64,000 bases of DNA, from contig OZ218950.1 of the NCBI GenBank assembly GCA_965112735.1, forward strand, positions 7,254,001 through 7,318,000, given 5' to 3'. Of the stretch, positions 1-64,000 are shown piece by piece. The notes beneath the pieces are model-generated. The model saw only the letters and a program-made list of their open reading frames with translations. It searched no databases and was not told where the DNA came from. How positions within the stretch are numbered: position 1 is the stretch's first letter; every line of letters starts with the position of its first letter. The translations under genes were made by a program, and so were the position numbers. Source of the stretch: Phaeosaccion multiseriatum (taxonomy: Eukaryota; Protista; Ochrophyta, other classes).

Positions 1-366
1 CCATCCTACATCTCATTTAACCGTGTTTTTTTTTTGTTGTTGTTTTTTTTTTTTTTTTTTTTTTTTGTTTGTCGAACCGCCTCGACCTCCCGCAGTATGT
101 CAAGGAATATCGATAAGGTCGATATTATCGCTCCTCGTGGGCTTTTTTTGTGGCCATCCCCCTTTCTCTTCTTCCCCTCCTCCTATTCAACGCTGCTCTC
201 TCTTCAGTCTTCCACGTCGTTCTCTACTCCTTGTTCTGTGGTCCCGCTTGCGTCGCTCCCTCCCGCGCTTTGCTCTACCAGTACTCTCTGGTTCCCAAAA
301 AAAAAAAAGAAGAAAAAAGTCCCCATTACATAGACCGGAGTGGAAGAAGAGAAAAGGGGAGCGCAG

Positions 367-1797
367 ATGGATTCTTGGGAAGACGATGACTTCGTGCCGG
401 CCATCCCTGCTCCGGTGGCCAACAACTGGGACGACGAGGAGGACGAGACGGAGCTGGAGCCGGAGGTCTCGTACGAGGGAGGCGCGCCCAAGCTGAGCAA
501 AGACAAGCAGGCCAAGAAGCAGCGGGAAACGGACGCCGCATTAGCGGTGAGTGAGCGGGCCCTGGAAGGTCTGGAAGGGCATCTCTGGAGGGGGAGACGC
601 GGCCAGCCCAACGGAGACCGCACAGAGCGGTTCAGTGTGTGGAGCGTCTGTCCCTGTCTCTCGCCTTGCCCTCCTCCTCACCCTTACCATCGTCGTCCTC
701 CTCACTTCTTCTCCCTCCCTTCTACATGCCGGCACCGCCGCCCTTAGGCCCGTGCAGAGTCCGCCCTGCAAGCCAACGAGACACCGGAAGAGCGCAGACT
801 AAGAGAGCGCATGCAGGTGGAGGAGTCCGACCACGACCTCACGGACGAGCTGTTCGGAGGCGCAAAGAGGGAGGCAGGGAGCATCGAGGACCTGCCCCTC
901 AAGAGCATGGCCGATCACCTCAAGGTAGGGGGGCTGAGATGGTATCAGGTGTCAGGTGTCAGGTGTCAGGTGTCAGCAGGACACAGGTCTGCTTGGGGGG
1001 TAGTGATACACTGCCCATCTCTTCCATGTACCGTTCCCACTACTTTTCTTTGTACGGCACATACCTACCTACCTACCTATGTACCTCTCTTTCTCTTTCC
1101 CTCTCTCACTTTCTCTCTCTCCCTCTCTCACTTTCTCTCTCTCTCTCTCTCTCTCTCCCTCTCTCTCTGCGCCCTCCCTGCATACCCCTCGTGTGGTGGT
1201 CCTCTCCCCTTCCCTCCCTATGCTCTGAAGGTTGCCGTGACTCTGGGGGCTCGCATGGAGAAGAGCAAGTCAAACCACCTCATGTCCTTCTACAAGGAGT
1301 TCATCAGCGCCACTGAGAAGAACCTCTCTGTGGACAATATGGACGAGCTCACCACCATCCTGCTCAAGCGCAAGGCGCAAAAAGAGGCAGAGGCCAAGAA
1401 GCCCAAGGCAAGAATAAGGCCAAGAAGCCAGCGCAGGGCAGGAGAGGAGAGGGATGGGGGCGGGGGGCGCTTTTTTGTCGGCTGAAGGATGAGGAGCTGA
1501 AGCCCCCTCCCGCCTGCTTCACTGCCCCGCTTCGTGGCTGACTCCTCTTTTTCTGTCTGTCTTGTCTGGCGTGTGCCGTGCGTGCCTGCGTGCCTCCCAT
1601 ACCCCACACCCATATGCCTCTCACACGGCTGTTCTCAGGTCCAGAACAAGAAGGACACGAGTGCGAGCTTGAGCAAGAAGAAGAAGGAGCTCTCTGCCAA
1701 GAAGAAAGCGCATGAAGACGTGTTCGGAGGCGTGGACGAGGATGCCATCCAGCAGCAAGGGTACGACTTCGAAGAGGCCTACGATGACTTCATGTAG
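367..1797 (+). CDS. EIF3J: Eukaryotic translation initiation factor 3 subunit J-like; 4 exons: 367-546, 748-924, 1231-1407, 1639-1797
   Basis: Acidic N-terminus MDSWEDDDF..NWDDEEDE, the motif ETPEERRLRERMQVEESDHDLTDELFG and the C-terminal YDDFM* are all typical of eIF3j/Hcr1. The exons join in frame; intron 3 needs a GC donor. Confidence 0.88.
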
Positions 1798-2042
1798 GCG
1801 GGCTGTAGGCGGACTGTTGGCGGGGCGTGTGTGTGCTGAGGAGGCCTCCGGAGGCCTTTGATCGGAGGCCTTTGACTTTTGACTTTCTGGCCGTCGCAGC
1901 TGCGGAGGTGTCTGCGACAGGCCAGCGGGAGGGCGGAAAGGGTGGGGTGGGGAGGAGGGGGGCGAGGGTGGGTCGCTGCTGCGGCGCCCCTGACCTACGC
2001 AATGCAAGCCCTGCCTCTCGCCCGGTTGGCGCCGCCGCTGCC

Positions 2043-2080
<38 letters not shown>

Positions 2081-2189
2081 CCCCGAGCTGTTCGTGTGAG
2101 TGCGTGAGGGGGTGCTCCCCCGGGGTGCAGCGGGCGAGCAGCTTGGGTGGGGGGGGGGGCACGCACGGCCAGGGACGCATACAATGTGC

Positions 2190-2305
2190 AGCAAGGCAAG
2201 GCAAGGCAGAGCCAAGCAAAGCAAGGCAAGGCAGAGCAAAGCAAAGCAAGGCAAGGCAGAGCAAAGCAAAGCAAGGCAAGGCAAGGCAGAGCAAAGCAAA
2301 GCAAG
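2190..2305. repeat. Pentameric microsatellite (GCAAG/GCAAA/GCAGA)n
   Basis: Tandem repeat seen directly downstream of eIF3j. Confidence 0.9.
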
Positions 2306-2562
2306 TTGAAGTTCACGAGAGAGCGGAGAGACACTCCTCTGCAGAGCTTGTGTGTGTGTGTGCGTGCGCGACTCACACCTCCGCAGGGGAGGCATCAGAG
2401 CATCAGTAGCTGGCCTCGTTTCTTGTGTCGTGGACAGCCCTTCCTGGCGGCGTTTGAATCACCAACAGCAGCACTTGATTGAGCGGTTCGCGTCCCTTTG
2501 AGGTCAGCGACGGTACCAGTGTAATTCACCATTCACATGCGTTTTAGCTTTAACACCATTCC

Positions 2563-3155
2563 CCCAGACCCCACACAATGTGTTAGTCTTACAGACCCCA
2601 CACAATGTGTTAGTCTTACAGACCCCAAGGTGTCAGACCCCAAAGTGTTAATCTTCCTTTCCCCCCCCCCTTGTGTTAGTCTTACTATACAGACCCCAAA
2701 AACAAGGGGTAGTTTACAGACCCCACACACCCAATGTGTTAGTCTTGGGTCCATGACAGCAGCCCCTCCAAAGATGTGATGTGCTTGTCTTGTGAGGTAA
2801 AGGGGAGTAGCCGCTTCAGCGCTTCAGAGCCTTTCAAAGGTGGCGGGACACACGAGAATGTGTGACTGAAAATGGCCCAGAAATTGGCGGGACCACTCAA
2901 GGCAAAACAAAGGGGGTGTCCATAAATGAGACTGTAGAGGAAGCTGTCGCCGCCCCCGTCTCTCTGCTGCCACCCTTGTTCCCCTGACTGCTGCCACTGC
3001 CGCAGCTGCCGCGCCTGGCTGCCTATCAACCCAACACATTGCTTGGGGTCTATGGAAAAGGCGGATGAAAAGGCCACCCCATTCATGGCTGTGCTGTTTA
3101 ATGGACCCCGCACCATGACACACCGTGACACACTATCCATGTGTTGGGTCTGGGG
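2563..3155. repeat. Cluster of CAGACCCC/AATGTGTTAGTCTTA repeats (27-bp unit) with inverted copies; possible non-autonomous transposon remnant
   Basis: CAGACCCC occurs at ~2565, 2592, 2619, 2634, 2690 and 2717; inverted copies at ~3031-3052 and ~3146. The region is AT-richer than its flanks. Confidence 0.55.
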
Positions 3156-3643
3156 CACCCAACAAAACTCTTCCTACTTGACTCTCCTTCAAAAGAACTA
3201 AACCCCATACGCTACTGCTTGACTATGCGCCCCCTTGCATGCCGCTCAGTGGCTCAGTCTTGTACATATCTTACACACACACACACGGCATATTCACTTT
3301 CTGTGATACGCCCCACCCCACCGCGGGAAGGGAGGGGGGTATGCCAAAGCGCTACACCGACGATGCCGGAGCTTATGACAGACCCCCACAGAAGCAGAGG
3401 GTATCTATCTCGGGCCACCACAGTGACAGAGGGTATTTATCTCAGACCCCCGGGACCCGCCCGCCCCCCGGGAGAGGACCCGCCCCTCGTCCCAGCACAC
3501 ATGTCCCCGCCCACCGCCAGCACCACCCAGCCACAGCAGTTGGTCGTACAGCCACAGCCAGTCACTCCTTGTTGGGGCAAGGCACAAGACGAGGAGGGAG
3601 CAGGCCTCCCTAATAACATGGCTCGAGGCTCGAGGCTCAAGGC

Positions 3644-4140
3644 TTAAGCGCTGTTCAAGGACTCGGTGGAGCCCTCTGCCACCAGGCCGCCGTCTGAGGA
3701 ATCGCGGCGGAAGCTGACAGAAAGGGGGGGAGGGAGGGAGGGGCGCCATCAGAAATGGGCAGGGCACAAGTGAGACTCCATTCCTCGACATCTAAACTCG
3801 ATGTACGACGTATGGTATCACATGTCATCTTCCCATTACTGAAGACGAGGAAGGTCCGGCGGGAAGGGCAAGGTACTTTCGCCTTACGTACGTAACACTT
3901 ACGTACCCTTACACATGCACCCTTGACACCCTTACACACCCGTTACTCACTTGGTCTCCCTGGAGATTTCCATGGCTTGCACCACCCACTCCATCATGAG
4001 CTCAGGCGTGGCCACGCGGACCTTCATGATGCGAGCAGACTCCGTTTTGAACATGCCTGCAAAAGGGGGAGGGGAGGGGAGCATCAGCGGTGAGAGCCAG
4101 GGAAAGGTCGGGATGCAGAGAGAGAGAGAGAGAGCAGAGA

Positions 4141-4173
<33 letters not shown>

Positions 4174-4908
4174 CGCACGGCAGACAGACAGACAGACAGA
4201 CAGACAGACACAATATCGGATAGCAGCGTTCCGCAAGGTCCAATACACTGAAACTGAGAAACCTGCCCACAGACTTGGGACTCACTCTTGAGACCGGTAT
4301 TCTTCTTCGCGCCCGTGATGGTGAACTGCCTTTGGTGCTCCTCAGAATCCTTCGAGCGAGCCTTCGTCGAGTTGCGCGAGAGATCGAGCGACCAAGTGGG
4401 CATGAGGACTACGCCCGCCTGGTTGCTCTTTCCGAACTTGCTGTGTACGTCAATGTCCGGGGGGGTTAGGCGGTCGAGGGCCGGACCGATCTCCTTGCTG
4501 ACGTCGTCCGGGAGGGCGAAGAGGTGCATCCAGTTGTCTCGCGTGATGACGCCCACGCCGTGGATCCAGTCGTGGTTGGCCATAACCTCTCCACGCTTGT
4601 ACTCCAGCAAGTCTGCCTTGGTGAGCAGAGGAGAGTTCAGCATGTCCGAGAGCTTGGTCATCTGCCCTGCATGAGGCGGGGTGGGCATGTTTGTCACCTC
4701 CTGCACCACGGTCTCCGGGCTGAGCTTGGCGCGGGACTGCACGGGGGAGTCGCCGCCCTCCTCCTGCCCATGCCCTCCTCCTCCTGCTGCCGCTCCGCTC
4801 GGGGCCTTGCCGATGTTCTTCTCCACCTCGGCATTGAGTTGCTCCAGTTCAAGCTCCATCTTCGTCAGTGACTCGCGGAACGGGCTGGCCAGCTGATCAA
4901 CCACACGC

Positions 4909-4988
<80 letters not shown>

Positions 4989-7233
4989 GTAGAGTGAGCA
5001 GAGTGAGGGCTGGCACAGCAAGGAGAGAGTGAAGGGAGTCACATCCCCCTTCGGCGGGGAGGAGAGAACGGGGGTCAAGTAGGCGAGAAGGGAAGCCTCC
5101 CTTCCTCCCTCCCTCCCTCCCTCCCTCCCTCGCTCCCTCCACAACCCACACACTGCTCTCTTCCCTCTCCCCACGGCCACTCCCACTCACGCACTCACCG
5201 CGCCGATACCCGTCCAGGTGTCTTGCTCTGAGTCCAAGAGAGAGTTCAGAAGCTCCTGCACCGTACGGCGCTGCCTCAACACGATCTCCCTGAAGGGGGG
5301 GTGCAAGTCAGTCCGTCAGTCAGTCAGTCAGTCAGTCAGTCAGTCAGTCAGTCAGTCAGTCAGTCAGCCAGTCAGTCAGCCAGACAGTCAGTCAGTCCGT
5401 CAGTAAGTCAGCAGTCTGTCCGCGAGAGCCATCAATCCGCCCAGCCCGTATGATGGCTTGACCAGACCTGCCCACACCTCCTCGACAACGGCCGGCCCAC
5501 ACCCCCTGACACCCAACACACACACCCTCTCATACCCAACCACACCCACTCACCCCCCCACACACCTACCCACACCCACTCACTTGATCTCGGCGAAGAG
5601 CCCATTCATGATGGTCGTGTAGCTCTTCCACGCCCTTCGCTGCTTCTCGGCTGAGGCATAGTAGTAATGCTCTGCGAGCCACTGGTCTGTGTAGGCGGCC
5701 TTGTCGAGGTCTCTGGAGCCCGACTTCTCTCTGGCGGTGGTGTGGCTGTAGGTGACGCTGTCCACCACTTGCTCGAAAGCACTGCAGAGAGGAGCCAAGT
5801 GTGTTGGTATAGGATTGGCTGACGTGCACACGACACTCACAAAGACCATCACAGCACCAGCAGAGAGCCGCTTCCGTCTCCTCCGTCCCTCCCTCGCTGA
5901 CCTCATCATCCTTCAACGTCTTCACCTTCTCCTTCTCCGACTCACCGAGACACAAACTCATCGCCGCTAGGCTGCAGGGCCATGACCCTGTCCCCCTCGA
6001 GGAGGGCCTTAGCGGCCTGCTCGTTGGTCTCCGTGGCCATTTCCTGCAGGGGCGCAATCTCGGCCGTTTCGGTCAGTAGGCAGAACTTGTGGTACTCCTG
6101 CCCTGCCACGGTGTCCTTCGAGGCGAGATGGGCAAGCGCCCGGCGAGAGGGGTTCTCGTCCTCCAGGTCCTGAGGGGGGGGATGGGGGGGAGGGAGGGAG
6201 GGGGGGAGGGAGGGAGAGAGAGGCTCGTGGGGGAGGGCAGGAGCACGACCGTTCCTTCCAGAGCTTGGAAGCAGGAGCGAGTCTTACATTGCAAGGCATC
6301 TTGGTGTGGAGGGCGCTGAGTGTGTCCGCTGCTTGACGTTGGGCCAGCACTCGGGCTTGTGGAGAGAGAGAAAGAGAGGGGGTCAAGGGGTCAAGGTTGC
6401 GAGCGAGACGACGAAGCAAAGCGAAGCAGGTAGGGCACGGGGAAGTCTCACCTCTGAGGTAGACAATGGTATGGTTGACAACGGCCTGTGAGTCCGCCAG
6501 CACCACTTTCATAGCGGCGAAGTACGCCCTGCACAGAGACAGCGGAAGGGAAGGAGTAAGAGGTGATCAGCGGGCCCAGGGGGGGGAAGAAGGGTGGGAG
6601 TCACAGCAAGGACCCGCAGGAAGTTGTTGGCTCACAGGACCCAGTACTGTACCTGAAGCTATCCTGCTGGCGCTCAAAGAAGACGGCCCTGCTGTTCTCG
6701 TAGTCCTTGACTAATTTATAGTCGGCGGCCTTGGCGGCTTGCCTCTCCGACGCGATCTGCGACCCCTTCCTCGTCACGCTGCCTGGGGGGCCGATGGTGG
6801 CGATGGGGGCATCAGTGGGTTCGGTGGCGGTGGCGGCCGCAGCTGGGGGTTGCTCAACCTCGGCCACAGGAACTTCAGGTTCCTCAGACACCGCGGCGGC
6901 TGGGGGCTGCTCGGGCACGGCAGCTGGGGCTTGCTCAGGCTCAGGCACGGGAGTTGGGGGGGGGGGGGGACCGGCGACTGGGGCTTCCTCGGGCGTAGGC
7001 ACAGCGGCTGGGGGTTCCTCAACCGCAGCAGGCCTCCCCTCCCTCGGCGGTACGGGAGGGGCGGCGTTGGGTACTCCAGGAGGATTCGCGTCCGCCACAG
7101 CAGCCTTGGCACCTTCCACAGATTCGCTCACTGCAACCTTCCCATCCTCCACAGTCTCGCTCTTAGCCTTGTCAACTCCCGCTGATAGATCTTCCGAAGC
7201 GACCTTCACACTCGTGGGCACCGCCGAGCTCAT
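3644..7233 (-). CDS. Multi-exon protein: Pro/Ala/Glu-rich N-terminus, helical coiled-coil (BAR-like) middle, C-terminal PH-like domain
   Basis: ATG at 7233 (MSSAVPTSVK..). About 10 exons with GT-AG boundaries. The PH-like segment reads YKRGEVMANHDWIHGVGVITRDNWMHLFALP..WSLDLS..FTITG..MKVRVATPELMMEWVVQA. The last exon ends ..STESLNSA* at 3644. Confidence 0.65.
5306..5405. repeat. (CAGT)n intronic microsatellite, reading (ACTG)n on the sense strand just upstream of an acceptor
   Basis: Seen directly. Confidence 0.9.
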
Positions 7234-7769
7234 CTCGAAAGTACTGAGAGCTTCTCCTGCTCTGCTGTTACTGAAGTGTAGAGAGATGAAGAAAAAAAAG
7301 AAGATATGAAAAGGGTCGAAGATAGAAGGGATGCGAACCATTTGGGGAAATTTATGCCCAACACGTGAAGCATCCGGTCGCCTGTTCCGCTCGCTTGCCC
7401 AAATCTCTGACAACATCGATTTTTTTTTAGTATCCCGCGACGTATTGATACACCTAATTGACGCACGTTTGCTGCTTGACTCTCGGTTGATTTTGTAGTA
7501 GGTGCTGCTACTGGTGCTGGTGCTTCGGTTCTTTCGGGGGTTCGGTTGAATTGGCCGCTTTCTCGGACGAAACAACGAGCACAACAGGAGGAAAGAGGGG
7601 AAGGGAACAAAGGGGAATCACCCTTTCCATAACGGGTTTTGATTCAGATTAGCTTGTCTGGTCCTCTTGATGGGCCGGGGGGGGGGGGGGGGCGAGGGTA
7701 GGTCGATTTCTGAAAGACTGAGTAAGTGAATGAGAGGAGCAAGAGAATGAGGAGGAGAGCAGAGGGTTG

Positions 7770-8519
7770 ATGGAAGCGGAAGCACATCACCACACCGACG
7801 ACGGAGACGGCGGCGACGGAATTGGAACGGAGGTCGCACTTTGCAGCACCATGAGTGGCGCCGGCAGCAGCGGTAGAAGCGATGACCCGATCGACTCGGT
7901 AGGTGGGTCCTTCCCGTCAGAAGCAGGAGCAGCAGCAGCGGCGGGGCTGGAGCTGGGATCATCGTCGGCAGCACTGGCGTGTTGCCTACCCTGCCGAACG
8001 CTTGCTCGCCTGCTGCCTGCGTGGCTGTCGGACTTTTGCTGTATCCCGTGCTGCCAGTGGTGCCTTCGACAGGCGCGCCGCGCCAGCCCTTCGAGCAGCG
8101 GGGAGCGGGAGCGGAGGGAGAGGAGGAACAGGAGGGGCAGGAGGCGGGAGAGAGAAGTCATGGGCCGCGCCGGGGCAGCTGGGACTCTTGCAGGTGCGGA
8201 GGAGAGGCCATGTACAATGTACACTCTCACCGAAAGTGTGAGATGCTTGTGCCCTGCTCCTTGTCCAATGTGCGTCCTAACCTTACACCGTAATGTGCCT
8301 GACACTCTGCACCCCTCCTCAGGTGCGGGGACGGGGCGGCGTCTGGGCGGGCGGCTGAGCGGGGGCAGCCGAAGCTCGCTTCTCTACGGCCAGAGAGGGG
8401 GCGACTACGAGCTGGTGGGGGGGGGCGGCCCTCCCAGTGGAGCCCACATAGAAGACTCCAAAGCCCGCCGATCGGTAAGGCAGCAGACCGACCTAAGTGG
8501 GCTTGGTTGTGTACGTGTA

Positions 8520-8586
<67 letters not shown>

Positions 8587-9434
8587 GGGTGGGTGTACGC
8601 GCTCCAGAGTGTGTGTGTATGTGCGGCATGCGTGTGCTTGTGAAGAGCAGGAAGGGAGGGGCTCTACTCTGGGATGCACGTGTATAGAGAGTGAGAGAGG
8701 AGACTGAGAGGGCCAGGCCAGGCAGGAGCAGGGACCCCCCGAGTCGCATCACGAGGCGACGTTGAGTCTCTTCGCTCTCCCTGCCCTCTCTTTGCCTCTC
8801 TCTTCCCCGTCTCTGACCTCTCTCTTCGCTCTCCCTGCCCAACCTCTGCCCCCTCTCTTCTCCTTCCGACCAGTCCTCGTCCTCCAGCAGCGCTCTGCAA
8901 CGCCTGCGCGAGAAGGAGGCACGCTTCATCAAAGGCGAGTTCGTTATGCCAGGCAGTGCGGCGCAGCACAGCCAGAGGGACCGTGCCAGGGCGGCCTCAA
9001 GAGCCGAGGCTGAGCTCCTGAGGGGCGACCGACACGCACACGCCGGCGTGCAGGACCAGAGCCAGGGCGGGGAGAAGGGGGCAGAGGGGGGGCAGCAGCA
9101 GCAGGGGCAGCAGGAGGAGGGGCAGGGGCAGGAGGAGGCGCCCGAGGCAGAGTGTGTGGTGTGCCTGGAGGACTTCACCGCGGAGGACCCTTGCATGCTC
9201 ACGCTGTGCAGCTGCGGCGTCAACCGCACTCTGTTCCACTACCGCTGCCTGCTGCAGTGGGTGGGCGGCCTCGACGATGCGGACAACGCCTTCTGCCCGG
9301 CCTGCAGGAGCCCTCTCTTTTATGAGGAACACGTCAACTTGCTCCGGCACAGGGAGGGCCAACAGCAGCAGCAACAACAGCAGCAACAGCAGCAGGGTGC
9401 TTCTTCCTCGCAAGAGACACCTGCCATCTTGTAG
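7770..9434 (+). CDS. RING-CH (C4HC3, RINGv)-type zinc finger protein, putative E3 ligase; exons ~7770-8193, 8323-8474, 8874-9434
   Basis: CVVC..LCSC..LFHYRCLLQW..CPAC gives C4HC3 spacing. The splice sites join an N-terminal low-complexity part. Confidence 0.75.
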
Positions 9435-9572
9435 GCGTGTAGAGTGTAGAGTGTAGACATACGTTATCGCAAGGGACATGTGCCATTTGTAGGCTTCTAG
9501 AGTGTATAGTGTAGACATACGTAATGCAAGGGACATGTGCCATTTGTAGGCGTGTAGAGAGTAGAGTGTAGA
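9415..9572. repeat. ~57-bp tandem repeat (about 2.5 copies) overlapping the RING gene stop codon
   Basis: The unit tgtaggc..agagtgtagagtgtagacatacgt..gcaagggacatgtgccatt is repeated. Confidence 0.85.
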
Positions 9573-9905
9573 AATAAGAGGAACCTCGATAGGAGGCCCC
9601 GATGAAGAGCCAAGTAGTAAGTAGTAGTAAGTAGTAGTGGGAAACAAGGTTTGGGTTACAAACGGTAAACTTAATGTACAAACAAACGAGTTGGCTGTAC
9701 CTCATATACGTATCTGTTGCTTAGCAAGCTGCTCTTCCTCGGCCGTAATTCCTTCTCCTCACTATTATCTGCTTACGCCCGGGGCTTGGTTTTTTTTGTT
9801 TTTTTCTCCTCAAAAGACGAGCACCACCTGGGCAGCTCAGTAAGGCGCACCAACCAACGAGTGGACCGATTGATTGATTGATTGATTGATGGATGGATTC
9901 CCTCA

Positions 9906-11573
9906 TCATGTGGTCCGGCCCGTTTGATAGACCACCACCTGACCATCCGCCAGCCCGAGGAAGAGCTGATCCGAGCCAAGCTCAGCCGTATCCGCGGGAT
10001 GGTGGAGCCACAAGCACTTGATGCGACAAGGCGCTCGGAACACCCTCTGCAGGCCGAGAGTGCTCAAGGACCACATGCGTAGCTCGGCTCCATCGCAGGC
10101 CGAGTATAGGTGGGAGGGGCTAAGGTAGAGGGAGGTGATGGACATGGAGTGGGCGGTGATGCGTACGACCTGAGTGTGGCCGAAGCGCCCCTTCGTAGGC
10201 ACGTTCCAAACCTGAGAGACGAGGGGAGGGGAGCGGGAGGAAGGGGGGAGGGGAGGGGAGGGGAGGGGAGGGGAGGGGAGGGGAGCGGAGGGGAGGGGAG
10301 GGGAGGGGAGGGGAGCGGGAGGGGAGGGGAGGGGAGGGGAGGGGACGGGAGGGGAGGGGAGGGGAGGGGAGGGGAGGGGAGGGGAGGGGAGGGGAGGGGA
10401 GGGGAGGGGAGGGGAGGGGAGGGGAGGGGAGGGGAGGGGAGGGGAGGGGAGGGGAGTGGGAGGGGAGGGGAGGGGAGGGGAGGGGAGGGGAGCGGGAGGG
10501 GAGGGGAGGGGAGGGGGAGGGGAGGGGAGTGGAGGGGAGGGGAGAGAAGGGGAGGGGAGGGGGAGGGGAAGGGGAGGGGAGGGGGAGGGGAGGGGAGGGG
10601 AGCGGGAGGGGAGGGGAGGGGAGAGGAGGGGGAGAGGAGGGGGAGGGGAAGGGAGGGGAGGGGAGGGGAAGGGGAAGGGGAAGGGGAGGGGAGGGGAGGG
10701 GAGGGGAGGGGAGGAGAGGGGAGGAGAGGGGAGAGGAGGGGAGAGGAGGGGGAGAGGAGGGGGAGGGGAAGGGAGGGGAGGGGAGGGGAAGGGGAGGGGA
10801 GGGGAGGGGAGTGGGAGGGGAGGGGAGGGGGAGGGGGAGGGGAGGAGAGGGGAGGGGAGGGGAGGGGAGGGGAGGGGAGGGGGAGGGAGGGAGAAGAGTC
10901 AAGCGTGATACGGGTGAGAAGAGCAAAGTAGAGTAGCAGAGGAATTCCATGTCTTGGATGGCAGTGGACGGCCCCTTGACTTACCACTACACTTCCGTCC
11001 CGAGAGCCCGAGAACATGTACCTATAGAGAGCAGCACAGAGCAACGAGGGGGAAATCGTGTAATCTGTTAAGGGCTGGATGAGTGTCTCGGTGAGAGTGA
11101 ACACGTGTGGCAGAGAGGCACCATCGCGATGATCGCCTTTGGCCTTTGCCGCACTCTGTTATTGCTCCACTGCCACGTGATACGTGCATGCGTGAGTGCG
11201 TGCGACGGTGTTGTTCCGCTGCCGACGGAATGAATGACCGACGGAAAGAATGTAGGGCCCACGGAATGAATAAAGGGCCGACGGAACAAATGAAGGGCCG
11301 ATCTACCTGAAGGTTCCGTGCGGCCCCCCACAAGCCATGCAGTTGATGGGCACCTTGCCGTGGCGTAACTCCTCCTGCAGGCAGAAGGGCAACGGCTCCA
11401 GGTGCATGTGACACTCGTGACGGTCCTGGGGAAGGCGTGGGAGGGTGGGGGAAGGCAGTGGAGGGTCAGACAGAGGGTTGATGGGTGGACGGACAGACCG
11501 ACAGGCGGATGGGCGAACACAAGCAGAGAGATAGATAGATAGATAGATAAGATAGATAGATAGATAGATAGAG

Positions 11574-11648
<75 letters not shown>

Positions 11649-12989
11649 GATAGATAGATAGATAGATAGATAGAGAGGGAGTAGAAAAAAGGAGAGATAG
11701 AGAGAGACAGACACACACACACGCACGCACCTCGCGATGGCATACGGCGTGCACAGGATACACGTAGATGTGTCCGTTGCTGCTGCCCGCGTAGAGGTGG
11801 AAGTCGCTGCACGCCACTGCCTGGAGAGTGCCGTGATGCGGGATGACGGGACGCACTGTGGCGGAGCACGTGTGGCTTGCCATGTCCCACACCTTAGGGG
11901 GAGGGGAGGGAGGAGGACAGCCGGTCATTCGGCGAGCCAGTCAGTCAGTCAGTCAGTCAGTCAGTCAGTCAGTCAGTCAGTCAGTCAGTCAGTCAGTCAG
12001 TCAGTCAGTCAGTCAGTCAGTCAGTCAGTCAGTCAGTCAGTCAGTCAGTCAGTCAGACAGTCAGTCAGTCAGTCAGTCAGTCAGTCAGTCAGTCAGTCAG
12101 TCAGTCAGTCAGTCAGTCAGTCAGTCAGTCAGTCAGTCAGTCAGTCAGTCAGTTAGTCAGTCAGTCAGTCAGTCAGTCAGTCAGTCAGTTTGTCAGTCGG
12201 TCCATCATTTAGTCAGTCAGTGTCAGCCAGATAGTCAGTCGGTCCATCAGTCTGTCAGTGAGTCATTCTGTTAATGGTCCTTCAGTCAGTCAGTCAGTCA
12301 TTCAGTATGTCATTAAGTCATCGCTGGCTGGAGGCTCTCCCACACCTTAAGAGAGCGGTCGTCGGAGGCCGTGTACATGAAGCAGCGGTGCGCAGGGGTG
12401 CTGTGCGGCTTACAGTAGCCCCTACGAGTGAGCAAGTCAAGGCATATGAGGAAGCAAGTAGAGGCGTATGGGGGGGAGGGGGGATGGGTAGGCAGTCAGA
12501 CGAAGACTCAGAGGGGGGTTAGGGCCGACGGTCGGTCTTACGAAAGGATACGTACGTGCTCTGCACGGAGAAGCACGCGCCCCTTACGAAGGTGTTGTGT
12601 TCCCACATCTGTGCACGGTATTGAATGTTCCGCGGGTTGAAGGCCAGGGCGTACTCCCGGATGCTGGGGGGGGGAGGGACGGAGGGAGGGAGGGAGGGAG
12701 GGAGGGAGGGAGGGAGGGAGGGAGGGAGGGAGGGAGGGAGGGAGGGAGGGAGGGAGGGAGGGAGGGAGGGAGGGAGGGAGGGAGGGAGGGAGGGAGGGAG
12801 GGAGGGAGGGAGGGAGGGAGGGAGGGAGGGAGGGAAGCGCGCAGGGGTTGAGGAAAGAGGGCGAGTGCAGTCTCAGTTTGAGTCTCAGTTTGAGCCACAG
12901 TTTGAGCAACAACTTGTAACCCTGCATCCGAGCGGAGACGCCAAGGTTAAACAAGGAGGGAGCCGGGCCTACGTGGGACTTACACACAC

Positions 12990-13027
<38 letters not shown>

Positions 13028-15690
13028 CACACACACACGCAAGCACGCGCACACACACCTGCCATTGCTTCCGGTGCTGAAGATGGACCCGTTGGCCATG
13101 GAGATGGCTGTAATGGGGGCGGTGTCGCGCAGAGCCAAGTGCACGAAGCGCCAGTGGCCCAGAGACGCCTCCAGCTCCTGTAGGGTAGGCATATGGGTAG
13201 GCATATCGGCAAGCATATGGGCAGGCAGGGTTGAGACTTGAGACTTGCCCCACAGGCATGCACGAGCGCAAACATTAACGGAGAATCGCCGCACACACAC
13301 ACAAGAACACGCACACACACACATACATACACACATACATACATACATACATACACACACACACAAGGCTGACCTCTGGGGTGGGCTCTGGGGCGTCTTC
13401 CTCGTCCCCGGTGGGCACCGGCAGCGGTACGGGCTCCTCCCAATGCCAAACCTTCACGCGCTGCTGCCCCGAGGTGAAGAGGAAGCCCGAGGAGCCCAGG
13501 GGCGGTTGATAGTACAGAAGAGAGTCCACCTTGCCGTCATGCGCCTCCACACGAGACGCCTCCGCCATGAAGTGCACGTCGGTGAAGTAGGGGTGGAGAG
13601 CGTAACCCTCCTCCTTGTGGTTGGTTGGTGGGTTGGTTGGTTGGTTGGTTGGTTGGTTGGTTGGTTGGTTGGTGGTTGGTTGGTGGTTGGTTGGTGGTTG
13701 GTTGGTTGGTTGGTTGGTTGGTTGGTTGGTTGGTTGGTTGGATGGTTGGTTGGTTGGTTGGTTGGGTGGTTGGTTGGTTGGTTGGTTGGTTGGTTGGTTG
13801 GTTGGTTGGATGGTTGGTTGGTTGGTTTGTTGGTTGGTTGGTTGGTTGGTTGGATGGTTGGTTGGTTGGTTGGTTGGTTGGTTGGATGGTTGAGGGGTTG
13901 GTTGGTTGGTTGGTCGGTTCGTTTGTTGTATTGCACTCACTGACCGGCCCTTCGTTGCCTCTCTGCCTCTTTCCCTCTCTCCCTCTCTCTATCTACCGGT
14001 CTCCTCTCAGAAAGGCCTGTCTGCCTCTCTCCCTTCCTCCCTGCCTCCCTCCCAGTTAGTTGGCGAGACAGGCGCTGAGAGACATCTTCGATTGCGCGTC
14101 AAAGCACACACGGAGAGGTCTGAAGGATAGTACGTAATCTTTACTAGGGGTACGTAATCTTTCCCTCTCCCTCACCTCGTGCACGGCGAACACCTCCTCG
14201 TGCCAATCCCTGCAAACTCGAGAGCACTGCGCAATAGGCCTGTGCCAAGGTCAGACAGTCATTGGTGTCAGCGGGTGTCAGTAATTGGTGTCAGCGGGCA
14301 TTGTGTATGTGTATCACGTACCTGGCGGGAAGGAAGCTCAGCACCACGCGAAGGCACTCGACGGGGGGTGGGGTAACTTTCACCCACGGCCGGTTCTGAG
14401 ACCAAGGACAGGACGGACAGATGGCAGTGGACAGGACGGACAGGGAAGGATGGGGGAGGCACAAAAGAGCCGGGAGAAGTCGTAAATGAGAGGAGAGAGA
14501 GGCTGTGCGACATGAAGTAGCGCACACACACTCACACACGGACCTCCATCTCAAAGTCGTACTCCCCCGGCACGTCGACTCGGATACCCAGCTCGATCTC
14601 CGTCCCGTCCGGCCCCAGTATTTTGACGGAGCGCGGGTCCAGCACTGGCAGGTATGAGGGGTTGTCGTCCGGCACCCCCACAGGGCAGTTGCAGCGTCGC
14701 AGACAAGCAGCAGAGGCCCACTTTTCAGTTTTGAAGTTCTTGCGCCGCTGCCCCACGACCGTCTTGGCCAGCGCGACCCCCTCCGTGGCGAGCTCCTTGC
14801 CCTTCTGTAACGCCTTCTTGCCGAAGTTGAGCAGTTTGCCCTTCATGGACGAGGCCCCTGTGCCCTGCGATCCGCTGCCGCTCCCGTCCACCTCGAAGGA
14901 GCCGTCGTCTTCCTCTTCCCCCCCGCCGCTGCTGTCGTCGTCGTCCTCGCTCTCGGCAAAGACGTCGTCCTCCTCGTCGTCGTCCTCAGAGGGCGAGGAG
15001 GACGAGGCGGAGCTGTCGTCGTCGTCGTCGTCATCGTCGTCTTCGTCATCACTGCCGTTGTCCTTTCCCTTTTCTACCATTGCGCCCTCTGCACTATCCT
15101 CCTCGTCATCCTCGTCCTCCTCGTCCTCCTTACTGTCCTCCTTACTGTCCTCCTCACTGTCCCCGCTGCTGCTGCCGTCGTTGCTTTCGCTAGCCTTGTC
15201 GCTCTCACTCCCTTCTTCGGAACTGCCCAGCACCGTATCAGCATCTGAGCCGCCGCCCCCCCCCTTGACGCCGATAAGTGCAAGGCCCAATACTTTGTTC
15301 TTCTTCTTGACCTTGCTCCACTTGACCCGCCGCGCCTCGTCTGCTTTGGTGTCCACTACAAAACAGTGGCACGGACGAGAGGAGTGGTGTTTGTGATTGC
15401 AGTGCTGGCACGTGGATCTCGCTCGGCGGGGCCGATAGCCGGACTTGGCGAGGAAGCACTGTGGAGGGGGGAGGAGAGTAGGGTTTGGGGCAGGGGCAAG
15501 TAGGGGTGCGGGTTACAAGGGTGGAGGCTCGGGAGGATCATGAGAAGCAGCAGCAACAGAACAAGCACAAAAAGGCCTCTCTACTCACCGTGGTGCACAC
15601 GGTGACGTCGGCCTTGTTGATGGCCTGGCAATTCGCATCCACGCAGAGCCACTCCTCCGCCACACCCTCCTCGACCGGAGCATCTCCCAT
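9906..15690 (-). CDS. Protein with an N-terminal RanBP2/NZF-type zinc finger, Cys/His cluster, long acidic tract and C-terminal WD40 repeats (~12 exons)
   Basis: ATG at 15690: [34 protein letters not shown]|CFLAK. WD-like segments include [60 protein letters not shown] and [19 protein letters not shown]. Confidence 0.72.
10222..10892. repeat. (GGGGA)n purine tract of ~670 bp in the last WD40 intron
   Basis: Seen directly. It is C-rich on the sense strand and abuts the acceptor at ~10212. Confidence 0.95.
11531..11675. repeat. (GATA)n intronic microsatellite
   Basis: Seen directly. Confidence 0.95.
11937..12305. repeat. (CAGT)n intronic microsatellite
   Basis: Seen directly. Confidence 0.95.
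12681..12835. repeat. (GGGA)n intronic microsatellite
   Basis: Seen directly. Confidence 0.95.
13617..13912. repeat. (GGTT)n intronic microsatellite
   Basis: Seen directly. Confidence 0.95.
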
Positions 15691-15813
15691 TGCACTGTGT
15701 GACTAATAATAAGGGAGATAGTTTAGGGAAAAAAAAATCAACAAATCAACCGTCCGTGTTTCCAGGCACTCATGTTTTGCCGCAGGATTCCCATCCCTCT
15801 CCACTTGCCGAGG
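15691..15813. promoter_or_regulatory. Candidate very short bidirectional promoter between the WD40 gene and ALG2
   Basis: The divergent ATGs are only ~80-125 bp apart, across an AT-rich spacer. Confidence 0.5.
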
Positions 15814-17039
15814 ATGGGCAACGCTGATGCTGCCGTGGGCGAGGCTCCTGACGAAGTGACGGCGGGCAGCGGGGATGAGGAGCAGCGGGACGAGGAGGAC
15901 GAGCTCCTGCCGCAGGGGGCGGAGGAAAAGCAAGAGCAGTTGGAAGAACCCCAGCAGGACGAGCAGCCGAGCCACCTGCAGCGGTGGGACGGAGGAGGAG
16001 GAGGAGGAGGAGGAGGAGGAGGGGAGAAAAGGGGCCTCAATATTGCCTTCCTGCATCTCGACCTTGGTATCGGTGAGTGGGTGAGGTGCCTGGATCAGAG
16101 AGCCAAGGCATGCAGTCTTCCATCTCAGTCCTCCTTTGCCTTTTCTCTCTCTCAACTCTCTGTGTCTGCCTCCCCTCTTTGCATCTCTCTCTCGCTCTCT
16201 CTCTCTCTTCCAATCCCTCTTGAGCTCTGTCTCTCTCTCTCACATACACACTCTCTCACTCAATCTCTCCCTCTCTCTCGCTCCCACAGTCCCTCCCTCC
16301 CTCAGAATCACTCGTATCACTGTGTTTATGCCCCATCTTGTCTAACCCTTTATATGCGTCCACCCTCTTCCTCCTCCTCAGGCGGGGCGGAGCAGCTCGT
16401 GGTGAACGCGGCAGTAGCGGCGCTGCAGCGAGGGCACAGGGTGCGCATCTACACCACCCACCACGACCCCGCCCACTGCTTCGAGGAGACGACCAAAGGA
16501 GGCATCTTGGCTGACAAAGTGGTGGTGTGCGGAGACTGGCTGCCTCGGACCGTGCTGGGCAAGTGCACGGCTCTCTGCGCTGCGTTGCGCATGCTGTATC
16601 TGTCGGCCCTCCTTTTGGTATGTCATAGTGTCGTGCCTGATGTATCATGGCGATGAAGGAGGACGGGCTTGGGGCTTGGAGGTCCGTCCCACTCGGGGCC
16701 CTTGTCCAACTCGTTGGGCTTGTTCCAAATGCTGATTCCAATATCCCATCGTCTTTCCTCTCTTCTCGCTCTCTCCCGCCCTCTGTCCTCCTCTCTCTCT
16801 CCTCACTCTCCCGCCCCTCCTTTGCGCTCTCTCATTCTCACCAACTGGACGCGCGCCTGCTTGCCTCATAGCTACGTATACTGTGGCATGGCGCTGGCTC
16901 TGAAACTGTCACTGAAACCGTTGCTGGAGAAGGCCCCTTGCTCTTCGGCCCCGTGGACGCCATCGTGCTGGACGGGGTTTCCGCTCCCATGCCCCTCCTC
17001 AGGCTCACAGGTCAGGTGTACGGGCAGACATAGAGTTGG

Positions 17040-17078
<39 letters not shown>

Positions 17079-20000
17079 AAAGAGAGAAAGGCACACCAGG
17101 TGAAGGGCAGGCGGGCAGAAATTTTGTCCTCAAGTCCCTCCTTGCCTCTCCCCCCCTCCCCTCCTTCCCTCTCCCCTCTCGCGCTCTCCTCCCCCCCCCC
17201 CTCCCTTCCTTCCCACATCCCTCTCCCCTCCTTCCCTCGCCCCACTCCCCTCTCCCTCTCTCCTCTCTCCTCTCCCCCCTCCGTCTTCCCTTGCCCCTGC
17301 CCTTGCTCTTGCTCTTGCTCTTGCCCTCTATGTGGGCGCGTGTGGCATGGTATCCACGGCAACACCGCAACAACACGGCAACAACACGGCAACGACAGGT
17401 GCCCCGGTCCTCTTCTACTGCCACTTCCCGGACAAGCTGCTGTGCACCAAGCGGGGAGGAGCTCTCAAGAGGTAAGGGCGAGGGGCAGAGAGAAAAGATT
17501 CAGCTAAGTCAAAATGAACAGAGCGCCTTCAGCAGCCCCTCACCCTTGCAAGGTCTGCTTCCTTCTCTCTCTCCGTGCTACCGCAGGATGTATCGCTTCC
17601 CTCTGGACCTGATGGAGGAGCTGACCACTCTCCTGGCCCACAAAATCGCCGTGAACAGCAACTTCACACGCCAAACCACCGTCGACGCCTTCTCGCTGTG
17701 CAGCAGACAGGGTGAGTGAGGAAGGAGCCCAATCAATCAAGAGGGAGTTGGTTGGTTGTTTGTCTATGAAGTGGTTGACTTGATTCTCAGCATTTCTCGT
17801 TTGGTACGGCTGCTCTACCGATCCAACTGAGGCAGAGACCCCCTCCTCTGTATGCAGAGGCAAGACGGCATTGCCCCTCCAATCATTCCTTCAATACCCT
17901 CTTCCCTCTGCTGCTTTTCTTTTGCCCGCCCGCTCACTCACAGATGGCGAGGCGGAGGGGTTGGCAGCACGCGTGGCCAGACTGCTTGGCCTCCCTCAAC
18001 ACTCCCTGTCAGTGCTGTACCCGCCCATCAACCTCGACAGTTTCGCAGTCAGAGAGAGCGTCAAAGAGGGCGGGGGTGAGCAAGTCTGGGCGTGTGAAGG
18101 CGTGTGAAGGCGTGTGAAGATGGGAGGGTATGGGCAGGAGGGTACATGCCCATGCCAAATCCCCAACCCCCCCTCTCTGGCTCTCTCTCTCTCCGAGATG
18201 CATTCTCACACATTTGCAACACTCAAACTTTGTCCCTGAACCGCAGCGTATCCTGCCGGTCCCGCTCTCTCTCTCCGCGAATCGCGGCTCACCCCCCCTT
18301 CTCCTCTCCCTCTCCCTCTCCCCAGAGCCCCCGTCGCCGGAGCGTAACGGCTCAGCAGCGGCGGGGCAGCACAACGAGCGCACACACGCCCCTGAGCACA
18401 ACGGTAACACCTCAACACACGTTTCGGCCGTCGACGCGTCTGCTGCTGACACCGCCGCCGGAGCCGGCGCCGCCGATCCGGGGGGGGACGAGGATGCTGA
18501 CCCGGGGTCGGACGGAGATGCGAGCCCGCCATCGCCTCCGCCTTCTCGGTTCCCTTCCACTCCCTCTGCTGCGGCCGCGGGCTCTGTGGCGGCGAATGGC
18601 CTGGGGCCCTTCGTGTCCATCAACCGCTTCGAGCGGAAGAAGAACGTCATGCTGGCGGTGGAGGCTCTGCGCGTGTTAAAGGACACCATGCTGGAGCAAG
18701 CGCCCTCCACGCCCTTCGAGGCCGTGCAGGTAAGAAGTGAGGCCCCTTAGGCTCCTTTAGGCTCCTTCCACCACCCACCACTTCTTCCATGTGCTCACAC
18801 TGCAACGTGCGTACGTACGTAAGCCTACACCCCTTGACGTGACGAGCGCACCCACCGCCGCCTTCCTGCTGCCCGGGCCGCTGACTTTGGCCGCTGACCT
18901 TTTAACTGACTTTCTTCCTTCCTCCCTCCCTCCCTTCCCCTCTCCCTCCCTCCCTCCCTCTCTTCCCTTCCCCTCTCCCTACCTACCTACCTACCTACCT
19001 ACCTACCTACCTACCTACCTACCTACCTTCCTACCTACCTACCTACCTACCTACCTACCTACCTACCTACCTACCTATCTACCTATTTACCTCCCTCCCT
19101 CCCTCCCTCCCTTCCCTTCCCGTCTCCCTCCCTGTCTATGCCGTGCTGGGCGAACAATCTCTCTTCCCCACTGACTTACTCTCTCTTCCCCACTGACTTA
19201 CTCCCCTCCCCTCAGCTTGTGATTGCTGGCGGGTGCGACTCGTCGGTGCCAGAGAATATTGAATACAAGGCAGAACTTGAGGAGCGGGTTTCCGCCCTGG
19301 GACTTGTGGGCAACGTGACCTTCCGCCCCAATGTGTCCGACCAAGAGCGGGCGGAGCTCCTGTGCAGTGCGGCGTGTGTGCTGTACACCCCAGACAAAGG
19401 TCAGGGAGGGAGGGAGGGAGGGAGGGAGGGAAGGAGGGAAGGGGGGAGGGAGGGAAGGGGGGAGAGTGTGTGTGTGCGCGCTTCGCTGTGTGCTCCGACA
19501 CTGACGACTTGCTTCCTTTTCTCCTTAGCTTAGCTTAGCCAGCCAAGTACACGACTTTGGACACTTCCACCCACCCCTCATTTGTAAACCCGTCCTGCCA
19601 CATCTGCATAGTCGAACACGTTACGTACCCTTACGTACCCTTACGTACCCTTCCTGAGCAGAGCACTTCGGGATCGTTCCTTTGGAAGCCATGTACGCGG
19701 GTGCGCCGGTGGTGTGCGTGGCTTCGGGAGGGCCGCTCGAAACCGTCAAGGACAACAAGACCGGCTTCCTGTGCGATCAGGTCAGTCAGTAAGGAAGGAA
19801 GCAGGGAGGAAGGAGGGAGGGAGGGAGGGAGGGAGGGAGGGAGGGAGGGAGGGAGGGAGGGAGGGAGGGAGGGAGGGAGGGAGGGAGGGAGTGTGTGGGC
19901 GACTTGAGGAGACAGCAACCCAGTGTGGTGTGTGGGCGGGGGGGGGGGTGAACGGAATGGCATGTGTCGTGGAGTGGTGAAGCAAGAGGATGTGGGAGGG

Positions 20001-20970
20001 GAGAGGAAGGCTTACAAGGACTGATTCACCGCACCCTCCGCGACAGGAGGACGTCCTCATGCGCACGGAAGATGCAAGACAGACAGAGAGAGATACTTAC
20101 TCTCTTGCTTGAATATCTCTCCTCCACCCTCTCTCTTTCTCTCTCTTCCCCCCCCTCTCTTGCCCCCACTCTCTCTCCCTCTTCCTCCCTCTCTCTCTTG
20201 CTCTCTCTCTCTGCCTCTACCTCTCTCTCCCTCTTCTTCTCTCTCCCTCTTCCTCCCTCTCTCTCTTGCTCTCTCTCTCTCTGTGCCTCTGCCGGGCGGC
20301 GGGCATGTGTGTACGTATACACGCGATGGACTGACGCACCGGACGGACACTCTACAGACGCCGGAGGCCTTCGGCCTGGCCATGCTGCGATTCGTCCGCT
20401 GCCCCTCCCTCACTCGAGCCATGGGCAGGGAGGGGCACGAGCATGTGAGAGACAATTTCTCCCTGCTCGCCTTCGCACAAAGCCTGGACGGGCTCCTCAC
20501 GGATATGGTGCAGCGGCATGGAGCGGCGCAGGAGAGGAGGTGAGGGGGAGGGTAGGGCAGGGTAGGGCAGGGTAGGGCAGGGTGAGGGGGAGGGGAGGGT
20601 GTGAGATATCGCATGCTTCTGAGCCAAGCTCTCGACGAAGTGCCATTGCACTGAAACTGTGCATTTGCCTCTGGCGTGTGGCGTCCCTGTCCCTGTCCCC
20701 GGCCTCGCTTCCCGCAACACGTGTACAGGTGTTGCGATCCCTCTTGCTTATGCCTGGGCCTCGATTCTCAGTCCTTTCTCTTCTCTTCTGACGTGTGTGG
20801 CTCTCTCTCTCTCTCTCTGTCCCGCACATACGTGTACGCCGAACTCTCGTGTCGCCTCTGGGAATTCCTCCTTCAGGCTGTGGCGAGGCCTGCCTGCCTG
20901 GGGCCTGGGTATGGCCTTCGTAGGGGGGGCGCTGGCCTCACACTGCTTCCCCTTGCTGCCGTCCGCTTGA
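15814..20970 (+). CDS. ALG2: Alpha-1,3/1,6-mannosyltransferase ALG2 (GT4), ~10 exons; an upstream in-frame ATG at 15772 is an alternative start
   Basis: Motifs: [13 protein letters not shown]|[24 protein letters not shown]; [12 protein letters not shown]; [13 protein letters not shown]; [11 protein letters not shown]; LYTPDK|[29 protein letters not shown]. The last exon is hydrophobic and ends at 20970. Confidence 0.95.
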
Positions 20971-21286
20971 GACTCGTCGAGCAGCAGCATTCAATGGGCA
21001 GCAGCTGCAGCACTTGTGATACAGCAGTTGGTGATACAGCAGCACCAGCGCCACCAGCAGCACCAGCAGAAGCGGCGCTGCAGGGGGGCAAACCATGTCA
21101 GAGTCCGCGGCAACCAAAAGCCAAAAGCCTCTCTCTACAGCGCATCGACTGCGCACACGCGCACAGAGTCTTTCTCCCGGGGTACTCACTCCTCCCACTT
21201 CCATCCAACTATCCAACTAGTATAAACACACTGGAGAGAGGATACAAGTGATTCTCGTCTTCGCCTTGGGGCATTCCTACCGCCTC

Positions 21287-21682
21287 CTACAAGGTCGAGC
21301 ATGCATCGGGTGTGACGGGATGGGGAGTGACCGCGGTGCGAGGAAGCGGGGTCGGCGCCATGGTAGGCATCATGGTAGGAGCCATCGAGGGCTTCATCAT
21401 GGTGAGGGCGGGCACGGGTGGGGGGGGTGGAGGGGGTGGAGGGGTCTCGCACTCCGCGGAGGGCTCCATAGGGCAAGCACCACACGCGATGCTGGCAAAG
21501 CCGCCGTTCCCACCACAACCGCGGCAGTCCTTGATGCCAAACATGTTGAACATGTTGCATCCCAAGCCAACACCAGTCTGTTTGGACTTGCTGTCCGGGT
21601 CGATGAAGCAGGTGGCTCGACAACTGGGCTGTGTAGTCGGGGCGGCAGTTGGAGCCAATGAAGGCCCTGCGTCCGTCGGCAC
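21287..21682 (-). CDS. Terminal exon of a small Cys-rich, Pro/Thr-rich (PT repeat) protein; upstream exons unresolved (probably 21900-22350)
   Basis: Acceptor CCTTCGCAG is followed by VPTDAGPSLAPTAAPTTQPSCRATCFIDPD..GVGLGCN..CRGCG..CGAC..PTMMPTMAPT. Confidence 0.5.
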   Translation of the reverse strand: MPTDAGPSLAPTAAPTTQPSCRATCFIDPDSKSKQTGVGLGCNMFNMFGIKDCRGCGGNGGFASIACGACPMEPSAECETPPPPPPPPPVPALTMMKPSMAPTMMPTMAPTPLPRTAVTPHPVTPDACSTL

Positions 21683-23375
21683 CTGCGAAGGGTATATTGA
21701 GGAGACCAAGCCAAGAGAGTAAGCATCGATGGGAGAGGAGAACAGCGCGCCTCAAGTCACCTTTTGGGTGTGTGGCGGTTGGTGGTATGGCGAAGGTGAC
21801 AAGAGTGCCGCAGTCCGCTCGTCAGCAGGGGGTCACTCACTCACTCACGCACTCCCGCACTGGGAGAGTGCGACTCTTGACTGACTGACTGACTGACTGA
21901 CTGACTGATCTCACGGGTTGTGGTGGTCACCGTCATCGCAAAGCTCGGCCTGCGATACCTTCCTGACCTTCCTGGCAAAAGCGTTCCGTCAAAGCGATAA
22001 GGCGATGCCTTTTGACTTTTAACACACGAGCAGGGGTGTTGGAGGATGTACACGCACGCACATACGTATGTACGTACATACGCACCCATTGCCTGTCAAA
22101 TGAAGAGGTGTCGAGACGGCAGCAGCCTGGGTAGAGAGGGAGAGTTAGTGCAAGAGGACAATTACCGCGAAAGACCGAGGCACCACAGCCCTGCAATAGG
22201 GAGGAACAGAAGGGCGTTCACGGAGAGGAGAGAGAGAGAGAGAGAGAGGGCAGCGAGGCCTTGTCCGGACCTCGCCGTGTAGAGAGTACGTATCAGTACG
22301 TATTGGAAGAGCAGAGGGTGGCAGTGCATCAGAGGTCGACGGCAGCCATGAAGACACCGGATGGATGGATGGCACTTGAAGACAGTCGAAGGCGTCGGAT
22401 CGATCGCTCTATGGGCGAGGAGAATAGAGCAGCATGAAGCATACAGCAAGGAAGAGAAGAGGGGTCCGCCTAACGGCCTAGCAAGGCCTTGGACAGCTGG
22501 GGGGGGGGGGCTTAAATCAGGTTGTTTGAGATTTGGCTTTGTTGTGCCTTTCTTCTGCTCCTTCGTTGGCACAGAGTCTCCCGACGCCCCCCACGCGTAC
22601 GCAGGGACGCACGCTCGAAACACCTCTACCCGCGCCTCTTGTATTCACTCGCCGCCACCGCCACCATGCTCTCCTCCAGCACCACCCACTACTTCTCCTC
22701 CTTCTCCTGCTCCTGCTTGTGCCCTGTCCGCCTTCACTGGGGGCTTGAGCGTGCGACCCCGTGACGGAGACTCGCAGCTTGTCATGGTCGGTGGATCATG
22801 TGACTGACTGACTGACTGACTGACTGACTGACTGACTGGTCCATCACTTGGAACAGACTGAGAGGCATGTGAGAGGCATATGGGCTGACTGTGAAGCGTG
22901 GGGGATGATCTCATCTCCTGCCGAGGGAAGCTGATCGGACCTTTGACCTGTGACCTTTGCCTTCTCTTCTTCCTCTAACACGCAGCACTGTGGCACGGCA
23001 CCTTCCTCAATAGACCAGGCCCTCAATCCAGTCAGTCAGTCAGTCAGTCAGTCAGGTATATCAGTCAGACAGTCAGTCAGTCAGTCAATCAGTCAGTCAG
23101 TCAGAGCGGCGATGGCCGACGCCTCTTGTTGAAGACTCCGACCCCTCCCCTCCCCGAAGGCTGGCAACAAGGAGGGCAACAAGGAGGTCCTTCGCCCTGT
23201 GCCTGGGCCTCTGTTGATTCGCTGATTCGCTCGGTCCACGCGTACGCCCGAGTCCACCTCGTGCCATCCATCCGTTGGAGGCGTTTCAGAATCCAGGGCC
23301 TGCGCCCCTCATGCCCAACCGTATCAACCGCTGTTGGCTCCTGCGCTGCTGCGCCTCTCCCCCACTTGAAGTGCC

Positions 23376-27555
<4,180 letters not shown>

Positions 27556-28278
27556 CTCGGACAGAGAGCTCTTTCTCTTCTCGCTTCTCAACACCGCTGC
27601 TGCAGCGCTTTCCGATGCAGCTGCATTCCTACCACACAACCTTCTCCAACCACGTGTGCTCTCCTATGCTGCTTTGGTTGACGCTGAGGGAGCTACACAT
27701 TTGTATAGGGCGGGGTGCCTACCCGAGGCGTGCCTAATAGTAAAATCAGTGACATACTTGAGGGCGGGAAATCAACAATCTCGACAACATAAGAGAAAAA
27801 TCTGATCAATTCTCTTCCTCTCTTCTCCTCCTCTCCTTCTGCAGCTCGTTCTGTGGTGGTAGCTCTATTGTAGCTACTTGGGGGAAGAAAGGGCCTTCTC
27901 CGTTCGGTTATTCCCGTTGGAGGTTGGAGGGGGCTTGACTTCGCAGGACGCTTTGCTTGGGGTGCACAAATCACAAAGCGAGCTCGCTCCCCAGAAGCCC
28001 GTGGCAGCCCCTGCTGGTCTAGATGAGACAGCTAGGTGGATAGAATATAGAAGGGAAAGGAGAGGATGTTCCCTGCTCGCTCGTTGTTGATTGGGCTCAA
28101 TTCTTTCCCCCTCCCCTTCTGCTACTGTTTGCTACTTACACCCCACACCTCATATTTACAGGCGTGCTCCTGCGCCTGGGCTTTTTACATATTCACATAC
28201 ATATGCCACTGAAACTCATCCTACAGTTACACAGTTGTGCTCTCTTTGCTCTGCAGTGCCACCTTCCTCGCATTGTCT

Positions 28279-29453
28279 TCACGGCGCCTTGAGCTTGTTG
28301 GCTTGTTTCTGCTTCGTCACTTCTTCCCCCTTCGCCTCGTGCCCCTTCCCCTCTCTCCCTCCGCCGAGCTTGACGTAGGGCAGGAAGGGCAGGGTGAAAC
28401 GTAGCTGAGGGTTGAGACCTCTCTTCAAGCCGCTGTAGAACTGGGGGAACACCACGGCGATGTAGCTGTAGTAGCCCATGAGCACCTGAGGGGAGCAGCG
28501 AGCGAGGCTGTCCGTTGAGGCAGCCGCAGGATGGCGAAGAGCATGCAAGTATATTGCATGGAACCTCTCTCACTCACATGCCACACCGCGTGAAGCTGCG
28601 GGTTGGGGCCCCTTTGCATCTGCTCGCAGAAGTGATAATCGACCTGGTGCGGGAGGAAGAGAGAGAGGGGAAAGAGCAGGAGGGCGGGAGAGAGGCGCAG
28701 GAGCAGGAGCAGCACCGCAAGAGGTTAGGCCCGTTGTATCATCCGTCCGCAGCAGGCCCTGAGGCGTCACTAGTCTTGACCCCTTTCCGTCCCCCCCCCC
28801 CTCCTCCTCCTCCTCCTCCTCCTCCTCCTCCTCCTCCTCCTCCTCCTCCTCCCTCCTTCGGCCTACTCCGGGCACAGCCCCTTCCCCCCTCTTGTGTGTC
28901 TCCCGAGCCACCCCTCCTCCCTCCCCAGCAAGCAATAACAGCCCACACAACAGCTTCCACAGCAACCCCCACTCAGCCACTTTCAGTTTCAGATGCAATT
29001 GAAAAGTAAACCACTGAGCCTGCCAGCCATTCAACCAACCAGCCAGCCACTCACCAGCCAGAAGCCCCCCGCTGCCAGCGCCGCCGCCCAAGCCCAGCGC
29101 TGCACCTTCCTGGCGGGCTCCATGCCGGGCCAGCGGTCCCTCCCCATGTAGATGAGGCTCGTCTTGAGAGTGTTGAGCAGCATCAGCACCACGAAGTGCA
29201 CCTGGAACGTCGTCACCCACCTAACGGGATGGCAGCAGACGACGCGTGGGGACATTAAGAGAGGGCGGGTGGAGAGTAGGGTTCAGAGGTCAGAGGGCCG
29301 GGGATAGGGCACATAGCAAAGGGAAGCGAAGGATGAAGGATGCTGTACGACAGAGCGAGAGGGTCGGCTGAGGCGGCGGGCTGACTGACTGACTGACTGA
29401 CTGACTGGCGACTGACGGAGTGCCGCAACACACACAGACATACACACACACAC

Positions 29454-29496
<43 letters not shown>

Positions 29497-30926
29497 CACA
29501 AAGACACACCCACCCACACCCACACACATACCCACCCCCCCCCACACACACACACTACACTCACTGACTGACCTACCTATATCTGTAGTGCAGGACGGCG
29601 AAGGCGACTCCATACAGGAGAAGCAGCGTCGCGAAGGCTGCCCTGCCCCTACTGCTGAAGACTCCCTTCCTGCCCCTAGCAAGGGCCATCTTGCCCCCTC
29701 CCCCCTGTACACTGCCCGGCAAGTACTCGCTGTATTGGACGTACAGGAGGCAAAGCCTAGGGAGGGGCGACAGTTGTTGGCCCAGCAGCCAGAGATCGAG
29801 CAATCGAGCGGCAAAGGGGAGACAGATAGGTAGGCACACAGGCAGGCAGGCTGTCAGTTGAGTTCAGGGGCCGGAGGCGGAGGGGAAGGGGTACCGAATG
29901 AACCGCCAAGAACAGCTCCGTAGCTCCCTCCGTACGAAAGGAGCTCACAACATGCCCTGCTCCTCTTCTTCTTCTTCTTCTTCTTCTTCTTCTTCTTCTT
30001 GTTGTTCCTCTTTCTCCTCCTCGCCCCAAGTGTAACGCACACCAAACACAGTGCCAGTACTGTACCCCATGTCCCCTTTGCACTCGAATGTCTGCAATAC
30101 TCACATACTCCACACCATGGGCGTCTCGTCCGCCTGTTGCCCCTCAAAGGTGAGCGACATGTGAAACAGCACCGAGCCCACGCCGATGACCACCACCAGC
30201 AGAGACAGCACCACAAACTGCCATCCGTGACGGTGCAGAGCGCTTTGACGGGCGCCCCATAAGCCCTGCTCGGCGACAGAGGCGCCAAGTACGTGGTGTG
30301 AGGGAGGGAGGGAGAGAGACGGATGGAGAGAGGGCATAAACGGAAGGACCACGCTCACAGTCACTCACCCCAAGGATGAGAGCGGAGTTCGTGACCGTGT
30401 TCCAGAACTCAGCCAGTAGCGGAGTGACGGTATAGTTCGACTCACACCTTAGCGATTAGACCGAGGCCGAGAGGGTGGAGCGGGAGCGGAGAGGAGCAAG
30501 CAGGGTTAGAGAGGTGTGTGGGCGTCTCTTTGGCGCCACTTTGGATGCGTGTCTAGCAGCGAGGTCTAAAGTGATTCGATAGTGATTGATTCGTCTTCCA
30601 GTCAGGCCAGCAGCGGCACGGAGGGGTAGCCCTCTGAAAAAGCTCAGAGTCCAAACCCTTTGGTTTTTATACATCCCTTTTTCTCCCATTCTGTGGCCCC
30701 TCGCCTCTTTTCTAGAGCTTGCAGCAATCGCCCTAGCCTCGTCATTTCAGGCAGTAGCTATAGCAGCGGGATTCTCAGCCACAGGAGGCTATCGCCCCCC
30801 AGCAACAAGCCAGACGGCCCCCCTCAGCAACAATCACTTCAACGACGACACGCACCAGTCGATGGAGGAAGTAATAGGACCCCAAAAGCCCTCCGGAGCC
30901 GGTGACTGTAAGCTGCTGTTATTCAT
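28279..30926 (-). CDS. ACER3: Alkaline ceramidase (ACER3/YPC1-like, CREST superfamily), ~7 exons
   Basis: Motifs: EGFWGPITSSIDW|CESNYTVTPLLAEFWNTVTN; VVIGVGSVLFHMSLTFEGQQADETPM; QLHAVWH (SxxxH, D and HxxWH metal-binding motifs); Lys-rich tail. Confidence 0.92.
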
Positions 30927-31420
30927 GCCTGAGGTCAGTCTTCTAGCGAGGGAGGCAGGCCCTTTTTGTTTGTGGCTGTTTTGTTTGGGCTTTTGTTTTG
31001 CGATTTTGCCGAGCGAAACAGTTTTAGTTTCAGCTTCTTGTGACACGTGTGTGACTCTGAGGCTAGGGTTGGAAAGCAAAGAAAGCACACAGGGGAACCA
31101 AGAAGAGGGAGAGTACAGGTGAATACCGAGGAACAGTGGAGACACTTCGTGTGGATTCGACTCAGCTATTATGAACCGTTCCTGCAGTGAGCAGCGGGCG
31201 GCTCCCTGCTTCCAATCCCTTCCTTCAACCCATGTCTTTCATGTTGGTAGGAGTAAGATTGCACCCCATGCTATCGCTTCTTACCCCTCCTGTCTCTTGT
31301 TTTCGGTCCCTGTCTCCTCTCCCTCTCGCTCTTTTCCCACAGGGACAGAGCAGGGAGCGCAGGAGAAACAGGAGGATAGGGTGGGTGGCGTTGTTGGTAT
31401 CTCAATCAACGAGGGGCACA

Positions 31421-32708
31421 ATGGCCGAAGGCCACGCCAATGGCGCAGGTGGGGGTAAGGTTGTGAAGGGCGGATCCTCCATCCCGGCGGAGCTGAGCTT
31501 GCTCATCGCGGTGGGGGGCATCTTCGGATGCTACATGGGTAGCGGAGTGCTTCAGGTGTGTGGATGGTGTATGCATATGTGAGGAAACAAGGGCAGAGGA
31601 TGCGTGGCCAGCAAATGTGGTGGCGGGCGCCCGAGGGTCTTGGGGCTTTGCAGAGTCGTACTGCAAACTGCGAATTGGGGACCATGGATCCGCGGCTCAC
31701 CCACCGCTGTTTGCCTCTTGTCTGTCTGGCCGGCACCGCTCGCTGACTGGCCCCTACACCCGCCCACCCCTCAGGAGCACATCTTCAAGTACCGCACGGA
31801 GGACGGCGGCCGCTTCACGCAAACGTTCTTCTTGCTGTGGGCGCAGGTGAGAGAGAGGTGGGCCAAGGCCGAGGGTAGGAATATAAGAGGAGGGGGGCGA
31901 GGGCTGACTCAGAGCAGCGGATGGCAGCCGATGGCAGGGCAGACAGCAGGGAGACGCCGTGCAGCTTCTCTTCGTACGCAGCGCAGGCCCTACTCGTTGG
32001 GGAGGAGGCAGAGGAAGGAGCTGCCTGCCCCCCTTGCTCTTGCTCTACCGCCCACTCAGACCCCTCCCTTGCTTGTTGCAGTGTGTGGTGAACGTCATCT
32101 TCGCTCGCGTCATGATGATGGTGATGCCCCGCAGCGGCATGAACACGCCGCACAAGCTCTTTGGCATGGCGGGGGGCGCTTACATCGGGGCCATGGTCTG
32201 CTCGTTGGAGGTGAGGGAGTGAGTGAGTAAGTGAGTGAGTGAGTGAATACATTCAGTGAATGAGCTGATAACTGGGGTCTGTCTATTCAGAACACACCAC
32301 CCCAACCACAAGCATTAGAAGAGGTTTACACCGTGCAAGTGTGACACTATCGCTCATGCCTTGGAAGGCAATGAATGCAATGTGCTGACCCCACCCCCCT
32401 CGTTGTTTCGAGCTTTTAGACGCCCCTCCGCTGGACTGACCCCGACCATCCCATCTCATCTCTTCTTTGCTTCTCTGCTTTGCTTCCGTCAGGCGCTGAA
32501 GTACGTGTCCTTCCCCACGAAGGAACTTGGAAAGAGCTGCAAGATGATTCCCGTCATGTAAGTCAGCCCATATGCCTGCCCATATGCCTGCCCATTGCCT
32601 CTGCCTTGCCTGCCGGCCCCCATTTACTGCCTTAAGCTATACACCACCATCTTTCAGCAATATCACGCCTCTAACAACAACAACACCACCACCACCAATA
32701 ACAACACC

Positions 32709-32760
<52 letters not shown>

Positions 32761-34581
32761 CACACAGGCTGTTCGGAGTACTGTTCGGCAGCAAGCGCTA
32801 CAACACGCGAGAATACATGTGTGTCGCGCTCATCACAGCTGGCATCGTTACCTTCAACCTGTCCGCCAAGCACTCGCACAAGGGCGGAAGAGACGACTCC
32901 GCCTACGGACTTGTGCTGCTGGCCTTGAGTCTTGTCATGGATGGAGTGTGCGGCGTCACGCAGGAGAGGCTTAAGAAGGCGTGCAAGCCAGAGGTGCACG
33001 AGATGGTGAGGATGGGGATGGCAGTGGATGGGGGTTAGTGGGATGAGGATGGCAGTGGATGGGGGTTAGTGGGATGAGGATGGCAGTGGATGGGGGTTAG
33101 TGGGATGAGGATGGCAGTGGATGGGGGTTAGTGGGATGAGGATGTCAGTGGATGGGGGTTAGTGGGATGAGGATGGCAGTGGATGGGGGTTGGGGATGGC
33201 AGTGGATGGGGGGTTAGTGGGATGAGGATGGCAGTGGACGGTGGGGGGGGGGGGCTGGTGTTTGTGCCGGGAGGGCAAAAGGATTTATATACAGTATCTT
33301 GTCTGACGTACTGCTCTTTCCTGACCGCGCTGCTGCCCTGTCTTGCTTGACTTGCTGCCTGCCTGACTGTACATATATATATATATACTACAATCCTGCT
33401 CAGATGTTTCACATGAACATGTGGGCTTTGGCGCTGCTGTCCCTGGCGTGCCTCGTAACTGGGGACGGGGCCAGCGGCCTCAGCTTCTGCATGGACAACC
33501 CAGGTCAGTAGTCAGCGGTCAGCGGTTAGGGAGTGAGGAGCAGGACCTGCCTGTCTGCCTGCCTGCCTACCTGCCTGCCTGTCTGCCTGTCTGCCTGCCT
33601 GTCTGCCTGTCTGTCTGGCTGTCTGTCTATCTGTATGTCTGTCGGAAGGTGTGTGGGCATGTCTGTTGGGAGGTGTGTGGGCATGTCTGCAGCGTCTACA
33701 CACTCCTGGAGACTCTTGGCAGCAACAGGCTCCAAGAGGCTTCAAAAGGCTCGTGATACCACATTATCACAGACTCTTGGCAGCAAAAGGCTCCAAAAGG
33801 CTCGTGATACCACATTATCACAGACTCTTGGCAGCAAGGCTCGTGAAGGCTCGTGGCACATTATATCACGCGTGGTGTGTGTGTGTGGGTGGAGCCGTGT
33901 CTGTCGGTGTCTCTCCCCCCTCCCCTCCTCTCTTAGCTTTGCGCTCTCTTTGGTTTACGCCAGACTCTCTGACGACCCCCCCCCTCCGACTGCTGCTGCT
34001 GTATCACCAACTGCTGCTGCTGCTCTGCACTGTGTATGGCAAACTGCTCCACGCAGCCATCTTGACGGACATCGTGCTGTTCGCAGCGGCGGCGGCAATG
34101 GGGCAGAACTTCATCTACTTCACCATCAAGGTACGTAGGGGGAGTGTCTCTAGGATAGAGGCGGATGGTGGTGGATGGTGGTGGATGTTAGCGGATGGTA
34201 GGGGGGGTGTCTGTAGGATAGGGGTGGGGTGGGCGGCGTGTGTCCCTGTCTGGTCTCAGTGCGCCTCTGCTCTCAGGCTCTGTATGATGCACCCTCTGTG
34301 ATTCTGACGATACCCTCCTTCCCCTTCTCTGTGTGTTCTGTATCACCAACCCCTTCACCTGTGTAACTGTCAAACAGAACTTCAACCCGCTGGTGTGCAC
34401 CACCATCACCACGACCCGCAAGTTCTTCACTATCCTCCTGTCCGTCATTTACTTCCAAAACCCCATGAACGTCAAGCAGTGGATAGGCGTCTTGCTTGTC
34501 TTTGCGGGCATTGGAGGAGAGATGTTCGGCAAGTACCACCGGCACAAGGCCAACGCCCAGGGGGCGGGCAAGCAGAAGTGA
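31421..34581 (+). CDS. SLC35B1: SLC35B1/HUT1-type (UAA family) ER nucleotide-sugar/ATP-ADP transporter, ~9 exons
   Basis: Motifs: GVLQEHIF; [22 protein letters not shown]; [13 protein letters not shown]; [11 protein letters not shown]|[23 protein letters not shown]. The C-terminal KQK resembles a dilysine ER-retrieval signal. Confidence 0.9.
33010..33240. repeat. ~31-bp intronic minisatellite GATGAGGATGGCAGTGGATGGGGGTTAGTGG
   Basis: About 7 tandem copies directly after a donor site. Confidence 0.92.
33711..33870. repeat. ~50-60-bp degenerate tandem repeat (3 copies) in an intron
   Basis: GACTCTTGGCAGCAA..AGGCTCGTGATACCACATTATCACA is repeated. Confidence 0.85.
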
Positions 34582-35997
34582 GGCGACTGATGACTTACTT
34601 GCAGGACGGACATAGAGGGCGGTGGGAGGGCAGGGTAGTGTGAGAAGGGGAGAGCGAAGGAGGGAGAGGGAGGGGAAGAGAGAGACAGCCCTTCTCTTTT
34701 GCTGCTGGCGGCCGGGAATGTGCAGCCAAGGGGGGACGGAACCGAGCACGCTGGGCACGGCACGGAGGAGAAGGGCCACAGAGGGTAGCATGGAGAGGGG
34801 GGGGCAGGGAGGAGTGGAGGAGGTGAGCGAAAGGGAGGGAGCTCGGTCAGGGATCAGGGAGGGCTTCGAAGAAAAGAGGCTGAGTCAGGGACGATGAAGG
34901 AGGCTTCAAGAAGACGGCATGGGCGGGGGGCGGCCTCAGTCTTCTCTCCGCCCAGCGATAGAAGGGCGAGGGCAAAAGGAGAGAGAGAGAGGAGGGAAGG
35001 AAGAGGGGAGGGAGGGAGGGAAGAGCGCTAAGCGCTTGCTCTCCCGGCTGCGAGTGACTGCTCCACGTTGCTTGCTACTCAAGTCGAAGCGAGACTCAGA
35101 GAAGGCTAAGACAAGGTGAGTCCGCTTGAAGCCCCTCCTCCCCCCTCTCTCTGTGGATGATGCCGCATAGAGAGCTAGCTATTACTTCGTACAACAGATG
35201 ACAATTGCCACTCGTACTCCCTCGACTAGCCCTTGGGCCATGATGACGCGGGCTTTGGACGTGGCACACACAAAACCAAAGCTTGAACTGCGCCATTGGA
35301 CTGAAACTCACAAAGAGGGAAGGTCCTCGGCCTGGCCCTGACCTCTCCTCACTGTACATAGCGGTGCCGAAAAACGGTATTCGCCAGCTGTGAGGCGAGG
35401 TCTGTGGTCTTCGCCGCAGCTGCAGCACACGCACATATCCAAGACCGCTCCGCAGTGTTTTGCTTGCCTGCCCTTACCCTGTTGTATGTTGCTGGCCTAT
35501 ATATATGCCCATTCTTTTTGTTGCTTGCCTCCCTGTTGTTGCATGTTGTGCGTCTGTAAGGACAGGCAGTGACGCTTCCTTCCTTGTGATTTGGTATGCT
35601 TCCATCGCTAACCTGATCATCTGACTGCCCCTGCTGCTGCCCATATGACTGCTGCTGCTTGCTGTCTCCACGGGTTGCTCCATTGGTTGGTGTTTTCCCT
35701 CGCTGGCCAGCCAGGCCCACGCGCCGAGTAAGTGTGTTGGAGGGCGCCAACGGACGAGTCACATGTAGAGAAGGAGCACGAGGAGGAGCATGAGGAGTGC
35801 CACGCCTGAGAAGGGTCAGAGAAGGGTCGGAGAAGGGTCAGAGAAGGGTCTGAGAAGGGTCGGCCTTCACAACCTCCCTTGTGTTCAGAGGAGGCGAGAG
35901 GCCAAGAGGGGGAAGAGGGGGAAGGGGCGAGGAGGGGGGCAGTACAAGATGTCCACTCCAGGCACAGGCCGCTCTCACTCGCGGTCCAGCAGCAGCA

Positions 35998-36032
<35 letters not shown>

Positions 36033-36888
36033 TTGGTCATAGGTGGTGAGGAGGAGGGGCGGTGGACTGGCCAGCGTCGTCCCCCCTCGGGAGCAAGGGT
36101 ACGAACAAGGCACATGGGGCAAGGTATATGGGTTGGGGGGGACACAGGGGGGCCCAAGTCTATTACATGTATGCGTGTGCGAGGCCCTCAGAGGGAAAGG
36201 AGCTTTGCTGTGGTGTGGGCTTCTGCGGTGGGGTGGAGGGGTACACCGTAAGTTATTAAACGGGAGGCGTACGGCGTACAGCAGGCTGTTTTTTTGTTTT
36301 TTGTAGTGTAGGTGTTGTCAAACGGCAATGACAACAAATAGAGGTAGAGCGTAGGTAAGGTTAGGTAAGATTGGGTGTAGGAAGGCGGTTGGAATTGCAT
36401 GAGTTGAAGAAACAAACCCCCAGACCGTTCTGAGCTTCACACACATCTACTACTGCTCAGGCCCACTCTGGTCCCCTCCCTCCTCTCAGAGGCTGGCAGC
36501 TTGCCCACTCTGGTCCCCTCCCTCCTCTCTTGCCCTTGGCGGCACGAGCTGATGCCCCACACATACATCTCCAACACCTCACCCATGGCCCATGCACCAC
36601 TTGTAGTGTGTTCCCACTGAAATCATTGCCTTCATTCACTGGGGGCTCATCCATCCAGCACCACCACCACCACAGGGCAGCCCTACAATCAGCAGCAGTT
36701 GGTGATACAGCAGCAGCCCCCCTTCCCGTAGCTCAGGGCGCCTCCTCGGGCCAGGCATATGGGCCAGGCGATTGATGCCTGCTCCATCTACCCTCAAGCC
36801 ATACTCTACAGCCCTTGCTCTACACTCCAGGCCGTTGCTCTTAGACCCTTGCCCTAGGCTTGCGCTACCTAGGCATTAGGCCAAGGCA

Positions 36889-39800
36889 TTAGGCCAAGCA
36901 GCGGGTGGCCACCTCCAGGGTGTCCTTGCTCACTCCTTCCGCCGCCTTGATGCGCTTGCACTGGGCCAGCATCTGCGGTGGGGAGGAGGAGGAGGAGGAG
37001 ATTGACACACAGACGGCGACGGAGATGCACAACCAACACGTCAACACGAGTCAGCGTGAGGGGCACGTGCAAGAGGTTCCTCTGTGAAGCTTCACTTGGG
37101 CACTTTCAACTCGTCTGTCCTCCCTGTCCTGTCCTGTTCTGTCCTGCCCATCCACTGCCATCCCCTGCCCATCCACTGCCGTCCCATGCCCATCCCCTGC
37201 CATCCCCTGTCCTGTACCTTGTCCTGATGCTCTTTGTCGAACCTCCTCCACTGCGCGAAGCTGTGTGTGTGCGTGCGTGTACGTGTGTGTGTGTGTGCAG
37301 GGAGGGACGGAGGGGGGAGCAGAGCGAGAGCAAGGAGCAGGAGGTGGTGATACAGCTGCTGCCCTGCAAGAGCACAGTCGCCAGTCCTCGCTTGCTGCTC
37401 ACTACAGTGCACACAAGCGAACAAACGCCCCTCGGGTCTCGAGTCGAAGCAGACATGTGCAGAACAGAAGAGACAGAGAGTGAGCCCTGCCTTCTCTGCC
37501 CTCCCTCCCTCCCTCCATCCCTCCCTCCCTCCCTCCCTCCCTCCCTCCCTCCCTCCATTCCTACCCCCCCAACTGACCTTCCCGCCAGCCTCGCCGCCAC
37601 CTGCGGGTTGAGCTTATCCACCGCCAGCGTCATATCCCCCACAAACTCATAGCCAGAACCGTCCTTGGCATGGAACTTGTCCATGCAGGAGGAGAAGACG
37701 GAGATGACAGAGCGAAGTCTGTTGGGGTTCTTAAGAGTGAAGTCGGGGTGCTCGAGGAGGGCCTTGACACGGGTCAGGAGGTCGGGCACGTCGGCGCTGG
37801 CTTGGATGCCGAACCACTGGGGACGGACGGAGGGAGGGAGGGAGGGGGATGAGAGGGAGGACAAGACGAAGGAGAGAGGACGAGGCACCAGAGAAAGAGA
37901 GGGAGAGAGCCTGCCCTTGAGCTTCGACGCACTGCAACGCAAACCCCTACCTTGTTGAGCACCAACGCCTCCCCCCCTGCGTCCTTGTAGAACATGTCCA
38001 GCGCGGAGTCCCTCTCCGGCCCGGGAAGGTCGGCAAGGCAGCTGAGGGCAGCGAGCTTGTCGGTCATGCAGTTGGCCGCCTTGAATTGGGCCAGGCAACG
38101 CTCCACCGCGGGTTGGTCCTTCAGCGCCGCCAGGTACGTGAGACAGGTGTTTCGCAGCCTCCTCCTGCCCACCTCGGCCCCGCTCTTGACGTAGGGCCCT
38201 TCGGGGGTGGCGCATTGGTCGTACACGGTCTCGAGTTCGGGTCTCAGGGCGGTGGCAAGGCTCTTCTTGACGTGTCCGAGGGCCTTCTTGAGAGCGTCGG
38301 GGTCGATGACCTGGGCTCCATTTGATCGGAGGGAAGTGAAGTCAAGTCAAGTGAAGTGACACACACACACATACACGCACACACGCACACAGGCATGACA
38401 TGAGCACGTCTCGTATCATTCATCTCTTGTCACTGGCTAGGTAGGTACTACGTCAATGGGTGGGTAGTAAGTCAATGGGTGGGTGGGTGGGAGGGGGGGG
38501 GGGGGGGCGCAGCAGTGGAGTGATTGCAACTATGGTCTACTGAAACGCAACTGCAACTGATCTTTCCTACACTGCAAACTGACCTATCTTCCCTAAACTG
38601 CAAACTGACCTTCATCTCCTCGGCCAGGGTGCTCATGGTGGGCAGGCCCAGCGCGTAGGACTGCAGCGAGCGGTCGATTTCGGCCCCGCTCTGCGTCAGC
38701 GTGGCTCGGAAGCTGTCCACCACAACCTGGGGGATGGGGGGCAGCTCCTCGCCCGCCTGGGGCATGTATGTATGTATGTATGTATGTATGTATGTATGTA
38801 TGTATGTATGTATGTATGTATGTATGTATGTATGTATGTATGTATGTATGCATGTATGTATGTATGTATGTGCGTGTGTGAGAGTGTGGATGCACGGCCA
38901 AGTGGAAGGAGAGTAACGCAGAAAGAAACGCACAACGGAGGGGAGGGAGGGGCAGGGGGAAGGTTAGGGGGGAGGGGTTCTCCGCCTTCCACCAACAGAG
39001 AGTCAGGCAGGCAGGTACACCCACTCTCACTCCCACTACGCACCGCGGCCTTGTCGGCGAGGGAGAGGATGAGCTTGGCAGACAACTGCTGCCCTGCCTC
39101 CCAGCGGTTGAAGGAGTCCGTGTCATGAGCCATGAGGAAGGCGAGGTCGGCGTCCGAGTGACTAAACCTGAGCTTGACGGGGGCGCTGAAGTCTCGCAGG
39201 AGGGAGGGCACCGGCTCCGAGGGGATGTCTTTGAAGGTCCACTCTTGCTCCTCCTCCTTGAGCTCGAGCACTGTGGAGGGCAGCACCTCCTTGCCGTCGC
39301 GGGTCAGGAGCCCGACCTTGACAGGGATGTGGAAGGGCAGCTTGGTGGGCTGCTTGGCGTCCGTGGGAGTGCTCTGCTTGAGGCGGAGGGTGTACGTCTT
39401 GGCCGAGGCGTCGTACTCGCCCGATGCCTCCACCTGCGGTGTGCCTGTGCAGGGCGACAGGGGGGGGGGCATGATGGCGGTGATGCAGCAGGAGGGAAGA
39501 GGTGAGGAGAGGGGGAGGAGGAGGCTTGGGATGGACCTCACTCACTCACTCACTCACTCACTCACTCACTCACTTACTCCCTGACTCACTCACTGTCTCA
39601 CCCACTCCCTGACTCACTCACCGTACTGCAGGTACCAGCGCTCGAACTGCTCGAGGTCCATTCCATTGGCGTCGGACATGGCAGCTCGGAAATCGTCACA
39701 CGTCACTGCACTCCCGTCGTGGCGCTTGAAGTAAAGCACAGACAAGTTGGTGGTACAGCACAGACAAGTTGGTGATACAGCACAGCACCCAGCAGTTGGT

Positions 39801-42800
39801 GATACACACGCATGCACATCCCCTCCCTCCCTTACCTTGAAGTAGAGGTCCATGCCCTTACGGAAACCCTCCTTGCCCAGCAGCGTGTGGTACATGCGAA
39901 TCACCTCGGCCCCCTTGACATAGACAGTGGCCGTGTAGAAGTTATCCATCGCCACGTAGCTCTCAGGCCGGATGGAGTGTGCCAGGGGGCCGTTGTCCTC
40001 GGGGAACTGACGGGCCCGGAGCACGCGTACGTTCTCGATGCGGTTGACGGCATGCGAGCTTTTGATGGAGGCGTGGGGTTGAAAGGGGGGGGTGTAAGGG
40101 GGGGTGAGAGATGTGTGGAGAGGATGTGGGCGTGTGAATACGTCAACAACATGCCATCTCGCAAGCGGGGCGTGTGTGTGTGTGTGCGAGAGGGGGCGAC
40201 AAGAGAGCCTGGGGCGTGTTTGCTGACTTATGGTACCCACCCCATGTCTGAGGAGAACTGCTGGTCCCTGAACACGGTGAGCCCCTCCTTGAGCGTGAGC
40301 TGGAACCAGTCGCGGCACGTCACGCGGTTGCCGGTCCAGCTGCGGGGGAGATAGCAGCAGATGGTAGCAGATGGTAACAGGTGGTAGCAGGTGGTAGCAG
40401 GAGGCGGTAGCAACAGGTGTTAGACCAGGGCGCACAACTCGGAACCGCCCCCTCCGCCTGCCGCAAGACACCTGCCGCAAGACGCCTGCCGCAAGACGCC
40501 TGCCGCAAGACTAAGTGAGTCAGACAAATCTGCAAATAACACCCGCCCTTCTCCTCCTGCCCTCCCCACTGACTCACTTGTGGAAGTACTCGTGTCCGAT
40601 GACGCCCTCCACCTGCTCGAAGTCGCCATCTGTTGCCGTCTCGGGTTTGGCGAGCACGTACGCCGTGTTGAACACGTTCAGGCCCTGCGGACACACACAC
40701 ACACACGCACGGACACACACACAACCGAAAGTGGAGTAAGAACCCCCCCCCCCTTGTCTTGTAGAAGCCCATCACTACCCCACCCAGCCACTGACTTACT
40801 ACCCCCCAATCCATTGACATACTACCCCCAACCCCCCCCCTGCCCTTGCCTTGTTCTCCATGGCGCCCATGTTGAAGTCGTTGACGGCGACAATGTTGAA
40901 CAAGTCAAGATCGTACTCCAAGCCGAAGGTATCCTCGTCCCACTTCATCGCCTTCTTGAGGCTCTGCATGGCCCAGTCCAGCTGCCCTACGTTCTCCTTC
41001 TCTGAGTATATCTCCAAGTGTACGTCCCTCCCACTCATGGTGTGGTAGGAGCTGGAGATGCTGCCAAGGTCTCCAGCCACGAGGGCGAAGAGGTAGGAAG
41101 GCTTGGGAAAAGGGTCCTGCCACACGGCGAAGTGCCGTCCGTCGCTCGCCTCACCCGACTCGATCTTGTTGCCGTTGCTGCCACACAGGGATGGGAGGGG
41201 GGGGGGGGGTTAGTAGCCACGCTGGAAGGGGGGAAGAGCACCAACCAAAACTGGGATTGGGAACAAAATAAGGCGTTTTGGTTGCTTCATTCCTGCCTTG
41301 GCTCGTCTCGGTTTTGTCTCCCCTACTTACCTGAGCAGCACGGGGAAAGTGTTCTTGTCGGCCTCGATCCGAACCTTCTTGAAGGTGGCCATGACGTCGG
41401 GCCGGTCCTGGAAGAACGTGATGCGGCGGAAACCCTCGGCCTCGCACTGGGAGCAGTACATGGGTCCGCTCTTGTACAGGCCGGACAGCTAAGGAGAGGA
41501 GGTGACAAACAAAGGAGGTCAAGAACCGAACCGGGGGCCGATAAATGCGGTTAGCACAGGGCAAGGAAGGATGAAGGATTCTGTTCAGCGTGTGCAGTGC
41601 AGTGCTTGCCTTGCGTTGCCTTACGTACCTGTGTGTTTGCTTCCGGGGAGATTTTGACCGTGCTCTTTAGGGTGAAGCCCGCTGCACAGGCGTTAGGGGG
41701 GCAGGCAGGGAGGGAGGGAGGGAGGGAGGGAGGGAGGCAGGGAGGGACGGAGGGAGGGAGGGACGGAGGGAGGGAGGGAGGGAGGCCAGAGGGGCCGAGA
41801 GGTAGAGACAGAGAGAAGAGGGGTGACAAGCGAGAGGCAACGGGCAAAGGGCAAAGAGAGAGAAAGGGATACTGAGAGAGAGGCATAGGGGCAGTGGGAA
41901 AGGAGGGAAGGGAAGTGCTAAGCAGAGAGGAGAAGGGATCCCCACAGGCCCTTGAGGGCATCGCTTGAGGGCATCGATGGCACCCGATGGCACCCCCCAA
42001 AGCCCCCGCCCATGCGACACATCAACCGCTCCACCGACCCATCGACCAATCCATCACCCCAGGGCCTGACTGACCTACCTGTCTTGGGGATGAGTTCGGG
42101 GGAGAGAGTGAGGCCCTCCTTCGTCACGGTGTACTGCGAGGCTGCTCGGTCCAAATGGCAGTGGATGGGAACAGAAGAAAGAGGAGGTATGTCAGTCGTT
42201 GCCCAAACCAAGGATTCTTGAAACGTTCTTGAAACGCGGGCGCAGAGGAGTGGGGGTGTGGCGGGAGGGGTAGCGCTTGGGTCGGCCTCTCTCACTTTAC
42301 ACAGCCAAAGCCAAAGCCAGAGCGCAGGCCCACTCTGTAGGCACCATCCCTTCCCTTGTACTGCTCACCGTCGAGCTCCTTCCCATCGAGCGAGAGGCTC
42401 AACACCTCCAGGTCCTCCCCGTCGAAGAAGGGCGCCGCAGAGCCATCTGCCAAGGCAGGAGGGAGGGGGGGGGGAGGACAGAGCAGGGGTTGAGTTTGTT
42501 GGTATCCACACGCACGCACGACGCACGCACGCACCCACACGGTGAGAAAGAGAGCAAAAAGAAAAGCAAGAGGGGCCAGGCAAGCGTCGCCAGGTTCACA
42601 AACGCCTACGTACGCTTACGTACTTACCAGGGTTGTGCTCCACGGTGAGCGTGGAGGTGACCTCTGTGGCGCCGTCCTTGAGCTGAAAGTCGAGCTCGAC
42701 TTCCTGTGAGGACATACATCGACATAAATGCAGAGCGGTGATGCAGAGCGGTGCAGTGAGCCGCGCTGTTTGCTGGTGTAGTGGAGGGAGCCCGTTCCTT

Positions 42801-43588
42801 ATCCTCTTTACTCTACTCCCTCCTTGCCAAGCACCTTCACCACCCTCTGGGTGGGTCGGTTCCTCCGATGATCGATCGTATGACATCGTTTTACCTTGAC
42901 GGTGTGCGTGGCCGCCGCGTAGTCCTTCCTGAACTTCTCCTTGGGTCCCTCTTCCTCCGCCTGGGCCTGAACCTCCGTCGTCCCTGCCGAGGACAGCGAG
43001 GCCGTAGCACTGAGGGTCACGCCCGTCACACCGCCCGTCCACGCCCCACCGCGGAGCCTGAGGGCGGAGGAGGGGAGGGCGGCAGGCGCAAAGCCCACGC
43101 GGGACCGCCTCACTGCAGGTCTGAGAGACGCAGAAAGGGAGGAGGGTGGGATCAGTGGAGGTCGGGGTAGGGCGAGGGATGCACAGAGTGCACAGACAAC
43201 AATCGACGGAGGAACAAAACAGTTCAGACGGGTGTAAGATGCGTCTTCCTTCTCACTTGCTGCAAAAGCGCCAGGCCTCGCTTCCTGCAAAAGCACCAGA
43301 CTGAACCTGAGAAGGTAAGCTGGCTCAAGCTGGGCACGGGGGGCTCTGTGGAGCCCACGTGACGGCAACAGGAATCTGTGACTTGCAAGAGGAATCTTGT
43401 CTCTTGCTCACTCTCTGCCTCCCTCTTCTTCTTCCTCCCGGTCTCCCCACCTCTCTCACCTGTAGAGAGCGGTTCTAATCCCTGCCGTCTGTGCTCTACC
43501 CACTGTTCCTCTGGCACTTGCTCGTGCGACGTTCATGACTCCCAGAGCCAAGCTGTTGACTCCTGTCAACATTCCGCGTCCAGCCATG
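36889..43588 (-). CDS. pepN: M1-family aminopeptidase N (PepN/alanyl aminopeptidase type) with an N-terminal organellar targeting extension, ~20 exons
   Basis: Motifs: [47 protein letters not shown]|[16 protein letters not shown]|[58 protein letters not shown]. The 5' exons and start codon are less certain. Confidence 0.95.
38765..38870. repeat. (TATG)n intronic microsatellite
   Basis: Seen directly. Confidence 0.95.
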
Positions 43589-43828
43589 GTCTTCCCTCCA
43601 GTGCCGTCAGTCTCTACGACGGGTTCAAGGCTTCCGCTCAAAAGTAGCGCTGCCAAGAAAGGGAGGGTTGCCTTTACCATATGACACAAGAAGAGATAGA
43701 GAGAGAGGTGTACAGAAACTGTGTGTGGACTAGCCGAGTCACATTCAAGGGGATGGTAACAGATGGCGTTTCCCCGCTTCGTTTCTCTTCTCTCTGTCGA
43801 TTCCTCTGTCTCTAGAAGAGAAAAGACG

Positions 43829-43996
43829 ATGGCGTACGCATGCTGTGCTCGGCCTTCTTTAGCCCCCCCCCTTCCTCCAGCAGCTGGCGCAGCAACAACT
43901 GCAGTAGAAGCAGGAGCTGGAGCAGAAGAGAGAAAAGAGGAGGAGGACGATGACCCTCGAGCGTCTGTAGGCCCGCTCCTTCCTTCAGCAGCTGGC

Positions 43997-44031
<35 letters not shown>

Positions 44032-45317
44032 AGCAGCAGCAGCAGCAGAAGAAGAAGATGATGATGACCTAAATGACCTCCTCCGAGAAATCGAGGAGCA
44101 GGAAGAAGAAGACACAGCAAGGGAGCTCAAAAGAGGAAGGTGTGCCTCACCTCCAAGTGCAAGGGAGCCCTCTGCAGCAGCAGGGAGGGGCGGCATTCAC
44201 CTCGACCTCCTGCCCGACAACTTGGTGGAGCGCATCCTCGAGCTGTGCAACAACCCGCGCTTCATTTCGAGCCGCTGGCACCACGCATCTGTCGACAACT
44301 TTCGCCAGCAGATCCGTCAACGCCTCAGCTGCGGTCTGGACCTGCCGAAAGCCCTCTCCTCCCGCATCGAGCAGGAGGTGTTTGCGGCCACGGGTCGGCT
44401 CGCCGGCAAGGCTTACAAGGCCAAGGCAAGAGAACTTATCTTCAATCTCAAGAAGGAGAGGAGCAATGAGCAGCTCAGGAGGCGGCTTATATCTGGGGAG
44501 CTGTCTCCCATGCTCTTGGTCTGTATGTCAGGTGTGTACGGCATGCACGCGCACAAGTATCGGCTACTGCTGCTGCTACGATTTGTATCTCCGTGATTCA
44601 TTGACTGATTGATTGGTTGGTTGGTTGATGCGCCCTCCCATTCTCGCTCCTCTTGCCGTGCTGGGCCTCCCTCTGTTGGCCTCACCCCTGCCCTCCCGTC
44701 CCCTCCCCCTTACGACGAATGGTAGTGGACGACCTGGCCTCGGAGGAGCGGCGAGCCGAGCGACAGAAGGAGCACGAGGCCTTCATCGCGGACAAGAGGC
44801 GGCCCAGAGACCTCTCACAGATGTCCTCCGTATCCAAGGTCAGCCACGCTGTATTGGGGGGGGGGGCAGGATTGGGTACCGGGCTGGGTACCCAACAAGC
44901 AGGCTGCGTGCGCTCTCTGCTGTGGCGGCGGCACAGAGGGGAATATGGGTAGGGCAGCGAGCGAGGAGAGAGCCTGATGCCGGCTCTGACTTACTGACTG
45001 CCTGCCCCTCTCAACGCTGCCACAGCTTCCGGGGTGTGTGCGTGTGTGCAGGCCATTCGCTCCCTCCCTGTCCTGACTCCTGACTCCGGCCATTCACCCC
45101 ATCATCCTGACTCGTGCCTCTATATGCCTCTATATGCCTCTATATGCCTCTATATGCCTCCTCTCTCTGCTGTGCTCTGTCCTGTGCGTAGGCGCACTCC
45201 TGCCCGCGATGCAGCCACAACGAGACCTTCGTCCGGACTTGGAGGCGGAAGCGCGTTGTGGACCGGGTCCGAATCGTACTCAAGTGTCTCAAGTGCAATC
45301 ACGTGTGGGACCATTAA
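43829..45317 (+). CDS. TFIIS-like protein: F-box-like motif + TFIIS central domain + C4 zinc ribbon; exons 43829 (or 43763)-44531, 44726-44838, 45192-45317
   Basis: Motifs: LDLLPDNLVERILELC; RIEQEVF..KAYKAKARELIFNLKK..NEQLRRRLISGELSPMLLVCMS|VDDLASEERR; CPRC..CLKCNHVW. Confidence 0.8.
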
Positions 45318-45658
45318 GTGCCATCCCGTGTGCGAGGAACTATATTCTACTCCTTCGTAGTAGTATTTTCCAGAACCGGTACACTCCTTGTTAAATGGGG
45401 CTGCAAGCGGGGAAAGGAGAAGGAGTAAAACGGTCGTTATTATATTCAGTTACATGACAAGCTCCATCAAAGCCCAGAGAGAGAGAGAGCGCTCAGAGAC
45501 AGCTCAGACTCGACCTCTACCTCTGCATGCCTCCGCCCGAGCACCGATCGCAACCGCCGATACCCCGGCTGCTGCTGCTGTCTGTCGTTCGCTGCCCAGC
45601 AGCCATGCCTCCCTCCATCCATACATCCATCCCACCAACTCCTTGTCACGGCAGGACG

Positions 45659-48600
45659 TCACGGCAGCACGGCCCTCATGCGCACCAAGAGGGTCTCCTC
45701 GTTCTTATCGTTCTCGTCATTGACAAACAGATACGCCTCCCTGTGCTGCCCTGGCTGCGCAGGCGCGTGCAACCACAGCCGAAAGTAGCCGGTGCCCTTC
45801 CCCTCAATGTCCACCGTTTCGTATCGGGGCTGCATGAGCTCGGGGTGGCTGGACAGCAGCTTGAAGCTCCTTCGAGCCCCCCAGGGGTTGGTGTAGGCGA
45901 TGCGCTTGTGCGTCTGCTGGCCGAGAGGGAGGTCGATGTCGTACGCCTTGGTCACAGTTGGCAGCGTCGTGGTTGCCGTCGCTAGCCAAGCCCCTACAAG
46001 CTCGCGACTGTCGAGGTCGACCATGTGCACCTGAATCTTCTGTGCGTACACGCCACCACCACCACCACCACCACCACCTGCAGCCGTTGGTGGTACAAGC
46101 GCAGCAGCCCCACCGCGGTCATGGCCGTCGCCAGCGTGACTCACAGCCGCCTCTGCGCCCCCCGCTTGCCTCGGTTTGAAGCGCATCTCCACCCTGTTGT
46201 ACGCGCCCGGCACGAGCTGAAACTCCGCATTGGGTTGGAAGGAGACATCCCTGGGGTGGGAGGAGAAGCACCGCACTCGGCGGGTGTAACGGTCACCGCG
46301 GACCACGAGGTCCACAGGGCTCGATTGGCCCACCGGGGAGTGCACGTCCAGACGCAGCCGGCTCTGAAAGGTATGAAGGCGAGGTGGGTAGGAATAGTTT
46401 CAGATTCAGTTGAAGGGGAGGGAGGAGGGCGTGAGAACAAAATAATCACTTTCACACAGGGAACACGCGCAGCTCCTCACCTGCACGACCACAAGCCAAG
46501 TCTCGTAGAGAGACGATTGGTGATGGTCATTGTAGAGCAGTACATAGAAGCTTTGCTGTGCAGGAAACGGCCCTACCCTGCTCTTGATTAGCACTTCCTG
46601 CTCGCCTCCCGGACCACCAACTGCTACCCCTCCGCCGCCAGCCTGTGGCCGCTGCCGCCACTCTACCACGACGTTCCCTTTGCCACTTCCCATGCCCCCA
46701 TCCTCCACACAGTGCACAAACTTGGGTCCCTGCCCCCCCCCAACTCCCCCTGCTGCCCCAAACATGTCCTCATACGTAGGGCCAGTGCGGGCGCGTGCGT
46801 GCTGTTCAGCCCTCGAGCCCGTCAGCCCCGCCCCCCTCCCCCTCCCCCTCCCCTCCAGCAGGCGGATGGCCCGCTTCAGCACCTCTCCCTCTGCCTGGAA
46901 GAAGCGCAGCGTTCGGTCTGTGACGAAGGGCCGGCGGTGTAGCTCCACTTGCACAAGGTTCACAACGTGTCCGTGGGAGGCGGAGCGGATGCTCACACAC
47001 ACACAACGCTCAGGGATGGAACCTTGACCAACTTGTTCACCAACTTGGTCCCCATCTATCTCATCCCGACCTTGGCCCGGAGCAGCTCGGCCTCCGCCTC
47101 GTTTTCGCGGCTCTACCGTGCAAGTGGCCACAGCACCGGCGTTGGTGTTGGCGTTGGTGTTGGTTCGCCTGGGCACGAGAGACAAAAAGCTGAAGGGTAG
47201 GTACACGCACTCGTTGGCCAGGAGGGTGATCTGCACACCTTCCCGTGGATCCACGTCCAGCATGTCTGCCTCCACAGGGCAGTCGCCAATTGAGCCCACG
47301 CAGGGCCGCACGTGGCGCCGGAGATGCATCCACTCCTCGCTCTGCACCACGAGCCGAAGCTCCGGGTCCTCCACGTCGATGCGGAAGCGCTCCTCGTGAT
47401 TAAAGGGGTTGCGGAACGGGTGCTCGAAGAAGAGGGGGGTGGCGAAGGAGAAGAAGAGGCGGTATTCCGTGGTGAGCGAGGCCGACAACACCCGCTTCAC
47501 CAACTCCTTCTTCTGCCCCTCGCGGTACCACTGGATCAGCGCCAAGGACTCCATACCCCCTGCACACGCCCCTCCTCCATGCCCGCGTGCGTCATCATCG
47601 CTATGTGCACCCCCCTGCGCGCCCCTCTGCTGCCTCATGCCGAAGAGTCCCCTGTTCTGATGCCGCATGCGCAACAGCCGTCTGTCCACAGGGCCCTTCG
47701 TCCTCGCCAACTGCGCCAGTTGCCTCTGCAACGTCGCCGGGTCCGACCCCCCGCCTCCTCCTCCCATCCCCTTTGCCCACTGTCCCTCCCCCTTACCCCC
47801 CTCGATAAGGCTGAGCCCAAGCTCCATCATGACTTGAGCAAAGTCGCTCCTCACCACCTCGCCCGAGTGGTTAGCGTCATAGCGATGGAAGAGTTTCTCT
47901 ACATCCACCCCTCCCCTCCTCGCTTGCCTCCCCACAACTCGCTGAAGTTTGCGCTCCATGTCCTTGGTGTCAGGATCTGTGCTGAACACGTACTTGCCCT
48001 CCTCAATCACATCGCTATCACTGCCACTGCCTCTGCCAGAGTCACCGCCCCAGCCTCCTCCTCCTCTCCTCCCCCTCTGCCGCTTGTTCCGCACGAAGCG
48101 TATAAACTCCACCACGCTAACGTCCCCACTCCGATCCCTGTCGAAGCGATCCACCAAGTCGATGATGTCGTCTTTTGTGATCTTGCCGTGTTCGAATACA
48201 CCCAAATCCTCCAACCCACGGAACATTTCCTTCACCGTGATGCGGCCGTCGCCATCTGTGTCGAAGTGCGCGAACACGCTCTCCATAGCCGCCCCCCTGG
48301 CCTCAGCTTGAAGCACCACCTCCCTCACCAGATTGTCCACCTCATCGTCCTCCTCCTCTTCCTCGTACTCCTCCTCCTCCTCCCTCCCCTCCTCCCTCCC
48401 CCACCTCTCTCTCCTCGTCCTCCCCCCCCCGCCCTCCTTGCCCTCCTCCTTCCCCTCCTCCTCCCCCTGCTCACACCACTGCAGAAGCTCGTGAAGCGAC
48501 ACTTGGCCGTCGCCATCTGTGTCCATGTGGTCCACCACTTGCGTCACCTCCTCCGCCCCCACCTGCACGCCGAGGCACCGCAGCGCCTGCTCGAATTCTG

Positions 48601-51482
48601 TAACGCTCAGCTTGCCACTCTCATCGGCGTCGAAGGACTCGAACACCATCCTCGCCTTACCCCTGCCCTTGCCCTTGCTCCCTCCCCCTCCCTCCTCCCT
48701 CAGTTGCATTCTGAAACGCTCCAACACCTCGAGCACCCCCTGAGACCCCGCCCCTCGTCGCCCCCCTCGGGACGGTGTCCTGGCCTTGTCGTAAGCAGCC
48801 TGGGCCCTCTTCCTCTGCCTGGCCTTGAGTGTGGCCTCGGGGGTGCGCACAAAGGTCAAAATGTCCGCCCAGCTCACCCCTTCACTCCCTTCACCCCCCC
48901 CCCCGAAGAGCCTGACGAAGTCGGTTGCATCCCTCAGAGTGACTCCTTGAAAGGTTCCGATGTCCCCGATGGCCTTGAGCAGCTCTGGAGCCGTTACAAG
49001 GCCGTCGCCATTTGTGTCGAGTGTTTCAAACGCCTCCTCCAGGGATGTGCCCATCTGTTCGACCTTGAGCAGCGTCCTGAGGCAGAGAGAGGGAGGGACG
49101 GAGGGATGGCAGTGGACGGGGAGGAGGTCAGGTGAATGGAGTCATATGGGGCCATAATTTGGTGGGCGACAAGAGAAAGGAGGACAAAGACAGAGTTTGT
49201 CCCGTCCTGCGCAGACAGAGCAGAGCTGAGCACACCAGAGCAGTTGGTGATACAGAGCAGAGTATATGGCATCCCTCCTCCCTGCCCATCTACCTCCTGA
49301 GCTTGCTGCCCACGTCCACTTTGTAGTCCCTCCCCATGAAACGCATGAACTCGCTCAGGCTCACGCTGCCGTCGCCGGACAGGTCGAAGTGCTGTTGTTT
49401 TGTTGACATGATGAAAATATAGGAGCGAGTTGGTGCAGGTTTCGATACAGTGCCATCCATCCGTCCCATCCATCTATTGCCATCCGTCCCCTCCATCTAT
49501 TGCCATCCGCCCCATCCATCTATTGCCATCCGTCCCCTCCATCTATTGCCATCCGCCCCATCCATCTAGTGCCATCCGTCCCATCCATCTAGTGCCATCC
49601 GCCCCATCCATCTATTGCCATCCGTCCCCTCCATCTATTGCCATCCGCCCCATCCATCTAGTGCCATCCGTCCCATCCATCTAGTGCCATCCGCCCCATC
49701 CATCTAGTGCCATCCGTCCCATCCATCTAGTGCCATCCGTCCCATCCATCTATTGCCATCCGTCCCCTCCATCTATTGCCATCCGCCCCATCCATCTATT
49801 GCCATCCGTCCCCTCCATCTATTGCCATCCGTCCCATCCATCTAGTGCCATCCGCCCCATCCATCTAGTGCCATCCGTCCCATCCGATCCAATACCTCAC
49901 CTTGAGCACCGCCTGCACTTCCTCCCCATCAAAAGCCTCAAACACTTTGAGTTTGTGCAGCCCCTGTCTGAGCTCCTCCACATCCATGTAGCCGTCGCCA
50001 TCTTTGTCGAAGTGCTTGAAGCACTCCTCCAGGGGGGTGCCAAGCTCCTCAGCCTTGAGCAGCACGAGGCGAAGTTTGCGTTCCAGTGGACTGTCTGTAG
50101 CAGTGTAAGGCCTGGGGGGAGGGGAGAGGAGGAGGAAAGTGAGACCATCCCCTCTCTTCCCCTTCCACTGCCATCCCCTCTCTTCCCCTTCCACTGCCAT
50201 CCCCTCTCTTCCCCTTCCACTGCCATCCCTTCTCTTCATCTTCCACTGCCATCCCCTCTCTTCCCCATCTACTGCCATCCCCTCTCTTATTGCCGCACCT
50301 GCCCATGAAGCAGAGGAACTCCCTTAGAGACACGAATCCGTCGCCATCTGTATCGAAGCGGCGAAGCACCAACTGCACCTGCTGGGCAGAGATGTCCTCC
50401 TCCTTGAGCACTCCCAAGGACGTGAGGCACTTGGGAGAGAGGGTGGAGAGAGCCACGCGTGTTGGGAATACGAGGCAGTTGTGAGTCGACAGCTGTGAGG
50501 AGCAGAGAGCCCTCCCTCCATTACATTGCCTCCTCTCTCCTCTCCTCCTCCGCAGGACCCACCCCAGACCCACCACCCACACCCATGCCCACCCCACCAT
50601 ACACCCCCCCCTCCTTCCCCTCCTTCCCCCTCACCTCCTGTAGCTCTGCGGCTGTGAGCTTCCCACTCTTATCCTTATCGAACACCCCAAAGGAAGCCTC
50701 CAGAGAAGCTCCCCCCTGTTCTTCGGCCCTCAGCAACACCTTTTTGAGTCGGGCTTCTGCCACCGCCGTCGGAGAGTACTCTACTCCCATGAGCTCCATG
50801 AAGGAGCGGAGACCCACGCTGCCGGTTCCGAGGGGATCGAAGCGGGCCATAAGCTTACGCACCTAGTTACGTAAGGAAAGTGAGAAGAAGAAGGGGTGAG
50901 GTGAGGTGAGGTGAGATGGGGAAGACAATCCCTCCATTGACTTACTACCCACCCATTGACTTACTACCCACCCATTTAGTTACGACCCACCCATTAACTT
51001 ACTACCCACCCATTGACTTACTACCCACCCATTGACTTACTACCCACCCATTGACTTCCCCCCCCCCCCTACGCACCTCTGAGGTGGGAAGCGCGTCGAA
51101 GACCCCAAGGTCCTTGAGTGCCGTGTCGAGCTCCTCCAGGCTGACGGAGCCGCTGCCGTCCTTGTCGAAGTGAGAGAATACCTCCGCTACAGACGTGCCA
51201 AGGCCCTCTGCCTTATGCAGGATGGCCTGAGGGGGAGGGGAGGGGGGAGGCCACACACAGGCGTATGGGTAAAGGTGGGCATATGGGCATATGGGCATAT
51301 GGGCAGGCAGCCAGGCAGCCAGGCAGCCAGGCAGACGATGGGGCGATTCCAGAGGGGATCAGAGGGGGGAAAAGTCAACGTCGGTGCCCTCCCTCCCTCC
51401 CTCCCTCCCCCCCCCCCTCTCTCCCTTCTCGCAAGCACACTCTCTTTCCCTCTCTCCCTTTCCATCTCTCTCCTTCAATCCC

Positions 51483-51522
<40 letters not shown>

Positions 51523-54500
51523 GCACCTTCAATTTCCGCTCGCTGGCCAGCTCCCCTGAATACCTCCTCCCCACGAAGGCCATCAACTCCTTCAGCCCGA
51601 CTGACCCCGAGCCGTCGGTGTCAAGAGCCCTCAGCAGCCTGTCCACCTCTTGTTTGGGCATCGCTTGCAGCACCCCAAGCTCACTCAGAGCCCTCTCTAA
51701 CGCCTTCAGGCTAAGCTCTCCGCTGCCGTCCTCATCCATTGCCCCGAAGGAATCTTCAACGTCGAGCCCTTTGGCTTCTGCACGGAGGAGGGCGGCGCGG
51801 AGACGAGCCTGGAGCACCGAGCTGCCGTTCCACTCGCGCCCGAGAAACTGGGGAGGGGGGAGGGGGGAGGGAGGAGGAGGAGGAGGAGGAGGAGGAGGAG
51901 GAGGAGGAGGAGGAGGAGGAGGAGGAGGAGGAGGAGGAGGAGGAGGAGGAGGGGGGGGAGGAGGGAAGAGGCGCGAAATGTCCGTGATGAGTAGGAGAAG
52001 AAGAAAAACCGGACCTACAATCGAGCTTCGCTGCTCGTCCCAGACTACAGCCCCGAGGGGGACTACAGCCCCGAGGGGGAACACCCCCTCCCCAAGCCTT
52101 CCCAATGATGTGATGCACGCACGCACCTGCATGAACTCTTTCAGGTCGACTTGTCCATCCCCGTCCTTGTCCATGCGTTGGAGCAGCGCCTGGTGGCAGG
52201 ACAAGTCAGTCAGTCAGTCAGTCAGTCAGTCAGCGGCGTCAAGACGCACAACGGTACGTGAGTGTGCACAGACCTCCCTCTCTCCCTCCCCCCACCTCCC
52301 CCACACCCCTCCCTCCTTCCCCCTCTCCATCTCACTCTCTCTTACCTCCAGATCCTGCTTCACCCCCTTCCCCTCCAGGAGCCCCCCCCCCCACCTCCTG
52401 AGCTGGTCCCCCAGCTCCCCCTTGCCAACGCCCCCACTCCCATCCTTATCCAACACCCCGAACACCTCCTCCAGGCTCGATCCTTTGGCCTCGGCTCTCA
52501 GCAGCACCTTCCTCACTCTTGCCTCCAGCGCTAGGCCAGGGCGGTAGGGGAAGCCTGCCCAGCGCAGAAACTCTTGGAGGCTCACACATCCACTGCCATC
52601 TGCATCGAATTTCTTCAGCACGAGCAACAGGTCCTTGCGAGGGGGAAGCACTGCCGTATCAGTATCACCAACCCCCCTACTTCCTTTACCATTGCCTTTC
52701 CCTCCTCCTCTCCCGCCCGTCCCACCAACGGCTGTAGCACCACCCCCCCCTCCCTTGACGAGGCTCCCCACGGCTTGAATAAACTCATCCGCGTCGAGCT
52801 CCCCCGACCCGTCCGTATCAAAGGCAGCAAACGCCTCAGCCACGGAAACCCCCTTCGCCTCGGCCCTTGCGAGCACTCTCCTCAGCTGGAGCTCCACCCG
52901 CCCCGCCCTAGAGGCCGTTAGATCACCAACTGCTCCCCTTCCTTGTTGGCGGGCCTGTATGAAGAGAACAAACTCTCTGCAGCTGACCTTGCCGTCCCCG
53001 TCCGAGTCCATTCGGTTCAGAAGCACTCGCACGTGCTCATCACGCATCACCTTTTGGACAGGGGGGTAACGGGGGTATAACACGGGTATGACACGGGGTA
53101 TGACAGGGGGTATGACAGGGGGTATGACACATTGGAGTTGAGCATCCATCGCTTTGCCATCAGTTCCCCTCCATAAATCAGAGTCCTCGCCCCTCCCTCC
53201 CTATGCCAGTTGGTGACGCGATGCGACACATCGTCGCCAAGCCTCACTCACCTCATGCACGCCGAAGCTCCTGAGCATCTGTTCCAGCTCCTGCAGCGTC
53301 AGCCGTCCGTTGCCATCCCCATCAAACTGCCTGAACACAGCCTCCAGACTCATCGCACAGCAGCCGTCCCCTCCCTTCCGCTGAGCCTTGGCTACCACCT
53401 CTACCAACCGCTTCTCCAGCAGCCTTCCGTTGGGCACATCGAGTAAGTGCAGGAGAGGCCCCTTGTACTTGACCCTGCCCCTCCCGCTGCCCCTGAACCT
53501 CCGCACGAGAAGCATGAGCTCGTCGTAAGTCATGCTGTCGCCATCGCTGAGACTCGAACCCGCACCCCTCCTCCCCCTAACCCCCGAGTGCCTGCGTCCG
53601 TCGTCGCCCCCCGCCGCCCCCGCCACGTCCATCCGGCCCGTGAGTGCAAGCTCCGGCGCAGAGTCGGTGAGGGGCCTGGCCCTGACCTTGTGCCTGGGTC
53701 TGTGCCTGCCATGCGCTGCAGTCTCCACCAGCCCCTCCATCCCCCCTCCCTGCTGCCGTACCACCAACTGCTGTTGTTGCTGGTTGATGTGGGCGTGGCT
53801 CGTGCCGTGGCGCCAGTCGATAGCGTGGCCGCTCCTCGGCGGTCGGTGCACATTGCTTGGCGGTCGCTTCCCCCTCCCGCTGCCCAGACTGCCCTCGTTG
53901 CTCGCCAGTACCTCAATGAGTCCCACCACCACTCCTGAGGAGAGAGAGCCGTGATGGATCGATGTCACGCCGTCGGACCCGCCTGCAGGAAAGCGTTGAG
54001 GAGGGAGGGTGGGGTATGGGGAGAGGGGCACGGGGGGGGGTAGGGAGGGAGGGAGGGAGGGGTGTTAGAAAGAGAGGAAGCAAGCATTACGACAGCCTTG
54101 CTACAGCCCTGCGACAGCCCTGCGACAGCCCTGCGACAGCCTAACGACACGCAGTAGGAGACTCCTCTGCGGCTTGTGCGGCTTGTGCGACGGCTCCTTC
54201 TGCGGCTCAAAGCTTCAACATCGTCGCGTAAGATACGAACGTAAGGGCTTGTTTCACAACCTCTAAGTACGCACACACCCACCCACACACGCACGCACAC
54301 ACACACACGCTTACCTCTTCCCCCGTCAGACACCACCTCAAGTTCCAGCGCGGTCTTAACGAGGGCCTTCCCCTGCCGCAGGAGGGCGGAAAGTGGGAGG
54401 GCACAGGTGCCCAAGTGCAACAGGGCGTCGGCGTCCCAAACGTCAATGAAGAGGGCCTTGTCGCTGAGGTAGTCTGCGAAGTGAGCGGCCTCGAAGGGCT

Positions 54501-57284
54501 GCAGTTGGGATGTATCGATGCTGTGGCGGATGGCCAGGGAGGGCTCGTCCTTGCCGTAGCGGGTCTGGGGAGGAAGGGAGGGAGGGAGGGAGGGAGGGAG
54601 GGAGGGAGGGAGGGAGGGAGGGAAGGAGGGAAGGAAGGAGGGAAGGGAGGTAGGGAGGGAGGGAGGGAGGGAGGGAGGTGATGGTTTAGCAGAGGAAAGG
54701 AGGGAGGGAGGGCTGTCCCTTGTCGTTGGTATTGGTAGTGAGTGCCCTTGCTGTCCGTTCGCGGATGGAGGGAGCAGAACAAAGGAACACAGCGCCTTCC
54801 CTTCCAGGCCTTCCCCCTCCCTCCCGAGTCCGCCCTTTCATGTCACGCCCGCGCCACCCCCCTCCTCCTGCCCCTCCCTCCCCTCCTTGTTCCCTCTTAC
54901 CTCCCTCACTAGCACCCTGAGGGCCCCCGCATCGTCCTGCCCTCTGTATGCCCTGAGCCTCATCCTCTCAGTGCGAGTGGGCAAACACGTGTAGAACTGG
55001 TATGTCAGGTAGATGCTGGCGGGCAGGGGCATGCTCGCTTTGGGGCAACGGTAGCCCGCGAACTGAGAAGCAAAAGTTTCAGTTTGGGCAGAGAGAGAGG
55101 GGGCCGTGACGGGTGTAGAGAGAGAGAGCGAGAGGCGAGAGAAAGGGAGAGTGAGACAGGGAGTGAGAGGGGAGAGCAATCAGAGGGAGAAGGGGAGGGG
55201 GGGGGGGCAGAGAAAGAGAAGGGAGACAGGAATAGCGAGGGATAAGAGGGAGGGAGAGAGGAGGGAAGCGTGGAGAGGGAGAGAGGAGGGAAGTGTGGAG
55301 AGGGAGAGAGGAGGGAAGCGTGGAGAGGGAGAGAGGAGGGAAGTGTGGAGAGGGGAGAGAGGAGGGAAGTGTGGAGAGGGAGAGACGAATTCGAATTCGG
55401 CCGCGTGAGTCCGTCTAAGTGGAGCTGGAGGAGGGGAGGAGGAGGGGAGGAGTCGCGGCACCGCATGTACCCCGGGGGGGTTGCACGAGCTACAGAGCCC
55501 CCCGGGGGATAACAAGCATCAGGCATTAGATCCCCCCGAGCTACGTAAGTACATACGTAACCCACCTGAAGCACGACATCGTTGAGTTTAAGCCTGTCAT
55601 TGGCCTCTATGTCGAGGTCGAAGGCCTCTAAATCGCCCGTCAGCAGCCCCGCCGTGTCCGTGCCTCTATCCCGTGAGTACAGCGTGTCGTGCATCACGTC
55701 CTGGAAACCGAAGCGGCTCATGCGCGTGCGGTCAGCGCGGCTCAGGCCCTCCGCCCCGAGGGGGGACCGGCCGCCCACCCCCACCGCCGTGGGCCCATAG
55801 TCCTCCAACATGGCCTGCCCGCCCCCGGGGTGCTGCTGCCCATATGCCTGCTGCTGCTGCTGGAGGAAGAAGTCGGTTTGCATGCCTCGATCCTCGACGT
55901 GGAGGGGCGCCTGTGGTAATAGCGATTGGGGGGGGGGGGGGGCACACAAGACACCCAACAACAGCAAGGTCAGGTCGAGCCGGGTTGGACAGTTAAGGAG
56001 CAGTGGAGAAGCGGAACAGTTCAATTGTGTGAACTCCACACACCCACCCGCGCTTCTTCCCTTCCTTTGTGCATGTACCAACAGCACCAAGAGCCCCTCC
56101 CATCCGACACAGATGGCGTACTCTCAACCCCATACCACCGCCTGCCCTACCTGCAGCGTCTGCCCGAGCAAGCTATCCCTTGCGGGCGGCACCTTCAGCC
56201 CCCTGCCCCCCCTCCACTGGTCCCAATCCTCCGGCCGCCCCCCTGGAGTCCCCCTGAGGCTGCTGCCGTCGGAGTCTCCTGCCACGAGGCTCATCTCCAT
56301 TTCGAGCCGGCGTGCCTCCGCCTCGGCCTTCAGGCGGGCCAGCTCCTTCTCTCTGTGGGGACGGAAGGAAGGGAAGGGAGTGGATGGATAGATGGATGGA
56401 TGGATAGAAGGAAGCAAGTGGATGGATGGATGGATGGATGGGTGGATGGAAGCAAGTGGATGGATGGATGGATAGAAGGAAGGAAGTGGATGGATGGATG
56501 GATAGATGGATGGAAGCACATGGATGGATGGATGGATAGAAGGAAAGAAGGAAGGCAGTGGATGGATGGATGGATGGATGGATGGATGGATGGATGGATA
56601 GAAGTAAGCAAGTGGATGGATAGATGGATAGGTGGATGGAAGGAAGGCAGTGGATGGATGGATGGATGGATGGATGGATAGAAGGAAGGAAGTGGATGCA
56701 TCGATGGATGGATGGATGGAAGCAAGTGGATGCATGGACGGATGGATGGATGGAAGCAAGTGGATGGATGGAAGGAAGGAAGTGGATGGATGGATGGATA
56801 GAAGGAAGGCAGTGGGTGGATGGATGGATGGATAGATGGATGGATTGATGACAACAAGGACGCGAAGGGGAGAAAGGGAGGGCATAACAAGGACGAGAAG
56901 GGGCGGGCATATTGGCGGGCATATTGGCGGGCATATTGGGGGGCATATTGGGGGGCATATTGGGGGGCATATTGGGGGGTTGATGAGACAAATGAAAGCA
57001 AGTCAAAGCCAAGTCAAGCCAAGCCAAGCCAAGCCACGCCAAGCAGGCCGAAAGGGGGGAAGGGAAGTGCACAAAAGGACAAGCCACCGCAAGCAGGCCG
57101 AAAGGGGAAAGAGAGGCACAAAAGGACAAGCCACAAAAGAGGCCTGTTATGGAGAGAGGGCACAGCTTCACAGCTAACATAGACAGACAAACAGCCAGTC
57201 AGCCAGCCAGCAAGCCAGCCAGCCAGCAAGCCAGCCAGCAAGCCAGCCAGCCAGCAAGCCAGCCAGCCAGTCAGCCAGCCAGCA

Positions 57285-57327
<43 letters not shown>

Positions 57328-57368
57328 AAGCCACCCAGCAAGCCAGCAAGCCAGCCAGCCAGCCAGCT

Positions 57369-57400
<32 letters not shown>

Positions 57401-57401
57401 C

Positions 57402-57434
<33 letters not shown>

Positions 57435-60400
57435 ACGGGCTCGCGGACTGGCGCATCTTCTCTACAGAGTTTGCCCACACCCGCCTGCCTTTTCCTTCTT
57501 TTCCTTCTTACTTCATTCATCCCACCCACCTTCCCCTCCCTCCTCACCTGCGCTTCCGCTCCCTCTCCTTCTCGCGCTTGAGCAGCTTGGCTTTCTTGGC
57601 AGCTGCCGCCGCCCTCTTCCTCCTCCTGTCACCCTCTCCGTCGCTGTCCGCGCTCGATACAGATGGAACCTCGCTCTCCTCTTCCTCTTCGTCCTCCTCC
57701 TCCTCGCTCCTTGTGCCCCCCGACATACTCTCATCCTCATCCTCATCCTCCTCCTCCCCCTCCTCCTCCTCCTCCTCCTCCCCCTTTCCCCAGCGCTTGT
57801 CCCACTGAGATGGCTCAATGTCACTCTCGTCCTCGTCTTGCTGCGGGGTCTCGTCCCTTACCCTCCCTCCCTCTTCGTCAAAGGCGCGGACATCGAAGAA
57901 CACGCTGCTGCTGCTGGCGTTACGAGTCTCCTCTGTGTGAAGTTTGAGTTTCGGTTTTGGGGTTGAGTGTTTAGTTTTCCGAATTGGGGGGGGAGGAATT
58001 GCTGACCCCTATTCAATACACACACACACACACACTCACACACACTCACACACACACAAGAGAGAGCGAGAGAAGTGTACCCACCCGGATTGGTGTAGAC
58101 GAGGTCCCTTGTGACCATCCTCACGGCTCTGTCGGAGGAAAGGGAGAGCTCCACGTCCATCGCGTCAGAGCCTCGGGCCGTGTTGCGCAGACGCAGGCGC
58201 CGCCCGTCGAAGGGCACGAACACCTGCAGCGCAGCAGTTACATGCAAGCAGTTACATGCAGCAGTTACATGCAGCAGTTACATGCAGCAGTTACATGTGC
58301 ATGTTTAGAATTAGAGAAGCCCATAATCAATCATTGGCTTACTTCAGCCCACCCCCGCACACAACCACCTACTCACGCACACAAGCAAGCACGCACACAT
58401 GCAGGCGCACACACGCACACACGCACACACGCACGCACGCACCTGCATGCCCAGAACGACGGGTAGAGCGGCCTGCTGCAGCTCCGCTCGGGCGGCGGAG
58501 AGGGGGTCCATCGACGATGCCCCCCCCCTACCCCGCATACCCCCTCCTCCTCTGCGCCCCCCCCCCCCTCCTCCTTCAGAGTTGTCGCCATTTGAAGACA
58601 GCCGAGCCCTGGTGCGAATGGTGTACTCCACCACGACAACGAGCGTCGCCAACTCATGCTTGACGAAACCGCCAACCTCCAAAGCGTCCAACCCACTTGC
58701 CAGCATGAGTATGTCTGGCGCCTCTGTCTGTTCGAGGGAGGCATCCACCCAGCCGCCCAAGGAACCGCCTCCGCCTGAGCCGTCACCGCCGCCGCCACCA
58801 CCCATATGACTGCTGCCACCCTCCCCGCTGCTACCCCCCGGGAGCACGAGGGAGTGCCCGTTGTGGAAGGACACTTTGACCCTGCGGTCCAGTACCTTGC
58901 TCTTGACGGCTGAGCTGTCACTTGCCTGAAGAGGATCGGCAGAGGCGTGTGTGTGGGACATTGGAAGGACATGGATACAGGCGTATGGGTAGATGGGAGG
59001 GAGCGCATACACTGTCCATATACCTGCAGATGTGCTGTACTCACCTGTGTGCTGACGAGGGATTGCGTGGTCCTCAGCGCTGCCACACCCCTCTTGAGCG
59101 TGCTCTGACGCACCTCCTGGGCGGGCACCTCCTGTTACAGTTACACAGTTACAGTTTAAAAGGCACGTACGTCAGGGGGGTGGGGGGTAGCAAGACAGAG
59201 AGAGTCAGAGCGAATAGGAAGAAGAGGGGATAGGCCGTACAAGATGGAATGGCCCATACACTTCCAACATTGGCCGATAGTCCTCTAACATGGGACGGGC
59301 CCTGCGCACCTGCAGAAGGTGCTTGAGCATGGCCCTTTCGAAGGCCTCCCGCCCGGGGATGTGCACGCGCAAGTTGGTGAGTCGGAACGTCAGGGTGGGC
59401 GCCAGTTGAGGACGCAGGGGCCGGGGCACAAGCCTGCTGCCAAGGGAAAGGGTTCGTTCGGTGCATCGATTAAGGTCTGTGTCAGCCATCCACTGCCGTC
59501 CCTACCATCCACTACCATCCCTCCCTCCCATACCTGCTGTGCCTCTTGCGTCCCCCCTGGTCCTCCAGCTTGAAGCCGAGCACGTTGCCCACGAAGACCG
59601 CCCCGTCCTCTGCCTCCCCCCCGTCCACTGCCATCCCCCTTCGCATTGTGGTCCCCAGCCCCGAGCCGCCTCCCCACGGCAGCTGCACCCTGCGCTCCCT
59701 GACACCAGGCACCGGGTCCAGGCCGCTGACAATCTCGTCCTCTCGGATGAGGTGCTTGGCGTCCAACAGTTTGTCAAACGCCTTGGGGAGTTGGTGATAC
59801 AGAGGAGAGGAAGGAGGGAGACAAGAGAGGATGGCAGAAAAATTAGCGATTGTATCAAGATCAAGAGATTGGACTCATCTCGCTGGACTTAGTGTATCGC
59901 CATTCTCTTCCCCTCTTACTCCTTCTCACCTGCAGCGTGAACCACAGGCTGCACCCCGGAATAGCGCTCTCCCCCATACTCCCCCAGTCCTCCTCCTGGA
60001 AGAAGAGGAGATTCCTCGGGGTTCCGTGGTACACATCCCTGCTCTGTATCGCTCGGAGCTCGTTGGGGCCAAAGCATTGGATGACAGTCCAGCCACAGCC
60101 GAACTGTTTGCCCATCTCGAGGCCGTGTTCGTCGTCCATCTCTGTAGGGATACAGGCAGAAGCATATTGGGAAGGAGGGGATAGATTGAGGCGTATGGGT
60201 AGGCAACAGAGGGGGTTTGAGTTGTCGGCGGCGTGAGGGGGGGCATGAGAAAGCACACTTCCCTTTCGTATTACCCACTCCTTCTCCCCACCCCACCCCC
60301 CATATGCCTCTACCCACCTGTGGCCACGAGCTCCACCACAGCGATGCAGTTGGGATCCTCAAAGCTTGTGTACCAATACGCCACGTCATCATGCAGCGTC

Positions 60401-60693
60401 GTCACGTCCTCCTCATCCGACTCGTCGCCATCCATGAAGTCCGAGTCCGAAGAGGAGCCCGAGCCGTCCCCCCACCTGTTTCTGTTTCTGCCGCTCTCGG
60501 CTCTTCGCTTGGCGCTTCGCTTAGCTCTTCGCTTGGCTGCCTTGCTGGCCTTGGTCTTGCTGGCTCTGCTGCTCTTGCTCTTGCCGCGGCGCGAGCGTGT
60601 GGCGTTCGAGTTGTACATGACCCTACCCATGTCCTCGTCGTCCTCGCCTTGGGAGTTAGGGAGAGAGGGAGAGGGAGGGGGGGGTGGGGAGGG

Positions 60694-60752
<59 letters not shown>

Positions 60753-62309
60753 CGAGAGAGAGAGAACAAGTGAGGGAGGGCGAGGGAGAGGAGGTGTCGA
60801 AGGTCAGCGAAGCATAGCACAGCAAGAGAGAGGCCTTGACCTAGGCAATTCCTGGCTCGTGCTGTCCAATGACGGCCCGCCCGACCCCCCCGCCCCAAGT
60901 CACAACAAGTCACAAGAAGGCTCCCTGCTTGCTCCTCCCTGCTTGCTCCATCTCACAACAAGTCACAAGAAGGCTCCTCCCTGCTTGCTCCATCTCATGG
61001 CCCTCGCCCCTACGCCCCACGGCCTAACGCAGCAATGGAACGTCACTGAACGAATGAGGCCTCTCATCCTGCCCTGCTATCTCTGCTATATCTGCTGTCC
61101 TCTCCGTTTACCTCCGATGCTGCACCCCACGAAAGTGTTGCCGTAGAAGCGGCGACTGCCGCAATGGAAGAAGCTGAGGCTCAGCGAGTAGCGTAGCGAG
61201 TGGCCCGCCTTGTTGACTCTTGCCAGGAAGGGCTTGGGCAGGCTCCATCCCTCCACCTTGGACAGGTGAAGGAAGAAGGGGGTGCAGGCGCCCCCCTTGG
61301 CTCGTCGGGGCTGCTCCGCTTTGGGTAGATCCCCCAAGGATAGGAAGGTCTTTCGGCGGCAGAAGCTCACCCATCCCCTCGCGCGTGCCTCCTCCTTGAC
61401 CTTGGCCCTCGTCTTGAGGATCACTCCGCTCTCTCCGTCCTCCTCCCCGCCAGTAAGTCCGTTGGTGAGTGTCATTCCCAGCCCGACCCTGCTTCCGCCC
61501 CCAGGCGCCCCTCCTCCCCCGGGGGCTCTCCTGCCCCGCGAGCCAATCTTCGGGCTCAATGCGCGCGCATGGCTCCTCGCAAGGGTGCCGCTAGCGCTGA
61601 AGCGGCCGCCGCGTCTTCTCCTGCCGCCGCCGCCGCTGCCGCTGTCACTGCCATACTCGTCTCTGGCGTCTTGCTGCAGCTGCTGGCCCCGGCTGCCCGA
61701 TCTGCGTCTCCTGCTGCCACCGCGCCTTCCCTCCCTCCCCGGTCTACCCTTGCGCCGCCCCCTCCCCCCTCTGTCTTGGTCATCGTCGTCATCATCGAAG
61801 CTGTCCTCCTCGGAGTCGCTCACGCCGTCCTGCCCTTCGTCGCCTTCTTTCTCCTCCCTGCGCCGCCCCCGCCGGGATGCCCGGCGCTTCGGCGAGGGAG
61901 ACTTGCTGCCCCCCCTTCCTTTCTGCGCCTGCCCCTTCTTCTCTTTCCCATTGTCGCCCCCCTTGGCACTCGTCGATGGGCTGCGGCTGCTGCGAGAAAG
62001 GAAGGAGGTGGCAGTCCTCCCACCCAGGATGCCGCCTCGTCCGTCCTTCTTCCCCGCAGCTTTGTCCTTGGTGGTGGCCTGCTTCTTCTTCTTCTTCACG
62101 TCCTCTCCTCTCTCTCCGTCTTGCCTCCTCCTGCTGACATCGCTGCTACCGCCTGGCTTCTTGCCCCTCCCCTTCACCTTGCTCCCCCCTTGCTCCTGTT
62201 GCTCATGCTGGTCCTGCCCCTCGTCCTCATCCCAGGGCATCTGCACCTCACCCCCCCCTTCATCTCCCTTTCTGCTGCTGCTGCTGCCGCCGCCACCAGG
62301 GGCCACCAT
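45659..62309 (-). CDS. NPHP4: Nephrocystin-4 (NPHP4) homologue with an inserted array of ~21 EF-hands, >20 exons
   Basis: N-terminal: [49 protein letters not shown]. Middle: [39 protein letters not shown]-terminal: [83 protein letters not shown]. All resemble NPHP4 as recalled. Confidence 0.88.
49451..49885. repeat. 23-bp intronic minisatellite TGCCATCCGYCCCWTCCATCTAK
   Basis: About 18 tandem copies. Confidence 0.92.
50145..50288. repeat. ~27-bp intronic minisatellite CCATCCCCTCTCTTCCCCTTCCACTG
   Basis: About 5 copies. Confidence 0.9.
50933..51056. repeat. ~20-bp intronic minisatellite CCCATTGACTTACTACCCAC
   Basis: About 6 copies; related copies at ~38453-38485 (inverted) and ~40790-40830. 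Confidence 0.9.
56381..56845. repeat. (GGAT)n-based intronic satellite
   Basis: Seen directly. Confidence 0.95.
57193..57433. repeat. (GCCA)n intronic microsatellite
   Basis: Seen directly. Confidence 0.95.
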
Positions 62310-62656
62310 GCTTCAGGGTGTCCGCGATGCCAATAGGATCTCACCCGCTGCTCTTGGGTGCTTTGCCTGCCTCCTTGATCATTCCATCGCAGCTTTCCAC
62401 CGCTACTTCGGCCCCTGGAGCTTCTCCTCACACTTCTTCTGCTATGGCTCTGCGGATGCGTCTCGCTGCTGCCGTTGAGAGGCTGTTTGGCTGCTCAACC
62501 CACAATGAGGTAAATAACGATATCAAATAACGGAAAATCTTCGAGTCGATACGATACGTAATGATGAATTTGAATTTCAGACTCCCTTCTTCCCGCCCCG
62601 GATCCCCGCCGCCACGCCAATCCTGCCTGCCAGCACGTTAGAGAGAGAAGAGAACG

Positions 62657-62993
62657 ATGAATGCTATCGCATTTGGAGCTGCGGCCATGCTGATGGTATC
62701 GGCAGCCTCCGCCTTTGCCTTTGTGCCCTTCTGTGCCCCCTCAGGCCTCACAAAAAGCCCTGGAAGGCCTCTTGTCGCGGAGCACCAACACTCTCAGCAG
62801 AGCGGTGGAAGGCCAAGTAGATGGAGCGGCTTGCGCATGTCAGACGATGGGATGGACTACCCGAGTGACACAGGTGTGGGGGAGGCCTACGAGCCGCCAC
62901 GGGAGCAGAGCGCGGAGGCCAAGATGGAGCTGACCAAACTCAAGGTAGGCCTCAGCAAGAAAGGATAAAGGCGGGAGGATCCGCTGCTGCCGG

Positions 62994-63024
<31 letters not shown>

Positions 63025-63860
63025 TGCTTGGAAGGGGGGGTACAGCTCTTAGGCGTGGGCAAAGGGATGGACAGAGAGGCTCTGGAGGTGAAGAGACGGG
63101 GGCGTGCGGGGAGTATAGCCCGCACTTGGCGAGGGATTGCGTGGGAATATGTGCTGGAGTGCTGGTGAACAAGCCCATGTGGGGGTGGTTTGCTGCAGTG
63201 AGTGACAAAGCAAAATATCCGCGTCTGCTCCTTCCTCTAAGTCGCCGCGCAGTCCTCCTTCCTAACTCTCTCCCTCTCTCTTTTCCATCCCGCCTCACAA
63301 CAGGTGGAGCTGTTGCGCCTCGCGGCCGCGACGGACCGGGGACAGCTCATGAACACGGAGAGCGGGGCCGCCGACAAGGAGCTCGTGAACGACATCCTCT
63401 ACTCCATGGAGTCGCTCTCCCCCATCCACGAGACCGCGGGCAGCTTCGAGCTCAAGGCGAGTCAAGAGGAAGGGTCGGTGGCAGGGTGTGTGTGTAACAT
63501 CCCGGCAATCACCCCCTTCTCACACCCGTCGCTAGCTTATGCTCTCTAGTCGTAGCCAGAGAGGATGGTGTGCACGTCGGAGGCGTATGTGCTGTGTGCG
63601 TACACCTCCGTCCCCAACCTTCGCTTTGCCTCCCCTTGAGTACGTATCAGTAACCTCCTGCCCCCTGCCCACTCACACAGGGCAAGTGGCTGCTGGTGTA
63701 CTCTTCCGACGATATCACGCGGTCCTCTCCCTTCTTTTGGACGTGGCGCAAGGTGTCAGAGAGCCTCAACACCGCCACTGCCACAGACGCCATTTTTGCC
63801 CTCACAGACAACATCCCCGTCAAGCACATCGGACGGGCCATGCAGGTATGGGCGTGTGTA

Positions 63861-63904
<44 letters not shown>

Positions 63905-64000
63905 TGTGTCCGGGTGTGTGTGTGTGTGTGGGTGCGTGTGTTGTGCTTTACGTGTGCTGTCACACACCCCTGGAGCTCCTTCTTTTCACCCCACAAGAAT
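62657..64000 (+). CDS. Plastid lipid-associated protein/fibrillin family, 5' part; exons 62657-62944, 63304-63456, 63681-63845, continuing beyond the window
   Basis: Signal peptide plus ASAF motif (MNAIAFGAAAMLMVSAASAFAF); LKVELLRLAAATDRGQ..ILYSMESLSP..LK|GKWLLVYSSDDITRSSPFFW. Confidence 0.85.

Follow-up and report, generated by a model that had tools for sequence, protein, structure and literature searches.

A conserved ochrophyte paralogue of TFIIS with a basic hairpin and an F-box-derived motif: a putative cleavage-incompetent occupant of the RNA polymerase II secondary channel

In bacteria, Gfh1 is a functional analogue of the basic-tipped, cleavage-dead inhibitors of RNA polymerase, and natural basic-tipped inhibitors of the cleavage-factor type are already known in archaea. 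The archaeal protein is TFS4 of Sulfolobus, a paralogue of TFS that carries Lys-Lys-Lys at its tip; it inhibits RNAP, and a TFIIS chimera given this tip inhibits Pol II (PMC5715097, PMC8448823). TFS4 binds to the funnel and acts allosterically to open the clamp (PMC8448823). For eukaryotes, engineered TFIIS that has lost the Asp-Glu pair prevents cleavage of the transcript in vivo; this mutant, D290A/E291A or TFIISmut, retains the TFIIS body and binds to Pol II (PMC2994637, PMC6863433).

RNA polymerases have also been connected to ubiquitin ligases. Elongin A is a Pol II-binding receptor of a cullin ligase (PMC5399097, PMC10716050), and the F-box protein FBXL14 targets the large subunit of Pol I under transcription stress (PMC9727647). 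In addition, Bye1, PHF3 and DIDO dock on Pol II by means of a non-catalytic domain II.

The gene described here lies in a window of 64,000 nucleotides from contig OZ218950.1 of Phaeosaccion multiseriatum (GCA_965112735.1), where sequence and open frames define a three-exon gene on the plus strand at 43829-45317, with 313 codons in total and minus-strand genes on both sides (Table 1). A second in-frame start is possible for exon 1, at the ATG at 43763. Searches and folds were run exon by exon, with full-length orthologues as proxies for the whole protein.

Table 1. Features of the three-exon gene (window coordinates) and related genes elsewhere in the genome
Feature	Position	Strand	Description and basis
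Exon 1	43829..44531	+	234 codons plus first base of the next codon; donor AG/GTGTGT at 44531/44532
Acidic N-terminus	43829..44194	+	Ala/Glu/Asp-rich low complexity; translation
F-box-derived helix-loop-helix	44201..44287	+	Family profile against PDB, hhalign, AF2 helices
TFIIS central domain (domain II), exon 1 part	44288..44531	+	Pfam TFIIS_M, genome scan, structure match
Intron 1	44532..44725	+	Phase 1; GT at 44532, AG at 44724-44725; pyrimidine-rich 3' end
Exon 2	44726..44838	+	Last part of TFIIS_M, then most of the linker between domains II and III; orthologue alignment
Intron 2	44839..45191	+	Phase 0; GT at 44839, AG at 45190-45191; pyrimidine-rich 3' end
Exon 3	45192..45317	+	C4 zinc ribbon 45195-45308; stop TAA 45315-45317
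Hairpin W-R-R-K-R-V-V-D-R-V-R	45240..45272	+	Pfam register, identical Cys spacing; tip loop R-K-R-V-V-D-R
Complete TFIIS	contig 12		Domain I, domain II, ribbon with Q-T-R-S-A-D-E-P
Complete TFIIS	contig 16		Domain I, domain II, ribbon with Q-M-R-S-G-D-E-P
RPC11-like ribbon	contig 7		
RPA12-like ribbon	contig 3		
Ribbon-less TFIIS_M gene	contig 4		Bye1/PHF3/DIDO-like candidate

Both exon junctions keep the reading frame and agree with orthologue sequences that are contiguous there. The junction at intron 1 restores M-S-V-D-D-L-A-S, the counterpart of which is R-M-S-V-N-E-L-A in P0007, and the orthologue frames run uninterrupted across both intron positions, thereby supporting the splice model. 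No exon joints were found in the four runs that carry the locus, which are all DNA contigs from one sample, so that the splice model rests on sequence and orthology. These contigs show zero differences from the window over 44073-45144 and 45131-46043 and, because they match it letter for letter, the ribbon is not an assembly error. Intron 2 holds a 10-bp tandem repeat (approximately 45115-45160), at which the contigs break and word depth is high. When all six frames of 42000-47500 were searched for an alternative exon encoding a C4 ribbon or a hairpin with S-A-D-E or D-E-P, only the known ribbon was recovered; the reading of the last exon in the first-pass annotation, without a SADEP alternative, is thereby upheld. 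When exon 1 residues 120-234 were used as the query of a word-index search of proteins, no match was obtained, the window's own protein being absent from the collections.

The central domain is readily recognized. Exon 1 matches Pfam TFIIS_M (PF07500) with E=2.1e-12 and 47.9 bits (cut-off 29.2), and a scan of the genome with this profile returned window positions 44333-44530. An AF2 model of residues 118-234 (pLDDT 85) superposes on domain II of human TFIIS (3ndq) with a Z of 11.3 and 2.0 A over 79 residues, on domain II of PHF3 with a Z of 10.4 and on Pol II-bound TFIIS chains with Z of 8.8-9.3. The match starts at approximately protein residue 154, which places the F-box-like piece outside domain II. 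The domain II block, Y-K-x-K-A-R-x-L-x-F-N-L-K...L-R...G, is kept and is the most conserved part. From L-A-S to the first Cys, the linker comprises 35 residues in the window and 34 in the orthologue P0001, and that of human TFIIS has approximately 32. A model of P0001 residues 66-266 (pLDDT 85) had as its best Foldseek matches the TFIIS chains of Pol II complexes, and these matches span both domain II and domain III, with E down to 9e-8. Thus, the TFIIS central domain called in the first-pass annotation stands, and the fold, the F-N-L-K/L-R block and the linker length are all held in common with eukaryotic TFIIS such as yeast Dst1 and human TCEA1.

The same is true of the ribbon. Exon 3 scores 20.5 bits with Pfam Zn_ribbon_TFIIS (PF01096), 0.5 bit under the cut-off of 21, in a gap-free alignment of exon 3 residues 2-39 on profile positions 1-38, and the ribbon profile scan of the genome returned window positions 45195-45308. 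The Cys spacing, C-x2-C-x24-C-x2-C, is that of the canonical TFIIS ribbons of this genome, and the ribbon of the P0001 model matches 1tfi. Both the C4 arrangement, which had been claimed for the ribbon beforehand, and the geometry of the beta-hairpin are those of eukaryotic TFIIS.

It is at the tip of the hairpin that the protein departs from TFIIS. Here, RRKRVVDR aligns on QTRSADEP, with Val at the position of the catalytic Asp, Asp at the position of the Glu and basic residues on both sides. In the P0001 model, R-K-A-V-V-D-R forms the loop that joins the two long strands. The catalytic Asp-Glu pair is missing in all members of the family, and a cleavage-stimulating role is very unlikely because TFIIS without this pair blocks cleavage (PMC2994637, PMC6863433). 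The first-pass annotation had the hairpin replaced by basic residues. This is correct as to the basic stretch and the loss of D-E, and is slightly overstated, since one invariant Asp stays at the Glu position. That Asp may have some metal-related role, which weighs against the reading favored below.

At the N-terminus, an acidic region precedes the motif that was initially proposed to be F-box-like. Within this region, a short acidic-hydrophobic motif, L-N-D-L-L-R-E-I-E (44069-44095), recurs in the N-termini of several orthologues. Domain I (TFIIS_N/Med26, PF08711) gave no match at the 43829-45317 locus. The F-box-like motif itself consists of a helix H1, L-P-D-N-L-V-x-R-I-L, of a short N-N-P-R loop where H2 would lie, and of S-S-R-W, which opens H3. 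The H1 pattern of Leu-Pro followed by x-E-I-L-x-x-I is present (L-L-P-D-N-L-V-E-R-I-L in the window), in register with Skp2, FBXO42, TIR1 and the F-boxes of the same genome. The V-x-K/R-x-W pattern of H3 is likewise present, as I-S-S-R-W in the window and V-S-K-R-W in the family consensus. The normal length of H2 is not, as a gap of 5-6 residues separates the motif from every aligned F-box, and AF2 draws a loop where H2 is expected. Most family members, the window protein included, lack these approximately 5-6 residues.

Single-sequence searches with the motif are weak. No member reaches the Pfam F-box cut-offs, the best score being 15.3 bits against 24.3 for PF12937, with which P0007 (E=0.017) and P0027 (E=0.032) give sub-threshold matches. 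The window sequence alone reaches E=0.091 and 13.2 bits with F-box-like_2 (PF13013; cut-off 21.6). In hhalign, it shows the same register as the family, weakly (P=0.0064). A profile built from nine family members, in contrast to these single sequences, is clear. Against all PDB sequences it gave ten matches at E<=10, nine of which are F-box proteins, with Skp2 (E=0.012), FBXO42 and TIR1 at the top; in all nine, the aligned segment is exactly the F-box. A comparison by hhalign with a profile built from seven F-boxes of the same genome returned a probability of 94.3% (P=1.1e-7, score 35.0), whereas 200 column shuffles reached at most 13.4 (mean 7.8, s.d. 1.7) and the reversed profile 8.6. The probability is still 90% without P0007. 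On its own, P0007 aligns to the F-boxes gap-free (88.8%), with the Pro-to-Trp spacing of Skp2, so that the spacing is exactly canonical in this member and short in H2 in the window and most others. The family shares with Skp2, FBXO42 and TIR1 the L-P-x-E-I-L...I..F of H1 and the V-[SC]-K-R-W of H3, in register, and the hallmark Trp is replaced by Ile or Leu in brown algae and P0028.

In the AF2 model of the window protein, a helix at residues 130-139 is followed by an eight-residue loop and by a helix from 148 that starts at S-R-W. Helix 1 of domain II directly continues the last F-box helix in the two AF2 models, and pLDDT in this region is moderate (67-79 across both models, 68-79 for the window protein). 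As judged from these alignments, the motif is an F-box derivative, which is solid at the profile level. Skp1 binding cannot be taken for granted, given that the window protein and most other members lack approximately five residues of H2. Of the original F-box claim, the position directly before the TFIIS domain and the profile-level likeness hold, and what falls short is the weak single-sequence match and the shortened H2.

The gene belongs to a family. An exhaustive HMMER search with window residues 118-234 recovered 61 proteins at E<=0.001, and approximately 10 of their clusters align from the F-box-like motif onward. In the groups surveyed, members were found in the brown algae Ascophyllum, Ectocarpus, Pylaiella and Discosporangium, and outside brown algae in Phaeothamnion and Nannochloropsis. 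Others lie on contigs with GC of 0.42, 0.47 and 0.66, a spread that points to further lineages, of which four were counted. The orthologues of the same architecture that the first-pass annotation proposed to look for are thus present in several ochrophyte classes. In all complete members, an acidic N-terminus precedes the F-box-like motif, which is followed by TFIIS_M, by a linker of approximately 34-35 residues and by the ribbon. The hairpin follows the pattern [RK]-R-[KRS]-x-x-[VC]-D-R-x-R, mostly with R-R-K at its start, and the four ribbon Cys as well as the hairpin R, D, R and R are invariant. When 17 ribbons were compared, each was either canonical (Q-T-R-S-A-D-E-P-M-T-T-F) or of the basic type, with 0/17 intermediates. 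The F-box signatures L-P-D-E-I-L and V-S-K-R-W are kept across classes that are otherwise at 30-40% identity. Since the orthologues share both architecture and hairpin, the basic-hairpin gene is not a product of decay.

The orthologues carry the source labels 'unnamed', 'hypothetical' or 'transcription elongation factor S-II'. Poly-A tails are absent from orthologue contigs L020-L024, which could be cDNA or intronless genes alike. Atlas searches by features and by shape returned only canonical TFIIS clusters, and searches of the literature on F-box/TFIIS fusions, hairpin-less paralogues and TFIIS in Ectocarpus turned up no account of the family.

Within the 67-Mb genome (22 contigs), the gene has several relatives (Table 1). 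Both complete TFIIS genes have domain I upstream and retain D-E, so the canonical TFIIS that was expected elsewhere in the genome is present in two copies. The genome also contains a single gene for Skp1, together with at least seven F-box genes. Giant viruses carry TFIIS, and an origin of the gene from such a virus was considered and rejected: introns are present, host genes lie on both sides and the gene is shared vertically among algal classes. Moreover, viral TFIIS is not known to have lost D-E, which was counted against this origin.

Judged by its sequence and modelled structure, the protein belongs by both fold and descent to the TFIIS family, yet has neither the catalytic pair nor domain I. 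It differs from TFIIS further in its R-R-K-x-V-V-D-R in place of Q-T-R-S-A-D-E-P, and in the F-box-derived motif and acidic tail at the N-terminus. The structural premises of the non-catalytic TFIIS mimic suggested initially, namely domain II, a normal linker, a ribbon, no D-E, no domain I and an F-box-derived motif, are all borne out. The functional part of the suggestion, with binding to Pol II, antagonism of TFIIS and recruitment of SCF, is a prediction, so that the initial interpretation is supported in part.

The resemblance to TFS4 lies in a cleavage-factor paralogue that exists beside a catalytic copy and in which the acidic ribbon tip is exchanged for conserved basic residues. The invariant R, D-R and R of the orthologues show that the basic residues are conserved here as well. 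TFS4 binds to the funnel as TFIIS does, and the same docking is predicted for the window protein. The bodies differ. TFS4 has an Rpb9-like body of two ribbons, lacks domain II and carries three Lys on a shortened hairpin, whereas the window protein has domain II and a single ribbon, a full-length hairpin with a Val-Val-Asp tip and the F-box remnant. The hairpin is not shortened as in TFS4, a point against the reading favored below. Moreover, inhibition of RNAP is experimentally established for TFS4 and predicted for the window protein. The window gene is an analogue of TFS4 with an independent origin and is not of the TFS4 lineage. TFIISmut is likewise a TFIIS body without the catalytic dipeptide, yet it is a laboratory Ala-Ala mutant, whereas the window gene is natural, conserved and has a distinct basic motif.

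The arrangement of Elongin A with Elongin B/C and Cul5 is similar in concept, as a protein with a TFIIS-type module there binds to Pol II and serves as the substrate receptor of a cullin-RING ligase via the Skp1-like Elongin C. Elongin A combines TFIIS domain I with a BC-box, binds on the Rpb2 side and occurs in metazoa, whereas the window gene combines domains II-III with an F-box remnant. The cullin-ligase role is established for Elongin A and is a prediction for the window protein. Finally, the non-catalytic domain II of Bye1, PHF3 and DIDO provides structure matches, and these proteins, unlike the window gene, have no ribbon and carry PHD and SPOC domains.

The reading that we favor, with a probability of roughly 0.4, is that the gene encodes a conserved ochrophyte-lineage TFIIS paralogue that sits in the secondary channel of Pol II without supporting cleavage and may be coupled to Skp1/SCF. 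The architecture, its conservation, the F-box homology and the loss of the catalytic dipeptide are observed, and the contact with Pol II, the inhibitory effect, the contact with Skp1 and the target of ubiquitylation are inferred. The parts by which TFIIS docks are retained: domain II for the jaw and funnel of Rpb1, a linker of normal length and the zinc ribbon, which in TFIIS enters the pore. The paralogue would occupy the secondary channel of Pol II, probably of an arrested or backtracked polymerase, and would insert into the pore a hairpin that is positively charged and non-catalytic. Catalytic TFIIS would thereby be excluded and the backtracked polymerase would stay uncleaved. As the paralogue should be unable to stimulate cleavage, it would compete with the two catalytic TFIIS proteins. 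The F-box remnant may then link the pore-bound state to Skp1/SCF. In the favored form of this step, an SCF ligase would be delivered to the trapped polymerase, leading to ubiquitylation; alternatively, SCF might control turnover of the paralogue itself.

A more ambitious version, which we regard as rather doubtful, is that the protein represents an undescribed type of SCF substrate receptor, in which a cleavage-dead TFIIS body senses backtracked Pol II in the pore. Here, the basic hairpin would hold a persistently backtracked polymerase, which would be recognized from inside the pore and then ubiquitylated. This would provide ochrophytes with a route to the 'last-resort' removal of arrested Pol II.

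Alternatively, the protein could be a stand-alone inhibitor or competitor in the secondary channel, like TFS4 or the D-E mutant, with a remnant that no longer binds to Skp1 and only caps domain II N-terminally or binds another partner. We consider this somewhat unlikely, even though it has a precedent in TFS4 (PMC5715097) and would account for the conserved basic hairpin in place of D-E, the deletion in H2, the sub-threshold Pfam F-box scores and the AF2 models, in which F-box H3 and helix 1 of domain II are fused. Against it stands the retention of L-P-D-E-I-L and V-S-K-R-W across classes at 30-40% identity, since motifs kept despite such divergence suggest selection on a Skp1-type surface and not on a mere helix. 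Action away from Pol II, with the TFIIS body on Pol I or Pol III, or with the basic ribbon bound to nucleic acid and the F-box bringing SCF elsewhere, appears improbable. An F-box protein that targets Pol I is known (PMC9727647), and the ribbon is highly basic. These points are outweighed by the retention of the most conserved domain II block, by best structural matches that are the Pol II-bound TFIIS, PHF3 and Bye1 domains, and by the preserved linker length. Also counted for action away from Pol II was the R-R-K stretch, which we take to resemble the non-inserting C-ribbon of Rpb9.

A further alternative is a decaying duplicate or an artefact of the gene model, where the real last exon would carry a normal hairpin or the ribbon would be a pseudo-exon. 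The DNA-only runs at the locus, a splice model drawn from sequence and orthology and the 0.5-bit shortfall of the ribbon from its Pfam cut-off leave some room for this. However, at least 10 other clusters have contiguous open frames with the basic hairpin and the same architecture, 42000-47500 has no other ribbon or SADEP-like coding potential on either strand, the frames are intact and encode 4/4 Cys, and independent contigs bear out the DNA sequence, all of which makes decay or artefact highly improbable.

A natural cleavage-dead, basic-tipped TFIIS paralogue for eukaryotic Pol II was not found described in the literature searched. Tractable carriers of the family exist in Nannochloropsis and Ectocarpus. 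If the favored reading of the gene as a cleavage-incompetent channel occupant is true, the family would provide a natural TFIIS antagonist for research on eukaryotic transcription and, if the F-box remnant is active, a direct physical link from the Pol II pore to the SCF ubiquitin system. In that case, should the inhibitory reading hold, the label 'transcription elongation factor S-II' would be hiding a functionally opposite paralogue in these algae.

The hairpin that is canonical for TFIIS, Q-T-R-S-A-D-E-P, is varied in a second paralogue of this genome (G000), where it reads Q-M-R-S-G-D-E-P. This paralogue also carries a unit of about 10 residues, G-M-G-K-R-E-K-R-V-E, which is repeated in tandem in the interval between domain II and the ribbon and is probably intronic. 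The region of the canonical gene contains long simple-repeat introns, with an open frame of 763 residues upstream. A whole-genome scan with Zn_ribbon_TFIIS detected RPC11-like and RPA12-like ribbons and found no Rpb9-like ribbon, a missing match that may reflect a ribbon split by an intron or one that has diverged too far.

Positions of features at the window locus, in the orthologues and elsewhere in the genome
Feature	Sequence	Position	Strand
Acidic-hydrophobic motif, gene under study	window	44069-44095	
Acidic-hydrophobic motif, orthologue proteins	P0002	~50	
	P0028	~26	
	P0027	~26 and 61	
	P0013	N-terminus	
One intron	eustigmatophyte orthologues	directly after L-P-D of F-box motif	
Other intron	eustigmatophyte orthologues	after W-E-R-I-K-I-L stretch	
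Canonical TFIIS gene region (L002, L009, L011)	G000 contig 12	~743579-746961	
Second TFIIS paralogue (L003)	G000 contig 16	~764-1626 of L003	
Four tandem copies of c-t-a-t-a-t-g-c-c-t	window, intron 2	45115-45160	
Antisense open frame, 246 residues, Ala/Ser runs	window	43456-44196	minus
Exon-like frames, upstream neighbour	window	~37100-41000	minus

At the window locus, word depth over the 10-bp repeat of intron 2 rises to roughly 3- to 9-fold that of the flanks and contigs break at the same place, and it is because of these two features that the unit is probably present, and repeated, elsewhere in the genome. The antisense frame was rejected as a gene, being a by-product of the GCA/GCT repeats of exon 1. 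The exon-like frames of the upstream neighbour resemble, judging by the motifs of that family, an M1-family aminopeptidase N.

Three Nannochloropsis-like orthologue proteins (P0071, P0072 and P0073) are mis-called products in which introns were read through, and this read-through reveals two introns in the eustigmatophyte orthologues, whereas the window gene has no intron at either site. The N-termini of the family are acidic and cannot otherwise be aligned, and within them several members share one short stretch, acidic-hydrophobic in character, with the pattern D-[FL]-[FLV]-x-E-[IL]-[DE]. This recurring motif may be a linear interaction motif.

Follow-up and report, generated by a model that had tools for sequence, protein, structure and literature searches.

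Among the conserved proteins of the ciliary gate is NPHP4 (nephrocystin-4), which is associated with ciliopathies. Animal NPHP4 comprises NPHP4N-C2 and NPHP4C-C2 domains and three Ig domains (Zhang & Aravind 2012, PMC3495828). The same authors noted that NPHP4 has EF-hand domains in some eukaryotes, suggesting a response to Ca2+; in the literature that we searched there was no study of EF-hand-bearing NPHP4s from stramenopiles beyond that one sentence. A similar case is RPGRIP1L (NPHP8) of Paramecium, which within the NPHP1-4-8 module is partnered directly with NPHP4. Like the protein described here, it is an NPHP core protein of the transition zone in which EF-hands were gained in one protist lineage (PMC7093003). 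It is a different protein, however, and its EF-hands are few and C-terminal, in contrast to the internal array found here. Neither localisation nor Ca2+-induced deciliation requires them; depletion of Paramecium NPHP4 impairs Ca2+-induced deciliation (PMC7093003).

In the 64-kb stretch of DNA that we analyzed (the window), the NPHP4 orthologue of the ochrophyte alga Phaeosaccion multiseriatum is one multi-exon gene on the minus strand. The gene is supported from 45659 to 61286 (minus strand; at least 21 exons) and is collinear with full-length stramenopile homologues. Its stop codon, at 45659, agrees with the C-terminus of the homologue from Phaeothamnion confervicola (P0001, a partial protein). 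The true start may be further upstream, within ORF 61086-62309. The predicted scaffold is longer than 2,000 amino acids (aa).

We mapped the N-terminal region with a profile built from the N-terminal regions of 13 full-length stramenopile homologues, and by tblastn, which gave the pieces in the same order. Eleven collinear pieces (61286-54319) matched the profile; those between 54895 and 61286 had i-E-values of 1e-4 to 8e-20. Coding pieces 1-5 are at 61286-61122, 60402-60322, 60115-59930, 59778-59677 and 59420-59310, and pieces 6-9 at 58916-58596, 58244-58089, 55781-55566 and 55065-54895 (all minus strand, with approximate edges). Splicing and translation, proposed as a check in the initial annotation of this DNA, gave a model of 12 exons, A through L (54567-45659), with 11 GT-AG introns, the reading frame kept throughout and no stops. 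The splice junctions in this model reproduce the sequence of the Phaeothamnion orthologue.

Both flanks of the array match holozoan NPHP4. The central block (...LLRQGK...ELEVV) is in exon A (54315-54567, minus strand, 5' edge approximate; donor GTAAGC at 54314), which matched the stramenopile profile with an E value of 1.2e-34. Within it, 54552-54331 matched aa 750-829 of holozoan NPHP4 by tblastn with E values of 1e-11 to 1e-13 (queries: Chromosphaera P0126, aa 756-829; Salpingoeca P0145; sturgeon P0140). By position, this block corresponds to the NPHP4C-C2 region of Zhang & Aravind. The C-terminal block (47545-45680) matched aa 981-1455 of holozoan NPHP4 (E = 4e-44), and the two blocks are in the same order as in the holozoan proteins. 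Direct comparison of the N-terminal region with holozoan N-termini gave weak matches (E = 0.04-0.6).

A phmmer search with the translation of 46481-47545 found 365 homologues, and the nearest are named 'nephrocystin-4' or 'nephrocystin-4-like'. The closest homologues of the Ig-like block in exon K have precomputed Pfam hits to PF26190, PF26189, PF26015 and PF26187. The Atlas names of the first three are Ig_NPHP4_1st, Ig_NPHP4_2nd and Ig_NPH4_3rd, with a score of 0.96 to such a cluster. The Ig_NPHP4 (Pfam 38) assignment thus comes from the precomputed hits of homologues and from the holozoan matches, rather than from a direct hmmscan of the window. With both the central block and the NPHP4-specific C-terminal Ig-like domains present, the gene is, on sequence grounds, an NPHP4 orthologue. 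The initial annotation was therefore right to call it NPHP4 (E = 1e-13 and 4e-44 for the two flanks) and to place the flanks at about 54300-54500 and 47480.

Between these flanks, at 53323-47843 on the minus strand, are 21 EF-hand loops, the number that had been claimed. Eighteen of them have canonical residues at positions 1, 3, 5, 6, 8 and 12. The other three are degenerate: EF7 (51736-51701, with Ala at position 12), EF10 (50838-50803) and a loop at 48901-48866; there is also a vestigial loop 0 at 53497-53462 (all minus strand). On the minus strand, the pattern D.[DNS].[DNSG].{6}[ED] occurs 18 times between 53323 and 47878, each time within a coding-like ORF piece. In the rest of the window, hits in the six frames were only scattered and were in acidic or serine-rich low-complexity sequence or spanned stop codons. 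EF-hand domains are helix-loop-helix motifs that occur in pairs and whose 12-residue loop has D in first place, D/N/S in the third and fifth, G in the sixth, a hydrophobic residue in the eighth and E/D in the twelfth; the 18 canonical loops of the array all fit this description.

The loops are spread over exons B through K, all on the minus strand. Exon B (53252-53982) encodes, in one open frame, a stramenopile-conserved linker, loop 0 and EF1; it aligns with homologues P0011 (aa 788-984) and P0007 (aa 689-857) and matches Pfam EF-hand_6 (E = 6e-8). Exon C (52346-53050; EF-hand_1, E = 3.5e-23) contains EF2-EF5 (loops at 53008, 52819, 52606 and 52450), with unit 2 interrupted by a glycine-rich insert. 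EF6 (loop 52171-52136) is in exon D (52127-52189), whose junction gives the sequence of the Phaeothamnion orthologue. Exon E (51527-51847; EF-hand_7, E = 1.3e-14) is one complete unit, a linker helix followed by EF7 and EF8. Exon G (50635-50862) encodes the degenerate EF10 and EF11 and is 56% identical to aa 92-166 of P0001; exon J (49294-49391) encodes EF14 (loop 49385-49350) and matches aa 273-311 of that protein. Exon F (51077-51226; EF9, loop 51166-51131), exon H (50299-50429; EF12, loop 50354-50319) and exon I (49901-50111; linker helix and EF13, loop 50008-49973) were placed by Pfam, splice sites and the table of loops. Exon K (46481-49076) continues without interruption from EF15-EF21 (49018-47843), which include two low-complexity spacers, into the Ig-like block of NPHP4, which begins at about 47545. 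It matched EF-hand_6 with an E value of 7.5e-35 and, by phmmer, P0001 (E = 2e-90). A 117-nt GT-AG intron, with the same junction as in P0001 (VVVQ|SRLRLD), leads to exon L (45659-46363, minus strand), where the final Ig/MSP-like part of NPHP4 is followed by the stop codon; exon L matched aa 1234-1425 of sturgeon NPHP4 (tblastn, E = 1e-24).

In the array, which covers ~1,100 aa, a unit of ~90 aa is repeated 10.5 times in tandem; it combines a linker helix with an EF-hand pair of the calmodulin/centrin type. A 90-aa unit HMM trained on five units of the window had 12 hits in the spliced model, corresponding to 10 full units (one split by the glycine-rich insert) and a terminal half unit, much as the initial annotation had described (about 10 repeats of that composition). 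Pairwise identity among the units is 25-50%. Pfam and structure prediction, also suggested there, agreed with this description. EF-hand families (EF-hand_1, _5, _6, _7 and _8) matched every exon-bearing ORF (best E = 7.5e-35), and in the models the helix-loop-helix motifs are paired and have short strands in their loops; the AlphaFold2 model of exon E (pLDDT 79) has five helices and two such strands. The top Foldseek matches were all EF-hand pairs and included ACF7 EF1-EF2, calmodulin and centrin. From the loop residues we infer that the array probably binds many Ca2+ ions.

Could the array and NPHP4 be separate genes? A separate multi-EF-hand gene that splits NPHP4 into two halves, or a mis-assembly, would give a similar arrangement. 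No public run that contains this DNA gives any indication of being RNA, and minisatellites in the introns break short-read contigs, both of which leave room for such an artefact. However, ORF 46406-49054, with six canonical loops and a degenerate one, runs on without a stop into the NPHP4 block that starts with TTEYRLFF at 47473, so the last loops do share an exon with the C-terminal block, as had been reported. At the other end, the exon that encodes EF1 also encodes the region, conserved among stramenopiles, that follows the central block. All 11 introns are GT-AG, keep the frame and give junctions that match orthologue sequence, and contigs from four runs (one sample) cover the region with small indels as the only differences. 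In addition, ORFs derived from transcripts of Tribonema and Phaeomonas have the same order, as do gene models from several other stramenopile genera. One Tribonema transcript ORF (P0175) aligned in a single HSP with model residues 637-2059, so that it covers the EF-hand units later in the array together with the Ig-like blocks at the C-terminus. We therefore consider an artefact close to refuted, and the view that the array is internal to NPHP4 stands.

The comparison of EF-hand numbers among orthologues gave 5-17 units in stramenopiles and none in the named non-stramenopile NPHP4s sampled. Among oomycetes there are 5 units in the 'nephrocystin-4-like protein' of Phytophthora infestans (XP_002903573, P0085; 2028 aa), 14 in Saprolegnia parasitica (XP_012200236, P0046; 3470 aa) and 17 in Aphanomyces invadans (XP_008861649, P0155; 3607 aa). 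Pelagophytes have 8-10; a homologue is present in Chrysophaeum taylorii (KAJ8607018, P0041). The same ~90-aa unit is found in Phaeomonas, Phaeothamnion, Ectocarpus, Discosporangium and, in transcripts, Tribonema (T. gayanum P0004 and P0175). These proteins have N-terminal and central blocks, then the array at an identical insertion site, then Ig_NPHP4 domains, as in Phaeosaccion. The Phaeosaccion protein differs from them only in the number of units (~11 compared to the three-fold range of 5 to 17 across lineages), in which loops are decayed and in lineage-specific low-complexity spacers.

In contrast, the EF-hand HMM had no hits in any of the named non-stramenopile NPHP4s sampled (animal, choanoflagellate, ichthyosporean, chytrid, streptophyte and Rhodelphis), consistent with the earlier statement that animal-type NPHP4 lacks the array. 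These proteins have a homologous central block and C-terminal Ig-like region in the same order, separated by ~150 aa compared to ~1,400 aa here, and presumably share the role of transition-zone scaffold. The presence of this module in tandem, between the same pair of blocks, in the named oomycetes and ochrophytes makes an origin of the array in their common ancestor most likely. The array is not a recent repeat expansion: units that are 25-50% identical to each other are 50-58% identical to positional orthologues in Phaeothamnion, Tribonema and Discosporangium. The novelty implied in the initial annotation did not hold. The architecture extends from oomycetes to brown algae, and EF-hands with a possible Ca2+ response were already mentioned by Zhang & Aravind (2012; PMC3495828). 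An EF-hand-bearing NPHP4 is thus not unique to this alga and is not a new kind of system.

We think it probable that this NPHP4 orthologue functions at the transition zone and that its array binds Ca2+, altering the scaffold and coupling Ca2+ signals to the transition zone. By analogy to NPHP4 elsewhere, the protein would be located at the flagellar transition zone. Judging from its loops, the array could load many Ca2+ ions, and loading would alter the shape, stiffness or partner binding of the scaffold. Ca2+ signals that control the behavior of zoospores and gametes (flagellar shedding at settlement, gate permeability) would thereby be coupled to the transition zone. Swimming and encystment of stramenopile zoospores, and their loss of flagella on settling, are under the control of Ca2+, and in Chlamydomonas excision at the transition zone is reportedly driven by Ca2+ and centrin. 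It is distinctly unlikely that the array goes so far as to make NPHP4 a Ca2+-triggered mechanical or switching element, a covalent counterpart of green-algal centrin fibres that executes or licenses shedding and gate closure when zoospores and gametes settle, with its length (5-17 units) tuned to heterokont transition-zone structures.

Alternatively, the array could be a structural spacer, with stable EF-hand beads (Ca2+-saturated or Ca2+-independent) lengthening NPHP4 for a stramenopile-specific transition-zone geometry and no role in signalling. A spacer that tolerates changes in length would account for the variation from 5 to 17 units no less well than a finely tuned sensor would, and low-complexity spacers are tolerated within the array. 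Different loops have degenerated in different species (three here), so not every site is needed. Since the EF-hands of Paramecium RPGRIP1L are dispensable for deciliation (PMC7093003), those of a transition-zone scaffold need not drive shedding. Nonetheless, 18 of the 21 loops retain all six diagnostic positions despite the low identity between units, which points to selection on the Ca2+ ligands and not on the fold alone; we regard a pure spacer as possible but unlikely. Stramenopile NPHP4 could also have been re-purposed to work away from the transition zone (for example in the cytoplasm, or in the flagellar root or basal apparatus), buffering Ca2+ or serving as a scaffold regulated by it. 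The central and C-terminal NPHP4-specific blocks are retained and collinear with holozoan NPHP4, which argues for ancestral interactions having been kept; we consider re-purposing very improbable. If the array does bind Ca2+ as we favor, stramenopile NPHP4s, with ~10 (Phytophthora) to more than 30 potential sites, are a natural experiment on direct action of Ca2+ at the transition zone.

The units resemble calmodulin and centrin in having the same EF-hand-pair fold and canonical loops (28-32% identity in Foldseek over two consecutive pairs). In their predicted role they would also share with these proteins, among them the centrin of the Ca2+-contractile fibres in the Chlamydomonas transition zone, a link to Ca2+-dependent events at the base of the flagellum, and the pairs may work like calmodulin lobes. 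We rejected membership in the calmodulin/centrin family. Those proteins are free-standing, have four EF-hands in ~150-170 aa and wrap around target helices, whereas here 10.5 pairs, each behind its own conserved helix, are chained covalently as modules of a >2,000-aa scaffold. This description of the module, of where it is inserted and of how it is distributed provides a concrete target for laboratories working on cilia, oomycetes and brown algae. Most of the stramenopile homologues are currently annotated only as 'hypothetical' or 'EF-hand domain-containing'.

We found that the minus-strand gene in this window is an NPHP4 orthologue in which an array of EF-hands lies between two conserved NPHP4 blocks. 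We used holozoan NPHP4 proteins from Chromosphaera (1461 aa), Salpingoeca (1464 aa) and sturgeon (1428 aa) as queries. Their residues 750-829 matched 54552-54331 (E 1e-11 to 1e-13) and their residues 981-1455 matched 47545-45680 (E 4e-44). In the three holozoan proteins about 150 aa separate these blocks. In contrast, the array fills this gap in Phaeosaccion. The C-terminal block had 365 homologues by phmmer, the nearest of which carry the families Ig_NPHP4_1st, Ig_NPHP4_2nd and Ig_NPH4_3rd, an assignment made through the homologues' precomputed Pfam families and ESM Atlas names (the Pfam copy run on the exons predates the Ig_NPHP4 models and matched no NPHP4 family). Two homologues have the source names "nephrocystin-4" or "nephrocystin-4-like". 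Because of the holozoan matches, the Ig_NPHP4 families and these names, the central and C-terminal blocks belong, on sequence grounds, to NPHP4, as the initial annotation had proposed; an N-terminal C2 region is a candidate feature.

The window DNA is eukaryotic and GC-rich (~60%), with short GT-AG introns. We placed 12 exons (A-L) by homology to proteins from Phaeothamnion confervicola and Tribonema gayanum, and then chose consensus splice sites. The model runs from 54567 to a stop at 45659, translates without stops into 2063 aa, and all 11 of its introns are GT-AG. Orthologue sequence was recovered over every exon junction, including the last, which joins VVVQ to SRLRLD. Both ends of the array share exons with conserved sequence. 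At the 3' end, loops EF15-EF21 (numbered 5' to 3' in the gene) are together with the NPHP4 block in exon K, inside the ORF at 46406-49054. At the 5' end, EF1 is in exon B together with a region conserved among stramenopile homologues. Upstream of the array, a profile of the N-terminal region from 13 full-length homologues gave 11 collinear minus-strand matches, from 61286 to 54319, and tblastn placed the upstream pieces in the same order. Because these pieces are collinear and the two orders are identical, we infer that the locus is a single gene of ~15.6 kb, with approximate N-terminal exon boundaries and a provisional start codon. The first conserved NPHP4 piece is in a 407-aa minus-strand ORF (61086-62309) that opens with ~300 aa of low complexity rich in G, R, K, E and S. 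This stretch is either an N-terminal extension or lies ahead of translation from a downstream Met near 61.3 kb.

A six-frame pattern scan of the 64-kb window found 18 canonical EF-hand loops on the minus strand, from 53323 to 47878, all within coding-like ORF pieces. Elsewhere in the window the pattern matched only at scattered places, either across stop codons or in low-complexity stretches rich in serine or acidic residues. In the 18 loops position 1 is D, positions 3 and 5 are D, N or S, position 6 is G, position 8 is hydrophobic and position 12 is E or D. Together with three degenerate loops they make 21, the number that the initial annotation had counted; one vestigial loop lies immediately upstream of the array. 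Each ORF piece of the interval was matched by Pfam EF-hand_1, _5, _6, _7 or _8 (best E 7.5e-35). The array spans model residues ~270-1395 and comprises 10 full units of ~90 aa and a half unit at its end. In each full unit a linker helix is followed by an odd and then an even EF-hand. An HMM built from five window units had 12 matches in the spliced model, with a glycine-rich insert splitting one unit.

Individual loops differ in how well they are preserved. EF16 (48901-48866) is degenerate in the window, in the Phaeothamnion partial protein (P0001) and in a Tribonema transcript ORF (P0004). EF10 (50838-50803) is degenerate in the window and canonical in Phaeothamnion, and the reverse is true of EF15. 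Thus, the set of degenerate loops varies between the orthologous sequences. Glycine-rich runs occur within unit 2 and after EF20, and an acidic E/D-rich run of ~45 codons, from a coding trinucleotide repeat, lies in exon K between EF18 and EF19 (48336-48472, minus strand). Evidently the array tolerates disordered spacers.

An AlphaFold2 model of exon E, made from an alignment of 46 units (pLDDT 79), has a 19-residue helix and then two helix-loop-helix motifs, whose loops carry the short strands that are usual in EF-hand pairs. Its best Foldseek matches were the EF1-EF2 pair of ACF7 (TM 0.63-0.75, rmsd 2.0 Å), calmodulin lobes, polcalcin and calcyphosine. In a model of three consecutive units from the Phaeothamnion orthologue (pLDDT 86, pTM 0.64) the five-helix unit recurs, with short non-helical connectors between units. 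Calmodulin and centrin matched this model across two pairs at 28-32% identity, and Foldseek found no solved structure with a comparable chain of EF-hand pairs, only such two-lobe matches. Based on the recurring units with their connectors and on the two-pair matches, the array is predicted to look like a chain of calmodulin-like lobes, a prediction that covers the fold of the units and the connectors between them.

The array is old. Window units share only 25-50% identity among themselves. In contrast, particular window units and their counterparts of the same rank in Phaeothamnion, Tribonema and Discosporangium are 50-58% identical, with off-diagonal pairs at 25-45%. On these values each unit evolves by itself, and the array did not arise by a recent or homogenised repeat expansion. 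Against oomycetes and pelagophytes the window units gave no signal of one-to-one orthology, all pairs being 20-50% identical. The arrays of those groups may have expanded on their own from an ancestral array with fewer units.

With an EF-hand HMM derived from the window, the long homologues fell cleanly into those with and those without the array. All named homologues with the array are stramenopiles. They include oomycetes (Phytophthora infestans, Lagenidium, Saprolegnia and Aphanomyces) and ochrophytes (Pelagophyceae sp. CCMP2097, Chrysophaeum, Phaeomonas parva, Tribonema gayanum, Phaeothamnion, Ectocarpus and Discosporangium). The HMM found no EF-hands in the NPHP4 homologues of Mesostigma, Rhodelphis, the chytrid Entophlyctis, Chromosphaera, Salpingoeca or sturgeon. 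The ~90-aa unit is present in 5 copies in Phytophthora, 14 in Saprolegnia, 17 in Aphanomyces and 8-10 in pelagophytes, in each case between the same two NPHP4 blocks. That the array is stramenopile-specific is a working statement, because taxon labels are missing from many metagenomic homologues and the sample did not extend to alveolate and rhizarian NPHP4.

The initial annotation had left open whether other stramenopiles share the architecture. It is already public for many of them, partly as nephrocystin-4-like, and the combination was noted in 2012 (PMC3495828). In the literature searched, we found no study of stramenopile EF-hand NPHP4 proteins beyond that one sentence. Nothing at the NPHP4 locus is categorically new. 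What we add is a gene model at the level of exons, a definition of the ~90-aa module with the exact site of its insertion and the range of its copy numbers, and the evidence for an ancient array.

The function of the array is a testable question. The architecture is conserved across stramenopiles, with Ca2+-ligand positions kept. On the favoured reading, Phaeosaccion NPHP4 would be at the flagellar transition zone, the array would bind many Ca2+ ions, and binding would alter the shape of NPHP4 or its binding to partners. The main alternative is that the array is a Ca2+-independent spacer. A unit number that varies three-fold and loop decay that is lineage-specific favour the spacer, whereas ligand residues strongly kept in units that are otherwise divergent count against it. 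Zhang and Aravind noted EF-hands in the NPHP4 of some eukaryotes and proposed a response to Ca2+ (PMC3495828). In Paramecium, depletion of NPHP4 impairs Ca2+-induced deciliation, a response that proceeds without the EF-hands of the NPHP4 partner RPGRIP1L (PMC7093003). In Chlamydomonas, flagellar excision is reported to involve transition-zone centrin fibres that depend on Ca2+ (PMC2115546, PMC2119956).

We rejected a link between the array and the heterokont transitional helix. NPHP4 belongs to the doublet-to-membrane region of the transition zone. The array is also present in brown algae, which are not known to have a transitional helix. In contrast to NPHP4, the helix is situated inside the doublets (PMC9010356). 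The link is kept only within an improbable reading of the array as a Ca2+-triggered mechanical or switching element.

The fusion is visible in ORFs from transcriptome assemblies of relatives. Tribonema gayanum P0175 (1296 aa) aligned to model residues 637-2059 in one HSP (42% identity, 1438 columns). A Phaeomonas parva protein (1557 aa), presumably transcriptome-derived judging by its accession type, has six unit matches and the C-terminal NPHP4 block. Four public runs contain the Phaeosaccion DNA, all from one sample and none recorded as RNA. Their contigs were collinear over the region, introns included, and had no intron-skipping joints. Contig joints with one short side (~21 nt) were discarded as repeat-induced artefacts of intronic minisatellites.

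The introns are full of mini- and microsatellites (49457-49885, 50145-50288, 50934-51057, 51870-51964, 56372-56850 and 57192-57434), including 23 bp x 18.7, 26 bp x 5.5, 19 bp x 6.5, (GGA)x32, (TGGA)x111 and (CAGCCAGC)x30. These satellites break short-read contigs and yield long spurious ORFs on both strands, such as the PSIHPSIH-type ORFs at 56124-57180.
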